Assembly: GCA_043799545.1 (NCBI GenBank)
Contig: JAZDNO010000027.1
Span: 1 to 64,000 of the forward strand
Direction of reading: 5' to 3'
DNA: 64,000 bases
Source of the DNA: Methanobacteriota archaeon
GTDB lineage: Archaea; Thermoplasmatota; Thermoplasmata; SG8-5; DAIRED01
A program made the translations under genes and the position numbers. This document shows positions 1-64,000 of the stretch, piece by piece. Every line of letters starts with the position of its first letter. The first letter of the stretch is position 1. The notes beneath the pieces are model-generated. The model ran no database searches. It saw only the letters and a list, made by a program, of their open reading frames with translations, and was not told where the DNA came from.

Positions 1-133
1 GCACCTGAGCGAGGAGAACAACCTGCCGCAGCTGGCCCACGCTGCGACCTCGCTCGCTTTGAAGCGTTCGGGCCACGGGGCGCACGTCGCAGTCGCGCCG
101 CGCGGGATGCCTGGTGAGCGCATTGATTTCTGA
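1..133 (+). CDS. 3' end (partial) of an MBL-fold metallo-hydrolase, YycJ/WalJ-like
   Basis: Own translation from position 2: HLSEENNLPQLAHAATSLALKRSGHGAHVAVAPRGMPGERIDF* (TGA 131-133). HLSxxNNxP-LA is the C-terminal metal-ligand motif of YycJ-like MBL proteins. Not in the ORF track because it is truncated by the window edge. Confidence 0.6.
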   Translation, partial: HLSEENNLPQLAHAATSLALKRSGHGAHVAVAPRGMPGERIDF

Positions 134-1220
134 GGTGCGAAGCGTTTCGTTCGACACGTCGTTCCTGATGAGGCTGGACCCTGCGGTGGATAAGATACTC
201 AAGGTGCTTTCCAGGGACGCGGTTCCTTGCTTCGTCACAGGCACGGTGCTCTCGGAAATCGAGCAGCTGAAGGTCTGGAGGCGGGTGTCGCCAGGGCAGT
301 ACGAGCTGGCGATGGCAAGGTGGCGCAGGGTCGGTGCGAAGCCTATAGATTTCAACAACCGCCTGCTGGAGACGGAGATGGGGCGCAGGTGCATGGCTTC
401 CATGGAAAAGCTTCACGGTGCGAGCCCCCATGAGGTCCGCAATGACTGTACCGCAGTCATGACCGCTTTGAAAAACGGCATTGACGTCTTTCTTTCTGAA
501 GACTGGCATCTCACATCCCGAGTGACGGACGAGGTGCTCCGCGAAGTCTCGGCGGGTGCCTGCACCGAGTACAAGATGATGTGCGGCCCGGAGCTTCACG
601 CGCTCAACGCACGGACATTTCTCGCGTCCTATTCCCGCAGGCACCTGGACCTGGACAAGGCCGACGCGCTCAGGCGCGACGTGCGCAAGCCGTCGAAGAC
701 CATGGAAGGGGCGGAGGAGCTGAAGATTTCCCCCGGAGCGGCTGGTGACTTGGACGATGTCTGGAAGTCGGTGGTCGAGGTAATCGAGCGCCAGAAGGCG
801 GAGGGCATCTTCCAGTGGAGCGAGCACTACCCGAAGAGGGAGATGCTCGCCGACGACCTGGCGCACGGGAACCTCCACGTCGCACGCCTTGGCGGAAGGA
901 TGGCTGGATTCGTTGTCCTCGACGAGGACCAGGGTCCGGAATGGGACGGCATCAAATGGAGGGCGGCGGGAAAAATCCTGGCCGCCCACAGGCTCGTCGT
1001 GAGGACGGGGTTCCAGGGGCGGGGGATCGGGATAGCGTTGATGGATTTCGCCGAGCGGTTCGGGCGCGAAAAAGGCTACGGCGCTTTACGGCTGGACGCA
1101 TACCAGGGGAACCCGAAGGCCCTGCGGATATACGAGCAACACGGATATGAAATGGTCGGGACTTTCAAGTTCGAGCACCTGCTGAAGGGGTTCAACTGCT
1201 ACGAGAAGAAGTTGGCGTGA
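114..1220 (+). CDS. PIN-domain (N-terminal) plus GNAT acetyltransferase (C-terminal) fusion protein; true start may be the GTG at 135
   Basis: PIN acidic motifs SFDTSFL, TVLSE, RNDC, DVFLSEDWHL; GNAT acetyl-CoA motif FQGRGIG, LRLDAYQGNPKALRIYEQHGY and the QWxxxYP motif; one uninterrupted 368-aa frame. Confidence 0.75.
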   Translation: MSALISEVRSVSFDTSFLMRLDPAVDKILKVLSRDAVPCFVTGTVLSEIEQLKVWRRVSPGQYELAMARWRRVGAKPIDFNNRLLETEMGRRCMASMEKLHGASPHEVRNDCTAVMTALKNGIDVFLSEDWHLTSRVTDEVLREVSAGACTEYKMMCGPELHALNARTFLASYSRRHLDLDKADALRRDVRKPSKTMEGAEELKISPGAAGDLDDVWKSVVEVIERQKAEGIFQWSEHYPKREMLADDLAHGNLHVARLGGRMAGFVVLDEDQGPEWDGIKWRAAGKILAAHRLVVRTGFQGRGIGIALMDFAERFGREKGYGALRLDAYQGNPKALRIYEQHGYEMVGTFKFEHLLKGFNCYEKKLA

Positions 1221-1271
1221 AATAGACAACCAGAGAGAGCATTCTACCAGCGGGCCGCCATGGCCTTTCGT

Positions 1272-2666
1272 TCAGTTCGAATACCTTCTCCGTTCACGGC
1301 CGCCGCTGCTTGGCTTCTCGCGCCTGGCCGGAGGGTAGCGCGAAAACGTGCGCCCGCGCGCCCCGCCCTGTCCTCCGCCCACGCCCTCGCGCGGGCCGCT
1401 GCGCTGGCCGCCGTATTGGCCTCCGCCTGGCCTGCCGCGCGGTCCCCCACCCCCGTGGAACTCGCGCCTGCCGCCGCCCCTGCCGCCCTGCGGCGGCGGT
1501 GGCGCGGTCGACACAGATGCGGCCTCCGAATGGAACGGGTGGTCCTTCAAGACCGGTATTGGCTTCTTCAGAAGGCGCTCTATGTCCCTCACGAACGAGC
1601 GCTCCTCCCTGTCGCAGAAAGAGATGGCCACCCCGGACAGGCCTGCGCGGGCGGTCCTGCCGATGCGGTGGATGTAGGTCTCGGGTATGTTCGGTATGTC
1701 GAAGTTGATGACGTGGCTAATCCCCTCCACGTCTATGCCCCTTGCGGCGATGTCCGTGGCGACCAGCACGCGCACGCGCCCGCTCCGGAAATCCTCCAGC
1801 GCCTTCGTCCTGGCGGTCTGGGCCTTGTTGCCGTGGATGCCCTGGGCCCGGATGCCCTGGCGCTCCAGAAGCCTGACAATCTTGTTCGCGCCGTGCTTCG
1901 TGCGCGAGAATACCAGCGCACGCTTGACTGTGTTCCCCTGAAGCAGCTTCTCGAGGAGCAGCACCTTGTCCTGGCGCTCCACGAACATCATCTTCTGGTC
2001 GATGAGCTCGACGACCGGCACGTCCGGCGTTACGTTCACGCTGATCGGGTTGACGACCATCGTGTTCGCCAGCTTCACGATGTCCGGAGGAAGGGTAGCG
2101 GAGAAGAACATCGTCTGCCTCTTCCTAGGAAGGATTGCGAGCAGCCGTTTGATGTCAGGCAGGAAGCCCATGTCCAGCATCCTGTCGGCCTCGTCGAGGA
2201 CGAAGATTTCCACCGACTCCAGCCGCACGTAGCCCTGGTTGATCAAATCGAGCAAACGCCCGGGCGTCGCGACCAGGATGTCAACGCCCCTGTCCATCGC
2301 CTTCACCTGCGGGCTCTGGCCAACACCGCCGTAAATCACCGCCCCCGTGATGTCGAGATGCTTCGCGTAGGAGCGCATGCTCTGGTCTATCTGGGCGGCC
2401 AGCTCGCGCGTCGGAGTGACTATCAATGCGCGCACGGACCAGCGCTCCTTCCTGCGTTTGTTGTTGGCCAGGCGCTGTAAAATAGGCAGTGCGAACGCCG
2501 CCGTCTTTCCGGTCCCCGTCTGCGCGCATCCCAGCAAGTCCCTGCCTTCGAGCAGGGGCGGTATCGACTGCACCTGCACTGGCGTGGGCGTGACGTATCC
2601 AACGTCTCTTAGTGCCTTGTTGAGTGGCTCTATGAGGTTGAAATCCGAGAAATTTTTACTTTCCAT
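1272..2666 (-). CDS. DEAD-box RNA helicase, RhlE-like, with Gly/Arg-rich C-terminal tail
   Basis: Q motif PTPVQ, AQTGTGKT, PTRELA, DEAD, SAT, HRIGRTARAG. Confidence 0.95.
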   Translation of the reverse strand: MESKNFSDFNLIEPLNKALRDVGYVTPTPVQVQSIPPLLEGRDLLGCAQTGTGKTAAFALPILQRLANNKRRKERWSVRALIVTPTRELAAQIDQSMRSYAKHLDITGAVIYGGVGQSPQVKAMDRGVDILVATPGRLLDLINQGYVRLESVEIFVLDEADRMLDMGFLPDIKRLLAILPRKRQTMFFSATLPPDIVKLANTMVVNPISVNVTPDVPVVELIDQKMMFVERQDKVLLLEKLLQGNTVKRALVFSRTKHGANKIVRLLERQGIRAQGIHGNKAQTARTKALEDFRSGRVRVLVATDIAARGIDVEGISHVINFDIPNIPETYIHRIGRTARAGLSGVAISFCDREERSFVRDIERLLKKPIPVLKDHPFHSEAASVSTAPPPPQGGRGGGRREFHGGGGPRGRPGGGQYGGQRSGPREGVGGGQGGARGRTFSRYPPARREKPSSGGRERRRYSN

Positions 2667-2742
2667 GGTTTCACTTCTGTTGATGTCTATTAAGCGCGAG
2701 GGGTATATAATGACGATGGTTGAATAGACGGAGAATGGTTCG

Positions 2743-4044
2743 TTACTTACCTTTGGGAACCTTCTCCCAGTCCTTCAGCAGCCACTTCCACAGCGGCACC
2801 ATCTCGACCCCTTCGGTCTCCCCCTCGATGTCGTCCGTTATCGCGACCTTCCTGCACCTCGCCCTGGGATACCGCGCCGTGAATTCTCTGAACCCCTCCA
2901 ATTCCCGCTCCGGCAACTCGCGGCGGCTCATGCAAACGTTCACCAGCAAGACGCTGCGACCCGGCTCGACCACCACAAAATCTATCTCCTTCTTCCCCCT
3001 GAAAAACCCCGGCGCCAGGCCGCGCCTCGCCATGTCGAGGTAAACGGCGTTTTCCGCAACCCTGCCGAAATCCCTCGAATGCCTGGCTAGCCCCGTTTGC
3101 GCCATGCCAACGTCGGTGCAATATACTTTCAACTTCCCGCCCTCCCTCGGTGCGGGTTTTGCGGAGAAGGAAAACTCCCGGACGAAGTAGAAGAGCCTGG
3201 CCTGCTCCAGGTATTGGATATAGTCCCTTATCGCGTCGTAAGACAGGCCGAGAGCCCGCCTCAGGCTGGAGAGGGTGACAGGATTACCGACGTTCATGAG
3301 AAGGTAGCTGGCCATCGCGTGGACCTTCCTGGGGTCCGCTGAATGCATGTGGATTATGTCCCTGTGCACGATGTCATGGAAGTACTGGTTGAGCGTGGCG
3401 CGCCGCATCTCTTCCGCTTGAAGTACGACCTCGGGAAAACCGCCGACCTCCAAATATTGCTTCAGGAGTGCACGCGCCCTTTCGGCGCTCTCTCGGCCCT
3501 CCGCTCTCGGCACCTCGTTTTCAACGAACTGGCAATAACTCCGGAATGACAGCGGGTGGACGATGTGCGTCAGGTTCCTGCCAGTCAACAGCGTGGCGTA
3601 CTCGCCTCGTATGAGAGTGGACGAGGAGCCGGACACGATGAACTTGCAGTCCCTTCGAAGGTCCAGCTCTTTCCTCACGACGCGCTCCCAATCGTCCTTG
3701 CTCTGGACCTCATCAAGGAAAACGTATGTCCCTCCCTTCGGGTTTTGGTTTTCACGGTATTCGCGGAGCAGGGAGTCGAGGCTCTCGGAAATGAACGCAG
3801 GGTCCTCCAGCCCGAGAAACAGTATGTTTCGGGCGTCCACCCCCTGGCCCATTAGGCGCGATATCAGTTGATACATTATCGTCGTCTTTCCGGCGCGCCT
3901 CACGCCGGAGATGACCAGCACCTTGGGGTCCGTCAAAAGCGGGAGGATTGACGCCAACTCGTCCCTCGGGCGCCCGACAAGTGGTTGCACCCTCGTCGGG
4001 TCGTTCCACCAGGGATTCCAGTCCCACAACGCATCGGAAGGCAT
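2743..4044 (-). CDS. AAA-family ATP-binding protein (AAA_14 plus DUF4143-like: ATPase, HTH-like segment, C-terminal nuclease-like fold)
   Basis: NPWW N-terminal motif, Walker A GVRRAGKT, Walker B FLDEVQ, SGSS, LTGR, GGFPE, KxY, AEN, EIDFV, family-typical end PLWKWLL. Confidence 0.9.
   Translation of the reverse strand: MPSDALWDWNPWWNDPTRVQPLVGRPRDELASILPLLTDPKVLVISGVRRAGKTTIMYQLISRLMGQGVDARNILFLGLEDPAFISESLDSLLREYRENQNPKGGTYVFLDEVQSKDDWERVVRKELDLRRDCKFIVSGSSSTLIRGEYATLLTGRNLTHIVHPLSFRSYCQFVENEVPRAEGRESAERARALLKQYLEVGGFPEVVLQAEEMRRATLNQYFHDIVHRDIIHMHSADPRKVHAMASYLLMNVGNPVTLSSLRRALGLSYDAIRDYIQYLEQARLFYFVREFSFSAKPAPREGGKLKVYCTDVGMAQTGLARHSRDFGRVAENAVYLDMARRGLAPGFFRGKKEIDFVVVEPGRSVLLVNVCMSRRELPERELEGFREFTARYPRARCRKVAITDDIEGETEGVEMVPLWKWLLKDWEKVPKGK
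2752..2778. repeat. 27-bp direct repeat, copy 1 (3' end of the ATPase gene)
   Basis: tttgggaaccttctcccagtccttcag; matches 4145-4171 at 26 of 27 positions. Confidence 0.95.
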
Positions 4045-4067
4045 CGACGAGTATATTAATTGATGAC

Positions 4068-4076
4068 TATATAAAA
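4068..4076 (-). promoter_or_regulatory. Probable TATA box of the ATPase gene
   Basis: Minus strand TTTTATATA ending ~24 nt before the ATG at 4044, consistent with an archaeal near-leaderless promoter. Confidence 0.55.
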
Positions 4077-4078
4077 CC

Positions 4079-4126
4079 CAACGCTACAACGTTGGATTTT
4101 GACTGTTTTTCAACGGTAGAGCGTTG
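4079..4126. promoter_or_regulatory. Two palindromic CAACG-N6-CGTTG sites, 32 bp apart (candidate operators)
   Basis: caacg-ctacaa-cgttg at 4079-4094 and caacg-gtagag-cgttg at 4111-4126; both are followed by gattt. Confidence 0.7.
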
Positions 4127-4138
4127 GATTTGAGGAAA

Positions 4139-4786
4139 TCACTTTTTGGGGACCTTCTCCCAGTCCTTCAGGAACGCAGCGATTCCCAAATCAGTCAGCG
4201 GGTGCTTGACCATCTTCTTCAGCACGTCGAACGGAACCGTCGAGATGTGCGCCCCCGCCTTGGCCGCATCGATGACGTGGAGCGGGGTCCTCACGCTGGC
4301 GACGATGACCTCCGTCTCGATTGCGTAATTTTGGTAAATCTGGACTATGTCGCGCACCACGTCCATTCCTATGTGGCCGGCGTCGTCCAGCCTGCCGATG
4401 AAGGGGCTGACATAGGTCGCGCCCGCCTTCGCCGCCAGCAGCGCCTGGTTGGCAGAGAATACCAGCGTCACGTTCGTCCTTATGCCACGGTCGAAGCACT
4501 CGCGCGTCGCCTTTAGGCCCTCGGGGGTCATAGGTATCTTGATGACTACGTTCTCGTGAATTTTGACAAGCTCCTTGGCCTCCTTGAGCATGCCGGAGGA
4601 GTCAAGGGACACAACCTCTGCTGAAATCGGCCCGTCGACTATGGCGCAAATCTCCTTGACGACGTCCGCGAAGACGCGGCCCTCTTTCGCAATCAGCGTG
4701 GGGTTGGTCGTGACCCCGTCGATGACGCCCCAGCTGTTCGCCTCCTTGATGTGCTCCACGTTCGCCGTGTCCAGGAATATCTTCAT
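4139..4786 (-). CDS. tal: Transaldolase (short MipB/FSA-TalC family)
   Basis: [17 protein letters not shown], Schiff-base [27 protein letters not shown]-like VASVR; Shine-Dalgarno GGAGGAG upstream. Confidence 0.95.
4145..4171. repeat. 27-bp direct repeat, copy 2 (3' end of the transaldolase gene)
   Basis: tttggggaccttctcccagtccttcag; both copies encode LKDWEKVPK in frame. Confidence 0.95.
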
Positions 4787-4798
4787 CCTATCTCCTCC

Positions 4799-5752
4799 TC
4801 ACTTCTTCCGCCCTATCACGTCGTGGGCGGCGTCGACTATGTTCTCCACGGTCAATCCGTATTTGGCCAGCAGCTCGTCCGGGCTTCCGGATTCGCCGAA
4901 GGTGTCGGGGATGCCGACGCGCTTCATCGGAACGTGCACGTTCTCGACTAGCGCCAGCGCGATCGACGAGCCCATGCCCAGCGCCACGTTGTGCTCCTCG
5001 GCCGTTACTATCGCGCCGGTCTCCCTCGCAGCCTTGATTATCGTCTTGCGGTCGAGGGGCTTGATGGTGCTCATGTTGATGACCCGCGCGTCTATCCCGT
5101 GCTTCTTGAGCTCCTCGGCGGCCTCCATGCACTTGGCCACCATGATGCCTGTTCCGATGAGCGTCAGGTCCGTGCCTTCCCTGAGAACGCTGGCCTTGCC
5201 TATTTCGAACGGGTCCTCCGGAGTTGTCAGCGTGGGAACCTCGGCCCTTCCGAGGCGGATGTAGACCGGCCCGTCGAGGTTCGCCGCTGCACGGACGGCC
5301 TTGCGCGTCTCGTTGGCATCTGCGGGCGAGATGACTGTCATGTTGGGCAGCACCCTCATAAGCGCCAAATCTTCAATCATCTGGTGGGTGGCGCCGTCGC
5401 CGCCTACCGTTATTCCCGCGTGGGTCACGACTATCTTGACGTTCATCCTGGGGTAGGCGACAGACTGGCGAATCTGGTCGTAGACGCGCCCCGTGCCGAA
5501 GATGGCGAACGTGCTGACGAACGCGGTCTTTCCCGACGCGGCCATGCCCGCGGCCATGCTTATCATGTTCTGCTCGGCTATGCCGATGTTGAAGTGCCTC
5601 TCGGGGAAGTGCTTGGCGAAGAGCGCGGTCTTCACAGACGACGAGAGGTCTGCCGTGAGGACCACTATGTCGCTCCGCTCCTTTCCCAGCTCGACCAGCG
5701 TTTCGGCGTAAGCGTCGCGCTGGCTCTCCGGCTTGGCCTTTTCAGCAGACAT
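4799..5752 (-). CDS. Transketolase, C-terminal (pyrimidine-binding) subunit
   Basis: [30 protein letters not shown] motifs. Confidence 0.95.
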
Positions 5753-6581
5753 CGTCTCCCCCCAGCTCCTTCATGGCCTGGTCGTACTGTTCCTTGTTCG
5801 GGGCCTTGCCGTGGAACCCCACCGCGCCCTCCATAAAGCTGACGCCCTTGCCCTTGACCGTGTGCGCTATGATGACGGTCGGCTTGCCCTTGACCTCCTT
5901 GGCCTGGTCGAAGGCCGCTAATATCTCCTTGAAATCGTGTCCGTTCATCTCCAGCACGTGCCAGCCGAACGCCTTCCATTTGTCGGAGAGGGGCTCGAGG
6001 GACATTATCTGCTCCGTCGGGCCGTCGAGCTGCAGCTTATTGCGGTCCACGATTGCCACAAGATTGTCAACTTTGTAGAATGCAGCCGACATCGCGGCCT
6101 CCCATATCTGCCCGCAGTCTAGTTCTCCGTCCCCCAGCATCACGTAGACCCTGTACGGCTTCCGGTCGAGCTTCGCGGCCAGCGCCATGCCTATCCCCAT
6201 GCTGAGACCCTGGCCCTCGGAGCCGGTCGAAGCCTCGACACCGAGCGTCTTGCGCATGTCCGGGTGCCCCTGGAGCAGGCTGCCTATCTGGCGCAGAGTG
6301 CAGAGCTCGGTGGTGGGGAAGAACCCGGCCTCGGCCAGGCAGGCGTAGAGCGCCGGGGCCGCATGGCCCTTGCTGAGCACGAACCTGTCCCGGTCCTCCC
6401 ACTTTGGCTCCGCTGGCCGGACGTTCATGACCTTGAAATACAAAGCCGTCATGATGTCCGTCGCCGAGAGAGAGCCTCCGGGGTGGCCCGAACCCGCAGT
6501 GTGAATCATCCTGATGATGTGCTTCCGGATGCACCTGGCCTTGGCATCCAGGTCCGCAATCAACTCGTCTCTGTAAACCAA
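5742..6581 (-). CDS. Transketolase, N-terminal (TPP-binding) subunit; TTG start at 6581 preferred over the 6641 start in the track
   Basis: [28 protein letters not shown] motif GDGE...[10 protein letters not shown]; overlaps the start of the downstream subunit. Confidence 0.93.
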
Positions 6582-6714
6582 TCTCGCGCCCCCTGCTGAC
6601 GATGGGTAATGGGGGATTGACTCATAATCTTTACCGTCCAAAGGCCCGACGCCACATCGCCGGCGCCTGGACGTGAAAACGCCTCCGTCGAAAGCTTTTT
6701 GATGCTACGCGCCC

Positions 6715-7251
6715 ATGTACATACGTATGGGCGAGAAGCGGGTGCGGGGGTCCGTCCTCATAGGCTACCTCAAGTTCATACGCAAGAGCTGGGGCGAGCA
6801 AGGGGCCATGCAGGTGAGGGGCGTGGTCAATTTCGACCTCGACAAGCTCAAAGAGAGTTCGTGGTACGATATTACATGCTCCAGCGCCATCCTCGGCTGG
6901 CTGAAGAACAAGAAGGGATGGGAGTCGGTGGAGACTTGCGGGAACATGACCGTCAAGGACCTCGGGATGCTCTCGTACATTGTGGCTTTCAGCAATGTGA
7001 AGTCCATTTTGGCCAAGGCTCCCGCAAACTACGCGGACGCATTCAGCTATGGGAAGATGGAGGTCGACCTGGAGGACAAGCGCGCAGTCATCAGGATGAT
7101 AGACACCGCGGAGCACGAGTGCTCGTGCCGGACATGGTTGGGGGCGTTCAAGGGCATCATGGAAAGGACGCACACCAAAGGCACAGTCAAGGAGACGCAG
7201 TGCCAGAGACGGGGAGCGCCGCACTGCGTGTACGTGATGGAGTGGGAATAG
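6715..7251 (+). CDS. Stand-alone V4R/H-NOX-like ligand-binding domain protein
   Basis: C-terminal V4R-type signature C..WLGAFKG...ETQCQRRGAPHCVYVMEW; own TATA-like element upstream. Confidence 0.65.
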   Translation: MYIRMGEKRVRGSVLIGYLKFIRKSWGEQGAMQVRGVVNFDLDKLKESSWYDITCSSAILGWLKNKKGWESVETCGNMTVKDLGMLSYIVAFSNVKSILAKAPANYADAFSYGKMEVDLEDKRAVIRMIDTAEHECSCRTWLGAFKGIMERTHTKGTVKETQCQRRGAPHCVYVMEWE

Positions 7252-7300
7252 GTTAGCTTAAGCTATTATCCGCTGAATATTTTCCGGGCCAGCTCATCGC

Positions 7301-8485
7301 CTAAATCGCCTTCAACGACTTCCCGACCTTCTCGAACGCCCTCAGCGCCTCGTCCAGGTCTGGCTTCGTCAGGCCGGCGTTCATTATCGTCCTTATCCGC
7401 GCCTTGTCCTTGGCTACCATCGGGAATATGATTGGCAGCGCGAAGACGCCCTCCTTGAACAGGCCGGCGCTCATCTCCTTCGCCAGCTTGCTCTCGCCGA
7501 GCATCACCGGGGTTATCGGGGACTCGCTGTGGCCGCAATCGAAGCCCAGCGCCAGCATCTCCTTCTTGAAGTAGTTGGTGTTGTCCCACAGATTCTTCAC
7601 GTGCTGCGGCTCCGTGTCGAGAACGTCCAGCGCCGCCATGCACGACGCCGCCGTCGCTGGCGGGGCGCTGCCCGAGAGAAGCCACGTCCTCGATTTGTTG
7701 TATGCGAAGTTGACCAAATCCTGAGAGCCAGCGATTAGCCCGCCCACGACGCCGAACGCCTTGGAGAACGTTCCCATCTCGACGTGTATCTTCTTCTCCA
7801 CGTTGAAGTGGGTGCCTATCCCGCGCCCGCCGCCGAGGACTCCCTCTCCGTGCGCGTCGTCGAAGTAGACGAGCGCTCCGTACTCCTCGGCCAGCCTGCA
7901 GATGTCCGGAGCCTTCGCGAGGTCGCCGTCCATCGAAAACACGCCGTCGGAGACTACCATGATGCGCCTGGCCTTCTCCGCGTCCGCGGTCTTGAGCGCC
8001 GCCTCCAGCCCGGCCATGTCGTTGTGCGGGTATATCGCGCGCTTGGCTTTAGTCAGGCGTATGCCGTCAATGATTGAGCCGTGGTTCAGCTCGTCCGTCA
8101 GGACTGCATCGCCTTCGCCCACGAGCTGCGGCAGTATGCCTGCGTTCGCGGCGAAGCCAGTCTGGTAGTACAGCGCTGCCTCGCGGTGCTTGAACTTGGC
8201 GATTTTCTTCTCGAGCTGGGTGTGCAGGTCGAGGTTGCCGGCGATTGCCCGCACACTGCCCGAGCCAGCTCCATGGGAATCCACAGCCTTCTTCGCCGCC
8301 TCCTTGAGTTTGGGGTGGTTGCTGAGGTTGAGGTAGTTGTTGCTGCACAGCACAATTACCTTCTTGCCCTCCACTACAGCCCTTGGCGTCGAGGGGCCCT
8401 CTAGGGTCCTCAGCTGCCAGTTCAGGGCCTTGTCCACAAGCTCCTGGTATTCCGTCCTCAAAAATCCCGTCGGGTCGCGTTTCAT
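7301..8485 (-). CDS. kbl: Glycine C-acetyltransferase (2-amino-3-ketobutyrate CoA ligase; Kbl/BioF family PLP enzyme)
   Basis: CSNNYL, LNHGSIIDG, DGVFSMDG, DDAHG, GTFSKAFG (PLP lysine); directly downstream of tdh. Confidence 0.88.
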   Translation of the reverse strand: MKRDPTGFLRTEYQELVDKALNWQLRTLEGPSTPRAVVEGKKVIVLCSNNYLNLSNHPKLKEAAKKAVDSHGAGSGSVRAIAGNLDLHTQLEKKIAKFKHREAALYYQTGFAANAGILPQLVGEGDAVLTDELNHGSIIDGIRLTKAKRAIYPHNDMAGLEAALKTADAEKARRIMVVSDGVFSMDGDLAKAPDICRLAEEYGALVYFDDAHGEGVLGGGRGIGTHFNVEKKIHVEMGTFSKAFGVVGGLIAGSQDLVNFAYNKSRTWLLSGSAPPATAASCMAALDVLDTEPQHVKNLWDNTNYFKKEMLALGFDCGHSESPITPVMLGESKLAKEMSAGLFKEGVFALPIIFPMVAKDKARIRTIMNAGLTKPDLDEALRAFEKVGKSLKAI

Positions 8486-8494
8486 GTGCTCACC

Positions 8495-9550
8495 TCAGTC
8501 GAAGGACAGGACGACTTTGCCGCTCTGGCCGGAGCGCATCGCCGCCATGCCTTTCTCGAACTCCTCGAACTTGAATCTGTGGGTGATGATGGCCTTCATG
8601 TCCTCGCGGAATTTCGGCAGTCGGTAGAGCCCTGCCATCTTGTACCACGTGTCGTACATGAGGCGGCCGTTGATGCCCTTTATCGTGGCGTACTTGAACA
8701 CCACCTTCTTGGAGAGGTCGAGCGTGATTGGCTTCGAGAACACTCCCAGCAATGCTATCGTCCCGCCGGAGCGCATGATGTCCAGTCCCAGGTCCACGGC
8801 TTCGACCGAGCCAGCAGTCTCGACTACGGCGTCGACGCCCTTGCCACCGGTCTCCTTCATTATTATCCCCTTGACGTCGTCCGTGTTGGAGCTTAGGGCG
8901 AAGTCCGCGCCGACCTTCTTTGCCAGGTCTATGCGGTACTGGTTCTTGCGCCCTATCGCGAAAACGCGCGAGGCGCCGCAGTTCTTCAGCACCGAGACCG
9001 CCATAGCGCCGATGGGGCCTATGCCCAGGACTGCCACGTCGCGCGCCGCGAAATCCGTCGCGAAGACCGTGTGCACGGCGTTGCCGAGCGGGTCCTGGAT
9101 GGAGCACAGCTCCGGCGATAGCGACGGGTCGTTGTGCCAGACGTTGTTCTCGGGGATTGAAATGTATTCCGCGAAGCAGCCCGCGCGGTCGACGCCGAAT
9201 ATCTTGGTGTTGAGGCAGATGTGCTGCATGTTGTTCCTGCAGTTGAAGCAATGGCCGCAGGCGATGTGGCACTCGCCTGAGACGTTCTCCCCGACCTTGA
9301 CGTGGTGGACGTTAGAGCCTATTGCAACGACCTCGCCTGCGAACTCGTGGCCGTAGACCAGCGGCAGCTTGAGCCTGTTCTGCGCCCAGGCATCGTACTC
9401 GTATATGTGGACGTCCGTCCCGCATATCGAGGCGACCTTGACCTTTATCAAAACGTCGTTCGGCCCGACATCTGGCACGGGCACGTCCCTGAATTCCGTT
9501 CCTCCGAGCTCCCCCTTGGCCTTGACAACCGCCCTCATCGTCTTCTGCAT
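8495..9550 (-). CDS. tdh: L-threonine 3-dehydrogenase
   Basis: ICGTDVHIY, GHEFAG, structural-Zn CxxCxxC...C, GIGPIG, GINGR, SGKVVL; paired with kbl. Confidence 0.93.
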   Translation of the reverse strand: MQKTMRAVVKAKGELGGTEFRDVPVPDVGPNDVLIKVKVASICGTDVHIYEYDAWAQNRLKLPLVYGHEFAGEVVAIGSNVHHVKVGENVSGECHIACGHCFNCRNNMQHICLNTKIFGVDRAGCFAEYISIPENNVWHNDPSLSPELCSIQDPLGNAVHTVFATDFAARDVAVLGIGPIGAMAVSVLKNCGASRVFAIGRKNQYRIDLAKKVGADFALSSNTDDVKGIIMKETGGKGVDAVVETAGSVEAVDLGLDIMRSGGTIALLGVFSKPITLDLSKKVVFKYATIKGINGRLMYDTWYKMAGLYRLPKFREDMKAIITHRFKFEEFEKGMAAMRSGQSGKVVLSFD

Positions 9551-9567
9551 CCTTTCATCCTGGGGGG

Positions 9568-10698
9568 CTATCCCATCCGCCGCATCGCGCTGGTGTGGTA
9601 GCCGACCACCACCTGAATATACTTTTTTCTCTTAAAGCTATCCACAAGCTCTGGGTCGTCGAAATCGACCCTCAATAAAGGGGTCGCCGCGAGCTTAGCC
9701 GGTGTGGCGGCGACGATGACGTCCAGCAGGTCAATTCGCTTCATGACCGCACTGCTTAGCTGCAGGTTCCCGCGCCCGAAGATGAAACCCTGCGCCCCGA
9801 TGGGGCTGACCACGATTTTGGCCTTCGGATGGGCATCCAGCATCGCCAGCAAGTCGCGTTCCGCAACGTCGCGGGCGACGATTTCGCCGTCCAGGTAGCA
9901 ATCCACCCCGAGGAGCGTCTTCTCCACGCCGAGCTTCTTGGCGATGTTCGCGACGGTCGAGCCAGGCCCGAGGATGAACATCGTACCGGGCGCCTTGGAA
10001 ACAATCTCGGCGAGGTGGTTGGCTATTCCCTCCTGGACGTCCTCGTCCGCGGCCGCCTCGAACATCTCCTTGCCCGTCTGGACAAACGACGGCTCGAACG
10101 GGGTGATGGCGAGCCCGTAGTGCTTCACAGTCCACTCCCCCGAACGATACGCCTCCTCGTCCAGGTCCATCAGCTCCCCCTCCTGTACCCCGGCCTTGCC
10201 TTCGAGCCATTCGACGAGCAGCTCCGCGCCCGCCTCCGGAGACACGGCGAAGACACCGCTGTGCATCTTGACGCCCGATGGAATCCCAAGGATTGGCACG
10301 CGGTTCCGCACGGCGTCGTGCACGTCCCGCGCCGTGCCGTCCCCGCCTACGAAAACCATCAGCTCGCAGCCGTTGGACAGCATGGCCAGGCAAGCCAGGC
10401 GCGTGTCCTCCGAGGTCGTGCCGTCTCCGAGCGAAGTGTAGTCCAGGATGAAATCGGCCCCCGCCTCTGCGAGCGCGTTCTCCCCCATGTCCGCGAATGC
10501 TGCGTGCCACTCCGGAACCGCCAGGGCGCCGAGCTCCTTCACCTTCGCAAGGAACGCCCTCGCGCGTCCCTGCGCCACCTCCACCGCCCCGCGCCTGACG
10601 GCCTCGTCGACGACTCCGTCCGTGCCCTTGAGGCCGACCTTGCCGCCCATCCCCGCGAAGGGGTTGATGACGAAGCCGAGCTTGCGCGATGAGGTCAT
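9568..10698 (-). CDS. ATP-NAD kinase family protein (AcoX-like); start placed at MTSSRKLG
   Basis: INPFAGMGG-GLKGTDG, GGDGT motif, GVKMHSGVFA, IFGRGNLQ. Confidence 0.85.
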   Translation of the reverse strand: MTSSRKLGFVINPFAGMGGKVGLKGTDGVVDEAVRRGAVEVAQGRARAFLAKVKELGALAVPEWHAAFADMGENALAEAGADFILDYTSLGDGTTSEDTRLACLAMLSNGCELMVFVGGDGTARDVHDAVRNRVPILGIPSGVKMHSGVFAVSPEAGAELLVEWLEGKAGVQEGELMDLDEEAYRSGEWTVKHYGLAITPFEPSFVQTGKEMFEAAADEDVQEGIANHLAEIVSKAPGTMFILGPGSTVANIAKKLGVEKTLLGVDCYLDGEIVARDVAERDLLAMLDAHPKAKIVVSPIGAQGFIFGRGNLQLSSAVMKRIDLLDVIVAATPAKLAATPLLRVDFDDPELVDSFKRKKYIQVVVGYHTSAMRRMG

Positions 10699-10753
10699 GG
10701 CGTCACTCCACCGCCTCGTACGATTGTTACAGACAATTCGCCTCGCCCGCAGA

Positions 10754-11392
10754 CTACTTGAGCCACTTTTCAAGCACCTTGTCGACCAGCGCCGAGTTCT
10801 CCTCCAGCGTTCCGCTGCAGTCCGCCTCGACCAGCAACCCCTTCTTCCTGTAGAACTCGATGAGCGGGGCGGTCTGCTCGTGGTATATCTTTAGGCGGTT
10901 CATCACGGTCCTCTCGTTGTCGTCGTCGCGCTGGAACAGCGGCCCAGAGCACTTGTCGCACTTGCCCGCGACCTTCGGTGGTATAGACTTGAGGTTGTAG
11001 ATGGCACCGCAGTCCTTGCACGTGCGCCGCGTCGTGAGCCTGCCGATTATCTCGGCGTCCGGCACCTTGATGTTGAGGGCGACGTCCACCTTCGTGATGG
11101 TGTCCAGGGCGAGCGCCTGCCCCATCGTGCGCGGGAAGCCGTCGAAGATGTAGCCCTTCGCGCAATCAGGCTCCGAAATTCGGTTCCTGATTATTTCGAT
11201 TATGAGGTCGTCGGGGCCGAGCTTTCCCTGGTCCATATATTCCTTGAGCTTCTTTCCGAGTGCGGAGCCCGATGCGGCTTCGGCCCTGAGAAGGTCTCCG
11301 GTCGATATCTGCGGTATCCGCAACTTCGTGAGTATGCGCTTCGCCTGCGTTCCCTTGCCGCCGCCCGGCGGCCCTAGAAGGATGAGTTTCAT
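10754..11392 (-). CDS. adk: Adenylate kinase, bacterial-type with Zn-binding LID
   Basis: GPPGGGKGT, STGDLLR, DGFPR, LID CxxC...CxxC, QRDDD. Confidence 0.95.
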   Translation of the reverse strand: MKLILLGPPGGGKGTQAKRILTKLRIPQISTGDLLRAEAASGSALGKKLKEYMDQGKLGPDDLIIEIIRNRISEPDCAKGYIFDGFPRTMGQALALDTITKVDVALNIKVPDAEIIGRLTTRRTCKDCGAIYNLKSIPPKVAGKCDKCSGPLFQRDDDNERTVMNRLKIYHEQTAPLIEFYRKKGLLVEADCSGTLEENSALVDKVLEKWLK

Positions 11393-11460
11393 GATGTCAC
11401 AGTCGCTGGAAAGGTCAGGCGGCTATAAATGGCTAACGGAGACCGCTTGCGGGCTTCGGC

Positions 11461-11721
11461 TCATTCCACAATCTTCTGCAAATGCTTCAAGAACTCGTCC
11501 TCGACGAAGGTCTTTGTGCTTGTGACTCCTGGTATGACCCGGATGTACTTGATGACCAGGGTGGCGATGTCGTCGTAGCTGTCCATCTTGACCTTCGCTA
11601 TGAAATCGACCGCGCCCAGGACGGGGCAGACCTCGGTTATCGCCTCGATCTTCAACAGCTCGCCGTAGACCTCGAGCTCCGCCTTGGGCTCCACCGCGAT
11701 GAGGACGTAACCGCATGCCAT
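11461..11721 (-). CDS. Lrp/AsnC ligand-binding (RAM) domain protein lacking the HTH
   Basis: 86 aa; YVLI, GxxDFIAKV, IRVIPGVTST-T pattern of the AsnC C-terminal domain. Confidence 0.8.
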   Translation of the reverse strand: MACGYVLIAVEPKAELEVYGELLKIEAITEVCPVLGAVDFIAKVKMDSYDDIATLVIKYIRVIPGVTSTKTFVEDEFLKHLQKIVE

Positions 11722-11764
11722 GCGGTTCGGGATTGGCTCGGGGGTAAATAAGCTTCGCCTTGGC

Positions 11765-12301
11765 TCAATGGCGCTTCCGGCGCTCGGCTGGGTTGATGAC
11801 GCTCATGACAATCTGGTCCTTGTAACGCCCGCCCTTGAAGACATGGTCCCTCATGACGCCGTCCTCTACGAATCCCGCCTTGATATAGCATTTGTGGCCG
11901 CGCTCGTTCCCCTCGAAATGCATCAGAAAAACCTTATGCAGGTTGAGCTCCTCAAAGGCGAACTTTACCAAGAGCCTCATCGCCTCCGGGCCATATCCCT
12001 TGCCCCAGCTTGATTTGTCTCCTATGAAAATGCCGATTTCCGCGTGACGGTTCAGGTGGTCGATTTTATGCAGGGCCACGTTGCCGATGTGCTTTCCCCC
12101 GCTTGTCTCGATAGCGAAAATCCTGTCTGTTTCCAGGCGCTTGAGGTAGCCTTCGTACCACCGCTCCTCCTCCTCCATCGACATCGGGTATCTGATGTAA
12201 AGGTTCTCCCTCACCTCTGGGTCTGCGAACCAATCGACGCAGCGCTTCAAATCCCCTCGGTCGAGCGTCCTGAGGCGCACCAACCCGCCCTTGCAGAGCA
12301 T
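11765..12301 (-). CDS. GNAT acetyltransferase, RimJ/RimL/SpeG-like; ATG placed 2 nt after the ileS stop
   Basis: HIGNVAL, AEIGIFIG, WGKGYG, NLHKVFL, Y-KAGFVEDG-R. Confidence 0.85.
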   Translation of the reverse strand: MLCKGGLVRLRTLDRGDLKRCVDWFADPEVRENLYIRYPMSMEEEERWYEGYLKRLETDRIFAIETSGGKHIGNVALHKIDHLNRHAEIGIFIGDKSSWGKGYGPEAMRLLVKFAFEELNLHKVFLMHFEGNERGHKCYIKAGFVEDGVMRDHVFKGGRYKDQIVMSVINPAERRKRH

Positions 12302-12303
12302 CC

Positions 12304-15300
12304 TCACACCACCGGCTTCAGCCAGAGCTTCAGCTTCCTGCCGTCGACGTCCCACTCCTTCGGCTCCCACTCCTGCTCGCCGACAGACAGCTCGTCCGAG
12401 AGCGTCTCTCGCTTGATGTATTCAGCAAACGCCCCCGCGGCCTTGTCGATTTCATCGTCGCCGGAAAGGGCCACGGTTATGCGCTGGTCGTAGCTGAGGT
12501 CCATCTCTTTTCGCATGACCTGGATGCGGCGCACGAGCTCGCGCGCGAGCCCTTCCAGCAGAAGCTCCTCCTTAATCTCCGTTGTCACGTAGACCTTTAA
12601 GCCCTTCCACTCGCCGCCGGAGAGCCCGTCGCGGTCGACAGTCTCGACCAGCGCGTCCTCGACGGAGATTTCGTAGGCCCCGACGGTCGCCTTCCCTTCC
12701 GCCTTCAAAGCCCCGGCGAGCAAGGCCGGGTCTGCCTTCGCAATCTCGTCCGCAACGAGCTTCGAATCCTTCTTGAACTTGGCTCCGATGCTCTTGAAGT
12801 TGGGCCTGACGCGCACTGTGCATACCCCGGCCGGGTCGGTCGCCAGCTCGACCTCCTTCACATTGAGCTCCTCGCGCAGGATGTCCGCGTATTTTTTCAG
12901 CGAACCGGCATCGGCGTCGCAGCACACCACCGTCAGCTTCTGAAGCGGCTGGCGCAGCTTTATGTCGACGCGCTGGCGGGCGTTGCGGCCGGCCACCGCC
13001 ACGGAGATTGCCAGGGCCATGTCGCGCTCCAGCGCCTCGTCGCGCGGTCCGGCCGTCGGGTACTTGCAAAGGTGCACGCTCTCCGGCGCGGACGAATCCT
13101 GTTTTACTACAAGATTCTGGTAGAGATGCTCGGCAAGGAACGGCGTGAAAGGCGCCATGAGCTTCGCAAGTTCCGTCAGCGTCTTGTAGAGCGCGGCGTA
13201 GGCCTGGGCCTTGTCCTCCGGGTCCGTGTCGCTCCAGAACCGCCTGCGCGACCTGCGGAGGTACCAGTTGCTAAGGTCGTCGATGAAGTCTCCGACCGCA
13301 GCGGCTGATTTGTGAAGCTCGTACGATTCGAAACCGGAGCGCACCTCCGTCACCGTCGCCGACAATCTTGAGAGAAGCCAGGTGTCCAGCTCGTTCTGCA
13401 GGCGCGGCTCTGCGGGAAGGTAGCCGTCGAGTCGGGCGTTGCTGACGAAGAAGGAGTAGACGTTCCAGAGGGTGTTGATGTCCTTGCGCAGCACTTCATG
13501 CACCAGGTCCTTGCTGAACTTGACGCTGTTCCAGATGGGGAAACTGTAAAGGTACAACCGAGCGGCGTCTGCCCCCACGGTCTCGAAGATTTCCTCAGGC
13601 TTGTAAGTGTTGCCGCGGGTCTTGCTCATCTTCTGTCCGTTCTCGTCCAGCATGAGGCCCTGCGTGAGGACGTTGCGGTACGCGGGTTTGTCGAACACCG
13701 TGACGCCGATGGCCAGCATCGTGTAGAACCAGCCTCGCGTCTGGTCTAGCGCTTCCGTTATGAAGTCCACTGGGAACGAGCGTTCGAACTCCTCCCGGTT
13801 CTCGAACGGGTAATGGTACTGCGCGAAGAACGCAGAACCCGAATCGTACCAGCAGTCGATGACGTACGGCTCGCGGTCCATCAACTCCCCGCAATCGGGG
13901 CATTTTATCTGGAGGGCATCCACGTGCGACCTGTGCGGGTCGAAATCCGGAGGCAGCCCACCCGCAAGCCTGCCGAGTTCCTCGAAGCTTCCGACGCACA
14001 ATTCGTGCCCCGAGGGGCACCGCCATATCGGCAGCGGCGTCCCCCAGAAGCGGTTCCTGCTGAGGGCCCAGTCCTTGAGCTCGTCGAGGAAGTTGCCGAA
14101 GCGCCCGTGCTTGAGGTGTTCGGGCACCCAGTTGATGGATCCGTTGTGGTGTATCATGCGCTCCCGCATCCGCGACATCCGCACGAACCACGAGTCCAGC
14201 GCGTAATAGAGCAGCGGCGCGTCGCAGCGCCAGCAGAACGGGTATGTGTGCATGTGGCTGCCTTTCGAATACAGGCGGCCGCTGTCGCTGAGGAATATGG
14301 CTATCTCCAGGTCGAACCCCGGCTCCTTGACGTACCTGCCCTTCCACGGAAGCACCAGCTCGTTGAACTTCCCCTCTGTGTCCACCGTGTGGACGGCAGT
14401 CAGGTTGGCCTTCGTCCCGGCCTTGTAATCGTCCTCGCCGTACATGCAGGCTGTGTGGACGACGCCTGTGCCCTCGGACGTGGTGACGAAATCCGCCGAG
14501 ATTATCTCGTACGCCTTTTTGCCAGGCCTGCGCAGGTCCATGAAGTCGAACAGAGTCTCGTACTTCCAGCCGACCATCTCTGAGCCCTTGATCGTCCCCA
14601 AGATTTCGTACTCGTCCTGGATGACCTTCGCCACGAGTTCGTTGGCAAGTACGTAGCGCTCGGAGCGCTGCTGGACTACGGCGTATACTATGTCCTCACC
14701 GACTGCCAGCGCCACGTTTCCCGGGAGCGTCCATGGAGTCGTCGTCCATGCCAGAACGTACGCGTTGGGGCCGATCTGCTCGTGAGGCTCGGCGAGCTTG
14801 AACTTCAGTGTGACTGAGAGGTCCTTGACCTCGCGGTAGCCCTGGGCGACTTCGTGACTGCTCAGCGGAGTTCCGCAGCGCGTGCAGTACGGGACGACGT
14901 AATGGCCGCGCTCCAGCAGGCTCTTCTTGTGAAGCTCCTTGAGCGACCACCACACGCTTTCCATGTACTTCGAGTCCATGGTGACGTAAGGGTGGTCCAT
15001 GTCGATCCAGAATCCGATTCTTTCGGACATGGCGCGCCACATCGCCTCGTACTTCATCACGCTCTCCCTGCAGAGCGCGTTGAACTTTGCGACGCCGAAC
15101 TCGACGATCTCCGGTTTTGAAGAAAGGCCCTGCGCCTTCTCCACCTCGATTTCGACGGGAAGCCCGTGGCAGTCCCACCCCGCGATGTAGGGGGTGATGT
15201 GGAAGCCGTTCATCAGGCGGTAGCGCAGGTAGGCGTCCTTGATTGCCCGTCCCTGCGCGTGCCCGACGTGCGGCACGCCGTTGGCTGTGGGAGGGCCTTC

Positions 15301-15438
15301 GAGGAAAACAAACCTGGGGCCGCCCTCGTTGGCCTTGCGCGCCTTGGCGAAAATCCCGCGCTCGTTCCAGAACTGGAGCGTCTCCCTCTCGAGCGCGGGG
15401 AACGATACTTTCGGGGGTATTTCGTCGAACATTCGCAT
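12304..15438 (-). CDS. ileS: Isoleucine--tRNA ligase (archaeal/eukaryote-like type)
   Basis: GPPTANG..HVGH, GWDCHGLP, WTTTPWT editing motif, GTGVVH, DWALSRNRFWG, KMSKT, WYLRRSRRRFW. Confidence 0.97.
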   Translation of the reverse strand: MRMFDEIPPKVSFPALERETLQFWNERGIFAKARKANEGGPRFVFLEGPPTANGVPHVGHAQGRAIKDAYLRYRLMNGFHITPYIAGWDCHGLPVEIEVEKAQGLSSKPEIVEFGVAKFNALCRESVMKYEAMWRAMSERIGFWIDMDHPYVTMDSKYMESVWWSLKELHKKSLLERGHYVVPYCTRCGTPLSSHEVAQGYREVKDLSVTLKFKLAEPHEQIGPNAYVLAWTTTPWTLPGNVALAVGEDIVYAVVQQRSERYVLANELVAKVIQDEYEILGTIKGSEMVGWKYETLFDFMDLRRPGKKAYEIISADFVTTSEGTGVVHTACMYGEDDYKAGTKANLTAVHTVDTEGKFNELVLPWKGRYVKEPGFDLEIAIFLSDSGRLYSKGSHMHTYPFCWRCDAPLLYYALDSWFVRMSRMRERMIHHNGSINWVPEHLKHGRFGNFLDELKDWALSRNRFWGTPLPIWRCPSGHELCVGSFEELGRLAGGLPPDFDPHRSHVDALQIKCPDCGELMDREPYVIDCWYDSGSAFFAQYHYPFENREEFERSFPVDFITEALDQTRGWFYTMLAIGVTVFDKPAYRNVLTQGLMLDENGQKMSKTRGNTYKPEEIFETVGADAARLYLYSFPIWNSVKFSKDLVHEVLRKDINTLWNVYSFFVSNARLDGYLPAEPRLQNELDTWLLSRLSATVTEVRSGFESYELHKSAAAVGDFIDDLSNWYLRRSRRRFWSDTDPEDKAQAYAALYKTLTELAKLMAPFTPFLAEHLYQNLVVKQDSSAPESVHLCKYPTAGPRDEALERDMALAISVAVAGRNARQRVDIKLRQPLQKLTVVCCDADAGSLKKYADILREELNVKEVELATDPAGVCTVRVRPNFKSIGAKFKKDSKLVADEIAKADPALLAGALKAEGKATVGAYEISVEDALVETVDRDGLSGGEWKGLKVYVTTEIKEELLLEGLARELVRRIQVMRKEMDLSYDQRITVALSGDDEIDKAAGAFAEYIKRETLSDELSVGEQEWEPKEWDVDGRKLKLWLKPVV

Positions 15439-15628
15439 TCACCTGCCCGGAAACGCATCGGCGATGGCCACCACGTTCCAGAGGCTTGAGCCGTTCGGAG
15501 TATATTGGTGCGGCATATAATCCTTGCGACCGCAGCTGGTCAGCATCGGCGCGGCACATAGCCGCTGGAAAGATTTATATTCGATGTCAGCACATCACCG
15601 AATTGCGTGCGGGTGCGCGCGGGTGTGC

Positions 15629-16930
15629 ATGATGTGGAACCGCGATTTTGTTCTCAGGTCGGTGTGTGTGCTGCTAGCCCTGGTCACGGCGATGTCGGGT
15701 TTTTCGGTGGTGGCGGGTGCGTCCGATGCGGATGGCCCGCAGGCGGAGCCACTTGCCTCGGAGCAGGCGGCCATCATCCCAGCCGCAGATGAGGCCCACG
15801 CTGAGACATCCTCTTCCGACGACGGAAACGGCGTGGCGGGCGGGGAAGGCGCCAATCCCCCGGCCCTGATCATGGTCCAGAAGGAGTGCGAGCTGCTCGT
15901 GGCGGCAGAACAGGAGAACGAATTGGTCATCGCGGACGTCATCGACCCCGACATCGACGGTGATGGCAGGAACAACACCAACGACGAATTCCCCGATGAC
16001 AATGGCGAGTGGGCGGACCTGGACAACGACACTGTGGGCGATAACTCGGACGGGGACGTAGACGGCGACGGTTACCTCAACCCGGTCGACGACTTCCCAT
16101 ACGATGCTTCGGAATGGAACGACACGGACGACGACGGAATCGGCGACAAGACAGACGGAGACGTGGACGGAGACGGAGTCTCCAACTCGGCCGACGAGTT
16201 CCCCACGAACCCGCTGGAATGGAACGATACCGATGGTGACGGAATCGGCGACAACACCGACGAGGACGTGGACGGAGACGGGGCGGACAACTGGCAGGAC
16301 GACTTTCCACTCGACCCGTCCGAAACCACAGACTCGGACAATGACGGCGTGGGCGATACCGCCGACGCGGACGACGACGGCGACGGCTATCTGGATGCAT
16401 CCGACGAGTTCCCTGCGAACCCAGGGGAGTGGAGCGATTCGGACGGCGACGGAATCGGCGACAACACCGACCCCAACATCGACGGCGACGGCTATGACAA
16501 CTGGCAGGACGAATTCCCTCTGGACGATGCCGAGTGGAACGACACCGACGGCGACGGCTTCGGGGACAACTCCGACCTGGATATAGACGGCGACGGCCAC
16601 CTGAACACCGACGACGCGTTCCCCTTCAACCCGTTCGAGTGGGCGGACTTGGACGGTGACGGATTCGGCGACAACACCGATGCGGACGCCGATGGCGACG
16701 GTGTGCACAACTGGGAGGACGCCTACCCGTACGATTCGACGAGGAGCGAGCAGGCCACGACTGCCGCTGACGACCAGCTGAGCGGAGACTCGTGGGCCTC
16801 GATGGCGGCGCTGTTCATAGGAATCGCCGCGCTTGTGACTGCGTTGACCGCATTGGCCATGCGTGGCAGAAAGGGGAAAGAGCCGGAGCAAAGGCCATCA
16901 GAGGCGGAGCAGGAAGAACCCCAGAGATAA
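15629..16930 (+). CDS. Secreted, membrane-anchored acidic protein with thrombospondin type-3-like Ca-binding repeats
   Basis: N-terminal hydrophobic signal (LCVLLALVTAMSG), about 7.5 DxFP...D-D-DG-GD...D-DGDG repeats, C-terminal TM helix followed by basic RGRKGK. Confidence 0.85.
   Translation: MMWNRDFVLRSVCVLLALVTAMSGFSVVAGASDADGPQAEPLASEQAAIIPAADEAHAETSSSDDGNGVAGGEGANPPALIMVQKECELLVAAEQENELVIADVIDPDIDGDGRNNTNDEFPDDNGEWADLDNDTVGDNSDGDVDGDGYLNPVDDFPYDASEWNDTDDDGIGDKTDGDVDGDGVSNSADEFPTNPLEWNDTDGDGIGDNTDEDVDGDGADNWQDDFPLDPSETTDSDNDGVGDTADADDDGDGYLDASDEFPANPGEWSDSDGDGIGDNTDPNIDGDGYDNWQDEFPLDDAEWNDTDGDGFGDNSDLDIDGDGHLNTDDAFPFNPFEWADLDGDGFGDNTDADADGDGVHNWEDAYPYDSTRSEQATTAADDQLSGDSWASMAALFIGIAALVTALTALAMRGRKGKEPEQRPSEAEQEEPQR
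15970..16740 (+). repeat. Coding tandem repeat, 35-aa (105-nt) period, 7 full copies plus a partial copy
   Basis: Units such as NPVDDFPYDASEWNDTDDDGIGDKTDGDVDGDGVS and NSADEFPTNPLEWNDTDGDGIGDNTDEDVDGDGAD; boundaries approximate. Confidence 0.85.
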
Positions 16931-16939
16931 CCGGACGCG

Positions 16940-17860
16940 TCAGACTAGGAACAGCATCGCAACTCCGACTATTGCCACCGCTGCACCGACCACGCCGCGC
17001 CACCCCGTCCTCTGCCTGTAAACTATCCAAACGACAGGTATGACCATTATCGGCATGAGGGACATCAGCGTCTGCGCAACGCCAGTCAGTGTGTAGGATA
17101 TCGCCACCATCGACAGCCAGACTCCGAGAAACGGCCCTGTGACCGTTCCCGCCAGCGTCCTTCCGATGGCGCCCCCGTCCTTCGTCGCCTTGCGAATCTC
17201 GCCAAGCCTGCGCAGGACAATCACGACGGTCCACATCGAGGCCGCACCGACGAGCATGCGCATCAGCGTGGCCGACAACGGGTCTATTGGCTCCGCGCCG
17301 TCCGCGCCCTGCATGCCGTACTTCGACAGCACCAGGCCGACTCCCTGGCATACAGACCCCATCACTGCCAGGCCATATCCCAGGGCGAGCTTGTCTCTGG
17401 GGATTTGCTGGACCTCGCCCGGGTCCTTCTCGTCAAGGACCGCCAGCATCACTCCGGACATCGTGACCGCAATACCCGCGAGCGCCCAGGCGCCCAGCGC
17501 CTCGCCCAACATGGCGTAGGCTGCGAGTGCGGCAAATATCGGAGCCGTTGACATCAGCAGCACCCCTCGCCTCGGGCCAATTAGGACCAGCGCGCCTATG
17601 TATCCTATGTCTCCAATCGCCAGCCCGACGATGCCGCTGAGGCCGAGGTAGAACCACTGGCCATCGGTCGCCGAGGGCAGCAATGCGCCCATAAGAATCA
17701 CGTGCGCTGTCAGCAGCAAACCGACAGCGGCAGTGATGCGAATCGTGTTCACGCTCAAAGCGCCGATACGCTTGCCTGCGGATGAGAAGAATATCGAGCA
17801 GGCCGTCCAGAGCATCGACACGATGATGGCTGCTCCGTTGCCGAGGAGCTGGGAATCCAT
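16940..17860 (-). CDS. DMT/EamA family transporter (10 TM)
   Basis: Two EamA-like halves; GxxY...IGPRR and LGVWLSMVAI...VAQTLMSL-P motifs. Confidence 0.88.
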   Translation of the reverse strand: MDSQLLGNGAAIIVSMLWTACSIFFSSAGKRIGALSVNTIRITAAVGLLLTAHVILMGALLPSATDGQWFYLGLSGIVGLAIGDIGYIGALVLIGPRRGVLLMSTAPIFAALAAYAMLGEALGAWALAGIAVTMSGVMLAVLDEKDPGEVQQIPRDKLALGYGLAVMGSVCQGVGLVLSKYGMQGADGAEPIDPLSATLMRMLVGAASMWTVVIVLRRLGEIRKATKDGGAIGRTLAGTVTGPFLGVWLSMVAISYTLTGVAQTLMSLMPIMVIPVVWIVYRQRTGWRGVVGAAVAIVGVAMLFLV

Positions 17861-17915
17861 CAGGTCGGGCTCCAGGTTGCAGTCGTGCGGGTTCGTCCAG
17901 TCGAGCCCTCAGCGC

Positions 17916-20108
17916 TCATCGTCCCTCCAGGGCTCCAAGCGCCGCTACGCACTGGCCGGCAGATATGCCTCCGTCCCCGTTCGGGAGCGAGTCGTGGAAG
18001 AGCGGCTTGAGACCGGCGGCGAACGCGGCGTCCTCGAAGTACCTCGCAACGGGGATGCTGTAAGACACTCCGCCCGATAGGCCGATTGAATCCAGCCCCT
18101 CCTTCGCCGCGCCGTCGGCTGCGACCTGGACGAGGCCTTCGATCATCGCCCTGACGAAAGAGGCCGCTGCATTGGAGCGCTCGCTTAGGCTCTTTGGGCT
18201 CATCTCCATCAAACGGCGGAACATCGGAAGTGTCTTCACCACTCCATCCTTGATTTCGATCTCGAATTTATAGTTCGGTTTTCCCCGCTCCAGCAAAGGC
18301 TCGAGTCTCATTGCCGGCTCGCCGTCGTAGGTACGCTTCGAGCAGGCTCCGAGATAAACCGAGAGCGCATCGAGCACCCGACCCGCGCTGCTCGTCTTCG
18401 GACTGGCGTCGAACGATTTCTCCACGACGGCCGCCTCGACGCCATCGAGCGCCGTCGCTTCCAAACCGAGAGCGCATTGTATCCCATGGAGGAAACGCTT
18501 CGGGTTCTCCACCGACCCCTCGCCGCCCGGCAACGGGAGACATTCCAGGTGCCCCAGCCGTTTATAGCTCCGTGCATCGCTGAGCAGGACCTCGCCACCC
18601 CAGGCCTCGCCGTCATCCCCATACCCCGTTCCGTCGATGGTAAGAACGACCGCCCGCCCAAGCCTGGTCTCGGCCATTAGCGACAGAGCGTGCGCCCAGT
18701 GATGCTGGACCTCGACCAACTTCGCCCCGTGCGCCTCGGCCAGCTCCTCCCCCACGCGCCTCGTGGGGTAGCGCGGGTGCATGTCGACCGCTATCGCATC
18801 GAACTTCTCCAGGCCCCGCAGGCGCATCAGGCTCGCTATCGCGCCGCGGTGAAACTCGTTCACGTCGTAGTCGCTCGCGTCACCGATATACTGGCTGGGC
18901 GTCAAAATCCCTCGGGAGGCGACGCATGCCGTGACGTTCTCGCCTGGGCCGACCCCAAGCACTGCCCCTCTCATGCCCACGGGCATCGATGTCGGAACAA
19001 TGCCCCTGGAGCGCCTTATGTAGAACCTGTTGGGGCCATATAGTTTCACCACCGAGTCGTCGCATCTGTTCGCAATCTCCCTGTTGTGAAGAAGGTAGAC
19101 GTCTGCGCCGAGCCCGAACATCTCCTTGTTCTCCAGATGCATCGGCGAACCTGGCGGGTTGGCTGAGGTCATGATTAGAACATCGGCGCGCAGGTTTTCG
19201 AATATGATGTGGTGGACGCCGGAATAGGGCAGCATCACCCCCACGTAGTCTAGGCCGGGTGCAACTACCTCCATCCATTCTTCCCTCGCCTTCTTTCGGA
19301 GAAGCACCACGGGCCTCGATGGGGATTGAAGCTCGGCTTCCTCGCGCTCACCCATAGCGAAAAGCTTTTTGGCTGCGTCGAAATCGCGCACCATGACCGC
19401 GAACGGCTTGGCCTCCCGAGCGTACCACTGGCGGAAGCGTTTTGCTTCGCCCGCCGTGCAACAGAGATGCGCCCCCCCCCAACCTTTAAGCACACCGAAC
19501 TTGCCCGAATCGAGAGCTTTCGCGAAAGCACCGATGTCCCCAGGAAGCATCTCTCCCAAAGGGCCGTACATTGCGTAAGATGGACCGCACTCCGGACAGC
19601 TCACTGTCTGGTGGTGGAAGCGCCTGTCCGCGTCGGAACCGTACTCCGCGCCGCACTCCCGGCACATCCTGAACGGCTCCATTGTCGTGCGCTGGCGGTC
19701 GTATGGCGTTCCGCGGATGACCGAGAAGCGCTCCCCGCAGTTCGTGCAGCTCGTGAACGGGTATCCGTGCCGTCGGTCCATGGATTCGGCCATCTCGCGC
19801 AGGCACTCTGGGCATACGGCAGTGTCGGGGGGTATCTCCGCTCGGCCTGCGATTGTCTGGCTCTCCAAAATGATGAAACCTTTGTTCTCCGGCATTCCCT
19901 TCAAGGTGATGACTGAGTCTATCCGGGCCAGTGGGGGCAACGCTTTCCGAAGGCCCGCCAAAAAGACTTCGTAGTCCCCGTCAACGACTATCTCGACTCC
20001 CTGGCCATCGTTCCGGACATGGCCGTTGATCCCCATTGCCCGGGCGACGCGGACGACCGTCGGGCGGAAGCCGACACCCTGGACGACACCGGTGATGCGT
20101 AACCTCAT
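17916..20108 (-). CDS. hypF: [NiFe]-hydrogenase maturation carbamoyltransferase HypF
   Basis: Acylphosphatase GVVQGVGFRP, two Zn fingers (C--C...YPFTSCTNCG; C--C...RRFHHQTVSCP-CGP), DMHP, QHHWAH, DGTGYG, DGGISAGQ. Confidence 0.96.
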   Translation of the reverse strand: MRLRITGVVQGVGFRPTVVRVARAMGINGHVRNDGQGVEIVVDGDYEVFLAGLRKALPPLARIDSVITLKGMPENKGFIILESQTIAGRAEIPPDTAVCPECLREMAESMDRRHGYPFTSCTNCGERFSVIRGTPYDRQRTTMEPFRMCRECGAEYGSDADRRFHHQTVSCPECGPSYAMYGPLGEMLPGDIGAFAKALDSGKFGVLKGWGGAHLCCTAGEAKRFRQWYAREAKPFAVMVRDFDAAKKLFAMGEREEAELQSPSRPVVLLRKKAREEWMEVVAPGLDYVGVMLPYSGVHHIIFENLRADVLIMTSANPPGSPMHLENKEMFGLGADVYLLHNREIANRCDDSVVKLYGPNRFYIRRSRGIVPTSMPVGMRGAVLGVGPGENVTACVASRGILTPSQYIGDASDYDVNEFHRGAIASLMRLRGLEKFDAIAVDMHPRYPTRRVGEELAEAHGAKLVEVQHHWAHALSLMAETRLGRAVVLTIDGTGYGDDGEAWGGEVLLSDARSYKRLGHLECLPLPGGEGSVENPKRFLHGIQCALGLEATALDGVEAAVVEKSFDASPKTSSAGRVLDALSVYLGACSKRTYDGEPAMRLEPLLERGKPNYKFEIEIKDGVVKTLPMFRRLMEMSPKSLSERSNAAASFVRAMIEGLVQVAADGAAKEGLDSIGLSGGVSYSIPVARYFEDAAFAAGLKPLFHDSLPNGDGGISAGQCVAALGALEGR

Positions 20109-20157
20109 CAGCGCTGGATTGAGCCGGGATTATAGATAGCTTAGCTTTCCCCTCCTC

Positions 20158-23100
20158 TCACCAATCGACCGTGAACGATGAGTCGCCGGTGGCATATACC
20201 CAATAGGCCTCGCCGCGCTTTAGTATCCGGGAATCTGGCAGGGCGACAGTCGAGTACTCCGTCATCTCATCGTATCCCTCGATGATGGCGATCGCCGGGC
20301 AAATGCTTTTCAGTGCGCCGACCGTGAAGGTCGCATCGTTCAGAGCCGGATACCCTATCAGATTCCACCCGGCCTTTATCGAGATTGCTGTGGACGATGG
20401 CTCGTCTCCCTGAACCTCCAAGAATCCATCTCCCGCGTCAATGACGTATAGCCAGACACCCTTTTTATTATCCAGGTTCTTCAGGTCGTTCATCGCGTCC
20501 GGCCATGCAGAATTGTATTGCTTCCAATGGTCCATTGCGTCAGTCGGGTCGTACCACATGGCTCTAGTCCAGACCACGTTGCCGTCGGAGTCCTGCAATG
20601 CATTTGGGAGCGCCGTGTCCTGCACAACAATGGGCACGGATACGAGGTTCCAGCCGGCATGCACGGGTATCGCGCATACCGTTACAGCCATGACCGTGAA
20701 ATTCCAGTAGAAATTCAACCAATGCCCGAAACTGTCCTCCGCCGATATCTGGCACTTCACGACTTCGCCTGGCGCGAATCCCATGCCATGCGTGTACCAG
20801 ACAGCGTAGCCATTCGAGATGGCCGACCAATCATACCACACGGCAAAGTCCTGAACGTACAGCCGCATCGTTGCCTTTGCGACGCCGCCGATGTCAGTTA
20901 CATTCAATATTATCGTGGGGGTTGTGCTCATCGTAATGCCCCCAGGCGAAGGGTTGACGCCCCAGGCTACCGGCGGGGACTTGTCCACCGTGAACGTCCA
21001 CGAGAAGTCCATCGGGTTGTCGCTTGTGTCGCGGGCTACAATCCTCACCATGGTCGCGCCTTCCGTATAGTCGGACCCGTGGGTGTATGATATGTTATAA
21101 CCTCCCGGTATCGGCGCGATGTTGTAAAAGACCGAATATCCCTTAACATAGAGGCGGACCGTGGAGAGGTCAACTTCGACGTCATCGGTGACATGGACCC
21201 ATATAACCGGCCTGGCGTCCGCCGTGACCTCATCGATGGCCGGGTGCTCGTTTGAATGCTTCGGCGGCCCGTTATCGCCGATCCCGAGCCAATTCAGGAT
21301 GCGATACATCAAGACCGCTCGCGTCGACCCCCCGCCCACGTCCGCGAAGTCGAAGGAGGAGTAGACTATCTTGTACGTTCCGGTGTCGGCTTTTATCATG
21401 GCCGGGTAACCCGTGTCATCGAAGTAGAAAGATTCGGTGCCCACTCCCGATATCACGTTTGTGGTGCGCATCCCCCTCAGGTCTGTGCAGTAGTCTTCCG
21501 TCTGCGTCGCGAGCGACAGACCGTCCCCAATCGGGTCGGCGGCGACGCCTGGCAATATCCACGCGCCGAAGGCAATGTCTACGAATGCGGCGTTGAACCA
21601 TGTTTGGTACCAAGCCAACCACCCGTTGAGCGCGGCGTCGTACCCCGCACCGCTGCTTGAGACGTACATCCTGCCACCCCCGGAAAGGTATGCGCTGACG
21701 GTGTCTCTCTCTGAAGCTGTAAAGCTGGTCCCAAAATCGTTCCCGGTGAACCATATGGCGACGCCGTACATGGCGAGATATGATGTGTCGACCGGACCGC
21801 CCGCGGTTGTGTTCCAAATGTCGTAATCGCAGCCGTTGTCCTCGAGCGCCTGTATGTACCACTCCTGCGTCGACAGCCCTGCGTCGTCGTCGACGAGCAG
21901 GATGGGAGTGGGGTCGACTATGGTGACCAGAGCCTCCGCGTCGTTGTTGCCTGCTTTGGTTTCACCGGGAACTGGTGGCGCGTTCGCAAGTATCGCATGG
22001 TCCCCCTCGCCCCCCGAACTCCAGAAGAAAGTCAGCACCGTCGAGGCACCGCTGGCCAAGAACGGCACGCAGGAGCTCCCGATAACGGTCGCACCATCAC
22101 TCAAGTGGACCCAAAAGTTCGACTCCCCGGACGCTCCGAGGTTGACAACAGTAACATTTATAGAGACCTGCGCTCCCAACCGGGCGTAACGCAAGGCTTC
22201 GATGCCCTGGATGGCGATGTCGTGCGGCGGCGGCGTGACCGTCAAATGGGCCAGGATGATTGTCTCCGGTTCGTCCGGGTCGTTGCTCATAATGGTGATG
22301 TTGGCGAAATAGGCGCCCGGATCCATCGTCGTCGCGTTCACAGTCACCGTGAGGTCTGTCTGATCTACGGGCATTACAGTCCCGTTTCCCTCGGAGATAG
22401 TGAGCCATTCCGGCAGATTGCTGTTGCCTACCGCCCCATTTCCGATTTCGATCTCGTCCCACCATGCCTGAGAGTTGTAAAAGTTATAAAGGTACAGCCT
22501 GGTGAGATGGTTTGTCGCCGCAGCCCTGAAGTTCACGTCCGTAGCCACCAAATTGTCATCCACGTAATAATCGTAGTTCTTCGCGTTCCAATCGATGTCC
22601 CTGAACTCAACGTGGTACCAGACGTTCGCGGCGATGGGGGAAAGATATTCCTCCGTTCCCGAAACGTACAGCCTCAGGTTTCCATCATATATGTAGAAGA
22701 ATACCATTCCCAAGTTGGATTTCGTCGAATTGTCTCCCAGGACGAAATAACCGTCAGCCGAGGTCGATGACGATGTTCGCACATGGAAACTGATGTTCGT
22801 CGGTTGTATGTAAGGCAGCACGGCGTGCAGGCCGTCGAAATGGCGCATGTCCCCTCCTATCAGTGTCAGGCTGCAATGGCTCGCGGCCGCAGCCGTGTCG
22901 GACGTCACCTCCCTCTGATACTCTCCGCCGTCGTCCGTCCAGCCGTCGTAATCCCCATCCTCGAAATCATCCCCGAAGAGGATGTCCTTCGAACTGATGC
23001 TCCAATCCAGGGGGGCCTGCCCGGCATTGCCGATGGTCAAACCGTCGGACCCTGTCTCGCCGGATGCGACCGTGAAATTGTATCCCAGCGGGTTCACCCA

Positions 23101-26100
23101 GATATTCGGCTGGTAGCACACCGACACCTGCCTGACCTGGTTGTTGTTTTCTATGTGGGTCTCGTTGATTACTGGCTGCGCTGCTATCTCGAGCATGTAG
23201 TTGCCCTCGGCCGCGGGGGTCCAATCGAAACCTACGGTCTCTGCTTCCCCGACATCCAGAGCCGTTATCACCGTGCCGTCGGTCCACGACCCGTCCACGT
23301 AGAAGCCGACCGCTATGTCCGTTTCGTTGTTAAGGCCGCAGTTCATTACACCGCATTCTATCGTTGCGGTCTCGAACGGCTGCATCGACACCGGAGCTGT
23401 CATTGATACCACTGAAAGATCATGCTCCAGGACCTCACTCCGTATCTGGATATCGTCGACATACCAGCCCTCGTACTCGTTCAAGGAAATGTCCAAAGTG
23501 TCGAAGTAGAACCTCAGTTGGATGGTGTCCCCCATGTACGGTGTCACGTCCACCTCGTATTCGTTCCACGCGCACATTGCATCTCCGCAGAACTGCACGA
23601 CGCCGAAGAACGCACCCCCGTTCACCGAAATCTGCAACCAGCGCTGGTCATACGCGCTCCCGGTGTCCTCGGTCTCGTACCAGCCGTTGAAGGCGACGTT
23701 AGCGTTGAAGCACCATGAGGTGTCGATGACCGGAGACGTCAACGAACCGAAATTCGCCTCGCCCGTATCGTAGTCTATCCCGTCGTTGTAGCACCACGCG
23801 TGGTCCGGGCTGGCCCACCGATCCCCGGAGATATGCCACAGGCCGTCAGCGGTCCAATCGTTCGCCCCGGTTTCGACATCCTCGCTGTAGAAAGCCTGCC
23901 TGACAGCCACCGCCTGCTCCTGGCGATTGTTCTCAATGTCTGGCTCTACGGTGGCGAGGGTCGCCTCTATGGCGACCGTGTAAGGCCCGGTCTTCATGGG
24001 GGTCCACACGAACGACACCGCCGTGCTGAAGCCGACCGCCAAGGATGTGATGATGGTCGAATTCCTGACAGTGCCAGAGACCTCGAAGTCCACCTGGATG
24101 TCCGCGAGATCGACAATGCCGGGGTTGTTCACCAAGGCGCTCACAGTCACGGAGGCGAAACTCTCCGCTGAGGTCGGGGCATCGAGGGCAACGACTTCAA
24201 CGTCCGGCCCGACCACGACCTCAGCTTCCCCCCAGTTATCGGAAGTAACGTTCTCCCCCGCTACTGGCGCCACCTCGACTCGCAGATTGTACAGCCCCAC
24301 AGCGCCGGGCGTAGTCCACGGGAAGGTTATCTCCTCCCATGCCCCGGCGGCCATGTCCACGTAAACCGTATCCAGCCAAGAGCCATCTACGAAGAACCAG
24401 ACCTCCACTGCTGTCTCGTTGTTCAATCCCAAGTTGTGGAGCGTGGCGCCAACGGAGATATTCGCCGAGGGCTCCTGGTATCTGCCGACATCCAGCGACG
24501 CCACTGCCATGTCATGTTCGGGCTGGTACGCATGCTTAATCGAGACCTCCGGGTCGCCGAAGAGCGTCGTCTCGTAGTAGCACCAGCGCATGGCATCTGT
24601 GTCTATGAGCCCGATGTTGACCTCCTTCGAATACTGGTTCGCCGGGCCGAGCTGCCGGATGTCCTGGCCGAAGATGGCGTCGAAGAACTTCCTGTCGTAG
24701 AACTGAGACGAGCCGTTGGTGCCGCCGAACTCCCCCCATCCGTACCTCGTGTTGCCTATGAAGGCGAAAGCACCGTGCTCCCCGGCCACCAAATGCTCCG
24801 CTATGCAGTCGTAGCTCGTTGTCCACGGTCCGGTGACCCTGTTGTCGAACGAGCCGTCGTAGCATCCCTGGCTGTAACCGAAGAAGTACTGATCGTTCGT
24901 AAGGCTGTAATCGACATCATCGTTGTACAGCCTCATGCAATAATCCACATCGGAGTGCCCGTCGTGGTTGATTATGTGAACGCCATCGTTTATCTGCGAA
25001 ATCAGTTCTTCCGGAGCCCATTCGTCAGGGTACAGATCCCTGTCGTACAGGGTCTCGACGGTGTATTCGTCTGGTATGGGTGCGTTGGCCCAGCACCCGT
25101 AATATATCTCGTCCTTGCAATTGCAACCGAAGGTGGGCGGCACGGTTTCCCACAGCAGCTCTCCCACCATGAGGGTTCGCTCGAGGTACTCGTCCGTCGT
25201 CGTCTCGTAAGCAAGAGTCTTCATCACGAAGTTCGAAACCTCGTCCGCGGAATCGACCGGCGCCCTCCCAACGTACACTTCCGCCAAGAGATCGACATCA
25301 CCTCCGCCTTCGCCGTCATTCGGCTCCCCGTAATAGGCGTCGCCGTCGTCGTTGAATGTTCCGTCCAGGCATGAATAATATACATCCGAGGCGATGTCGT
25401 AGTCCGTTTCGCCATAGGCCGAGGCTCTCAGGCCCCTGCTGGGAACGATGTTGTCACCGCTCTCGCCCCCGACATCGGACCTGTCGCCGTCTCCGCCCAG
25501 CAGGACGTATTCCGTCTCCCAGTTCTGGTACGCGTCCAGTATGAAGTTGCGTACCTCGGTCTGGGTGTCGACATCGTCATAATCCGGGTCGTCGACGATG
25601 TCCCTCACCGTCACGATGGTGGCAGAGATTCCCTTGCTGATCTTGCTTGCCACGAGGTCCTGGAAATCGTATTCTCCTCCTCCGACTGCGAGGGCGTCGC
25701 TCGTTATTATCACATACTTGTACGAGTCCGCCGGGTTGACTATCGAGGTCGGTTCCGTCTCAGGCTGGAATAAATTCACTGCCCCGTCATACGAGGCCAT
25801 CTCCTCCCTGTTCTCGACCTGGCTCGCCACCGCATCGGCGTCCGACGCGAGGCTACGAAGCATCGAAACGCAGGCCTCGGCCACTTCTTCGGACGGGCTC
25901 GTTTCGATGGTGACTTCAATCTCCGGGCTATATGTAAGGCGGCCGGACAACGGCTCGTAGGATACAGGGAAGAGGTTGAGAATCAAAATGGAGTATCCCC
26001 TAAGCATCTGGACGCCGACGACGCTGAAGCGCTCCGCGGGATATGGTGCCGCGGAGCAGTATACTGACGGATCAGGCATCGTCGGGGAGTAGTCCTCCCG

Positions 26101-26598
26101 CTCCAACCGCTCGGCAAGCCCCGTGCCGTCCTGCCTGGCGGTGGGCTGCTTCCACGGCCCGCATGTTCCGTCTCGCTGATATGGCAGACCCTGGATGCCA
26201 TCCGGGTTGCCAACTGCCATCAACGGGTGCTGCTGCTGGCCCGGATAAACCGTGTGTGTTCCCGGCAATTCCTCCGAGCCTAGCGTTTCGACCTGGACGC
26301 GCTCAACATCATGGCCGAACGGGAGCAGGACCTTGACGGTCTTGAACGGCAGCGCCGGCTTCCCCGTCTCCGCGATGGCGTCGAGCCCGTCCAGCGACAC
26401 GTGTGTGAAGCTGCCGTCCGTAGACAGGCGGGGCGCTCCGAAGGAGCTCGTGATTTCGATAACCCCCCTGCCCATCTCATCGGACGGCTCCGGGGAGCCC
26501 CCGACGGTCGGCAAGGAGCCTATCACCATCGCCACGCAGAGCACCGCCGATAAAATCCTACATACCGTTGTCGCGCCCACGCCCCGACCGCCAAACAT
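20158..26598 (-). CDS. Giant secreted C25 (gingipain-like) cysteine peptidase: propeptide, catalytic domain, CARDB/Ig repeats, beta-sandwich domains and a C-terminal tandem GWNL domain
   Basis: Signal peptide; propeptide G-PALP...V-LPFG; YVLLGGD, SDVYYSCLDG, VGRAP, catalytic NHDGHS and SQGC, LFGDP; repeated HD-AV...N-G...E CARDB motifs; AGWNLVSVP and AGWNLIGYP. Confidence 0.9.
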   Translation of the reverse strand: MFGGRGVGATTVCRILSAVLCVAMVIGSLPTVGGSPEPSDEMGRGVIEITSSFGAPRLSTDGSFTHVSLDGLDAIAETGKPALPFKTVKVLLPFGHDVERVQVETLGSEELPGTHTVYPGQQQHPLMAVGNPDGIQGLPYQRDGTCGPWKQPTARQDGTGLAERLEREDYSPTMPDPSVYCSAAPYPAERFSVVGVQMLRGYSILILNLFPVSYEPLSGRLTYSPEIEVTIETSPSEEVAEACVSMLRSLASDADAVASQVENREEMASYDGAVNLFQPETEPTSIVNPADSYKYVIITSDALAVGGGEYDFQDLVASKISKGISATIVTVRDIVDDPDYDDVDTQTEVRNFILDAYQNWETEYVLLGGDGDRSDVGGESGDNIVPSRGLRASAYGETDYDIASDVYYSCLDGTFNDDGDAYYGEPNDGEGGGDVDLLAEVYVGRAPVDSADEVSNFVMKTLAYETTTDEYLERTLMVGELLWETVPPTFGCNCKDEIYYGCWANAPIPDEYTVETLYDRDLYPDEWAPEELISQINDGVHIINHDGHSDVDYCMRLYNDDVDYSLTNDQYFFGYSQGCYDGSFDNRVTGPWTTSYDCIAEHLVAGEHGAFAFIGNTRYGWGEFGGTNGSSQFYDRKFFDAIFGQDIRQLGPANQYSKEVNIGLIDTDAMRWCYYETTLFGDPEVSIKHAYQPEHDMAVASLDVGRYQEPSANISVGATLHNLGLNNETAVEVWFFVDGSWLDTVYVDMAAGAWEEITFPWTTPGAVGLYNLRVEVAPVAGENVTSDNWGEAEVVVGPDVEVVALDAPTSAESFASVTVSALVNNPGIVDLADIQVDFEVSGTVRNSTIITSLAVGFSTAVSFVWTPMKTGPYTVAIEATLATVEPDIENNRQEQAVAVRQAFYSEDVETGANDWTADGLWHISGDRWASPDHAWCYNDGIDYDTGEANFGSLTSPVIDTSWCFNANVAFNGWYETEDTGSAYDQRWLQISVNGGAFFGVVQFCGDAMCAWNEYEVDVTPYMGDTIQLRFYFDTLDISLNEYEGWYVDDIQIRSEVLEHDLSVVSMTAPVSMQPFETATIECGVMNCGLNNETDIAVGFYVDGSWTDGTVITALDVGEAETVGFDWTPAAEGNYMLEIAAQPVINETHIENNNQVRQVSVCYQPNIWVNPLGYNFTVASGETGSDGLTIGNAGQAPLDWSISSKDILFGDDFEDGDYDGWTDDGGEYQREVTSDTAAAASHCSLTLIGGDMRHFDGLHAVLPYIQPTNISFHVRTSSSTSADGYFVLGDNSTKSNLGMVFFYIYDGNLRLYVSGTEEYLSPIAANVWYHVEFRDIDWNAKNYDYYVDDNLVATDVNFRAAATNHLTRLYLYNFYNSQAWWDEIEIGNGAVGNSNLPEWLTISEGNGTVMPVDQTDLTVTVNATTMDPGAYFANITIMSNDPDEPETIILAHLTVTPPPHDIAIQGIEALRYARLGAQVSINVTVVNLGASGESNFWVHLSDGATVIGSSCVPFLASGASTVLTFFWSSGGEGDHAILANAPPVPGETKAGNNDAEALVTIVDPTPILLVDDDAGLSTQEWYIQALEDNGCDYDIWNTTAGGPVDTSYLAMYGVAIWFTGNDFGTSFTASERDTVSAYLSGGGRMYVSSSGAGYDAALNGWLAWYQTWFNAAFVDIAFGAWILPGVAADPIGDGLSLATQTEDYCTDLRGMRTTNVISGVGTESFYFDDTGYPAMIKADTGTYKIVYSSFDFADVGGGSTRAVLMYRILNWLGIGDNGPPKHSNEHPAIDEVTADARPVIWVHVTDDVEVDLSTVRLYVKGYSVFYNIAPIPGGYNISYTHGSDYTEGATMVRIVARDTSDNPMDFSWTFTVDKSPPVAWGVNPSPGGITMSTTPTIILNVTDIGGVAKATMRLYVQDFAVWYDWSAISNGYAVWYTHGMGFAPGEVVKCQISAEDSFGHWLNFYWNFTVMAVTVCAIPVHAGWNLVSVPIVVQDTALPNALQDSDGNVVWTRAMWYDPTDAMDHWKQYNSAWPDAMNDLKNLDNKKGVWLYVIDAGDGFLEVQGDEPSSTAISIKAGWNLIGYPALNDATFTVGALKSICPAIAIIEGYDEMTEYSTVALPDSRILKRGEAYWVYATGDSSFTVDW

Positions 26599-26714
26599 CT
26601 TCGTCCAACCTCCACCAAGCTCTTACAATGCTTGAATGTAATTGTATATTATTTAAATGTAAAGACTAGATACCCCATTTTCTCACCAAATCCTTGCTCG
26701 CCGATCGGTCGCCG

Positions 26715-27278
26715 TCAGCCTAGAAACCATTCCATGAACGCGAATTCGTTTGCAGGTTTTCTCTCCGGGCGCTCCTTCTCGGCTTCCACCTGGTCCTCCG
26801 AAAGCCCCTCGGTGCTCTGGGTTTTCTTTCCGACGTTTATGATTGTAACGACCTGATATTGCCCGGGAATTTTCAGCTCTTCGCGTACCTTCGCGGGGTT
26901 GTAACCGGCGATGGGGTGCGCGACCAGGCCCATCTCCGTCGCCCTGAGCAGCATCTGGCCGACCGCGATGCCCAAGTCGAACAGGTAGTATTCGCGGTCC
27001 TTGATAACGCAGTCGTCCTCCTTCCTCGCGCACGCCACGATGAACATGGATGACTTGAACGTCCACTCGTTCCCCTTGCTCATGGCGCCTCGCACCTTTT
27101 CCATCTGGCCGGGCTCCCTGACGAACACGAACCTCCACGGTTGTTTGTTGAAGCACGAAGGAGCCAGCTGGGCGGCCTTTGTCAACTCAGCAACGTCCGC
27201 GTCGGATATTCCCACGAGCCCGAGCGCCCGGTACGAGCGCCGCGCTTCTATCGCATCCTTGACCTTCATGGCGCTCAC
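26715..27278 (-). CDS. Nitroreductase family protein
   Basis: AIEARRSYR, APSCFNKQPWRF, LRATEMGL. Confidence 0.9.
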   Translation of the reverse strand: MSAMKVKDAIEARRSYRALGLVGISDADVAELTKAAQLAPSCFNKQPWRFVFVREPGQMEKVRGAMSKGNEWTFKSSMFIVACARKEDDCVIKDREYYLFDLGIAVGQMLLRATEMGLVAHPIAGYNPAKVREELKIPGQYQVVTIINVGKKTQSTEGLSEDQVEAEKERPERKPANEFAFMEWFLG

Positions 27279-27766
27279 TCCTTTTTCAAGCGCTCCAAGG
27301 TTTCCTTCACTTCTTCTATGTGGCCGAAAACGCTGACCTTCGGCCAGACGTGCGCGATTTTACCCGAGGGGTCTATGAGGAACGTGCACCGAACTGCTCC
27401 GAGAATCTCCTTTCCGAATATCGTCTTTGGCCGCCAGGCGCCGAAAGCCTCGTGCGCCGCATGGTCAGGGTCGCTGAGCAGGGAAACGGCCAGCTTGTGG
27501 CGCTCCCCGAACTTGCAGTGGCTCTCGACAGTGTCGCGGCTCACTCCGAATATCGTCGCCCCCAGCTTCTCGATTTCGCCTATGGATTTTGTGAAGTCTA
27601 TGGCTTCGACGGTGCATCCCGGCGTGTCGTCTTTGGGGTAGAAATAGAGCACGACCCAGCGGCCCCTCATCTCGCTCAGGCAGACCTTCGTCCCCTTCGC
27701 GCTCCCCTTGCTCGACTCCAGGCAGAACTCGGGCGCCTGGCCGCCCACCTTCGGCATTTCGCCCAT
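27275..27766 (-). CDS. bcp: Peroxiredoxin, Bcp/PrxQ family
   Basis: LYFYPKDDTPGCT-EA, SHCKF, R-TFLIDP-G. Confidence 0.93.
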   Translation of the reverse strand: MGEMPKVGGQAPEFCLESSKGSAKGTKVCLSEMRGRWVVLYFYPKDDTPGCTVEAIDFTKSIGEIEKLGATIFGVSRDTVESHCKFGERHKLAVSLLSDPDHAAHEAFGAWRPKTIFGKEILGAVRCTFLIDPSGKIAHVWPKVSVFGHIEEVKETLERLKKE

Positions 27767-27767
27767 G

Positions 27768-28610
27768 TCATCCCTCCAGCAGCTTCTTCACCCGCGCCTG
27801 GCGATCCTCCCTCGTCTGCTGGCTCCTCACCTGATTCCGCTCGCCCAGCAGCGCCCTGTGGTACGGCTCCCGCTTTTCATCCCAGAAGACTCCGATTGGT
27901 ATTTTCCCTCCTCGCTTGACCATGGCCAGCGCCTCTTCTCTGGTCCTGGAGGGCTCGCCGATGATTTCCACGCTCTCGTTGTACAGCTTGTAAGTGTCGT
28001 TGAAGCTGACGCAGGGCTGAAGCACGTCCACGTATGCGAAACCCTCGTGCGTCATCGCCCTTGCGAAGATGTCCGTCAGATGGTCCGGCTTGCCTGAATA
28101 GCCGCGCGCCACGAAGGTCGCCCCGGCCTCGAGCATCAACGCCAAAGGGTTCAGGGGCTCCTCCACGTTCCCCCTCGGGCTGGACGGGCCCTTGAAACCC
28201 CTCTTGCTCACGGGCGTGAATTGTCCCACCGTAAGGCCGTAGACACCATTGTTGTGCACAATCACGGTGATTCCAGCGTTCCGTTTTGCTGCGAAAAGCA
28301 TGTGCGCCATCCCCTCGCCGTAGGCGTCGCCGTCGCCGCAGAATGCGAAGACCCTTAGCGAGGGGTTCGCCAGCTTGACGCCCTGGGCAGTCGCCATCGA
28401 GCGCCCGTGCAGGCCGTAGAAGCCGCTGATTGCCAGGTAGTCGAATATCTTGCCGTGGCAGCCTATTCCGGCGCACATGAACATGTCGGAGCGGGCGACC
28501 CCCTTGCCCTCAAGCTGCCTTATCGCCTTCTTGACGGAGTTGAACAGCCCGAAGTTGCCGCATCCCGGGCACCAGGTGTTCTCGCAATAGGTCGTGAGGT
28601 CGTCGGGCAT
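27768..28610 (-). CDS. 2-oxoacid:ferredoxin oxidoreductase beta subunit; real start at MPDDLT (28610), not 29051
   Basis: WCPGCG, GIGC, LHGR, TPP motif GDGD...NNGVYGLT-GQ, QPCVSFN; ATGA overlap with the alpha subunit stop. Confidence 0.93.
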   Translation of the reverse strand: MPDDLTTYCENTWCPGCGNFGLFNSVKKAIRQLEGKGVARSDMFMCAGIGCHGKIFDYLAISGFYGLHGRSMATAQGVKLANPSLRVFAFCGDGDAYGEGMAHMLFAAKRNAGITVIVHNNGVYGLTVGQFTPVSKRGFKGPSSPRGNVEEPLNPLALMLEAGATFVARGYSGKPDHLTDIFARAMTHEGFAYVDVLQPCVSFNDTYKLYNESVEIIGEPSRTREEALAMVKRGGKIPIGVFWDEKREPYHRALLGERNQVRSQQTREDRQARVKKLLEG

Positions 28611-30256
28611 CAGAGCGCCTCCTTCAGCTTGGCCGCCAGCTCGGTAGGTTCGAACGGCCGGCCGTCGTATTTTGCAATAGCATGCTTCACATCGATTCTG
28701 GCCCTCTCGCACAGCAGCCTGGCGAACTGGCCCGTGGAGCTCTGCTCCACCACAATTGCGCCGACGCCAGCATGCTTGGCCAATTCCTCGGAGGGCAAAG
28801 GGTCCAGGTAGATTGGCTGCACGACCCTGGCATCCAACCCTCCGTGGCGGATGGCTTCTGCAGCGCTCATCGCCGTCGAGCCGTAAGCGAAGACCGCTCG
28901 CCTGCCGCTTCCGAAAACGTTGACCGTCCGCAGGCCACGAACACGAGCCGCTAGAGAGCTGGCCTTCCTCGCGCGCTTGTCGTGCATGCGCGTTATCGCC
29001 TCGGGCGTGTCCGATGTGATGCCATTCTCGTCGTGCTCGTAGCTGTTCCATTTTATCAGCTCGGTTGACGGAGGAAATAGCAGCGGAGAAATCCCTTCGG
29101 ATGCGTCGAGGTAGCGCTTGTACTCTCCTTTACCATGAGCCAGGCCTTCGGCCCATGCGGCCTCCGCGATGTCGACGTCCACGCTCATCCTGCTCTCCGC
29201 CAGGTGCTTCTCGCTGAGCAGGATGGCAGGGACCTGGAACTCCCATGCCAAGTCCAGCAGCTCCGCGGTCAGGCGGAACGCCTCGGATGCGCTGGAAGGC
29301 GATGCCACAATCTTCGGGGAGTCCCCGTGGCCCTGGCCGAGCGCGAAGTTCAGGTCGCCCTGAGCGGTGTATGTCGGGACGCCAGTCGACGGCCCGGGCC
29401 TCGACGACAGCACCATTAGCAAGGGTGTCTCGGTCATTCCGGCGAGAGACCCAGCCTCCTCCATCAGTGCGAAACCTCCGCCGCTGGAGCCCACCATCGC
29501 CCTTGCACCGACAGCCGCCGCGCCGATGGCCATGTTCGCGACCGCAATCTCGTTCTCCGGGTGCATCACCGCGATGCCAAGCTGCTCCGAGTGCGCTGCG
29601 AGGTAGTGGAGGATGGACGATGCTGGAGTCATTGGATAAGCGACGTAGATGTCGAGCCCGCCCGCCGCAGCGCCGAGCGCAATTGCTTCGTTTCCGTAGA
29701 GCATCGGTCTTGCCTTGCCGCCCTTATCGAGTTTGAACTTGCCTCCTAAGGCTGGCACGGCCAAACCGTGGACCACCCCGGCGTACGCCATGTTGTTCTC
29801 CAGGTCACGCTTGTATTCCTTCCTGACGAAATCCAGAGTCGCTTCCCGGCTCTCGCCTATCGCCGCCGAGAGGCAGACGACCGCCCCCAGACCTATTCTC
29901 AGGGCGGGGTCGGGAAACTTCTTGGCCTCCGCCGTCAGGGGGAGCCCGATTTCCCCCTCGGTTTTCACAGCGTCGGAGTTGTTGACAACGATGCCGCCCT
30001 TCGCTGCGTGGATGGCCTGGCTGCGGGCGTCGAGGTTCACCACGAGGTCCGCGGACAGATAGTGGCTCGTCAGCTCCCGCGCGGAGGCGCTCACCGCCGC
30101 GAAGTTGTGGCCGCCCTTGATGAGGCTCTGGTAATCGTCGTACTGGAAAACGTTCAGCCCCCTGGACGCGAAGAGGTTTGCCGCCGCGTTTCCGGCCTTC
30201 TTCACCCCTTCTCCGGCCTTTCCGCCCACGATGAATGTGAAAACGTCTTTCGCCAT
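28610..30256 (-). CDS. 2-oxoacid:ferredoxin oxidoreductase alpha subunit (gamma-alpha fusion)
   Basis: GGKAGEG, YQSLIKGGHN, GNEAIA, YPMTP, ENEIA, SSGGGFALM-E, RPGPSTG-PT. Confidence 0.93.
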   Translation of the reverse strand: MAKDVFTFIVGGKAGEGVKKAGNAAANLFASRGLNVFQYDDYQSLIKGGHNFAAVSASARELTSHYLSADLVVNLDARSQAIHAAKGGIVVNNSDAVKTEGEIGLPLTAEAKKFPDPALRIGLGAVVCLSAAIGESREATLDFVRKEYKRDLENNMAYAGVVHGLAVPALGGKFKLDKGGKARPMLYGNEAIALGAAAGGLDIYVAYPMTPASSILHYLAAHSEQLGIAVMHPENEIAVANMAIGAAAVGARAMVGSSGGGFALMEEAGSLAGMTETPLLMVLSSRPGPSTGVPTYTAQGDLNFALGQGHGDSPKIVASPSSASEAFRLTAELLDLAWEFQVPAILLSEKHLAESRMSVDVDIAEAAWAEGLAHGKGEYKRYLDASEGISPLLFPPSTELIKWNSYEHDENGITSDTPEAITRMHDKRARKASSLAARVRGLRTVNVFGSGRRAVFAYGSTAMSAAEAIRHGGLDARVVQPIYLDPLPSEELAKHAGVGAIVVEQSSTGQFARLLCERARIDVKHAIAKYDGRPFEPTELAAKLKEAL

Positions 30257-30349
30257 TTCATTTCCCCTCGTGCAGGGCTACAATCTACGGGGTTATTTCG
30301 TTTGCGCTTGAAAACGCATAAATAAATAATATGCTACTATGGCGAAGCG

Positions 30350-32056
30350 ATGGAGTTACTCAACAAACGCAACTGCATTATCGCGATGGCCGCTCTCTTC
30401 GTGGTCCTGGCGGCCGCAGTTGCGTCTTCGCCCTACGACCCAATGAACGGGGACAAGGCCGACGCAACGACGAACTACATATGGACGCGCTATTACTCCG
30501 AAGGGGTCTACCACGTCACCTGGGAGCAATGGAGGAGCGACTGGGGCGCCCTGAGGACCCAGAGCTCCGTGGTGACGTACGGGGGGGATTTGGTGGTCGT
30601 GAACGAGAAGGGGCCTGGCCACGCGATGATGATTGTGCCGTTCTATTTGCTGGGCATAGAGCCGCTGTTCGGCCCTATTTTGGCCGCGCTGGCCGTCCTC
30701 GCCACATTCTTGCTGGGGCGCCGCCTGGTCAATTGGAAGGTCGGCCTGGTCGCTTCCGCGAGCGTGCTGGCGAACCTCACCTATATCGCCATGTGGCATA
30801 GGTATTACTGGACGGACGCCTCCACGATGCACCTCCTCGTCGTCTCGCTCTGGCTCTTCGTCGAGGCTCTGTATCATTCCAACGGGCGCTCGCTCGACCC
30901 GCGCTCAACCGTGCTGGCATCTCGGCGCGACCTCGTTACGGGCGCGGCGCTCGGGGCGATTTCCGGCCTGGCATTCGGGGGCGCGGTCTCCACACGGTAT
31001 CCGGCCGCTCTCGTCGGCATCGCGATGCCGTGCTATTTGGCTGCGTTCTTCCTCGCCAAGGTCTGGCCCGACCTGAGGATCAGGAAACTCGTCCACGCGC
31101 TCAAGTCCCTCAGGAGCGCCTTGTTCGCGCTTGCATTCATCGCTGGTCTGCTCGTGGTGCTAGTGCCGCTGATGCAATACAACTCGGCATATTTCGGAGG
31201 CCCGTTCAACTCTGGCTACGACGCAGATTCCCTGATGGGGTTCAACCCCGATGCCGGATTGGCGCCGAGAAACGCGACGGCAAGCTGGACGTCGAGCCTG
31301 ATTGATGGCGCGTCCAACGCCCTCGACAACGCATTCCTGCTCGCCCCGATACTTGTCGTCCGGATGCCCGCGCTGCTCCTCGCGCCTCTGGGAATCTGGT
31401 ACTTTCGCCGAAACCTCGCCGCCGCGCTGCTGATTCCCTGGCTCCTGATAGCCTTCTTCACGTACCTGTCCCTCTCGTGGGTTTCGATGTACGCGCGAAT
31501 CGACCTGGTCCCGTGGGAACCGAGGTATTTCATGCCCGCGATTCCGGCAATTGGCATCCTTGCGGGAGCTGCTTTGGACCATCACGGATTCAAGAGCAAG
31601 GTTCCGTGGAGGAAGCTTGCCGCCATCCTCGCGGTTGGGGGTATTGTTCTGGTGGGGGTGGCGCCTGCACTCGCGTACTTGGGAGGACCCCAACAGGATG
31701 GCGCGAGACCTGGCGGGGCGCCTCCGCAGCAGGTGCTCAACGCGACCACCGACCAATTGCTGATATCGCCAAGGGAATATGCGGGCAGTTTTGTGCATAT
31801 TTCGGATGCGCGGGTAACTCTGGCGGCGGGAGATGCCATTCAAGTCCGCAGCTTTGATGCGACGAACCCGGGGAGCGTGGCCGTGCACTTCGTCGATTGG
31901 CCGCCGGGCACCTTGCCACAAATCGAGACGGGTGACCGCGTCGACGCCCAGGGGATGTTCGCGCGACCCCCGGGAGGAACGCTTCAAACGGGCTACGTTT
32001 TGACGGTGAAATACGGGACGGCGGATTACGTGAGAGTGGTGGGCCAGGCACCGTGA
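30350..32056 (+). CDS. GT-C fold (PMT/ArnT-like) membrane glycosyltransferase with a C-terminal OB-fold-like domain
   Basis: About 11-12 TM helices, acidic first loop (DKADATTNY), PxG motif, xTDAS, STRY, EPRYFMPAIP; soluble beta-rich C-terminal ~100 aa containing GDRVDAQG. Confidence 0.65.
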   Translation: MELLNKRNCIIAMAALFVVLAAAVASSPYDPMNGDKADATTNYIWTRYYSEGVYHVTWEQWRSDWGALRTQSSVVTYGGDLVVVNEKGPGHAMMIVPFYLLGIEPLFGPILAALAVLATFLLGRRLVNWKVGLVASASVLANLTYIAMWHRYYWTDASTMHLLVVSLWLFVEALYHSNGRSLDPRSTVLASRRDLVTGAALGAISGLAFGGAVSTRYPAALVGIAMPCYLAAFFLAKVWPDLRIRKLVHALKSLRSALFALAFIAGLLVVLVPLMQYNSAYFGGPFNSGYDADSLMGFNPDAGLAPRNATASWTSSLIDGASNALDNAFLLAPILVVRMPALLLAPLGIWYFRRNLAAALLIPWLLIAFFTYLSLSWVSMYARIDLVPWEPRYFMPAIPAIGILAGAALDHHGFKSKVPWRKLAAILAVGGIVLVGVAPALAYLGGPQQDGARPGGAPPQQVLNATTDQLLISPREYAGSFVHISDARVTLAAGDAIQVRSFDATNPGSVAVHFVDWPPGTLPQIETGDRVDAQGMFARPPGGTLQTGYVLTVKYGTADYVRVVGQAP

Positions 32057-32565
32057 TTTGACCCTTGGAAACAACATATAAATAATCCGTCTTGTTCGAA
32101 ATGTGACAGGGCAACGGCAGCGCCGCAAAAACATCCAGCGATTGAAAGTATCGTGCTAATGGCGATTCTTCCGTAATACTCGCGAATGATAACATTCTTG
32201 GTGATTCCCAACGTTATAGGGATTGTCTCTGATGCCACGGCGATGACTGGAACGGACACGCACATGATGGAGATAATAAAGAAAGATGCGCTTTTTTTCC
32301 GAGCGGTCAATGAAAGCATATATCCAGCAATTCCGGCGATGAAAAAATAAAACACGCCGCCCAGAACATTCAACTGCCCGATGTACGGATACCCATACAA
32401 CGCGATGTTTCCCAATAGCAATAACAACAGACCGGCAAATATGCACAAACTTGTTTCTTTGATGGATGTGGTGTTACGCCATTTTAAATCGGTTTGTTCA
32501 TCGAGGTTCCTTTGATATTTTTCCCATAAAGGGAACCCTTCGCCGGGAGTGCCCTGCGTCGACAT
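32026..32565 (-). CDS. Hypothetical 4-TM membrane protein in a low-GC islet
   Basis: 179-aa ORF with hydrophobic stretches; AT-rich codons; follows the upstream ORF after 2 nt. Confidence 0.55.
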   Translation of the reverse strand: MSTQGTPGEGFPLWEKYQRNLDEQTDLKWRNTTSIKETSLCIFAGLLLLLLGNIALYGYPYIGQLNVLGGVFYFFIAGIAGYMLSLTARKKSASFFIISIMCVSVPVIAVASETIPITLGITKNVIIREYYGRIAISTILSIAGCFCGAAVALSHFEQDGLFICCFQGSNHGAWPTTLT

Positions 32566-32567
32566 AT

Positions 32568-33074
32568 CTATTGCCCCTCCCGCACCGTTAAAACCCGTTC
32601 TGCGTGTAAATCAACCATGCAACTTGGCCCCCATACGAATCCAGCTATTTCTAGAGTCAATCTTTCATTGGCAGAAACGTTGGTTGCTAAAGGCCCATAG
32701 AATAACCATTCCTTGATCCCCTTAGAAGATAAAACGGCGCTCCTCTCGTCTAGATGTTCCCAAATTACAACTCCTGTTGAGTCCATTATCGTGAGTTTTG
32801 TGATGTTGACCGTCAAGGCAAAATCGTTCAAGTTTTTCGTATTCATTCCTAGGTGCGTATTGCCATCGGGCATCAGGTATAGTTCGACGTCATAAAATCT
32901 GACGTTCCAATTATTGTTTAAAATGTAGACGTAGTTACCTACACAACTTATGGTGATGAGCCCCGATATCGCTCCGATTATTAAGAAAATCCTTAAGCCA
33001 CTTGAAAACAAGCGCTCATGCGTGCTTTTCTTTTTTTCTCCCATAATGGGGTTATTATGTTCATCCATTATCAA
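32568..33074 (-). CDS. Hypothetical protein with one TM helix and an extracellular beta-sandwich (LEA_2-like), low-GC islet
   Basis: Basic N-terminus, hydrophobic helix, then beta-strand pattern including N-NDFALTV-ITKL and N-x-T/S sequons. Confidence 0.6.
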   Translation of the reverse strand: MIMDEHNNPIMGEKKKSTHERLFSSGLRIFLIIGAISGLITISCVGNYVYILNNNWNVRFYDVELYLMPDGNTHLGMNTKNLNDFALTVNITKLTIMDSTGVVIWEHLDERSAVLSSKGIKEWLFYGPLATNVSANERLTLEIAGFVWGPSCMVDLHAERVLTVREGQ

Positions 33075-33195
33075 CTTATTTGTACAGTTTTTGTAATCTA
33101 ACTGACCAGCGTGTTATAAAACCGTGCGACCATTGTGGAAACGTTTATTAACCCCCCCGCTTTAGGCGTAGCCCCCCAATGTCGGAGGAGTCAGC

Positions 33196-33555
33196 ATGAT
33201 ACAAAAAAAGACCAACCCGAACCTGACGCGTCTCATCGGCGAGCTGCAATCTGCATCGCGCGCCGAGGACGCTGAGATCTGGCGAGACATTGCGGCGCGG
33301 CTCGAAAAGCCCCTCAGCCACTGGGCCGAGGTGAACCTGGGCGAGATAGCCCGTTTCGCGAAGCCGAAGGAGACGGTAATCGTCCCCGGAAAGCTTCTCG
33401 GAGGCGGCGACATCGACCAGGCCCTGGTAGTCGCGTCGTACAAATGCTCCGCGTCAGCGCGGAGGAAGCTGGAAGCTGCAGGCGGCAGGGCGATATCCAT
33501 CTCCCAGCTGCTGAAGGAGAATCCGAAGGGCAGCGGCGTAGTCGTGATGAGGTGA
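33196..33555 (+). CDS. rpl18e: 50S ribosomal protein L18e
   Basis: KTNPNL..LI, WRDIA, VNLGEI, VPGKLLGGG, SAR-K---AGG. Confidence 0.96.
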   Translation: MIQKKTNPNLTRLIGELQSASRAEDAEIWRDIAARLEKPLSHWAEVNLGEIARFAKPKETVIVPGKLLGGGDIDQALVVASYKCSASARRKLEAAGGRAISISQLLKENPKGSGVVVMR

Positions 33556-33559
33556 AGAA

Positions 33560-33973
33560 ATGAAAAAAATCGATGCGAAGGGCCTCATACTCGGCAGGAT
33601 GTCCAGCTACATCGCGAAGAGCCTTCTCAAGGGCGAAGAGGTAATCATTGTCAACGCCGAGGCTGCGATAGTCTCGGGAAAGCGCGAGCTTGTCATCAAG
33701 GAGTATTTCGACAGGCGCAGCAAGGGCAAGATAAGGAAGGGGCCGTACTACCCTAGGACCCCGGAACAAATTCTCAAGCGCACGGTGCGCGGGATGATTC
33801 CGTACCAGACGTCGCACGGCAGGGAGGCCTTTGACCGATTGAAAGTCTACATCGGCGTCCCGAGGAACATGGTGAACGACAAGTTCGAAACGATAGCCGG
33901 CGCCTCGTCCGAGGGCGTCGTGGAATACGTCGACCTGGGGGAGATTTCGAGGACCCTGGGGGCGCATTTCTGA
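33560..33973 (+). CDS. rpl13: 50S ribosomal protein L13
   Basis: IDAKGLILGR, NAE, KGPYYPRTP, RTVRGMIP, G-EAFDRLKVYIG-P. Confidence 0.96.
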   Translation: MKKIDAKGLILGRMSSYIAKSLLKGEEVIIVNAEAAIVSGKRELVIKEYFDRRSKGKIRKGPYYPRTPEQILKRTVRGMIPYQTSHGREAFDRLKVYIGVPRNMVNDKFETIAGASSEGVVEYVDLGEISRTLGAHF

Positions 33974-33984
33974 GGTGAGATGTC

Positions 33985-34383
33985 ATGAAGGTTTCAATCA
34001 CGAGCGGAAAGCGCAAGACCGCGGTCGCGAGGGTGACCGTGCGCAAGGGCCAGGGACGAGTCAAGATAAACGGCACGCCGCTGGAGATATTCACGCCCGA
34101 GATGGCGAAGGACAGGCTCTCCGAGCCCATCGTCATCGCCGGGACGAAGGCCGAGAAGATAGACATCGACGTTAACGTCAGCGGGGGCGGGTTCATGGGC
34201 CAGGCCGAGGCAGGCCGTACCGCCATCGCCAAAGGAATCGTGGATTTCCTGGGAGACAAGGAGCTCGAGGAGACGTACAAGCAGTTCGACCGTTCGATCC
34301 TCGTCTCGGACGCGAGGCGCAAGATGCCGAAGAACCCGCTCGGCCGCGGTGCCCGAAAGAAGCGCCAGAAGTCGTACAGGTGA
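33985..34383 (+). CDS. rps9: 30S ribosomal protein S9
   Basis: [35 protein letters not shown]-terminus. Confidence 0.97.
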
Positions 34384-34387
34384 TCAG

Positions 34388-34582
34388 ATGATAATACCTG
34401 TGAGGTGCTTCACGTGCGGGAAGGTCGTCGGCTCTGCATACGACAACTACAAGCGCGAGCTGGCCGAGGGCCACAAGGACCCGCAGAAGATCCTCGACGA
34501 CCTCGGGCTGAAGCGCTACTGCTGCAGACGGATGGTCCTGACGCACGTCGACCTCATCGACGACGTCGCGCCGTTCGACTGA
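34388..34582 (+). CDS. rpoN: DNA-directed RNA polymerase subunit N (Rpo10)
   Basis: [12 protein letters not shown]...[11 protein letters not shown]; start placed at ATG 34388. Confidence 0.96.
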
Positions 34583-34616
34583 ATTGCCGCCATCCAAAAC
34601 CATTCTCCATTCCCTT

Positions 34617-34689
34617 GGGCCTGTGGGGTAGCTTGGTATCCTTGCAGCTTGGGGTGCTGTTGACCCCGGTTCAAATCCGGGCAGGCCCA
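34617..34689 (+). tRNA. tRNA-Pro, anticodon GGG, no intron, CCA not encoded
   Basis: Acceptor GGGCCTG/CAGGCCC; D region GGGGTAGCTTGGTATCCT; anticodon stem GCAGC/GCTGT with loop TTGGGGT; T arm CCCGG-TTCAAAT-CCGGG; usual position after rpoN. Confidence 0.93.
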
Positions 34690-34720
34690 TCCGATTTTAT
34701 TTATTCTCAAAACGAAGGAT

Positions 34721-34784
34721 GGGCCTGCACGGAGAGGACTAGCTCATAAAGGGCGCAGTGCTGGTCCGAATCCGGGCAGGCCCC
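34721..34784 (+). other. Degenerate tRNA-like element (pseudo-tRNA or structured RNA)
   Basis: Same acceptor stem GGGCCTG/CAGGCCC as the tRNA-Pro and a T-arm-like CTGG-TCCGAAT-CCGG, but a short interior with no canonical 7-nt anticodon loop. Confidence 0.5.
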
Positions 34785-34917
34785 CTCAACTTTCTTACGC
34801 TTCTATCCGTGGCCCTGCCCTCTCTCGGGTAAAATCATTGCAGTTGGTTATTTTTACCCTCGATCCGGGCAGGCTGCATTCATTATGCTCTGGCAGTGGT
34901 TTGCCCAAGGGCAATAA

Positions 34918-35661
34918 TCATATGTCCTTCTTCACAAACCACGCCGACCCGGCGCCGAAAAACGCGCACGCGTACCCTAGCGAAATGACCGCGGTTTCCG
35001 CAACCGGTGCGTCCACCAGTATCCTGTAGCCTATGGACATCGGGTTCCACGGCGAAGGAAGGCCGCCTTCGCTGGCCATGAGCAGACTGAACGTGAAGTA
35101 GAGGACGAGGCAGATTGCGAATGACGTCAGGACCGTCGGAGTCGTTGTCCGCATGGGCACGCTGACGAAGAAAGTCAGACCAAGGATGAAGAGGCAGAGG
35201 GGGAGGAGCCATATGATGTGCGCCATGAAAACATCGATCTTCATGCCGCCCACGATGGCAACCGCCGCTCCAGCCACCAGAATGCCGCTCGCCAGGAAAA
35301 CGACTATGAAGGAAACCGTGGTCGCTGCAATCCTCCGCGCCAGGAAGTCAAGGCGCGCTTCCGGCCTGGTGAGGAGGAGCCCCATCATGTCCGCATCCTC
35401 GAGGTCGCTGAGGACGAACGCGCCGTATCCGACAATCAGCAAGGGGAAGAACATCGTCATGACGTTCTCGAACCACACCAGCTCGAAAATGCCCGCCGAA
35501 CCGGGCGCCCCCGCTTCAAGGGCCTCCTTCAGGCCTTCCGGGGAATATTCCGCTATGAAGGCGACGGCGATTGCCAGCACGGCAATCAATGCGACCGAGT
35601 ATGCCGTCCGTTTGGACAGAAGGATGTGCCTGATGTCGATTGCCAGGAGGGAAATGTTCAT
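34918..35661 (-). CDS. ABC-2 type transporter permease
   Basis: 6-TM pattern, LLTRPEARLDFL motif (PxxR..K-type); ATGA overlap with the upstream permease. Confidence 0.8.
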   Translation of the reverse strand: MNISLLAIDIRHILLSKRTAYSVALIAVLAIAVAFIAEYSPEGLKEALEAGAPGSAGIFELVWFENVMTMFFPLLIVGYGAFVLSDLEDADMMGLLLTRPEARLDFLARRIAATTVSFIVVFLASGILVAGAAVAIVGGMKIDVFMAHIIWLLPLCLFILGLTFFVSVPMRTTTPTVLTSFAICLVLYFTFSLLMASEGGLPSPWNPMSIGYRILVDAPVAETAVISLGYACAFFGAGSAWFVKKDI

Positions 35662-36440
35662 AAATCCTCGCCTTTGAATTTCCAAACCGAGATTGCCAGG
35701 AACGGAATCGAGAATGCGACTATTGCAAGGGCGAAGCCCGCGTAGAGCAATGCATCCAGGTTATGCGTCGTGAAGTAAGTGGCGTAATAGTGGGGCGTGA
35801 GCTTCGCAGCTTCCATGAAGGCGGAAGAGGAGTACTTGCTTGCGTTGGGCAGCATGAAGACGGACATTATCCCGAACGCCGCTATGAAGGATATCAGGTT
35901 GTTCCTTGAGAGGACGGACAGCATGAGCACGACGCACATGGAGAATACACCCAGCAGGTACATCAGCGCCACGGTGGCGAAGTACGCCCCCGCGTCAAGC
36001 TCCGGCACTTTCTGCTGGTAAAGGGGAAATCCCAAAGCCATGACCGAGAAGAATATTATTCCGAACGCCACAGACGCCCCGGCGAGCTTCGAAAGGATGT
36101 AGTCCCTCCTCGTTATCGGGCGGGAGAGTATCATGCCCAGCCTCTCCTTGCTCCTGTCGCCTGACACGGCGTCGAAGACGAACATCGGCGCGACGAACAA
36201 CGTCACCAGCTTCGTCAGCCCGCTGTCGAAAAGGAACCACTGTATCTCGGACTGCGGATTCGTGGAAAACACGTCCACGAGCTCGCCCAGGGCCGAGCCC
36301 GAGCCCATGACGCTGTCGTAGAGGTACGCCACCGCAAGGACCATCCACAGCGAGAACAGGATGGCCAGCAGTCCCCGGAGGGAGAGCAGGAGGCGCCGCG
36401 CGGTGTGCAGCGTCAATCTGGCAATATTCGCTTCACCCAT
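35658..36440 (-). CDS. ABC-2 type transporter permease
   Basis: VSGDRSKERLGMILSRPITRRDYILSKL signature; LTPHYY. Confidence 0.85.
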   Translation of the reverse strand: MGEANIARLTLHTARRLLLSLRGLLAILFSLWMVLAVAYLYDSVMGSGSALGELVDVFSTNPQSEIQWFLFDSGLTKLVTLFVAPMFVFDAVSGDRSKERLGMILSRPITRRDYILSKLAGASVAFGIIFFSVMALGFPLYQQKVPELDAGAYFATVALMYLLGVFSMCVVLMLSVLSRNNLISFIAAFGIMSVFMLPNASKYSSSAFMEAAKLTPHYYATYFTTHNLDALLYAGFALAIVAFSIPFLAISVWKFKGEDL

Positions 36441-37158
36441 GCTTCGCCACCTTCAGAAAGACCGCGTCCAGGTCGCCGACCTGATGCTTCCCCTTCAGCT
36501 CGGCCGGCGCACCCTCCTCCATCATCCTGCCTTCGTAGACTATGCCGACTCGGTCGCATATCTTGTCGACGTCGCTGAGGATGTGCGTGGAAAACAGCAC
36601 CGTCTTTCCGGCGTTAGCGAGCGTCTTCACAGCGCCTAAGACCTCGTTCCTCCCTATCGGGTCCAGGCCGGTCGTCGGTTCGTCCAGCAGGAGGATTGCA
36701 GGGTCGTGCAGCAGGGCCTGGGCGATGCCGACCTTCTGCTTGTTTCCCTTGCTCAGGGTCTTTATCTTCCGGTCCAGATTCTGGGGAAATCCCAGTTCCT
36801 CGGCCTTCTTCTCGATGATGGCTCCGAGCCCGTCTTCGGGGATGCCCGAGAGAACCCCCATGTATGTAAGGAACGTCCGCGGCGTGTCCCATCCGGGCAG
36901 GCCGTAGAGCTCTGGGAGGTAGCCTGTGTTCTTTCTCGCCTCGACCCCGTCCTTGACCACGTCCAGCCCCATCATTGAGGCGGTCCCCCCGGTGGGGCCT
37001 ACGAGGCCGACGAGTATCTTCAGCGTTGTGGTCTTGCCCGCCCCGTTGGGACCGCAGAATCCGTAAACCTCGCCCTTTTCCAAAGTCATGTCCAGTCCTC
37101 TCAGGGCCTCGACCGTTTTATACCGCTTCGTCAGTCCCTTGATTTCGACCATTGCCAT
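36433..37158 (-). CDS. ABC transporter ATP-binding protein
   Basis: GPNGAGKTT, LSKGNKQK signature, LDEPTTGLD, STH. Confidence 0.95.
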   Translation of the reverse strand: MAMVEIKGLTKRYKTVEALRGLDMTLEKGEVYGFCGPNGAGKTTTLKILVGLVGPTGGTASMMGLDVVKDGVEARKNTGYLPELYGLPGWDTPRTFLTYMGVLSGIPEDGLGAIIEKKAEELGFPQNLDRKIKTLSKGNKQKVGIAQALLHDPAILLLDEPTTGLDPIGRNEVLGAVKTLANAGKTVLFSTHILSDVDKICDRVGIVYEGRMMEEGAPAELKGKHQVGDLDAVFLKVAKHG

Positions 37159-37159
37159 C

Positions 37160-37765
37160 TCAATGCGCCTCCTTGTACGATAGGAAATCCACCCTCATCA
37201 AGACTTCCATCAAATCCGCCTGAATTTTCCGGGCGTGGTCGATATTCTTCATCCTGACGTTTCTGATTTCCATGGGAAATAGGTAGGTCGTGTGGTTCTT
37301 CCCCCTTATTGCCAGGAGCGCGAAGCGAACCTCCATTCTCGACCCGTCCCCCGGGTAGAATGCGTACGCTTTCGCGGGCCTGCTCCCGCCGGCGGACGCT
37401 CGCGCCACCGAAAGCCCGGAATAGCCGACCGCCTGGTATTTGTAACCGCCATGGGCGAATTTCTCCTCGACCGCAGCTTCCAGCAGGTCGTACAGCGTCC
37501 TGTTGAACGGCAGGGCCAGTGTCCAATGGTCCTTCTGGTCGAAGTTGGTGTATGCGACGTAAATCGCGACGGGGATTCCGAAAACCATGATGACGGCGAG
37601 AGGGATTGTGTAAATCGGGAACGGCGCATCGGAAAAGGCCAAGCCGATTATCACGCCCATCGTTAAAAGCAGCGCCATGAGCCCCGCCGCCCCCAGGTTG
37701 ATTTGGTGCTGGGAGCTCTTCCACATCGCGGCCGTCTCGTGCAGCCTCGGGTCCTCGATTTCCAT
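37160..37765 (-). CDS. Hypothetical protein with 2 TM helices and a soluble C-terminal domain; first gene of the ABC operon
   Basis: Two hydrophobic helices; its stop lies 1 nt before the ABC ATPase start. Confidence 0.65.
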   Translation of the reverse strand: MEIEDPRLHETAAMWKSSQHQINLGAAGLMALLLTMGVIIGLAFSDAPFPIYTIPLAVIMVFGIPVAIYVAYTNFDQKDHWTLALPFNRTLYDLLEAAVEEKFAHGGYKYQAVGYSGLSVARASAGGSRPAKAYAFYPGDGSRMEVRFALLAIRGKNHTTYLFPMEIRNVRMKNIDHARKIQADLMEVLMRVDFLSYKEAH

Positions 37766-37874
37766 GGCCCTCGTATTGAGATTGCGCGGAGGTTATAAAA
37801 AGATAGAGATGGGGCTCCCGGGGTCTTCCACTATCCCCTTTTTATCCCCTTTGCGCATTCACATCTGGGAGAGC

Positions 37875-39425
37875 ATGGACGAAAACGAGAAGCGGAAGAT
37901 GCCCGCCATCGTCCTGGTGGGCGTAGGCGGAGGGGGCTCGCGCATCCTTTCCGAGGGGCTGGAGAAGATTGCCAGATACCCGCACGTGGACCGCTACGCC
38001 TGCCTGATGAGGGCCATCGAAGCGGGCTCCGACCCGCAATCCCATTGCAAGGAAGGCGCCGGCGGCCCCAACGTTTTCATACTCGACACCAGCTCAGACC
38101 CGACCACCGAAGGATTTTATCAAAACATACCCCTGAAGCACAAGATTTCCCTGTCGAGCAGCGTGCAGGGGATGTCGCGCGGCGCGGGGGGCAGGCCGGG
38201 ACGCGCGGCGAAGGCGGTGCTCAACCAGGATGTCTCCGAGACTTTGGCGAGGGAGCTTTACAAGCCCATAGCCGAAATCGGACCGACGATTGTCGTTTTC
38301 ATCCACACCCTCGACGGCGGGACCGGCGGCGGCCTCACGCCCGAGATACTCCAGCAGCTGGCCTTCGTTCTGCCGGCTTCGACAGTATTCTGGGTCTTCT
38401 CGGTAATGCCGACGCAGACGCCCATCTCGCTCCAGGGCCCCAGGGCCGTGGCGCTGAACGTCGGAAGGATGCTCAACGTCATCCGGCGCGTCTCGGACCG
38501 GGATTACGACCAGATACCTTTCGAGTGCCGCGAGGCGATAAGGAACATGGTGAAGACGAAGAAGGAGGACCAGTCATACGAGTTCAGGCACTCGAGGGTG
38601 GCGATGTTCCCCATGAGCAACCAGCACTTTTCGCAGTGCCTGGAGGGACAGAAGACTGTCGAGATAAGGGAGGAGATTCTCAACCCGTTCCCGGTCGAGA
38701 TGATTTCCCAAGCCCTTTATCCGTTCCTCAAGTACGTCGAATCGACCCCGGAGGAGCAGCAGTGGATGCAGAAGCAGTGGCCGATGGGCCCCATCGACAT
38801 ACCGGACATCATGGCCGGCGTGAGCCCGGACAGGCCAATGGTCCTTCCCCACCTCTGGATTGACCCGGAACCTGGGGACAAGGCCGTCGTCGACGGGGCG
38901 ATAGAGGACCTGAAAAACGGCAAGATACGGATGATGAGGGTCGAGGGGACGACCAAGGGCGGGCTGCCGGACCTGTTCTCCTTCAACGGAGCGCCGTGCG
39001 CGCTCCACGAGTTCAGGGCCAGCAGCGTCTACTGCATCCCGGTCTACCCCGAGGGGAGCAAGTACTTCGACACCTTCGGGGAGATGATTTCCGACGTCTG
39101 GTTCCCAAGGCTTTCGGGTAAGATGCACTTCATCGGTGGCCGCACGGGCGCCAAGGTCGGAGTCATCACCCATTCAGCGAACCTCAAACCGCAGCCTATT
39201 CCGCGTCCGACCGCGAGCGTCCTGGGCTTCGAGCAGGGCATGCTGGTCACGCTGATAAACGGCGGCGTGCCGGCCGACTTGCTGGCCTGGCTGAACGCCA
39301 CGAAAGACATAATGCGCGACCACCGCACGGAGGACATGTGGGAGCTGACCTTCTACGACGCCAACGACGCCCTGAACGAGGTTGCCAGATACATGGGGAT
39401 AGACGACTGGCTGAACAGGGAGTGA
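37875..39425 (+). CDS. Divergent tubulin/FtsZ-superfamily GTPase (516 aa from MDENEK)
   Basis: T1 GVGGGGSRI, T2 ILDTS, T3 RGAGGRP, T4 HTLDGGTGGG, T5 FSVMP, conserved N in PMSN, T7-like IDIPDI, all in canonical order. Confidence 0.85.
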   Translation: MDENEKRKMPAIVLVGVGGGGSRILSEGLEKIARYPHVDRYACLMRAIEAGSDPQSHCKEGAGGPNVFILDTSSDPTTEGFYQNIPLKHKISLSSSVQGMSRGAGGRPGRAAKAVLNQDVSETLARELYKPIAEIGPTIVVFIHTLDGGTGGGLTPEILQQLAFVLPASTVFWVFSVMPTQTPISLQGPRAVALNVGRMLNVIRRVSDRDYDQIPFECREAIRNMVKTKKEDQSYEFRHSRVAMFPMSNQHFSQCLEGQKTVEIREEILNPFPVEMISQALYPFLKYVESTPEEQQWMQKQWPMGPIDIPDIMAGVSPDRPMVLPHLWIDPEPGDKAVVDGAIEDLKNGKIRMMRVEGTTKGGLPDLFSFNGAPCALHEFRASSVYCIPVYPEGSKYFDTFGEMISDVWFPRLSGKMHFIGGRTGAKVGVITHSANLKPQPIPRPTASVLGFEQGMLVTLINGGVPADLLAWLNATKDIMRDHRTEDMWELTFYDANDALNEVARYMGIDDWLNRE

Positions 39426-39467
39426 TGGCGCAACCATTTTAGCCTCTCCGGCCACTCAACCGCTGCC

Positions 39468-41039
39468 ATGGCAATCTCCCGCGAAGGCTCGGGCTTCGAC
39501 GTCGTCTTAGTCTCCGCAGAATACTGGGACGACCACCCCCTGTGCCCGGTCGGCGTCATCGCGCGCGTGCTGGACTCCGAGGGCTTCTCAGTCGGCGTCG
39601 TCGAAAAACCTGTCGGCGACGAAGACTTCGCGAAGCTCGGAGCTCCAAAACTGTTCTTCGGCGTCACGTCCGGCTCCATAGACTCGATGCTCAACAACTA
39701 CACGCCGCTAAAGCGCTCCCGCAAAGACGACCCCCATGCAGACTGGAACCCCATGCCGGACCGCGCGGTCGTCGCCTACTGCAACGCCCTGAGGAGGCTT
39801 TTCAAAGGATGCAAAATCGCCATCGGGGGAATCGAGGCCTCGCTCCGCAGGTTCGCCCACTACGATTACTGGGACAACGCGGTGCGGAGGAGCGTGCTGC
39901 TGGACTCGCGCGCCGACATCCTTGCCTACGGAAACGGGGAGACGCAGGCGGCGGAGATTGCAGCCCGCCTGAGGGATGGGAAAGATTTGAGCGGGATTCC
40001 TGGAACGTGCGTTCTCTCCAGGGAACTGCCAGATGGTTTCGCGGTCCTGCCGTCATATGCCGAGGCGCGGGACGACAAAAGGAGATTCTGCGAGATGCAG
40101 ATGCTCTTCTCGAACGACAAGGCGCTAGCCCAGGCCTACGACCGCAACTACGTTTTACAGCATCCGGCACCTGGCTGCACTCCGAAAGAGCTGGACGCAA
40201 TATACGCTCTGCCGTTCTCGCGCAAAATGCACCCGAAGTCGCAACTGAAGATGGCGCAGTTCTCGGTCGTGACGCACAGGGGCTGCATCGGGGAATGCTC
40301 CTTCTGCTCGCTGGCGCTCCACCAGGGGCGCCGCATCGTCTCGAGGAGCGAGGACTCGATCGTTCGCGAAATCGGGGAGATGGCGAGGCATCCGGAGTTC
40401 AAGGGCTACGTCGACGACCTGGGGGGGCCGTCGGCGAACATGTACGGGATGGACTGCGCCAACGAATGCGGCGATGCTTGCCTGGCATGCCCGGCGCTCG
40501 ACCGCAGCCATTCGAGGCTCGTCGGGCTCATGAGGCGGGCGCGGGCTGTGCCTGGCGTGAAGAAGGTCTTCGTGCGCAGCGGCGTCCGCTACGACCTGGC
40601 GATGGAGAGCAGGGAGTACGTTCGAGAGCTGTCGGGGCACCACGTCTCCGGGACTCTTAAGATAGCGCCCGAGCACGTCTCGAAGCGCGTGCTGGCGCTG
40701 ATGAACAAGGACGGTTCCCGATTCAGCGAGTTCTGCGACCTTTTCAACTCCCTGAACAGGGACACTGGCCAGACTCTGCGCCACTACTTCATGGTGGGCC
40801 ACCCGGGGGACGACATGCAGGAGGTCCGCTTGCTTGCGGAGAAGGCCGCGCACCTGGGGAACGCGGAGCAGTTCCAGCTCTTCACCCCAACCCCCATGAC
40901 GCTCTCGACGTGCATATACTGGGCCGGTCTTGATCCCCGAACCATGAAGCCGGTGAAGGTTGTTTACGACTACGCGACTAAGAAACGGATGAAGACCGCG
41001 ATGACGCGGACGTTTGATTCATTAAAACCGTCGTTTTAG
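39468..41039 (+). CDS. YgiQ family radical SAM protein
   Basis: YWDDHP, GVTSGSIDSM-N-YT-K, IGGIEASLRRFAHYDYW, RGCIGECSFC (CxxxCxxC), DLGGPSANMY, SGVRYDL, FTPTP. Confidence 0.92.
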   Translation: MAISREGSGFDVVLVSAEYWDDHPLCPVGVIARVLDSEGFSVGVVEKPVGDEDFAKLGAPKLFFGVTSGSIDSMLNNYTPLKRSRKDDPHADWNPMPDRAVVAYCNALRRLFKGCKIAIGGIEASLRRFAHYDYWDNAVRRSVLLDSRADILAYGNGETQAAEIAARLRDGKDLSGIPGTCVLSRELPDGFAVLPSYAEARDDKRRFCEMQMLFSNDKALAQAYDRNYVLQHPAPGCTPKELDAIYALPFSRKMHPKSQLKMAQFSVVTHRGCIGECSFCSLALHQGRRIVSRSEDSIVREIGEMARHPEFKGYVDDLGGPSANMYGMDCANECGDACLACPALDRSHSRLVGLMRRARAVPGVKKVFVRSGVRYDLAMESREYVRELSGHHVSGTLKIAPEHVSKRVLALMNKDGSRFSEFCDLFNSLNRDTGQTLRHYFMVGHPGDDMQEVRLLAEKAAHLGNAEQFQLFTPTPMTLSTCIYWAGLDPRTMKPVKVVYDYATKKRMKTAMTRTFDSLKPSF

Positions 41040-41103
41040 CCACTTTTTGGCCACCTGTGACCGCTTGGAATATGGTCTGTGACCACGCATTTGGAGGTCA
41101 GAG

Positions 41104-42483
41104 GTGCAAAAGATGCTCGCAGGAAAGCGGTTGACCGGAATGAGGGGGTTCAGCCTGATGTGGCTGGGCCAGCTCCTCTCGCTCACGGGAACGATGATGA
41201 CTGGATTCGCGCTCACGATATGGGCGTGGCTCGAGACGGGGTCGGCTACCGCCCTCGCGCTCGTCGGATTCTTCAGCTTCGCCCCGACCATCATATTCAG
41301 TCCGGTCGCGGGTGCGCTCGTGGACAGGTGGAACAGGAAGGCTGTGCTGATAGCGGCGGATTTCGCTTCGGGGATGGGCACTCTCGCGATACTGATTCTC
41401 TATTCCACCGGCTCCCTGGAAATCTGGCACTTCTACGTGGTCGGCGTAGTGTCCGGCCTGTTCCAGGCCCTCCAGTGGCCGGCGTTCTCCGCGACGATTT
41501 CCACCATAGTCCCGAAGGAGAACTACGCCAGGGCGCAGGGGCTGGTATCTGTCGCAGAGGCGGGCTCGATGATTGTCGCGCCGATTCTCGCGGCGGCGCT
41601 CACCGGCGTCATCGGAATATCGGGGATAATGTGCATCGACCTGCTCACAATGAGCGTCGCGGTGGTCGCTCTCCTCCCCGTGTTCATCTCAGTAGTCAAC
41701 GGAAACAGCAAGACGGCGGACGGAAAGCCGAACCTGTGGTCCGAGGTTAAGTACGGCTTCACCTACATCAGGGAGCGCAAGGGCCTCTTCTACCTCCTGA
41801 TGTTCTTCCTCGCATTCAACCTCGTTTCCGGGATGGCGGGGCCGCTTTATGCGCCGCTCATATTATCCAAGACTGGAAACGACCAAGTCGCGCTCGGCAC
41901 CATCATGTCGGCACTCGGCGTCGGGGGGGTCGTGGGCGGCATCACTCTCGCTGTCTGGGGAGGGCCTAAAAAGAAGATACACGGCGTCCTGATGGGCGGG
42001 GTCATCACCGGGGCGCTGAGCGTCGGGTTCGCCCTGTCGTCGAATGTCTACGCGTGGGGGGCCTTCGGGTTCCTTCTGATGTTCGCGGGACCGTTCCTCG
42101 GGGGCTCGAGCCAGGCGATATGGCAGTCCAAGGTCGCCCCCGAGGTCCAGGGGCGCGTGTTCGCCACGAGGAGGATGCTGGCTCAGATGTCCGCGCCGAT
42201 AGCGATGCTCCTCGTCGGCCCGCTTGCAGACGGGGTTTTCGAGCCCGCGATGGCGGACGGCGGCTCGCTCGCCTCCACCATCGGCGGCCTCGTCGGCACC
42301 GGCCCCGGCGCAGGCATGGCCCTGATAATCCTTCTGACCTCGGCGATAGTCATCGTCGTCGCCTTGACCGCCTACCTCGTGAAGCCTATACGCGACGTTG
42401 AGAAGGACCTACCCGACCACGACGCGGCGCTGAAGGTCACAAGCGAATCCGAAACGCCCGCGCCGGCGGCTGTCGGCGCTTGA
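41104..42483 (+). CDS. MFS transporter, DHA3/macrolide-efflux-like
   Basis: WLGQLLS, G-LVDRWNRK motif A, QWPA, WQSKV-PE-QGRVF. Confidence 0.9.
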   Translation: MQKMLAGKRLTGMRGFSLMWLGQLLSLTGTMMTGFALTIWAWLETGSATALALVGFFSFAPTIIFSPVAGALVDRWNRKAVLIAADFASGMGTLAILILYSTGSLEIWHFYVVGVVSGLFQALQWPAFSATISTIVPKENYARAQGLVSVAEAGSMIVAPILAAALTGVIGISGIMCIDLLTMSVAVVALLPVFISVVNGNSKTADGKPNLWSEVKYGFTYIRERKGLFYLLMFFLAFNLVSGMAGPLYAPLILSKTGNDQVALGTIMSALGVGGVVGGITLAVWGGPKKKIHGVLMGGVITGALSVGFALSSNVYAWGAFGFLLMFAGPFLGGSSQAIWQSKVAPEVQGRVFATRRMLAQMSAPIAMLLVGPLADGVFEPAMADGGSLASTIGGLVGTGPGAGMALIILLTSAIVIVVALTAYLVKPIRDVEKDLPDHDAALKVTSESETPAPAAVGA

Positions 42484-42558
42484 TTGCGCGGCGCGGGCTC
42501 CCCGGGGAACCCCCATGAAAAGAATATAACCAATCCCCGGCATCGGGAGTGCGAAGAT

Positions 42559-43500
42559 ATGACAGCGGACACAATGATTTCAACGGCAGGCCTGACGAAG
42601 GACTTCGGCAGGCTCAGGGCCGTCGAAGGCGTGAACGTCGAGGTGAGGCGCGGCGAGGCCTACGGCTTCCTGGGTCCCAATGGCGCCGGCAAATCGACCA
42701 CAATCAGGATGCTCACGGGCTTCCTGCGCCCGAGCTCAGGCTCCATCGAAATCATGGGCAAGGACATGCTCCGCAATCCGCTGGCGGTGAAGGAGAAGGT
42801 CGGAATCGTGCCGGACCAGTTCGGCTTCTACCCGCTCATGAACTCATACGAGCACCTCGATTTCTACGGCAGGCTCTACGGAATGGACAGGGCGAGGCGG
42901 GAGGCGCGGACCGAAGAAGTCCTCCGCCTCGTCGGCTTGACTGACCGGGCGAAGAGCCGCGTCGGCGACTACAGCCACGGCATGAAGCAGCGGCTCGCTA
43001 TCGCGCAGGCTCTGCTCAACGAGCCCGAGATACTCTTCCTGGACGAGCCCACGACCGGTCTGGACCCGCAGGGCCAGTACGACACTCGCCAGCTTATTAA
43101 AAAATTGCATTCCGAGGGATTGACGATTTTCGTCTCCAGCCACCTGCTTCACGAGGTCGAGGACATCTGCACCCACGTGGGAATCGTCAAGTCCGGGCGC
43201 TTGGTGGCGCAGGACAGCATCGCCAACCTCCAGGGCCAGCTCTCGAAGGCCAAGGGGGTCCTCGTCTCTGTTTCGGTATGCAAGCCCGGGGAGCTATGGC
43301 CGTTCGTCAAGGACGTGCCGGGGGTGCTGGGCGTCGAACCCGCCGGCCCGAACGCCTTCGTCGTGCGGTTGGACAGGCGCGATGTTATCCCGGAGGTCGC
43401 CAGAGCCGTTGCCCTTTCGGAGCTGGGCCTGTGGAACTTCAACGAGATGCAGACCTCGCTTGAGCAGGTCTTCCTCGAGATGACGGGGGGTGCGCGCTGA
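42559..43500 (+). CDS. ABC transporter ATP-binding protein (DUF4162-type C-terminus); start placed at MTADT
   Basis: GPNGAGKST, YSHGMKQR, LDEPTTGLD, SSH, SLEQVFL. Confidence 0.93.
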   Translation: MTADTMISTAGLTKDFGRLRAVEGVNVEVRRGEAYGFLGPNGAGKSTTIRMLTGFLRPSSGSIEIMGKDMLRNPLAVKEKVGIVPDQFGFYPLMNSYEHLDFYGRLYGMDRARREARTEEVLRLVGLTDRAKSRVGDYSHGMKQRLAIAQALLNEPEILFLDEPTTGLDPQGQYDTRQLIKKLHSEGLTIFVSSHLLHEVEDICTHVGIVKSGRLVAQDSIANLQGQLSKAKGVLVSVSVCKPGELWPFVKDVPGVLGVEPAGPNAFVVRLDRRDVIPEVARAVALSELGLWNFNEMQTSLEQVFLEMTGGAR

Positions 43501-44909
43501 TGCCCCCGGCGTTCGTCGATTCCATCTGGACCGTCGCGAGGAAGGAGCTGCTGCTCCACCTCAAGACCAAGAGGCTGCTGGTCATAGGAGGGGTCTTCGC
43601 AGCGCTGATAATCATCATCTCCCTCTACGGAGGATACCTGACGGGCCAGGCGCAGGACGAGCCCACGTACGAGCAGGGCGCCGGGGCGGTCATGTCCGCC
43701 GTTTTCTCATTCTCGGCATTCTTCCCGGCGATATTGGCTGTGGCCATGACCTACGATGCGATAGTCGGGGAGAAGGTCAACCACTCGATGTATCTCCTGA
43801 TATCCAAGCCAGTTCGTCGCGAGTCGATATTCCTGGGCAAGCTGCTCGGCGCCTGGCTGGCGGTCGCGCTCGTCTACGTCGTGGTCTTCTCGCTGGGCTT
43901 CGTCCTGGTGCTCGGGATGGCGGGGGCGTCGCCGACGGCCGATGGCGCGGCCGACGTCTACGGAGCCGTGGGAATCATATTGCTAGGCACGGGGGCGTGG
44001 ATGACCCTGGTGATGCTCTATTCCTCGCTGTTCAAGACCACGGCCTCGACGTTGATAACCGCGATACTGTCGTGGCTGTTCGTGCTCAGCCTCGTGTCGC
44101 AGGCCGGGTTGATATACTACGCCGTTTCGATTTCCGGGGAGGATGTTGAGCTCAACGTGAACATTAACTATACCCCCATGCCAGGCAACCAGACGATACT
44201 GACTTTCTCCGGCTTCGCCATGATAAACGCAGTTTCGATAGACGTCTCCGTCTCCGACGCGCAGGGGAATCCTGTGCTGAACGAGCTGCCCGGTTCTGAC
44301 AACACGAGCCATAGCTTCGTCGTGGCGCCGGGAACGTATGTGTGGTCCGCATCCAGGGAAGGGGACGCTTCGGGCGCCTTTGCCAGCGGCACAGTCGCGG
44401 TCGTTCCGTTCGCCAGCATGAGCTTCGGTGTCGCGCCGCTCGACGACGACATGTACGCAAACGACGTGGCATTCTCGCTCGTTGATGGCATGGGCGAGGC
44501 GTTCCTCGGCGGAGAATATTCCATATCCGACGGCGGTTCGCCCGCCTTCGTCCAACTCGAAGTCACCGCGTTCGCCGAGAAGAACCTCACGGAGGGGGCG
44601 TTCGCCGCGGAAGTTCGCGTCAACGGCCAGACAGTCCTCCAATCGACTTTCAACTCCTACGGCGAGAAGCTCAGCGGCAACCTGGCAATCTTCGCAGCGC
44701 TGAGCGGCGAGAACGACGACGCCCCCGGTTACGTCCGCGCGATGTACGCCATCAACCCGGACAACTGCATGGGCGCGTACAACTACCTCTTCAACCCCGA
44801 CTACGTCGGCATACTGACGCTCGGGGAGTCCATAGGGTCGCTGACGGCATTCACGATTACTAGCATGGCGATAGGGCTCATCATCTTCAAAAGGAAGAGC
44901 TTGGCATAG
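43500..44909 (+). CDS. ABC-2 permease with a large extracellular beta-rich insertion
   Basis: VARKEL, IVGEK...LLISKPVRRESIFLGK; ~180-aa beta-rich insert before the last TM. Confidence 0.85.
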   Translation: MPPAFVDSIWTVARKELLLHLKTKRLLVIGGVFAALIIIISLYGGYLTGQAQDEPTYEQGAGAVMSAVFSFSAFFPAILAVAMTYDAIVGEKVNHSMYLLISKPVRRESIFLGKLLGAWLAVALVYVVVFSLGFVLVLGMAGASPTADGAADVYGAVGIILLGTGAWMTLVMLYSSLFKTTASTLITAILSWLFVLSLVSQAGLIYYAVSISGEDVELNVNINYTPMPGNQTILTFSGFAMINAVSIDVSVSDAQGNPVLNELPGSDNTSHSFVVAPGTYVWSASREGDASGAFASGTVAVVPFASMSFGVAPLDDDMYANDVAFSLVDGMGEAFLGGEYSISDGGSPAFVQLEVTAFAEKNLTEGAFAAEVRVNGQTVLQSTFNSYGEKLSGNLAIFAALSGENDDAPGYVRAMYAINPDNCMGAYNYLFNPDYVGILTLGESIGSLTAFTITSMAIGLIIFKRKSLA

Positions 44910-44924
44910 AGCAGCCCCGGCGGT

Positions 44925-46274
44925 TTACTTCCACGCTCCCAGCGCATTCCTCATGTGGCTGATTGCCGCCTCCTCGTACGGTCTGGCTGCGCGGAGCAGG
45001 GCAGCGCCCTTCTTGCACTTGTCCTGCGGGAGCGCGCCGTCGAAAGCGAATGGGAAACATTTCTCAAGCTTACCCATCAGCTCCGCCGCCTCTCCGTACT
45101 CCTTTGCCGCGTTCGCCAGGTGCTTCGATTGCGGCTTGGCCGAATATTTCATGGCAAGCCGCCTCAGAAACTCGGCTGCGTTCTTCCGACCCTCGTGGTA
45201 GCACGCCGTGACGTAACTGTGGCCGTGGTACGCCGCCTCGCCGGCAATCCCTTTTTCCAGGACGTTCGCCCATTCGTCATAGGCTACCGGCCCAGCTTCG
45301 TACCCCGCCCATTTCCGGGCTCCCCCGGCGATCTCGACCGCCCTCTCGACAGCCTTCCTATCAGCTTTGGCGTCGATGCCTCTCGTCTCGCTCCCGAACA
45401 TGAATGCCTGGAGGCAACCGGGAGCCACCAACGCATCGTACCTTACCGGGTCGTCCGGCATGCCTGAGTTGGCGCGGAAGGTGCTCACCAAATATTCGTC
45501 CCCCCGATAGCCTTTCACGATGCCGTACTCGGGAATAGGTATCCCCCAAAGCACGACCGGCATGTCCCGGTCGATCTCCTTTTTCACAACCTCGAAGAGC
45601 TTCCTGGCCCGCGTTTGGTCTTCGGCGCTCAGCGGTCCGGGAGCCTGCGGGAAACATTTTGTCTCCGTGTAGCTTGTGACCTTGCGACCCAGCACTTCCG
45701 TCGCCTTCTCGATGTCGTCCCAGTATCCAAGGCACGTAGGCCCGGACGGACACGTCGCCCCCTTCGAGACGTTCAGTACGAACGCGTAGCCGGTGTATCC
45801 CGCAACATCCACAACGTCGCGGTCAATGCCAATAGATTTAAGCGCCCCCGATATCGCGCCGGTGTACGACAGCCAACAGCATTGATAGACCGGCTCATTG
45901 CTCACAAGCCGCTCCACGCCAATTATTCCCTTCTCGCGCCCCTTGGAATACATGCTCGCAAGATTTTTCTGCTCAGCCGCGACGCGCGCCCTCGAGCCGG
46001 CATAGAAACCGCCGATGGCCTCCAGGAGCTGGGCGCCGTCCTCGGTGAGCGAGTAGCTGCCGCGCCCCCTGCGTTCGACGAGGCCCATGCCGACCATCTG
46101 GCTCAAGTGGTTCGCCAGCGCAGTCTTGCTAAGGCCGACCCTGTCCTGCAAATCGCCGAATTCTTTCGCGCCGTCCGCCAGCATCGCCATCGCCTTCAGA
46201 CGCGCCGGGTGGGCGCTCGCCCTGACCAGCTTCGACGCCTGCTCCGCGTCCGACGCTTCGAGATTCTTTGACAT
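44925..46274 (-). CDS. ArsR-type winged-HTH fused to a BtrH/C39 papain-like domain
   Basis: AHPARL...LSKTALANHL..GLV..YSLT wHTH; then QCC, GYTGYAF, CPSGP, VLWG..EYGIVKGY. Confidence 0.65.
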   Translation of the reverse strand: MSKNLEASDAEQASKLVRASAHPARLKAMAMLADGAKEFGDLQDRVGLSKTALANHLSQMVGMGLVERRGRGSYSLTEDGAQLLEAIGGFYAGSRARVAAEQKNLASMYSKGREKGIIGVERLVSNEPVYQCCWLSYTGAISGALKSIGIDRDVVDVAGYTGYAFVLNVSKGATCPSGPTCLGYWDDIEKATEVLGRKVTSYTETKCFPQAPGPLSAEDQTRARKLFEVVKKEIDRDMPVVLWGIPIPEYGIVKGYRGDEYLVSTFRANSGMPDDPVRYDALVAPGCLQAFMFGSETRGIDAKADRKAVERAVEIAGGARKWAGYEAGPVAYDEWANVLEKGIAGEAAYHGHSYVTACYHEGRKNAAEFLRRLAMKYSAKPQSKHLANAAKEYGEAAELMGKLEKCFPFAFDGALPQDKCKKGAALLRAARPYEEAAISHMRNALGAWK

Positions 46275-46348
46275 TTCCCAGGCCTCCGGAAGAGGAAAGG
46301 GAGGGGGGGTTGATAAATATTTTGGTGAATGAAAGTACTAAAAATGGT

Positions 46349-46360
46349 GAACAATTGTTC
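46349..46360. promoter_or_regulatory. Perfect 12-bp palindrome GAACAATTGTTC in a divergent promoter region (candidate operator)
   Basis: Exact palindrome between the divergent HTH gene and the DrrA-like ABC operon; a tggtgaa direct repeat lies nearby. Confidence 0.5.
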
Positions 46361-46433
46361 TGCCGTCAGCATTCAGTTTGTCCTGCCATGGTTTTACAAG
46401 CCTTCTTATCCACCCTACGCGATTCCCACCGCG

Positions 46434-47396
46434 ATGCCCGCCATCGTCGTCTCCGACCTGAAGAAGCGCTACGGCAAGAGCGTGCTGGCAGTCGACGGCG
46501 TATCGTTCTCCATCGATGAGGGGGAGGTCTTCGGGCTCCTGGGGCCGAACGGCGCCGGCAAGACGACGATTGTCAAGGTGCTCACCACGCTTCTGAGCAT
46601 CACCGAAGGCCGCGTCTCGATACTGGGCCACGAGCGCCCGAAGCGCGACTATGAGATTCGCAACTGCATAGGCTACGTGCCCCAGGACGTCTCTTCGGAT
46701 TCCGCGCTCACTGGCTACGAGAACCTCCTCATCTCCGCGAAGCTCTACGGCAGGTTCGGGGCAAAGGCCAAGGAGGTCTCCGAAGCCGTGCTGAAGCAGC
46801 TTGGCCTCTGGGACGCGAAGGACCGCACAGTCAAGACCTACTCGGGGGGGATGATTCGGAAACTGGAGATAGGCCAGGCCATGGTCCACGACCCGAAGGT
46901 CCTCTTCCTCGACGAGCCCACTATCGGCCTCGACCCCGTCGCGCGGAAGCAGGTCTGGGCGTCGATAAAGGACCTGCGGGAGAAGACTGGCGCGACCATC
47001 ATCGTCACGACGCATTACATGGAGGAGGCGGACCATCTCTGCGACCGCATCGCCATCATGAGCATCGGGAAGATTGCCACCGTCGGAACGCCTGCCGCGC
47101 TGAAGGCGTCCGTCGGGATGGGCGCCATCGTCCTGGAAGTCAAGGGAACGCCCCCGGAAATCCCGGGAGCTAGAATGGAAAACGGCTCAGTCATCATCCC
47201 CGCGGCGGAGCCGTCGAAGGAACTTCCGAAGATGGTCCAGCTGATGACCGCCGCGGGCTGCGAGGTCCTCTCCGCCAAGGCGCGCGAGACCACGCTCGAG
47301 GACGCCTTCGTCAAGTACGCCGGCACGAAGATTGAGGAGATGGACCAGTGGTCCGCTGTGCGCAAGACACGCAGGACGGCGGGGAGGCTGGCATGA
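46434..47396 (+). CDS. DrrA-like multidrug ABC exporter ATP-binding protein; start placed at MPAIVV
   Basis: GPNGAGKTT, YSGGMIRK, LDEPTIGLDP, TTHYMEEAD-LCDRIAI. Confidence 0.92.
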   Translation: MPAIVVSDLKKRYGKSVLAVDGVSFSIDEGEVFGLLGPNGAGKTTIVKVLTTLLSITEGRVSILGHERPKRDYEIRNCIGYVPQDVSSDSALTGYENLLISAKLYGRFGAKAKEVSEAVLKQLGLWDAKDRTVKTYSGGMIRKLEIGQAMVHDPKVLFLDEPTIGLDPVARKQVWASIKDLREKTGATIIVTTHYMEEADHLCDRIAIMSIGKIATVGTPAALKASVGMGAIVLEVKGTPPEIPGARMENGSVIIPAAEPSKELPKMVQLMTAAGCEVLSAKARETTLEDAFVKYAGTKIEEMDQWSAVRKTRRTAGRLA

Positions 47397-48181
47397 TAGA
47401 CATCGTCGCAGAAGTACGGAATATCCTCGTCATCGTTGAGCTCGAGGTCAGGCGGCTCCGCCACGACTACACGGACATAGGCGTGCGCGCCATCCAGCCC
47501 ATCGTCTGGCTCCTCGTGTTCGGCACGGTCTTCAGCAAGAACCGGGTCATAGACACCGGAGACTACACCTACCTGCAGTTCGTCGCCCCGGGCATACTCG
47601 CCCAGGCCGTGCTGTTCGTGGCGATTTTCTTCGGGATAATGCTAGTCTGGGACCGCGACTCGGGGAACCTGGCGAAGCTGCTTGTGGCGCCGGCGTCGCG
47701 CTACTCGCTCGTCCTCGGCAAGTGCTTCTCCGCGAGCGTCAGGGCCATCGCCCAGGCGGTGGTGGTCATCTCGATAATCGCCGTGCTGGGCATCTTCATC
47801 TCCGACATCGCGCTGAAACAGAATCCGCTGTACATCTTTCTGACGATACCGGTCGTCGTGCTGATTGCGGCCGTGGCCGCGAGCATATCGATACTTTTCG
47901 CGACGATTTTCCGCACCCGGGAAAGGGTCATGGGCTTCGGCCAGCTCCTAACGCTGCCGCTCTTCTTCACCAGCAGCGCGCTCTACCCGATAACGATGAT
48001 GCCCTGGTACCTCCAGCTGCTGGCGAAAGTCAATCCCCTCACGTACGGCGTGGACCTCCTCAGGGGGCTGATGGTCACGGGCGACCTGTCAGGGGCGCCG
48101 ATGGACTTAGCGGTGCTGCTGGCGTACTTGCTGGTGCTGTCGGCGGCGTGCGCTGCGCTGTTCAAGAGGATGATGGAGTGA
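47393..48181 (+). CDS. DrrB-like ABC-2 permease
   Basis: QPIVWLLVFG, Y-QF-APGI, DRDSG, PLFF-SSALYP, NPLTYGVD; ATGA overlap. Confidence 0.92.
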   Translation: MIDIVAEVRNILVIVELEVRRLRHDYTDIGVRAIQPIVWLLVFGTVFSKNRVIDTGDYTYLQFVAPGILAQAVLFVAIFFGIMLVWDRDSGNLAKLLVAPASRYSLVLGKCFSASVRAIAQAVVVISIIAVLGIFISDIALKQNPLYIFLTIPVVVLIAAVAASISILFATIFRTRERVMGFGQLLTLPLFFTSSALYPITMMPWYLQLLAKVNPLTYGVDLLRGLMVTGDLSGAPMDLAVLLAYLLVLSAACAALFKRMME

Positions 48182-48233
48182 GGGCAATCCTTTTCTCCTC
48201 GGCGGGGTATTATGGGAGTCGAGGGGTAGAGAT

Positions 48234-48581
48234 ATGAGGTGGAGGGTCTGGAGATCCCTGTTCAGGAGCGAGACCAGTCTCGACGTACCGGGGACGCATT
48301 TAGCTGCGGAGGAAGCTGAGGCTAGGTACGCACGCGAGGAGGCGCGGGAGCACGAAAAAGCTCCGGAGCTGAAAGACGGCGACCTGATGAAGGAGCGCGT
48401 CAAGCGAATACGCGAGTTCCAGAGCGTCGAGAAGATCGAGCCTGGGGAGAAGCGCTACGGCGAAGGGGTGCTCAAATGCCCCCAGTGCGGGACGGCGTAC
48501 GTGTTCGACGCGGACAACAAGTATTGCCAGGCTTGCGCGACGAAGCTGCACGACGGGAAGAGGTTCATAATCTACGAATAA
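48234..48581 (+). CDS. Small hypothetical protein with a C-terminal Zn ribbon
   Basis: CPQCG...YCQAC; charged helical N-terminal half. Confidence 0.65.
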   Translation: MRWRVWRSLFRSETSLDVPGTHLAAEEAEARYAREEAREHEKAPELKDGDLMKERVKRIREFQSVEKIEPGEKRYGEGVLKCPQCGTAYVFDADNKYCQACATKLHDGKRFIIYE

Positions 48582-48584
48582 GCC

Positions 48585-49133
48585 TCACTTCAGCCCAAGC
48601 GCCTCTCCATTCCTCAGGGCCTCGACGACTTCGCGAAGCCGCCTCTCCCTCGTCTCCGGCCTCTTGGCATCGTTGAGCCACGTCAGGTATCGGCGCCGGT
48701 GCGACGGGGGAAGCCTTTCAAATGCCCGGATGACCCCCGCATCCCTGAATGCCCTTTTTGTTTCGGGCGTCATTTCTGCGCTCGGCAACGGCCTGTCAGC
48801 GCCCGCTTTGCCGGGCTTGAACACGGCGAGGCCGTGTTTCGTCATCTTGCCTTCGGCAATCATCTTCCTGGCACGCTCGACGTTCGACGGCGACCAGTTG
48901 GTTGGATTGCTACGGGGCGTGAACTTGCGCAGGAACTTTTCGCCATCGACCCCCTTGATTATTGAATCTATCCAGCCGAAGCAGAGCGCCTCCTCGACCG
49001 CGTCGTCGTACCGGACCTGCGGCTTGCCCGTTCCCACCTTATAGAATATCATCCAGAACCCTTTGCTTTTCGAATGGTTCTTCGATAGCCAGGCGCGGAA
49101 GGCGGCGCGGGTGGGGAAGTGAAGTTCGTCCAT
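48585..49133 (-). CDS. YdeI/OmpD-associated family protein
   Basis: FRAWL..NH, Y-DAVEEALCFGWID, FTPR..W-SN, F--LPPS-RR-YL-W---AKRPETRERR. Confidence 0.9.
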   Translation of the reverse strand: MDELHFPTRAAFRAWLSKNHSKSKGFWMIFYKVGTGKPQVRYDDAVEEALCFGWIDSIIKGVDGEKFLRKFTPRSNPTNWSPSNVERARKMIAEGKMTKHGLAVFKPGKAGADRPLPSAEMTPETKRAFRDAGVIRAFERLPPSHRRRYLTWLNDAKRPETRERRLREVVEALRNGEALGLK

Positions 49134-49136
49134 GAC

Positions 49137-49610
49137 TCACCCATCCATCTTCTTCAGATAGCGCACCATGTTCGGCCTGAATCCTTCCGATTCCCAGAAT
49201 CCCTTGCCAACCGCATTGTTGACGTATGTGTAAACCTCGATGTACTCGACTTCCTTCGCCCTGAACCATTTCAGGAGTTCCGCGTTCAGAAGCCTCCCTA
49301 CTCCGCAACCTCGGTATTTTTCCAACACGAAGCAATCGCATATGAATCCGTACGATTTCCCGCTGACCGATATGTTCGCCTTGCTGAGCCAGCCAGAGAT
49401 ATAGCCGACGACTTTCTCGCCGTCGAGGGCGATGAAGAACCGCGCGTCCCTGCGCTTGATGTTCTTTCTCTCGAACTTCACCAGGTCATTTTTCGTCTTG
49501 GGCGTCACTCTGACGGCCTCGTCGATGGACGCCTCGTACTCCTGGAGGGCGAAGGCTAGGGGCATTATCAAATCGAAGTCGCCGGGAAGGGCGCGCTTAA
49601 TCGTAACCAT
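49137..49610 (-). CDS. GNAT family acetyltransferase
   Basis: FVLEKYRGCGVG, N--G-GFWE--GF. Confidence 0.88.
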   Translation of the reverse strand: MVTIKRALPGDFDLIMPLAFALQEYEASIDEAVRVTPKTKNDLVKFERKNIKRRDARFFIALDGEKVVGYISGWLSKANISVSGKSYGFICDCFVLEKYRGCGVGRLLNAELLKWFRAKEVEYIEVYTYVNNAVGKGFWESEGFRPNMVRYLKKMDG

Positions 49611-49646
49611 GAAGAGCGAAAGGATGCGGTGGTAGATAAAAATCTC

Positions 49647-50324
49647 CTAGCGCAGCTCGACACGGGACAGCGGTTCGAAGACGGGAAATTTCGTATCGCG
49701 CCAGTGTGCAATAACAAGCTCAATGTTTTCCACCGTAATCGTACCGAAGGATCTGTTTCTATGCCCCTCCAGACGTTTTATGAGAGGCTGGACCGCCACC
49801 CCTTCTTTGAACGTGCCTATCGCTATGTGCGGTATGTAATTCGGGTGGTCGGACCATTTGGCTTCAATCCTTGGTATTTCGAGCAACTTCTTGTTTAGTT
49901 CTGCGAATCGTACATCATCATGGACCTCCGCGAAGACCACGGAAGGGAAGACATTCACGCGCTCCAGCTTTACATCGAACACTTTGGAGGTCGATAATTT
50001 CGCCTGGAATTGAGGAATCACGCACTCCAATTCCTCATGGATAATATCTTCGGAAGCGACTTTATTATCCTCCAGAAACCCCCATGCCTTAACGGTGATA
50101 TGAAGGTAATCCGGTGGGAAGGGTACGAAGGCTTCATCGCGGGAGAGGTCTGCCTGTACTTCTGCGATGTCGGATGATATTTCAGATGAATTGACTCGAA
50201 ACAAGAACACCAGGTGTTTTCCCGCCCCTTGCTCCCACCCGCGGAACGGGCGGAACGTCCTGGTGTTGGGCTGCAGGCTGCGCCTGACGCTCCAGAATTC
50301 CTCCAGCTTTTCCTTCACGGACAC
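49647..50324 (-). CDS. 2H phosphoesterase (2'-5' RNA ligase/ThpR-like) with an N-terminal extension
   Basis: Two HxT/A motifs, YLHITV and YIPHIAI, about 85 aa apart; GTG start. Confidence 0.8.
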   Translation of the reverse strand: MSVKEKLEEFWSVRRSLQPNTRTFRPFRGWEQGAGKHLVFLFRVNSSEISSDIAEVQADLSRDEAFVPFPPDYLHITVKAWGFLEDNKVASEDIIHEELECVIPQFQAKLSTSKVFDVKLERVNVFPSVVFAEVHDDVRFAELNKKLLEIPRIEAKWSDHPNYIPHIAIGTFKEGVAVQPLIKRLEGHRNRSFGTITVENIELVIAHWRDTKFPVFEPLSRVELR

Positions 50325-50376
50325 AGCTGACGCTAAATTGTGAAAATATAAAAATGTGCGTTATTCGTGGCTCTTG

Positions 50377-50406
50377 GACGTTCGACGAATTATAGTGCTA
50401 GATATC
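50377..50406 (-). promoter_or_regulatory. 3' arm of the pre-16S processing stem (bulge-helix-bulge)
   Basis: gacgttcgacgaa (50377-50389) and ctagatatc (50398-50406) are exact reverse complements of 51985-51997 and 51967-51975. Confidence 0.85.
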
Positions 50407-50456
50407 CCGCCTGCTTCCTAGAGAGCGCAGGGTGGCTCTCGACTAATTTTTTTCGT

Positions 50457-51924
<1,468 letters not shown>

Positions 51925-51966
51925 TGACCTGCTAGCTTAGCTACGCTTATGGTCGGAATTTAGCGA

Positions 51967-51997
51967 GATATCTAGTCTCACCACTTCGTCGAACGTC
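51967..51997 (-). promoter_or_regulatory. 5' arm of the pre-16S processing stem (bulge-helix-bulge)
   Basis: Pairs with 50377-50406; central helix GGTG/CACT flanked by 3-nt bulges AGA and ATA. Confidence 0.85.
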
Positions 51998-52327
51998 AGG
52001 TTTGAGAGGGCACGGCCTGTTGACACAGGCACGGGTTTCTCAAGCCTCCACCCTTGTCGCACCACTTGGAGCGGGTCGGTCATTGATCGGCATTGCGCCG
52101 TTGCTCGCGACCAGCACCGGATGGGTGCCATAACGCAGGCCCCAGTATCACGATGGGGTATTTATCTGTTTCGTATCGTGGCGGGGCTCTGAATGACGCT
52201 AGCTGCTACGAGACCTTAATGGTATCGCCTCCCGCTCGCTCGATGATTCCCATCCACATTTGGCCACGTTGGAATAGTTTAATATACCGATTACTTCTAC
52301 ACCCAACCCCAAAATAAAGGTGAACGT

Positions 52328-52612
52328 ATGAAGCTACCGCGCCAGGTCAAGGGCTACTGTCCGAAGTGCAAGAAGCACGTCGTCCAGGAAATCGAGAGGG
52401 TCAAGAAGAAGAAGGCGAGCGAGCTCGCTCAGGGGCAGAGGAGATTCCGCCGGGTCACGTCCGGTTATGGAGGTTTCCCGAGGCCGAAGCCAGAAGGCAG
52501 AGAGAAGCCGACGCGAAAGGTCTGGATTCGCTACCGATGCAAGACGTGCAAGAAGGCGACGCAGAGGCCGGGGATACGGGCCAAGAAATTCGAGTTCACT
52601 GGGGGAGAGTAA
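52328..52612 (+). CDS. rpl44e: 50S ribosomal protein L44e
   Basis: YCPKCKKH, GQRRFRR..GYGGFPRP, KPTRK...C--C. Confidence 0.96.
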   Translation: MKLPRQVKGYCPKCKKHVVQEIERVKKKKASELAQGQRRFRRVTSGYGGFPRPKPEGREKPTRKVWIRYRCKTCKKATQRPGIRAKKFEFTGGE

Positions 52613-52614
52613 TT

Positions 52615-52797
52615 ATGTCCGAGCAACCAGCCACAAATAAATTCGCCAAGGTCAAGTGCAAGGATTGCGGCAACGAGCAGATAATATTCTTAAGGGCGTC
52701 CACAGACGTGAACTGCGTCGTCTGCGGCTCCAGCGTCGCCAAGCCGACCGGCGGCAAGGCTGAGCTGAAGGGCGAGGTAGTCGGAGTTGTAAACTGA
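52615..52797 (+). CDS. rps27e: 30S ribosomal protein S27e
   Basis: F-KVKC-DCGNEQ-IF...V-C--CG---A-PTGGKA; start placed at ATG 52615. Confidence 0.95.
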   Translation: MSEQPATNKFAKVKCKDCGNEQIIFLRASTDVNCVVCGSSVAKPTGGKAELKGEVVGVVN

Positions 52798-53582
52798 TGC
52801 CCCGTGGAGCTGAATTCCCTGAAGAGGAAGAGCTAGTCGTCTGCACGATAAAAAGCGTGAAGAACTTCGGCGCGTTCGTCTCGCTCGAGGAGTACCAGGC
52901 GAAGGAAGGATTCATCCACGTCACTGAGATAGCGTCGGGCTGGGTCAAGCGCATGAGCGACTTCGTGCGCGAGGGCCAGCGCGTCGTCTGCAAGGTCCTG
53001 AAGGTTGACCAGGCGAAGGGCCACGTCGACCTCTCGCTGAAGAAGGTCAACGACCACCAGAAGCGCGAGAAGATACAGGTCTGGAAGAACGAGCAGAAGT
53101 CGGAAAAGCTCATGGAATTCGTCGCGCAGCGCCTTGAGACTACTGTAGACAAATGCTACGAAGAGTTCGGCGAAGCTCTCGTCGACAAGTACGGTACAAT
53201 GTACGCGGCTTTCGAAGCCGCCGCTGGTTCTCCGAAGCGCCTGAAGGCTGACGGCTTCGACGGTAAATGGCTCAAGGTTTTCATGACGGTCGCGACCGAG
53301 AACGTCACCCCTTCGACCGTCGAAATCGCCGGGCTTCTGGAAATCAACTGCCCCGTGAGCAACGGCATAATCCACATCCGCGCTGCGCTCAAGGAGGCCG
53401 AGAAGACCGAGGCCGAGAACGTGAAGATTCAGTACATCGGGGCTCCGAAGTACCGCGTCGTCGTGCTGGCCGACGATTACAAAACCGCCGAGGAGGACAT
53501 GAAGCAGGCCTCGGACAGGGCCATAGAGTACATCAGGTCCAAGGGCGGGGATGGCAAGTTCAGCAGAAAGGAGCAGCAATGA
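52797..53582 (+). CDS. eif2a: Translation initiation factor 2 alpha subunit
   Basis: S1 domain FPEEEELVVC..GAFV-L-EY..EGFIH-TE-ASGW, IGAPKYR; conserved operon context. Confidence 0.96.
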   Translation: MPRGAEFPEEEELVVCTIKSVKNFGAFVSLEEYQAKEGFIHVTEIASGWVKRMSDFVREGQRVVCKVLKVDQAKGHVDLSLKKVNDHQKREKIQVWKNEQKSEKLMEFVAQRLETTVDKCYEEFGEALVDKYGTMYAAFEAAAGSPKRLKADGFDGKWLKVFMTVATENVTPSTVEIAGLLEINCPVSNGIIHIRAALKEAEKTEAENVKIQYIGAPKYRVVVLADDYKTAEEDMKQASDRAIEYIRSKGGDGKFSRKEQQ

Positions 53583-53749
53583 GGACCGCGCTTCGCAGGT
53601 GCGGGCCGTGCTGGCTCTACACCCTCAAGGACGATTGCCCCAAGTGCGGCTCGCGCACGGTCATGCCCCTTCCGCCCCGCTATTCGCCGGAGGACAAGTA
53701 CGGAAAATACCGCCGCCAGCTGAAGGCGCTGTCGGAGGCCGGAAAATGA
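53579..53749 (+). CDS. nop10: H/ACA RNP component Nop10
   Basis: C--C--YTLK--CP-CG..PPRYSPEDKYGKYRR. Confidence 0.95.
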   Translation: MRTALRRCGPCWLYTLKDDCPKCGSRTVMPLPPRYSPEDKYGKYRRQLKALSEAGK

Positions 53750-54510
53750 TGGACGAGGTCGTTTTCAAGGAGCTGGCGAAGCCTAAATTGAACCGTCCGA
53801 TAGTCGTCGAGGGGCTCCCAGGCGTCGGAAACGTGGGAAAGCTTGCCGCCGAGCACCTCGTGGACGAGCTGGAGGCTGTGAAGTTCATGGAAATCTATTC
53901 GCGCCACTTCCCGCCGCAGGTCCTCATCAACGACGACGGGATAATCAGGCTCGTCAGGAACGAGCTTTACTACCACAAGGCCAAGGGCAAGGAGCTGGCC
54001 GACGTCATCCTCCTCACCGGGGACTACCAGGGTCTCTCGCCGGATGGCCAGTACGAGCTCTCGTGGCGAGTCCTGGACGTGCTGGACAAGTTCAAGCCCC
54101 GTAGGCTCTACACCCTCGGAGGCTGGGGCATAGGGAAGATGATAGAGGCGCCGCGCGTGCTGGGCGCGGCGACGGACATGAAGCTGGTCACGGATCTCAA
54201 GAAGGTGGGCGTCACATTCTCGAAGGGTGAGCCAGGCGGCGGAATCGTGGGCGCTAGCGGGCTGCTTCTGGGGCTTGGAAAGATACGCGGCTACGACGGG
54301 GCCTGCCTGATGGGCGAGACTTCCGGTTACTTCGTCGACCCCAAGAGCGCCGAGGCGGTGCTGCAGGTGCTGGCGAAGGCGCTGAAGGTCAAGCTGGACT
54401 TCTCCGCGCTGCACGAAAAGGCGCGGCAGATAGACCTCATCACCTCGAAGCTCAAGGATTCTGAGATGCCGCCTGAGCCGAAGAAGGAAAATCTCGACTA
54501 CTTTGCGTAG
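53746..54510 (+). CDS. Proteasome assembly chaperone (PAC2) family protein
   Basis: EGLPGVGNVGKL, FPPQV, GDYQ, TLGG, GGIVGASGLLLG, LMGETSGY--DP; usual position after nop10. Confidence 0.92.
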   Translation: MMDEVVFKELAKPKLNRPIVVEGLPGVGNVGKLAAEHLVDELEAVKFMEIYSRHFPPQVLINDDGIIRLVRNELYYHKAKGKELADVILLTGDYQGLSPDGQYELSWRVLDVLDKFKPRRLYTLGGWGIGKMIEAPRVLGAATDMKLVTDLKKVGVTFSKGEPGGGIVGASGLLLGLGKIRGYDGACLMGETSGYFVDPKSAEAVLQVLAKALKVKLDFSALHEKARQIDLITSKLKDSEMPPEPKKENLDYFA

Positions 54511-54512
54511 TC

Positions 54513-54977
54513 TCAATCTTTATATCGGTCCAGTATTTCCGCTCGCGCCTGGCCGACGTATTCGGCGATTGCAATCCCATGCTCGGCTGCAACGAGCATC
54601 GCGGCGACCTCGATCTCGACGTTCGCCTCCTCCTGCCTGCGGTTTATCATTGCCACGACCTCCCGCCTTCCGAGCTTTGTGGCATCGCCGATCTTTCTCA
54701 CGATGACCGGGAACAGCCCCTCTGGCTGGGAATGGGCCAGGACATTCTTGTCGGGCGCGAAGTTCGCCGGTATGTTGACCGCCGCGGGGTCGAAGGTCGG
54801 TTTCACGTCCGCCCCCCGACGCTCCAGCAGCTTCGCGGCCAGTCCGACCTCGAGCAGCCTCTGCCCCTCCGCGGGCGTGAGCCAGCGCTTCGTCATCGAG
54901 ACGAACATGACGAACTCCTTCTCCGGGACGGATGCGAGCCCCTTCGCCTTGAACACCGCGGCTATGGCGCTCTCCAA
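54513..54977 (-). CDS. DUF2240-like conserved archaeal protein
   Basis: IAAVFK-KG...EFV..S---RWL-P---.RLL..GLL..FD---V-IP-NF-P pattern. Confidence 0.7.
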   Translation of the reverse strand: MESAIAAVFKAKGLASVPEKEFVMFVSMTKRWLTPAEGQRLLEVGLAAKLLERRGADVKPTFDPAAVNIPANFAPDKNVLAHSQPEGLFPVIVRKIGDATKLGRREVVAMINRRQEEANVEIEVAAMLVAAEHGIAIAEYVGQARAEILDRYKD

Positions 54978-54990
54978 ATCGCCCGTCGGC

Positions 54991-55635
54991 TCAGTCCCCC
55001 TCGGACAGAACGCTCCGCAGGTCCAGGATTGCTCCCTTCGCCCCCATGGATTCCAGCGCTGCGACGTCGGCGCTGGTGACTCCGCCTGCGGCGTAAACGT
55101 CGAAGCCCAGGGCGACCGCCGCCATTATAGGCCTCTCATCCAGGGGCGTGCCAGGGCTCCTCCCGAGGTCGGCCACGATGATTTTGGAGAACCCGAGCTC
55201 CTTCAGGTGCTTCAGAAGCTCCTCGGCCGAGGGGGGCTCGCCCTTGCACCAGACCAGCTCGCCACCGTTTAACTCGACCGAAGGCACCACGTCGCCGGAG
55301 ACTTTGAACATGAGCTGAAATGCATCGAGGGTGCGCAAGCTCTTCGTGCCCACCACGACTGCGCTCGCGCCCGTGACGAACGGATGCACGAGGTCACCCG
55401 CGACCTGCGCCCCCGTGTCGAGCCACAGCTCGGCATCGCCCTCTGAAAGCTCCTGGAATAAGGAGAACTGGGGCTCGCGGCCTTCGAGGGCGTCGATGTC
55501 GACGAGGAGTATGCGCTCGAAGCGCTTGCCGAGCTTTTCCACCATCTCAGACGGCCTTCCGGCGTACTCGTACTCGTCGCCCTTGCGGAAGACGGCGCCA
55601 CCGCGCATGACGGAGATCGCCGGTATCTTGTCCAT
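54991..55635 (-). CDS. HisA/HisF-like (beta/alpha)8 barrel protein
   Basis: IPAISV--G-AV, VDID, WLDTG, VVGT, ADL, YAAGGV. Confidence 0.75.
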   Translation of the reverse strand: MDKIPAISVMRGGAVFRKGDEYEYAGRPSEMVEKLGKRFERILLVDIDALEGREPQFSLFQELSEGDAELWLDTGAQVAGDLVHPFVTGASAVVVGTKSLRTLDAFQLMFKVSGDVVPSVELNGGELVWCKGEPPSAEELLKHLKELGFSKIIVADLGRSPGTPLDERPIMAAVALGFDVYAAGGVTSADVAALESMGAKGAILDLRSVLSEGD

Positions 55636-55719
55636 GCGATGTGCATCGGTTCGGAGGTTGATAAAGTGTGCGGTCGGGCGCCCCTTGGCAAATGCATTCG
55701 GAAAGGATGGCTTTTCGGC

Positions 55720-57135
55720 TCAAGCGTCGAAGTACTGGTAGTGCTCCCACGCTGTCACATGGGCGCAGAACTGCCGCCACTCGGTGAGCTTGGCGTCCAG
55801 CAGGTTGTCGGAGAGCTGCCTGCCGAGGCAGGCCTGGACCACGTCGTCCTCCCTGAAAGCCTCGTATGCCTCGCGCAGGTGGGCCGGCATGCGCTTGATG
55901 CCCATCGACTTTCGCTTCGCGTCCGAGAGCTTGTAGATGTTCTCCTTCACCGCCGGGCCCGGGTCGAGCTTCCTCTTGATGCCGTCCAGACCGCACCACA
56001 GCATTATCGCGTGGGCGAGGTACGGGTTGGAGAGCGCGTCCCCGTGCCTGACCTCGATGCGGGTCGTTTTCGGGTCGCCCACGTACGGGATGCGCACCAG
56101 CGCGCTCCTGTTCATCGGAGACCAGGCCGCGAAAATCGGCGCCTCGAACTCTGGAACCAGGCGCTTGTACGAGTTCACGGACGAGTTCGTCACCAGGGCC
56201 ATGCCGCGGGCGTGCTCCAGAATCCCGCCGATGTAGTACAGCGCGGTCTGGCTGAGACCGTTGGGGTCGTCCTCGTCATAAAAGAGCGACGGCCCGCCCT
56301 TCGAGAGGTACTGGTGGACGTGCATGCCGTTTCCAGCGTCGGCGAAGACCGGCTTCGGCATGAAGGTCGGCACGAGCCCGTAGCGCGCTGCCACGTTCCT
56401 CGCGAAATATTTGAAGCGCACCATGGCGTCGCCGGCCAGCTTGGGCGACTTGACGAACCTGAACTCTATCTCGGCCTGCTTGCCGCCCGCCTCGTGGTGG
56501 TGGTAGCGTATGTCGAACCCGATTTTGGCCAGCTCTCCGCACAGCTCGTTCCGGAACTCCTCGGTCGGGTCTGCCGGGGCGGGGAGCAGGTAGCCGCGCT
56601 TCGCCCTGGACAGGTATGCGGACTCGGTCCTCGTCATCAGCGTCTCGGCGCCCGGCCCGAAGTTCACGTCCCTGTGCCAGAACTCGTTGTCCGCGAGCGC
56701 CTCCGCAGGCTCCTCGTAGAGGAAGAACTCGGGCTCGGGGAACATGTTTGCCTCGGAGAATCCCATCTTCCGGGCGCGCTCCATCGCACCCTCGGCGACC
56801 CGGCGCGGGTCCGTATCGAGAGGCTCCCCGTCAGGGCTCTGGAAGAATGCCAGCACGGACGCCTTCTTCTGGATGCCCTCGCCCCACGGCAGCACTACCA
56901 GCGTCGTCGGGTCCGGAATGGAAATCATGTCCGATGCCTTGATGGAGTTGTAACCGCGCACTGACGAACCGTCGAACGATATCCCCTCTTTCCACGCGCG
57001 GCCAGAGAGGTAATCCTCCGCGGGCGACGACATGGCCTTCAGGCGCCCGTCGATGTCTGTGAACTGAATCTGGACCCAGCGAACCCCGTTCTCCCTCAGC
57101 ACCTTGTTTGCTTCGGCCGCGTTCTTGATTTGCAT
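55720..57135 (-). CDS. glnA: Glutamine synthetase type I; start placed at MQIKNA
   Basis: QFTDIDG, FDGSS, PEPEFF, HHEAG..Q-EI, TFMPKP..GNGMH-H, SYKRLVP-FEAP, NRSAL-RIP, RIEVR..NPYL. Confidence 0.95.
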   Translation of the reverse strand: MQIKNAAEANKVLRENGVRWVQIQFTDIDGRLKAMSSPAEDYLSGRAWKEGISFDGSSVRGYNSIKASDMISIPDPTTLVVLPWGEGIQKKASVLAFFQSPDGEPLDTDPRRVAEGAMERARKMGFSEANMFPEPEFFLYEEPAEALADNEFWHRDVNFGPGAETLMTRTESAYLSRAKRGYLLPAPADPTEEFRNELCGELAKIGFDIRYHHHEAGGKQAEIEFRFVKSPKLAGDAMVRFKYFARNVAARYGLVPTFMPKPVFADAGNGMHVHQYLSKGGPSLFYDEDDPNGLSQTALYYIGGILEHARGMALVTNSSVNSYKRLVPEFEAPIFAAWSPMNRSALVRIPYVGDPKTTRIEVRHGDALSNPYLAHAIMLWCGLDGIKRKLDPGPAVKENIYKLSDAKRKSMGIKRMPAHLREAYEAFREDDVVQACLGRQLSDNLLDAKLTEWRQFCAHVTAWEHYQYFDA

Positions 57136-57211
57136 GTGAACCGGGCGTCGAGATGGGTGCTGATATATATATCTTTGCGCCAAAAGGGGTGCTAGCCCGC
57201 TGAATGCGCCC

Positions 57212-57859
57212 CTATCGGCTCCTCTCAGCCTTCGCTTCCCTAATCCTCGTCTCGAACTCGCGCACGCTCGCCGCCACGTCGCCCGGGCCCACGGTGGCTG
57301 AGATCGCGCAGACCGAATCCGCCCCGGCCAGCACAACCTCGCGCACGTTTGCCAGGTTAATGCCGCCTATCGCGATTATCGGCAAATCCGTCGCGGCCCT
57401 GAAACTTGCAATGCCTTCAAGCCCGACCGGGCGCCCGATGTCCTTCTTGGTGCTCGTGAAGAAGACCGGGCTTGCGGCGATGTAGTCCGCCCCACCTTCC
57501 TCGGCCTTCGCCACATCCTGCGCCGTGCCGCACGAAACGCCGATTATGCCGTTCGGCAATATCTCCCTGGCCGCTGACAAAGGCTCGTCACACTGCCCGA
57601 GATGGACCCCGCTGGCTCCAACGGCAGCCGCTAGTTCCGGGTTGTCGTTAATTATCAGGTCGGCCCCGGAATCTTTGCAGATGCGCAGCAGCTCGCCCGC
57701 TTCCGCCAACACCTCCTCAAAAGGCTTGCTCTTCTCCCGGTATTGGACGACCCTCGCGCCTCCCCGGACGGCATCCTCCGAATCCTTAAGAAAGCCTTGC
57801 CTCGTCAGGTTTGAATCTGTGATGAAGTAAAACGCCCAATCGATCTTACGCCGCATCAA
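57212..57859 (-). CDS. thiE: Thiamine-phosphate synthase
   Basis: YFITD, VQYREK, LIIND, GVHLGQ-D, DYI--SPVF-TSTK, AIGGI. Confidence 0.95.
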   Translation of the reverse strand: MMRRKIDWAFYFITDSNLTRQGFLKDSEDAVRGGARVVQYREKSKPFEEVLAEAGELLRICKDSGADLIINDNPELAAAVGASGVHLGQCDEPLSAAREILPNGIIGVSCGTAQDVAKAEEGGADYIAASPVFFTSTKKDIGRPVGLEGIASFRAATDLPIIAIGGINLANVREVVLAGADSVCAISATVGPGDVAASVREFETRIREAKAERSR

Positions 57860-58688
57860 CTTTGGCTCCCTTGCGGACCTCGTCTGGCCCGATTGCCATG
57901 ATTGAGTCGAAGAGATTCTGCTTCATGCTCCCCGGCCCCCTTGCGTCTTTTGCGGCCGTCTCGCCTGCGATGCCGTAGACCGTCATCGCGAAAGCTGCGG
58001 CCAGAGTTCTGTCCGATTCGACGGCGGAGAATGCGCCGATGACAGACGCTGCCATGCACCCGGTGCCGACGACATCCCCCATTCTCGGGTGGCCGTTCAT
58101 CACCAGGAGCAGCCTTGACCCATCCGTGATGATGTCCTCGGCCCCTGTGACGACGACCGTGCATCCCTCGGCCTTGGCAAGCGCCCGCGCGTAGACCGCT
58201 GGATCCCCCTCCACGGAAATCGATTCGACGCCCTTGACCTCTGCCCTGGCGCCGGCGAGCGTGGCAATTTCCCCAGAATTTCCCTTGATTACGCCGATTT
58301 TCACTTCCGCCAGTATCTTCTTCGCGCTGTCCGTCCTCAGCCCGGTCGCGCCCGCGCCGACCGCGTCCAGTATCACCGGAGTCCCCTTTCGGTTTGCCTG
58401 TTTTCCGGCCTTAATCATGGAGCGGACGAGCGTTGGAGTGAGCGTGCCGATGTTGAGCACCAGTGCTCCGGCAATGCCGGTCATCTCCTCGACCTCTTCC
58501 TCGGCGTGGGCCATGACGGGCAGGGCGCCCAGCGACCGCGTGATGCTGGCGCAGTCGGAAATCGTGACCCAATTGGTGATGTGGTGGACTAGGGGCTTTT
58601 TGTGGCGAATCTGCAACAGTGCATCGGCGGCTTTGTCAGCGAAATCGGCGGTCACTTTCTCACCGCCTGGCAGTATTCGGCTATCCAT
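57846..58688 (-). CDS. thiM: Hydroxyethylthiazole kinase
   Basis: PLVHHITN-V, GALP-MA...E, NIGTL, LDAVG-GA, KGN-GEI, VTG--D, VGTGC. Confidence 0.95.
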   Translation of the reverse strand: MDSRILPGGEKVTADFADKAADALLQIRHKKPLVHHITNWVTISDCASITRSLGALPVMAHAEEEVEEMTGIAGALVLNIGTLTPTLVRSMIKAGKQANRKGTPVILDAVGAGATGLRTDSAKKILAEVKIGVIKGNSGEIATLAGARAEVKGVESISVEGDPAVYARALAKAEGCTVVVTGAEDIITDGSRLLLVMNGHPRMGDVVGTGCMAASVIGAFSAVESDRTLAAAFAMTVYGIAGETAAKDARGPGSMKQNLFDSIMAIGPDEVRKGAKVDAA

Positions 58689-58736
58689 AATAAAGCTTGC
58701 TGTGTCGGCAGGATGGTTCGGTCATACGGCAAGCCG

Positions 58737-59666
58737 CTACAGCTTCTTCAGCACGCCGTCAGCGGCCGCATAGGGGTCTATCTTCTTCTTCAGGATTCGC
58801 TCGACCAGCACCTCGAACTCCCCGGCGTCCATCTTCGATTCGATGTACTCCGCCAGGCGCTCTCTCAATAGCTCCCTGAACTCACGCTCCGTGCGGGCGC
58901 GCTCCTTGGCTCGCAACCTGCCCCCTTTTCCTAGATGGGCCCGGTGCCCGGCAATCTCCCCCGCCAGCTCGGCGACGCCTTTGCCGTCCTTCGCGACGGT
59001 CATCACAATCGGCGGGGTCCATTCGCGCCCCTCGGTGCCGAGCTCGAGCATCGCCTTCAGCTCCGCGACCGCCCGGTCCGCGCCCTCGCGGTCAGATTTG
59101 TTGACTGCGAAGATGTCGCCGATTTCAAGAATGCCGGCCTTGATGGCCTGGATGTCGTCCCCCATCCCTGGGACCTCGACTACGATTACGGTGTGGACGC
59201 TCTTGACTATGTCGACCTCGGCCTGGCCGGCGCCCACAGTCTCGACTATGACGACATCGCATCCGTAGGCGTCGAGGACCTTGACAGCGTCGGCCGTGCC
59301 CTTGGCGAGGCCGCCCATGCGCCCGCGCGTGCCCATGCTCCTGATGAAGACCCCCGGGTCTGTGCAGTGCTTCTGCATGCGGATGCGGTCGCCGAGTATC
59401 GCCCCGCCCGTGAAAGGGCTGGACGGGTCCACGGCGATTACGCCCACCTTCAGGCCCTTGAGGCGATACTCCCTGACGAGTGCGTCCACGAGCGTGCTCT
59501 TGCCAGAGCCGGGCGGGCCCGTGACGCCGACGACGTGCGCATTCCCCGTGTGCTTGTGAATCTCTGCGAGCGCCTTGCGGGTGGACGGGTCCTCGTCCTC
59601 TATCCAGGAGATGAGCCTCGCGGCCGCGCCAGCATCGCCGGCCACCAGCCTTTCAACTATCTCCAT
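58737..59666 (-). CDS. meaB: Methylmalonyl-CoA mutase-associated GTPase MeaB
   Basis: [50 protein letters not shown]. Confidence 0.95.
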
Positions 59667-60075
59667 GTCCCCGCTTCCTCACGGCTTTCTTGTGAAAATC
59701 CACTATGTCCTGCAGCGGCGTGCCAGGCCCGAAGACCGCCTTGATGCCGGCCTTCTTCAGCTTTGGCACGTCCTCCTCAGGGATTATGCCCCCGCCGGAT
59801 ACTGCGATGTCCTTCGCCCCCTTCTCGCGCAGAAGCTCCACCACCTTCGGGAAAAGGGTCATGTGAGCTCCGGAGAGGCAGCTCAACCCGACGGCGTCGA
59901 CGTCCTCCTGTATCGCCGCGCTGGCTATCTGCTCCGGCGTCTGGTGGAGCCCAGTGTACACAACCTCGAAGCCCGCGTCCCTCAGCGCCCTCGCGACCAC
60001 CTTGGCCCCCCGGTCGTGGCCGTCGAGGCCCGGCTTGGCGATGAGAACTCGAATTTTACGCGCCATTTTGTTCAC
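59653..60075 (-). CDS. Cobalamin-binding small subunit of an acyl-CoA mutase (methylmalonyl-CoA mutase C-terminal domain)
   Basis: [11 protein letters not shown] (DxHxxG), SCLSGAH, GGGIIP, FGPGT. Confidence 0.95.
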
Positions 60076-60187
60076 TCTTGGCGAGAGGATTGCGCCGGGG
60101 GAGATAAAACCTTTGTGCTTGAGCCCTCACTTGTGAAGGAAAAGGCTTTATTCTCGAATCCTCTAGACCGCCCTGGAGAGTTGAGAC

Positions 60188-60898
60188 ATGACCAAATGCT
60201 CGAAGTGCGGTTCTGATATGACATTTTACGAACCGGCGAAGGACTGGTACTGCTACGGATGCAATGCGTACTCCCGTTACAACATTCCGTATGGAGTCCC
60301 GGTCGACTCCGTCTCGAAGCGCTCCATCCTTAGGGTCATGGCGCTCATCGTCGGGCTCCTCGGCATAATATCTATTTTGCTCTTCCTATTCGGGCTGGGC
60401 CAGATCAACCAGGCGATGATCCATTATGATTATGATTACTACTACGACGATTCTAACAGGGTTGAAGCCATGCTCAAGGGGACGATGAACATAGGGATCG
60501 CGACTGGGCTCCTTATCGTCTCCTACATTGGGATGCGGAGCACTCTATCAAAGAAATCGTGGTGGGAGAGGATGCACAAGTACGTGGACACCTCCGGCAA
60601 CGACCCATGGGCGAACGTGATGATTAAAAACCAGCTCGTTGAGATTTTCCAGGTCTACTACGGAGTTATTATAATGAGCGGTGTCGTATTTCTTGGCATT
60701 GGCATCTTTTTCCTCAACATGTTCGATACGGGCGGGCTATACGCCGTCGCAGGCTTGGAGGCCATGCTAGGGGCGTTTCTGATTCTGACAAGTTACATTG
60801 CGTACGGAAAGGAGATGGTGCGCCTATCTAGAGATGTATATCCCCTGCTCATGAGCCAGACGGAGCCTGCGCCATCCGAGACAAAATTTAAAAGTTAG
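60188..60898 (+). CDS. Hypothetical membrane protein with an N-terminal Zn ribbon and 4 TM helices
   Basis: CSKCG...WYCYGC followed by four hydrophobic helices. Confidence 0.75.
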   Translation: MTKCSKCGSDMTFYEPAKDWYCYGCNAYSRYNIPYGVPVDSVSKRSILRVMALIVGLLGIISILLFLFGLGQINQAMIHYDYDYYYDDSNRVEAMLKGTMNIGIATGLLIVSYIGMRSTLSKKSWWERMHKYVDTSGNDPWANVMIKNQLVEIFQVYYGVIIMSGVVFLGIGIFFLNMFDTGGLYAVAGLEAMLGAFLILTSYIAYGKEMVRLSRDVYPLLMSQTEPAPSETKFKS

Positions 60899-60952
60899 TC
60901 GGCATATATTTATCCTAACCATGCTATCCCTCGGACGGGGTGCCTCTAGCCA

Positions 60953-62257
60953 ATGGCCGACAAGCGCGAGCGGTGGTTCTACTCGTACCTCCCGACGAAC
61001 ATGGCGGGCGGGTGCTTCGATTCGCTTTTGCCAATATTCGTCGTGCTGGCGCTGAACGGCTCGGTCGCGGATGTCTCGATGATTTCCGTCGGCGCTTCGG
61101 CCGCATCGGTGCCGGCGCTCATCTTCTGGGGCGCGGCGACGGACTCGTTCAAGTGGCGCAAGCACTTCCTCGTGGCGGGGTTCCTTGGAAGAACGATTGC
61201 ATACATCGCCATGGGGCTTTCGGTGGATGTTGGCCATCTGCTCTTTGCGAACATACTCATGGGCCTCCTCTCGGCGGCAAGCGGGCCAGCGATGACCATA
61301 CTCGTCTTCGAGATGTTCTCGAAGGACAAGTGGGCAGAAAAGACAGGCCTGTTCAACAAAATAGCTGGAGTGGGCTACATCGCCGGTATCGCCTTCGGGA
61401 CCGTATGGCTGGCGTTCGTGCCGCAGTGGATGGGCATCGCGGTGGCGCTGCGCGCCCTGTTCATAGTAAACGCGGTCATGGCGCTCGTCGGGGCCTGGCT
61501 GGCATTCACCCTCGTCATCGAGCCGGAGCAGAAGCATTCGAGGGACGATTTCCACGAGCATGTGGTCCAGCTCATGCGGTGGTCGGTCGAACGTACGAGG
61601 TACTTGCCGGGCAAGATGTTCAGGTGGTTCAGGCTGTCGCACGCCAGGGTCGCTTACAACCAAAAAGGCGACGGGCATTTCGGCAGCTTCCTCGCCTCGA
61701 CATTCATATACACCATAGGCGCGGTCTCGTTCTTCACAATAATGCCAGTATACCTGCTCAAAGAGGTCCATGTTGACAAAACGTATGTATTCGCGCTGAG
61801 CTTCATCCAGGTCTTGGCGTCGACCGTGCTGTTTTCCAGGTTCGGTAAAATACTGGACCGGGTGGATAAGACGAAGGCCTTGCTCTACGCCAAGCTTTCC
61901 CGGTTGGGGCTGTTCGTCTCGTACGCCGTGGCAGCCCCCATCGCGATATGGAATCCATTGGCCGCAATCACCGTACTGATTGTCATTCACCTGCTCTTGG
62001 GCGTGTCGTGGGCGGTCATAGGCGACACGCAACTGCCCATAGCGGTCGGCTCGGGGCCGGATGAGAACAAGGGCGCACTGGCGGGGACTTTCAACGCGAC
62101 GGTCGGGCTGGGAGCCATCGCAGGCGGGGCTTTCGGAGGCATAGTTGCCACGATTCTGGGCTTCGAGCTTTCGATAATTGCAAGCGCGGCGCTGGTTGGA
62201 CTGAGCGCCGCTGTGCTATATGCTACCATGCCAGAAAATAAATCCCCGGCCGCGTAA
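60953..62257 (+). CDS. MFS transporter
   Basis: 12-TM pattern, WG-ATD---RK motif A, FGKILDR, G-FNA---LG-I-G. Confidence 0.88.
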   Translation: MADKRERWFYSYLPTNMAGGCFDSLLPIFVVLALNGSVADVSMISVGASAASVPALIFWGAATDSFKWRKHFLVAGFLGRTIAYIAMGLSVDVGHLLFANILMGLLSAASGPAMTILVFEMFSKDKWAEKTGLFNKIAGVGYIAGIAFGTVWLAFVPQWMGIAVALRALFIVNAVMALVGAWLAFTLVIEPEQKHSRDDFHEHVVQLMRWSVERTRYLPGKMFRWFRLSHARVAYNQKGDGHFGSFLASTFIYTIGAVSFFTIMPVYLLKEVHVDKTYVFALSFIQVLASTVLFSRFGKILDRVDKTKALLYAKLSRLGLFVSYAVAAPIAIWNPLAAITVLIVIHLLLGVSWAVIGDTQLPIAVGSGPDENKGALAGTFNATVGLGAIAGGAFGGIVATILGFELSIIASAALVGLSAAVLYATMPENKSPAA

Positions 62258-62263
62258 AACTTC

Positions 62264-63391
62264 TCACTTCTTGTTCAATTCGTCTTTCGTCAAAGCCTCT
62301 TTGTCCGGGGACTTTGGCATGAGGCCTTTTGACCGAACGTAGGCGAACACGAAATATGTGGCGATCACAGTCGAAGCCACGATGACGAAAATGATGACCT
62401 CCCAGGGCAGCAGGTCTGCGACCTTTCCGATTCCGAAGATTGTGGCGAGCGTGTTGGGCACCGCCACGGCGGTTGCCGCCACGGCCAGCCATCCCGCCAG
62501 GAGAGCCAGCTTGTTGTTCAGCAGCTGCAGCTGGTTGTTGTAAATCTGGAGCTGGTTGTTGTAAATAGTCTGCAAGACCCCCAGGCCCGATGCAAGGACC
62601 TCGGAGACGTGCTCCCCCAGCGCGAGGTTGCGGTTCACGTCCTCGACCAGTATGCTCATCTTGTCCAGAATTTTCGGGTTGTCGGTGATGACGTCGGCGT
62701 CCCCGTAGCGGAGCGAGTGGAGGACGTCCAGCGACGCCCACAGGGCGCCGAGGTAATCGACGAGCGCCTGCTTGATGTTGTGCATCTTCTCGCCCAGCTC
62801 GTCGGCCCTGCCCTGGGTGTCCACGAGATACTGGCTGAAGCGCTCCCCCTCCTCCTCTATCGCGCGGAGCCCGTCGAAGTTCTTCTCGTTGTTCTCGTCG
62901 AGAATCCGGATGAGCATTATCGTCAAGCGGTCCGTGACGGTCTGGCTCTCCTTGAACTTCTTCATCATGCCTTCGGCGTACCTGGAAAACCGCACGAAGC
63001 GCTTGACCTCGCACGGGTGGATTGTGAGTATCAGGTTCTTGCGGACAAACACCAGCAACGGAAAGAGCTTCACCTCCCAGCCGGTCACGCGGACAGCGGG
63101 AAGGAGCATGCCCAGCTCCGAGTCCTGGTCCAGGTACTCTGATTTGCCGGCCTCGAGTATCTTGTCGACGAGCTCCCTGGGGAAACCGAATCCCACGGCA
63201 ATCTCCGGCGCCGTCGCCTTGACATCGGTCAGAGTGACGTTGACCCAGGTGACGTTGGATTTCTCAACGACCACCCTGCAATCCTTAAGCTGCGCGATGT
63301 CGTAGGTCTGCCTTGCGACCGCCCCGCCTGGAAAGACCGAGATGCAGGCGATGTTCTTCTCGCCGTTTGCGACCGGCTCGCAGGAGTTCAT
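62264..63391 (-). CDS. CorA/ZntB-family divalent cation transporter, divergent
   Basis: Funnel domain with LILTIH and ILDEN, long stalk helix, two C-terminal TM helices (VPNTLATIFG...PW); GMN motif absent. Confidence 0.8.
   Translation of the reverse strand: MNSCEPVANGEKNIACISVFPGGAVARQTYDIAQLKDCRVVVEKSNVTWVNVTLTDVKATAPEIAVGFGFPRELVDKILEAGKSEYLDQDSELGMLLPAVRVTGWEVKLFPLLVFVRKNLILTIHPCEVKRFVRFSRYAEGMMKKFKESQTVTDRLTIMLIRILDENNEKNFDGLRAIEEEGERFSQYLVDTQGRADELGEKMHNIKQALVDYLGALWASLDVLHSLRYGDADVITDNPKILDKMSILVEDVNRNLALGEHVSEVLASGLGVLQTIYNNQLQIYNNQLQLLNNKLALLAGWLAVAATAVAVPNTLATIFGIGKVADLLPWEVIIFVIVASTVIATYFVFAYVRSKGLMPKSPDKEALTKDELNKK
62529..62566. repeat. In-frame 21-nt-period duplication in the CorA stalk (YNNQLQIYNNQLQL)
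   Basis: agctggttgttgtaaat at 62529-62545 and 62550-62566. Confidence 0.9.
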
Positions 63392-63433
63392 CGCGCCCGC
63401 ATCAACTAGACTCTATAAATAATGGTCAGATGC

Positions 63434-64000
63434 TCACAGCACCCGGCTGCGCGGCGCGATGTATCCAGACACCAGCGCCCCCGGTCCGACGTAGCTCTCC
63501 TCCCCTATTATCGACCCCACATCGAACGAGGCGTTTATTCCAGTCTTGACGTCGTCGCCCATTATCACGCCGAGCTTTCGGAGCCCGGTGTCGACCCTCT
63601 CGCCTTTCAAAGTGACCTTGATGTTCGACCCGTCGAGCCTCAGGTTCGCCACCTTCGTGCCGGCCCCAAGGTTGCACCGATGGCCTATGACGCTGTCCCC
63701 AACGTAGTTCAGGTGAGGCACGTGGCTGCCGGCCATGACTATCGTGTTCTTCACCTCGCAGCCGTTGCCGACCTTGCAGCCGTCGCCGACGTAGGTGCTC
63801 GGCCGGATGAAGCAGTTCGGCCCTATGTCGCATCCTTCGCCGATTATGACCGGCCCGAGTATGTAGGCCCCGTTCCTCACGACCGAGCCCTTGCCCACCG
63901 ACACCGGGCCCTTGAGGGTCGCGCGCTCCTCGACATCGCCCTCGACCTTCGGGACCATGCCCTTCATCAGGATGTGGTTGGCCCTCAGCAGGTCCCACGG
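63434..64000 (-). CDS. C-terminal part (partial) of an archaeal GlmU-like bifunctional sugar-1-phosphate nucleotidylyl/acetyltransferase
   Basis: Hexapeptide left-handed beta-helix, GPNCFIRP, HLNYVGDS, GAGT--ANLR, KLG-I-GD; runs off the window edge. Confidence 0.9.
   Translation of the reverse strand, partial: PWDLLRANHILMKGMVPKVEGDVEERATLKGPVSVGKGSVVRNGAYILGPVIIGEGCDIGPNCFIRPSTYVGDGCKVGNGCEVKNTIVMAGSHVPHLNYVGDSVIGHRCNLGAGTKVANLRLDGSNIKVTLKGERVDTGLRKLGVIMGDDVKTGINASFDVGSIIGEESYVGPGALVSGYIAPRSRVL

Follow-up and report, generated by a model that had tools for sequence, protein, structure and literature searches.

A divergent tubulin/FtsZ-superfamily protein that probably represents a separate lineage in some Thermoplasmatota

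The gene and its surroundings

We analyzed a window of 64,000 nucleotides (the whole stretch of DNA under study, from contig JAZDNO010000027.1 of a Methanobacteriota archaeon). Translation of positions 37875-39422 gives an open frame of 516 aa, closed by a TGA stop codon at 39423-39425. The gene and its putative control region are as follows.

37875..39425, + strand: coding sequence of a 516-aa divergent tubulin/FtsZ-superfamily protein (start placed by homologue alignment, fold by modelling).
37790..37874, + strand: putative promoter and leader, as read from the sequence.
About 37794 and about 37839, + strand: TATA-like TTATAAAAAG and TTTTTATCC, respectively, within the putative promoter and leader.

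The intergenic gap upstream of the gene is 109 bp long and contains the two TATA-like boxes and a predicted Shine-Dalgarno-like string, GGGAGAG, directly 5' of the ATG at 37875. A longer ORF of 582 aa, starting at 37677, is unlikely to be a real gene. All 32 aligned homologues start at or near the residues after ATG 37875, and the longer model would also run into the divergent upstream ORF at 37160-37765. The GC content of the gene is that of its surroundings, and its product is soluble-looking and of ordinary size.

Neighboring genes in the window encode ABC transporters, a YgiQ-type radical SAM enzyme, an MFS transporter, and ArsR-type regulators. No SepF, TubR, or ESCRT genes were found among these neighbors, as the initial annotation had stated.

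Predicted fold and conserved loops

The AlphaFold2 monomer model (pLDDT 79.8, pTM 0.88) has a two-domain fold: a Rossmann-type GTPase domain with loops T1 to T6, a core helix H7, and a C-terminal activation domain carrying T7. The top 50 Foldseek matches in the PDB were all tubulins (E about 1e-11 to 1e-10; target-normalised TM 0.57-0.65). By VIA-align, the closest structures were two CetZ proteins (3zid, Z 27.1, 313 residues aligned, rmsd 3.0; the second, Z 25.3), followed by Asgard AtubA/B2 (Z 24.4, 379 residues aligned, model residues 9-509), BtubA (Z 24.4), phage TubZ (Z 23.7), and FtsZ (Z 23.6); TubZ and PhuZ structures together spanned Z 19-24. Sixteen superfamily structures matched at Z 19-27 and a seventeenth, a partial FtsZ match, at Z 14.4; the next unrelated fold scored Z 8.1. 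The modelled structure thus identifies the window protein as a genuine member of the tubulin/FtsZ superfamily with a complete fold, as first proposed.

Tubulins gave the longest structural alignments (377-384 residues, up to model residue 509); those with CetZ, TubZ, and PhuZ end at residue 484 and those with FtsZ at 464. Family-specific insertions lie at residues about 36-66, 205-240, 256-290, and 417-455. The insertions and large C-terminal domain noted initially are partly borne out: the insertions are present, but the domain is the fold's ordinary activation domain and not a foreign one. What it has in addition are insertions, and terminal helices whose counterparts in the structural alignment are those of tubulins. 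These helices (residues 485-489 and 493-507 in the model) resemble those of tubulin and CetZ. The model stays helical as far as residue 507 and its end has pLDDT above 80, in agreement with the claim that a disordered tail of the FtsZ type is lacking.

We assessed conservation in an alignment of 33 sequences with pairwise identity of only 48-90%, and placed the loops by MAFFT alignment with FtsZ, CetZ, tubulin, and TubZ. Residues described as invariant are so in this alignment.

37914..37946, + strand: end of S1 and T1 loop, LVGVGGGGSRI, residues 14-24, aligned to T1 of FtsZ, CetZ, and tubulin; GVGGGGSRI is residues 16-24, with G16, G18-G21, S22, R23, and I24 invariant.
38085..38102, + strand: T2 loop, DTSSDP, residues 71-76, in the columns of FtsZ NTD and tubulin DLE; D71, T72, S73, D75, and P76 invariant.
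38169..38207, + strand: T3 loop, GMSRGAGGRPGRA, residues 99-111, aligned with FtsZ GLGAGANP; GAGGRP is residues 103-108, and G99, S101, G103-G106, and P108-A111 are invariant.
38304..38333, + strand: T4 signature, HTLDGGTGGG, residues 144-153 (IHTLDGGTGGG, 143-153), aligned with tubulin HAVGGGSGGG, CetZ GGGTGSG, and FtsZ GGGTGTG.
38397..38444, + strand: S5 and T5 loop, FSVMPTQTPISLQGPR, residues 175-190, a local match to tubulin S5-T5; FSVMP is residues 175-179, with F175, V177, P179, G188, P189, and R190 invariant.
38607..38630, + strand: end of S6 and T6, FPMSNQHF, residues 245-252, with Asn249 in the conserved T6 Asn column; S248, N249, H251, and F252 invariant.
38778..38819, + strand: end of H7, T7 loop, and start of H8, WPMGPIDIPDIMAG, residues 302-315, aligned with FtsZ DFAD, tubulin DMKE, CetZ DASE, and TubZ DPSD; W302, P303, G305, P306, D308, and D311-G315 invariant.
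39171..39197, + strand: family-specific motif H-[SA]-A-N-L-K-P-Q-P, residues 433-441, within a C-terminal-domain loop; H433 and A435-P441 invariant.
39327..39422, + strand: C-terminal helices and conserved aromatic end, residues 485-516, consensus YIGWxDWPxKKY.

The conserved residues sit in the T1, T3, T4, T5, T6, and T7 columns of the four reference families. G16, G18-R23, G103-G106, H144, D147-G153, P179, N249, D308, and D311 are invariant in all 33 sequences, and N249 shares its column with the Asn of FtsZ, CetZ, and tubulin. The T1, T3, T4, T5, and T7-like motifs quoted in the initial annotation are all present in the protein as given, and because they are invariant at such low identity, they are not chance strings.

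Two loops depart from the usual pattern, both in the way first described. T4 keeps its His (H144), but in the signature DGGTGGG the first Gly of the G-G-G-T-G-x-G type is replaced by Asp (D147), a substitution that could alter nucleotide handling. In the T7-like PIDIPDI (residues 306-312), D308 and D311 form a D-x-x-D and align with both Asp residues of E. coli FtsZ DFAD (residues 209 and 212), and the place of the conserved T7 Asn (N207 in E. coli FtsZ) is taken by Pro/Ile in the window protein. The model places T7 between helices 292-301 and 309-312.

Because T1 to T6 and the T7 D-x-x-D are invariant, the family protein likely binds and hydrolyzes GTP and polymerizes, as judged from the conserved loops and the predicted monomer. 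GTP would be bound by the N-terminal Rossmann-type domain, and subunits would assemble head-to-tail into protofilaments. D308 and D311 of one subunit would then complete the GTPase site of the next, giving dynamic filaments. We regard it as quite unlikely that the protein is instead a non-polymerizing GTPase or a nucleotide-binding regulator, with the fold retained but filament formation lost. The lost T7 Asn and the T4 Asp would fit such a loss, and the large insertions and the invariant HSANLKPQP loop suggest new interaction surfaces. Several insertions, including this loop (pLDDT below 55), are modelled at low confidence and might obstruct standard longitudinal or lateral contacts. However, both acidic residues of T7 and the whole H7-T7-H8 segment are invariant, which would be difficult to account for if no active site formed between subunits, and every characterized member of the superfamily forms filaments (Makarova and Koonin, PMC2875224).

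Position within the superfamily

Profile searches set the protein apart from known families. PF00091 scored 24.6 bits (E 3.6e-5), under its 33-bit cut-off, and PF13809 scored 17.1 bits, under its 27-bit cut-off. A precomputed PF00091 match is present on many homologues. PF12327 (FtsZ_C) and PF03953 (Tubulin_C) did not match the window protein, and NCBIfam models including TIGR00065 gave no match at E up to 10; the genome's three canonical FtsZ proteins score 400-425 bits with TIGR00065. PF21011 (CetZ_C) likewise gave no match at E up to 10, versus 222.8 bits for a control, the CetZ of H. volcanii pHV4. The protein thus fails the curated FtsZ, CetZ, tubulin, and FtsZl1 models, in keeping with the original view that it is neither canonical FtsZ nor CetZ.

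A profile of the family, searched against 1.84 billion representative proteins, returned 15 matches: members of its own cluster, fragments, and three distant relatives that are rare but full length. It retrieved no canonical FtsZ, CetZ, or tubulin from these representatives, and no FtsZl1 or FtsZl2 protein was among the matches (E up to 1e-3). An alignment of the three distant relatives, used as query, returned only one of those three. In hhalign comparisons, the family scored 38 with CetZ (152 columns), 34 with tubulin, 32 with FtsZ, and 19 with TubZ. On the same scale FtsZ-CetZ scores 145, FtsZ-tubulin 68, and TubZ against FtsZ or tubulin 32-36.

We built three maximum-likelihood trees: from the whole protein, from the GTPase domain (N-domain), and with an alternative alignment method and long branches removed. 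The sampling comprised FtsZ, six CetZ sequences (haloarchaeal only), Asgard tubulins, and one TubZ, as a tblastn search of phages with pBtoxis TubZ found nothing; FtsZl2, artubulin, BtubAB, and OdinTubulin sequences were absent. The family and its distant relatives formed a clade in all three trees (support 96/96, 98/93, and 100/99), and the FtsZ clade excluded the family at 100/99, 100/97, and 99/99. The Asgard tubulin clade (100/100) also leaves the family outside, and across the three trees support for its exclusion from the sampled tubulin group never falls below 99/97. The CetZ group leaves it outside at 100/97 and 93/95, but at only 58/85 in the N-domain tree. We conclude that these sequences place the family and its distant relatives, with good support, in a separate deep-branching clade outside the sampled FtsZ, CetZ, Asgard tubulins, and TubZ. 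This absence of nesting in any sampled described clade, and the lack of a description of the family in the literature searched, bear out the suggestion of an uncharacterized archaeal family.

The distant relatives also bear on the T1 loop, initially called FtsZ-like. The GGGG is present, but since the three relatives read GQGG, GQAG, and GEGG here, like tubulin and CetZ, it was probably acquired secondarily.

CetZ is the best structural and profile-profile match, and both proteins are archaeal, mix tubulin-like and FtsZ-like loops, and have a folded helix, not a long disordered tail, at the C terminus. The family could be a highly derived offshoot of CetZ, a divergent subfamily that changed once, rapidly, and was then frozen by selection. 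The top structural scores (PDB 3zid and 4b45 being the CetZ structures compared), the top hhalign score, and the CetZ_C domain of the nearest named ESM Atlas cluster are consistent with this origin. The approximately unbiased (AU) test does not reject a clade of the family and CetZ (p 0.118), and CetZ_C is absent from 251 Thermoplasmatota genomes, carriers of the family included, so the niche would be free. We nonetheless consider a CetZ origin unlikely. CetZ leads tubulin and FtsZ only narrowly in Z and hhalign score, the family-CetZ hhalign score lies far below that of FtsZ-CetZ, and none of the three trees unites the family with their haloarchaeal CetZ sample. PF21011, which detects the control CetZ strongly, finds nothing here, and CetZ proteins have about 360-395 aa, versus 516 aa with four insertions in the window protein.

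A link to tubulins has a comparable footing. Whole-protein and GTPase-domain trees separate the family, its distant relatives, and Asgard tubulins from FtsZ, CetZ, and TubZ (97/90 and 95/89, respectively), as expected if the family were a sister lineage of true tubulins (eukaryotic, Asgard, and BtubAB), with an ancestor shared after the FtsZ/CetZ split. Tubulins are similar in size, fill the Foldseek list, alone align through to residue 509, and share with the family the T4 pattern H-x-x-x-G-G-T/S-G-G/S-G, with its His, and T5 S-V/I-x-P (S-V-x-P in the family). They are also the best matches in a PDB profile search, in the S4-T5 region. The mosaic of motifs proposed initially holds to this extent: the tubulin-like local similarity across S4-T4-H4-S5-T5 is real, but it is not statistically significant (E 0.04-0.9). 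However, the tubulin-side split was lost with the other alignment method and long branches removed, where FtsZ and tubulin grouped instead at 75/29, and since both branches are long, attraction is likely. Identity of tubulins to the window protein is 10-13%, and PF03953 does not match. The window protein has T1 GGGG instead of GQxG and a T7 ending in Asp as in FtsZ, and its gene is solitary, with no adjoining gene for a heterodimer partner. It is accordingly doubtful that the family and the three distant relatives are the closest prokaryotic sister of the tubulin clade outside Asgard archaea, and a sister relationship to true tubulins is improbable to the same degree. We claim no sister group, because the tubulin-side split was not reproduced and the AU tests leave CetZ and FtsZ sisters unrejected.

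The window protein shares with FtsZ the fold, T1 GGGG, T3 G-A-G, and T7 D-x-x-D, but it has neither a TIGR00065 or FtsZ_C match nor a disordered linker or C-terminal anchor peptide, and its gene lies outside a division-gene context. Like FtsZl1 and FtsZl2 (PMC2875224), it is a highly diverged superfamily member coexisting with FtsZ. FtsZl2 is further alike in its solitary gene, large mixed alpha/beta C-terminal part, and kept T1 to T7 (PMC2875224). However, the window protein lacks the coiled coil of FtsZl1, its C-terminal domain is modelled as globular alpha/beta, neither vWA nor OmpA genes lie nearby, and its score stays under the PF13809 cut-off. It probably differs from FtsZl2 as well, a proteobacterial family with one example of 735 aa, of which the family-profile search returned no member at E up to 1e-3.

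Distribution, probable role, and significance

We found about 80 homologues, 48-90% identical and about 513 aa long, all from Thermoplasmatota metagenome-assembled genomes; the HSANLKPQP-type motif served as a search pattern. The family is patchily distributed (23 of 401 sampled genomes), so most of the phylum can do without its function. In the carrier family with the largest number of genomes, 24, none had PF13809. In five other genomes, orthologues of the window protein are 56-69% identical to it, versus 67-74% for the best FtsZ there. The evolutionary rate of the family protein is only a little above that of FtsZ.

All ORFs within about 6-8 kb of the gene were clustered across 38 loci, and no conserved or functional partner gene emerged. 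Recurring ORFs were shadow ORFs, generic ABC ATPases, and genes in synteny limited to sub-clades: a GHMP kinase downstream (7 loci), a P-type ATPase upstream (5 loci), and a divergently transcribed cyclophilin (8 loci).

We also considered whether the protein is a domesticated or resident segregation protein of a mobile element, of the TubZ/PhuZ type, rather than a host cytoskeletal protein. Its divergence from FtsZ and tubulin is comparable to that of TubZ (hhalign 32-38 versus 32-36), and phage c-st TubZ was the second-best PDB profile match. In the distant relatives T7 reads DPSD or DPND, similar to TubZ, and one relative, P0092, lies on a low-GC contig among large unknown ORFs, with an integrase adjoining one copy and a weak PHROG match to PhuZ. 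Against this, the family has no TubR-like or centromere partner, and its neighbors are ribosomal, metabolic, and transporter genes, lineage dependent, on contigs of up to 323 kb. The gene is single copy, and identity declines with taxonomic distance in much the way seen for FtsZ. Searches for a mobile or defence origin (tblastn against phage and plasmid collections, PHROGs, and PADLOC) gave no match to the family, and matches in a viral fold library were weaker than those to cellular proteins, with nothing closer than cellular tubulins. We therefore regard a mobile-element origin as highly improbable.

The reading we prefer, and hold to be probable, is a separate deep-branching lineage of the superfamily in some Thermoplasmatota that would form GTP-driven filaments and probably serve a host cytoskeletal role beyond the core division ring. 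A role outside that ring, for example in shape or internal organization, is suggested by the solitary chromosomal gene, the three canonical FtsZ proteins of the genome, and the lack of CetZ in the phylum sample.

Few deep branches of the superfamily are known (FtsZ, CetZ, tubulins, TubZ/PhuZ, and FtsZl1/2), and those studied to date each build a distinct kind of filament system. The present family seems to be undescribed and confined to some uncultured Thermoplasmatota archaea. It would offer a new test case of how the filament interfaces of the fold tolerate insertions. If its tubulin-side placement were true, it would bear on the origin of tubulin: the T4 His, T5 S-V-x-P, an extended H1-S2 loop, and the C-terminal surface helices would predate Asgard and eukaryotic tubulins, and the protein would preserve an intermediate between filaments of the CetZ/FtsZ type and those of the tubulin type. 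Purifying selection that approaches the strength of that on FtsZ, catalytic loops that are all kept, and a TubZ-like distance from other families make a further branch notable. Together these features suggest that a large archaeal phylum, most of it uncultured, has a cytoskeletal system yet to be explored.

Gene model and conserved loops

The plus-strand open reading frame (ORF) that contains the tubulin-like gene spans 37677-39425 (582 aa), and translation from 37875 yields the 516-aa window protein. We prefer the start at 37875, as in the initial annotation, because the N-termini of 32 homologues from other assemblies lie at or close to the residues following this ATG, the longer frame would overlap a divergently transcribed ORF (37160-37765), and the 109-bp gap 5' of the gene contains two TATA-like boxes and GGGAGAG immediately before the ATG. 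This minus-strand ORF (201 aa, no Pfam match) is directly upstream of genes for an ABC ATPase and two ABC-2 permeases that share its strand, and is thus probably part of that transporter operon. Several more ABC ATPase/ABC-2 permease pairs cluster downstream with a 449-aa ArsR/HTH_5 regulator (42484-47396), and the window has unusually many ABC-2 type exporters.

All motifs quoted in the initial annotation occur in the window protein at the residues assigned to them, and these residues are invariant in a 33-sequence alignment of the family (the window protein and its homologues), although identity to the window protein is just 48-90%. When the protein is aligned by MAFFT L-INS-i to FtsZ, CetZ, Asgard tubulins, and TubZ, the loops occupy the expected superfamily columns.

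Loops of the window protein and the residues aligned opposite them
T1: GVGGGGSRI; FtsZ GVGGGGGNA, tubulin VGQAG
T2: DTS; FtsZ NTD, tubulin DLE
T3: GAGGRPG; FtsZ GLGAGANP
T4: HTLDGGTGGG; tubulin HAVGGGSGGG, CetZ GGGTGSG, FtsZ GGGTGTG
T6: Asn249; conserved Asn of all the families
T7: DIPD; FtsZ DFAD, tubulin DMKE, CetZ DASE, TubZ DPSD

The T7 segment lies between model helices 292-301 and 309-312, which is the H7-T7-H8 position. Two oddities reported earlier are indeed unusual: T7 lacks the Asn that precedes its first Asp, and in T4 an Asp replaces the Gly of other families. The proposed mosaic character should be treated with caution. The GGGG string of T1 is present, but it is probably derived rather than an ancestral FtsZ feature, since three rare full-length distant relatives (P0091, P0092, and P0094) carry GQGG, GQAG, and GEGG. 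The tubulin likeness of T4 and T5 is real as a local resemblance but not significant: the best matches of the family profile to PDB sequences (E 0.04-0.9) come from tubulins and from phage c-st TubZ and are confined to the S4-T4-H4-S5-T5 stretch.

A family-specific motif, H-[SA]-A-N-L-K-P-Q-P (residues 433-441; window 39171-39197), is invariant, has no counterpart in the other tubulin-superfamily sequences aligned, and falls in a loop modelled with low confidence. We regard this motif as a candidate site for partner binding or lateral contacts.

Fold and placement in the superfamily

An AlphaFold2 model built from the 33-sequence alignment (mean pLDDT 79.8, pTM 0.88) resembles the tubulin/FtsZ fold. 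The best 50 Foldseek matches in the PDB are all tubulins (gamma, beta, BtubA, and OdinTubulin), with E values of ~1e-11 to 1e-10, target-normalised TM scores of 0.57-0.65, and alignments of ~540 columns. A second search of 48,161 representative chains, with an aligner independent of Foldseek, scored CetZ highest.

Structural matches in the second search
CetZ 3zid: Z 27.1, 313 residues aligned, rmsd 3.0
CetZ2: Z 25.3, 324 residues
Asgard AtubA/B2: Z 24.4, 379 residues (model 9-509)
BtubA: Z 24.4, 370 residues
Beta-tubulin: Z 24.1, 377 residues
Phage c-st TubZ: Z 23.7, 293 residues
P. aeruginosa FtsZ: Z 23.6, 305 residues
PhuZ: Z ~19, 280-290 residues
Next matches, unrelated Rossmann folds: Z ~8

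Based on both searches, the whole protein is predicted to be a standard two-domain tubulin/FtsZ fold, with insertions at residues ~36-66, 205-240, 256-290, and 417-455. The insertions described initially are present; the supposed large C-terminal domain belongs to the standard fold. Only tubulins align with the terminal helices.

By sequence, the protein does not look like canonical FtsZ or CetZ, as first proposed. PF00091 (24.6 bits, cut-off 33) and PF13809 (17.1 bits, cut-off 27) score below threshold, and FtsZ_C, Tubulin_C, and CetZ_C (E up to 10) and the NCBIfam models find no match. In comparison, the three canonical FtsZ genes of the same genome reach 400-425 bits on TIGR00065, and H. 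volcanii plasmid CetZ reaches 222.8 bits on CetZ_C. Among all 1.84 billion representative proteins, the family profile finds only 15 HMMER matches at E up to 1e-3, comprising its own cluster, fragments, and the three distant relatives (491-515 aa, E 7e-14 to 7.5e-7); canonical FtsZ, CetZ, and tubulin are absent from these matches.

Profile-profile (hhalign) scores of the family
CetZ: 38, 152 columns
Tubulin: 34, 41 columns
FtsZ: 32, 107 columns
TubZ: 19, 52 columns
Three distant relatives: 210, 426 columns

On this scale FtsZ-CetZ scores 145, FtsZ-tubulin 68, and FtsZ-TubZ 32, so the family's distance from the main families is similar to that of TubZ.

We inferred three maximum-likelihood trees (LG+C20+F+G4 PMSF), in which CetZ sampling was restricted to haloarchaea and artubulin, BtubAB, OdinTubulin, or FtsZl1/2 sequences were not included. 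All three recover the family as a clade (at least 100/99), and likewise the family with its distant relatives (96/96, 98/93, and 100/99); in each, the well-supported FtsZ and Asgard tubulin clades exclude it, in line with the initial proposal. The haloarchaeal CetZ clade also excludes it (100/97 and 93/95), with just 58/85 in the GTPase-domain tree. In the whole-protein (97/90) and GTPase-domain (95/89) trees, the deepest split places the family with tubulins; this grouping disappears when an E-INS-i alignment is used and the longest branches are taken out, and FtsZ and tubulin then group together at 75/29. Approximately unbiased (AU) tests reject neither a clade with CetZ (p 0.118) nor one with FtsZ (p 0.144). 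We conclude that, relative to the sequences sampled, the family appears to be a deep lineage of its own, with a placement that differs between trees.

Distribution, genomic context, and predicted function

A word-index search recovered 82 homologue clusters (48-90% identity, nearly all ~500-545 aa), named solely "hypothetical protein" and, where labelled, assigned to Thermoplasmata or Thermoplasmatota. GTDB species genomes hold 34 loci, all in MAGs labelled Methanomassiliicoccales, Thermoplasmatales, Thermoplasmata, or more broadly Methanobacteriota or uncultured archaeon. Carriers (23 of 401 sampled genomes of the phylum) are concentrated in a few families, including one with 15 carriers among 24 genomes and another, from the window's own order, with 7 among 13; most other families sampled have none. 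Identity to orthologues in five genomes (69, 67, 59, 56, and 58%) compares with 74, 71, 68, 67, and 67% for the best FtsZ of the same genomes, so the protein is nearly as constrained as FtsZ. Orthologue identity drops with taxonomic distance, the pattern expected of mostly vertical inheritance with losses.

The gene's neighbours in the window encode ABC-2 transporters, a YgiQ-type radical SAM protein, an MFS transporter, and ArsR-type regulators; as stated initially, none is a SepF, TubR, or ESCRT gene. Elsewhere, on contigs as long as 323 kb, neighbourhoods vary by lineage, including genes for ribosomal proteins, S8 peptidases, methyltransferases, and translation factors. Clustering of flanking ORFs at 38 loci revealed synteny only within sub-clades, with housekeeping genes (GHMP kinase, P-type ATPase, and cyclophilin). 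Phage and plasmid collections, PHROGs, PADLOC, and a viral fold library gave no indication of a mobile-element or defence-system origin.

One distant relative, P0092 (503 aa; metagenome contig loci L050:2171-13512 and L051), lies in a series of large ORFs that share one strand (1277, 430, 549, 194, and ~893 aa) and have no Pfam match, in DNA of 38-42% GC, and one copy adjoins an rve integrase. This locus may represent a mobile element or virus that encodes a tubulin-like protein of its own.

A search of 251 genomes from the phylum revealed no CetZ_C. Most FtsZ-bearing archaea have two FtsZ genes; the window's own genome has three, along with three short divergent proteins; for one of these, a single ORF contains two partial PF00091 stretches.

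FtsZ-related genes in the window's own genome (contig:positions)
C6:28010-29720 and C1:40814-41296: canonical FtsZ genes (L001-L003), two in tandem on the same strand
C31:13207-13668: L004, 275 aa, FtsZ GTPase domain only
C2:92935-93660: L005/L006, 424 aa, FtsZ GTPase domain only
C10:100797-101054: L007, 311 aa, FtsZ GTPase domain only

Full-text searches and the main superfamily surveys (PMC9871819, PMC2875224, PMC9856176, and PMC13394414) yielded no account of such a family in Thermoplasmatota. Its invariant nucleotide-contact loops and H7-T7-H8 segment read as the signature of a GTPase active site that would be completed across the interface between filament subunits. Combined with the statement of Makarova and Koonin (PMC2875224) that all characterised superfamily members form filaments, this signature makes GTP-dependent, head-to-tail polymerisation of the window protein the most likely mechanism. 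The co-existing FtsZ genes and the solitary gene context are the only observations that suggest a role for the family outside the core division ring.
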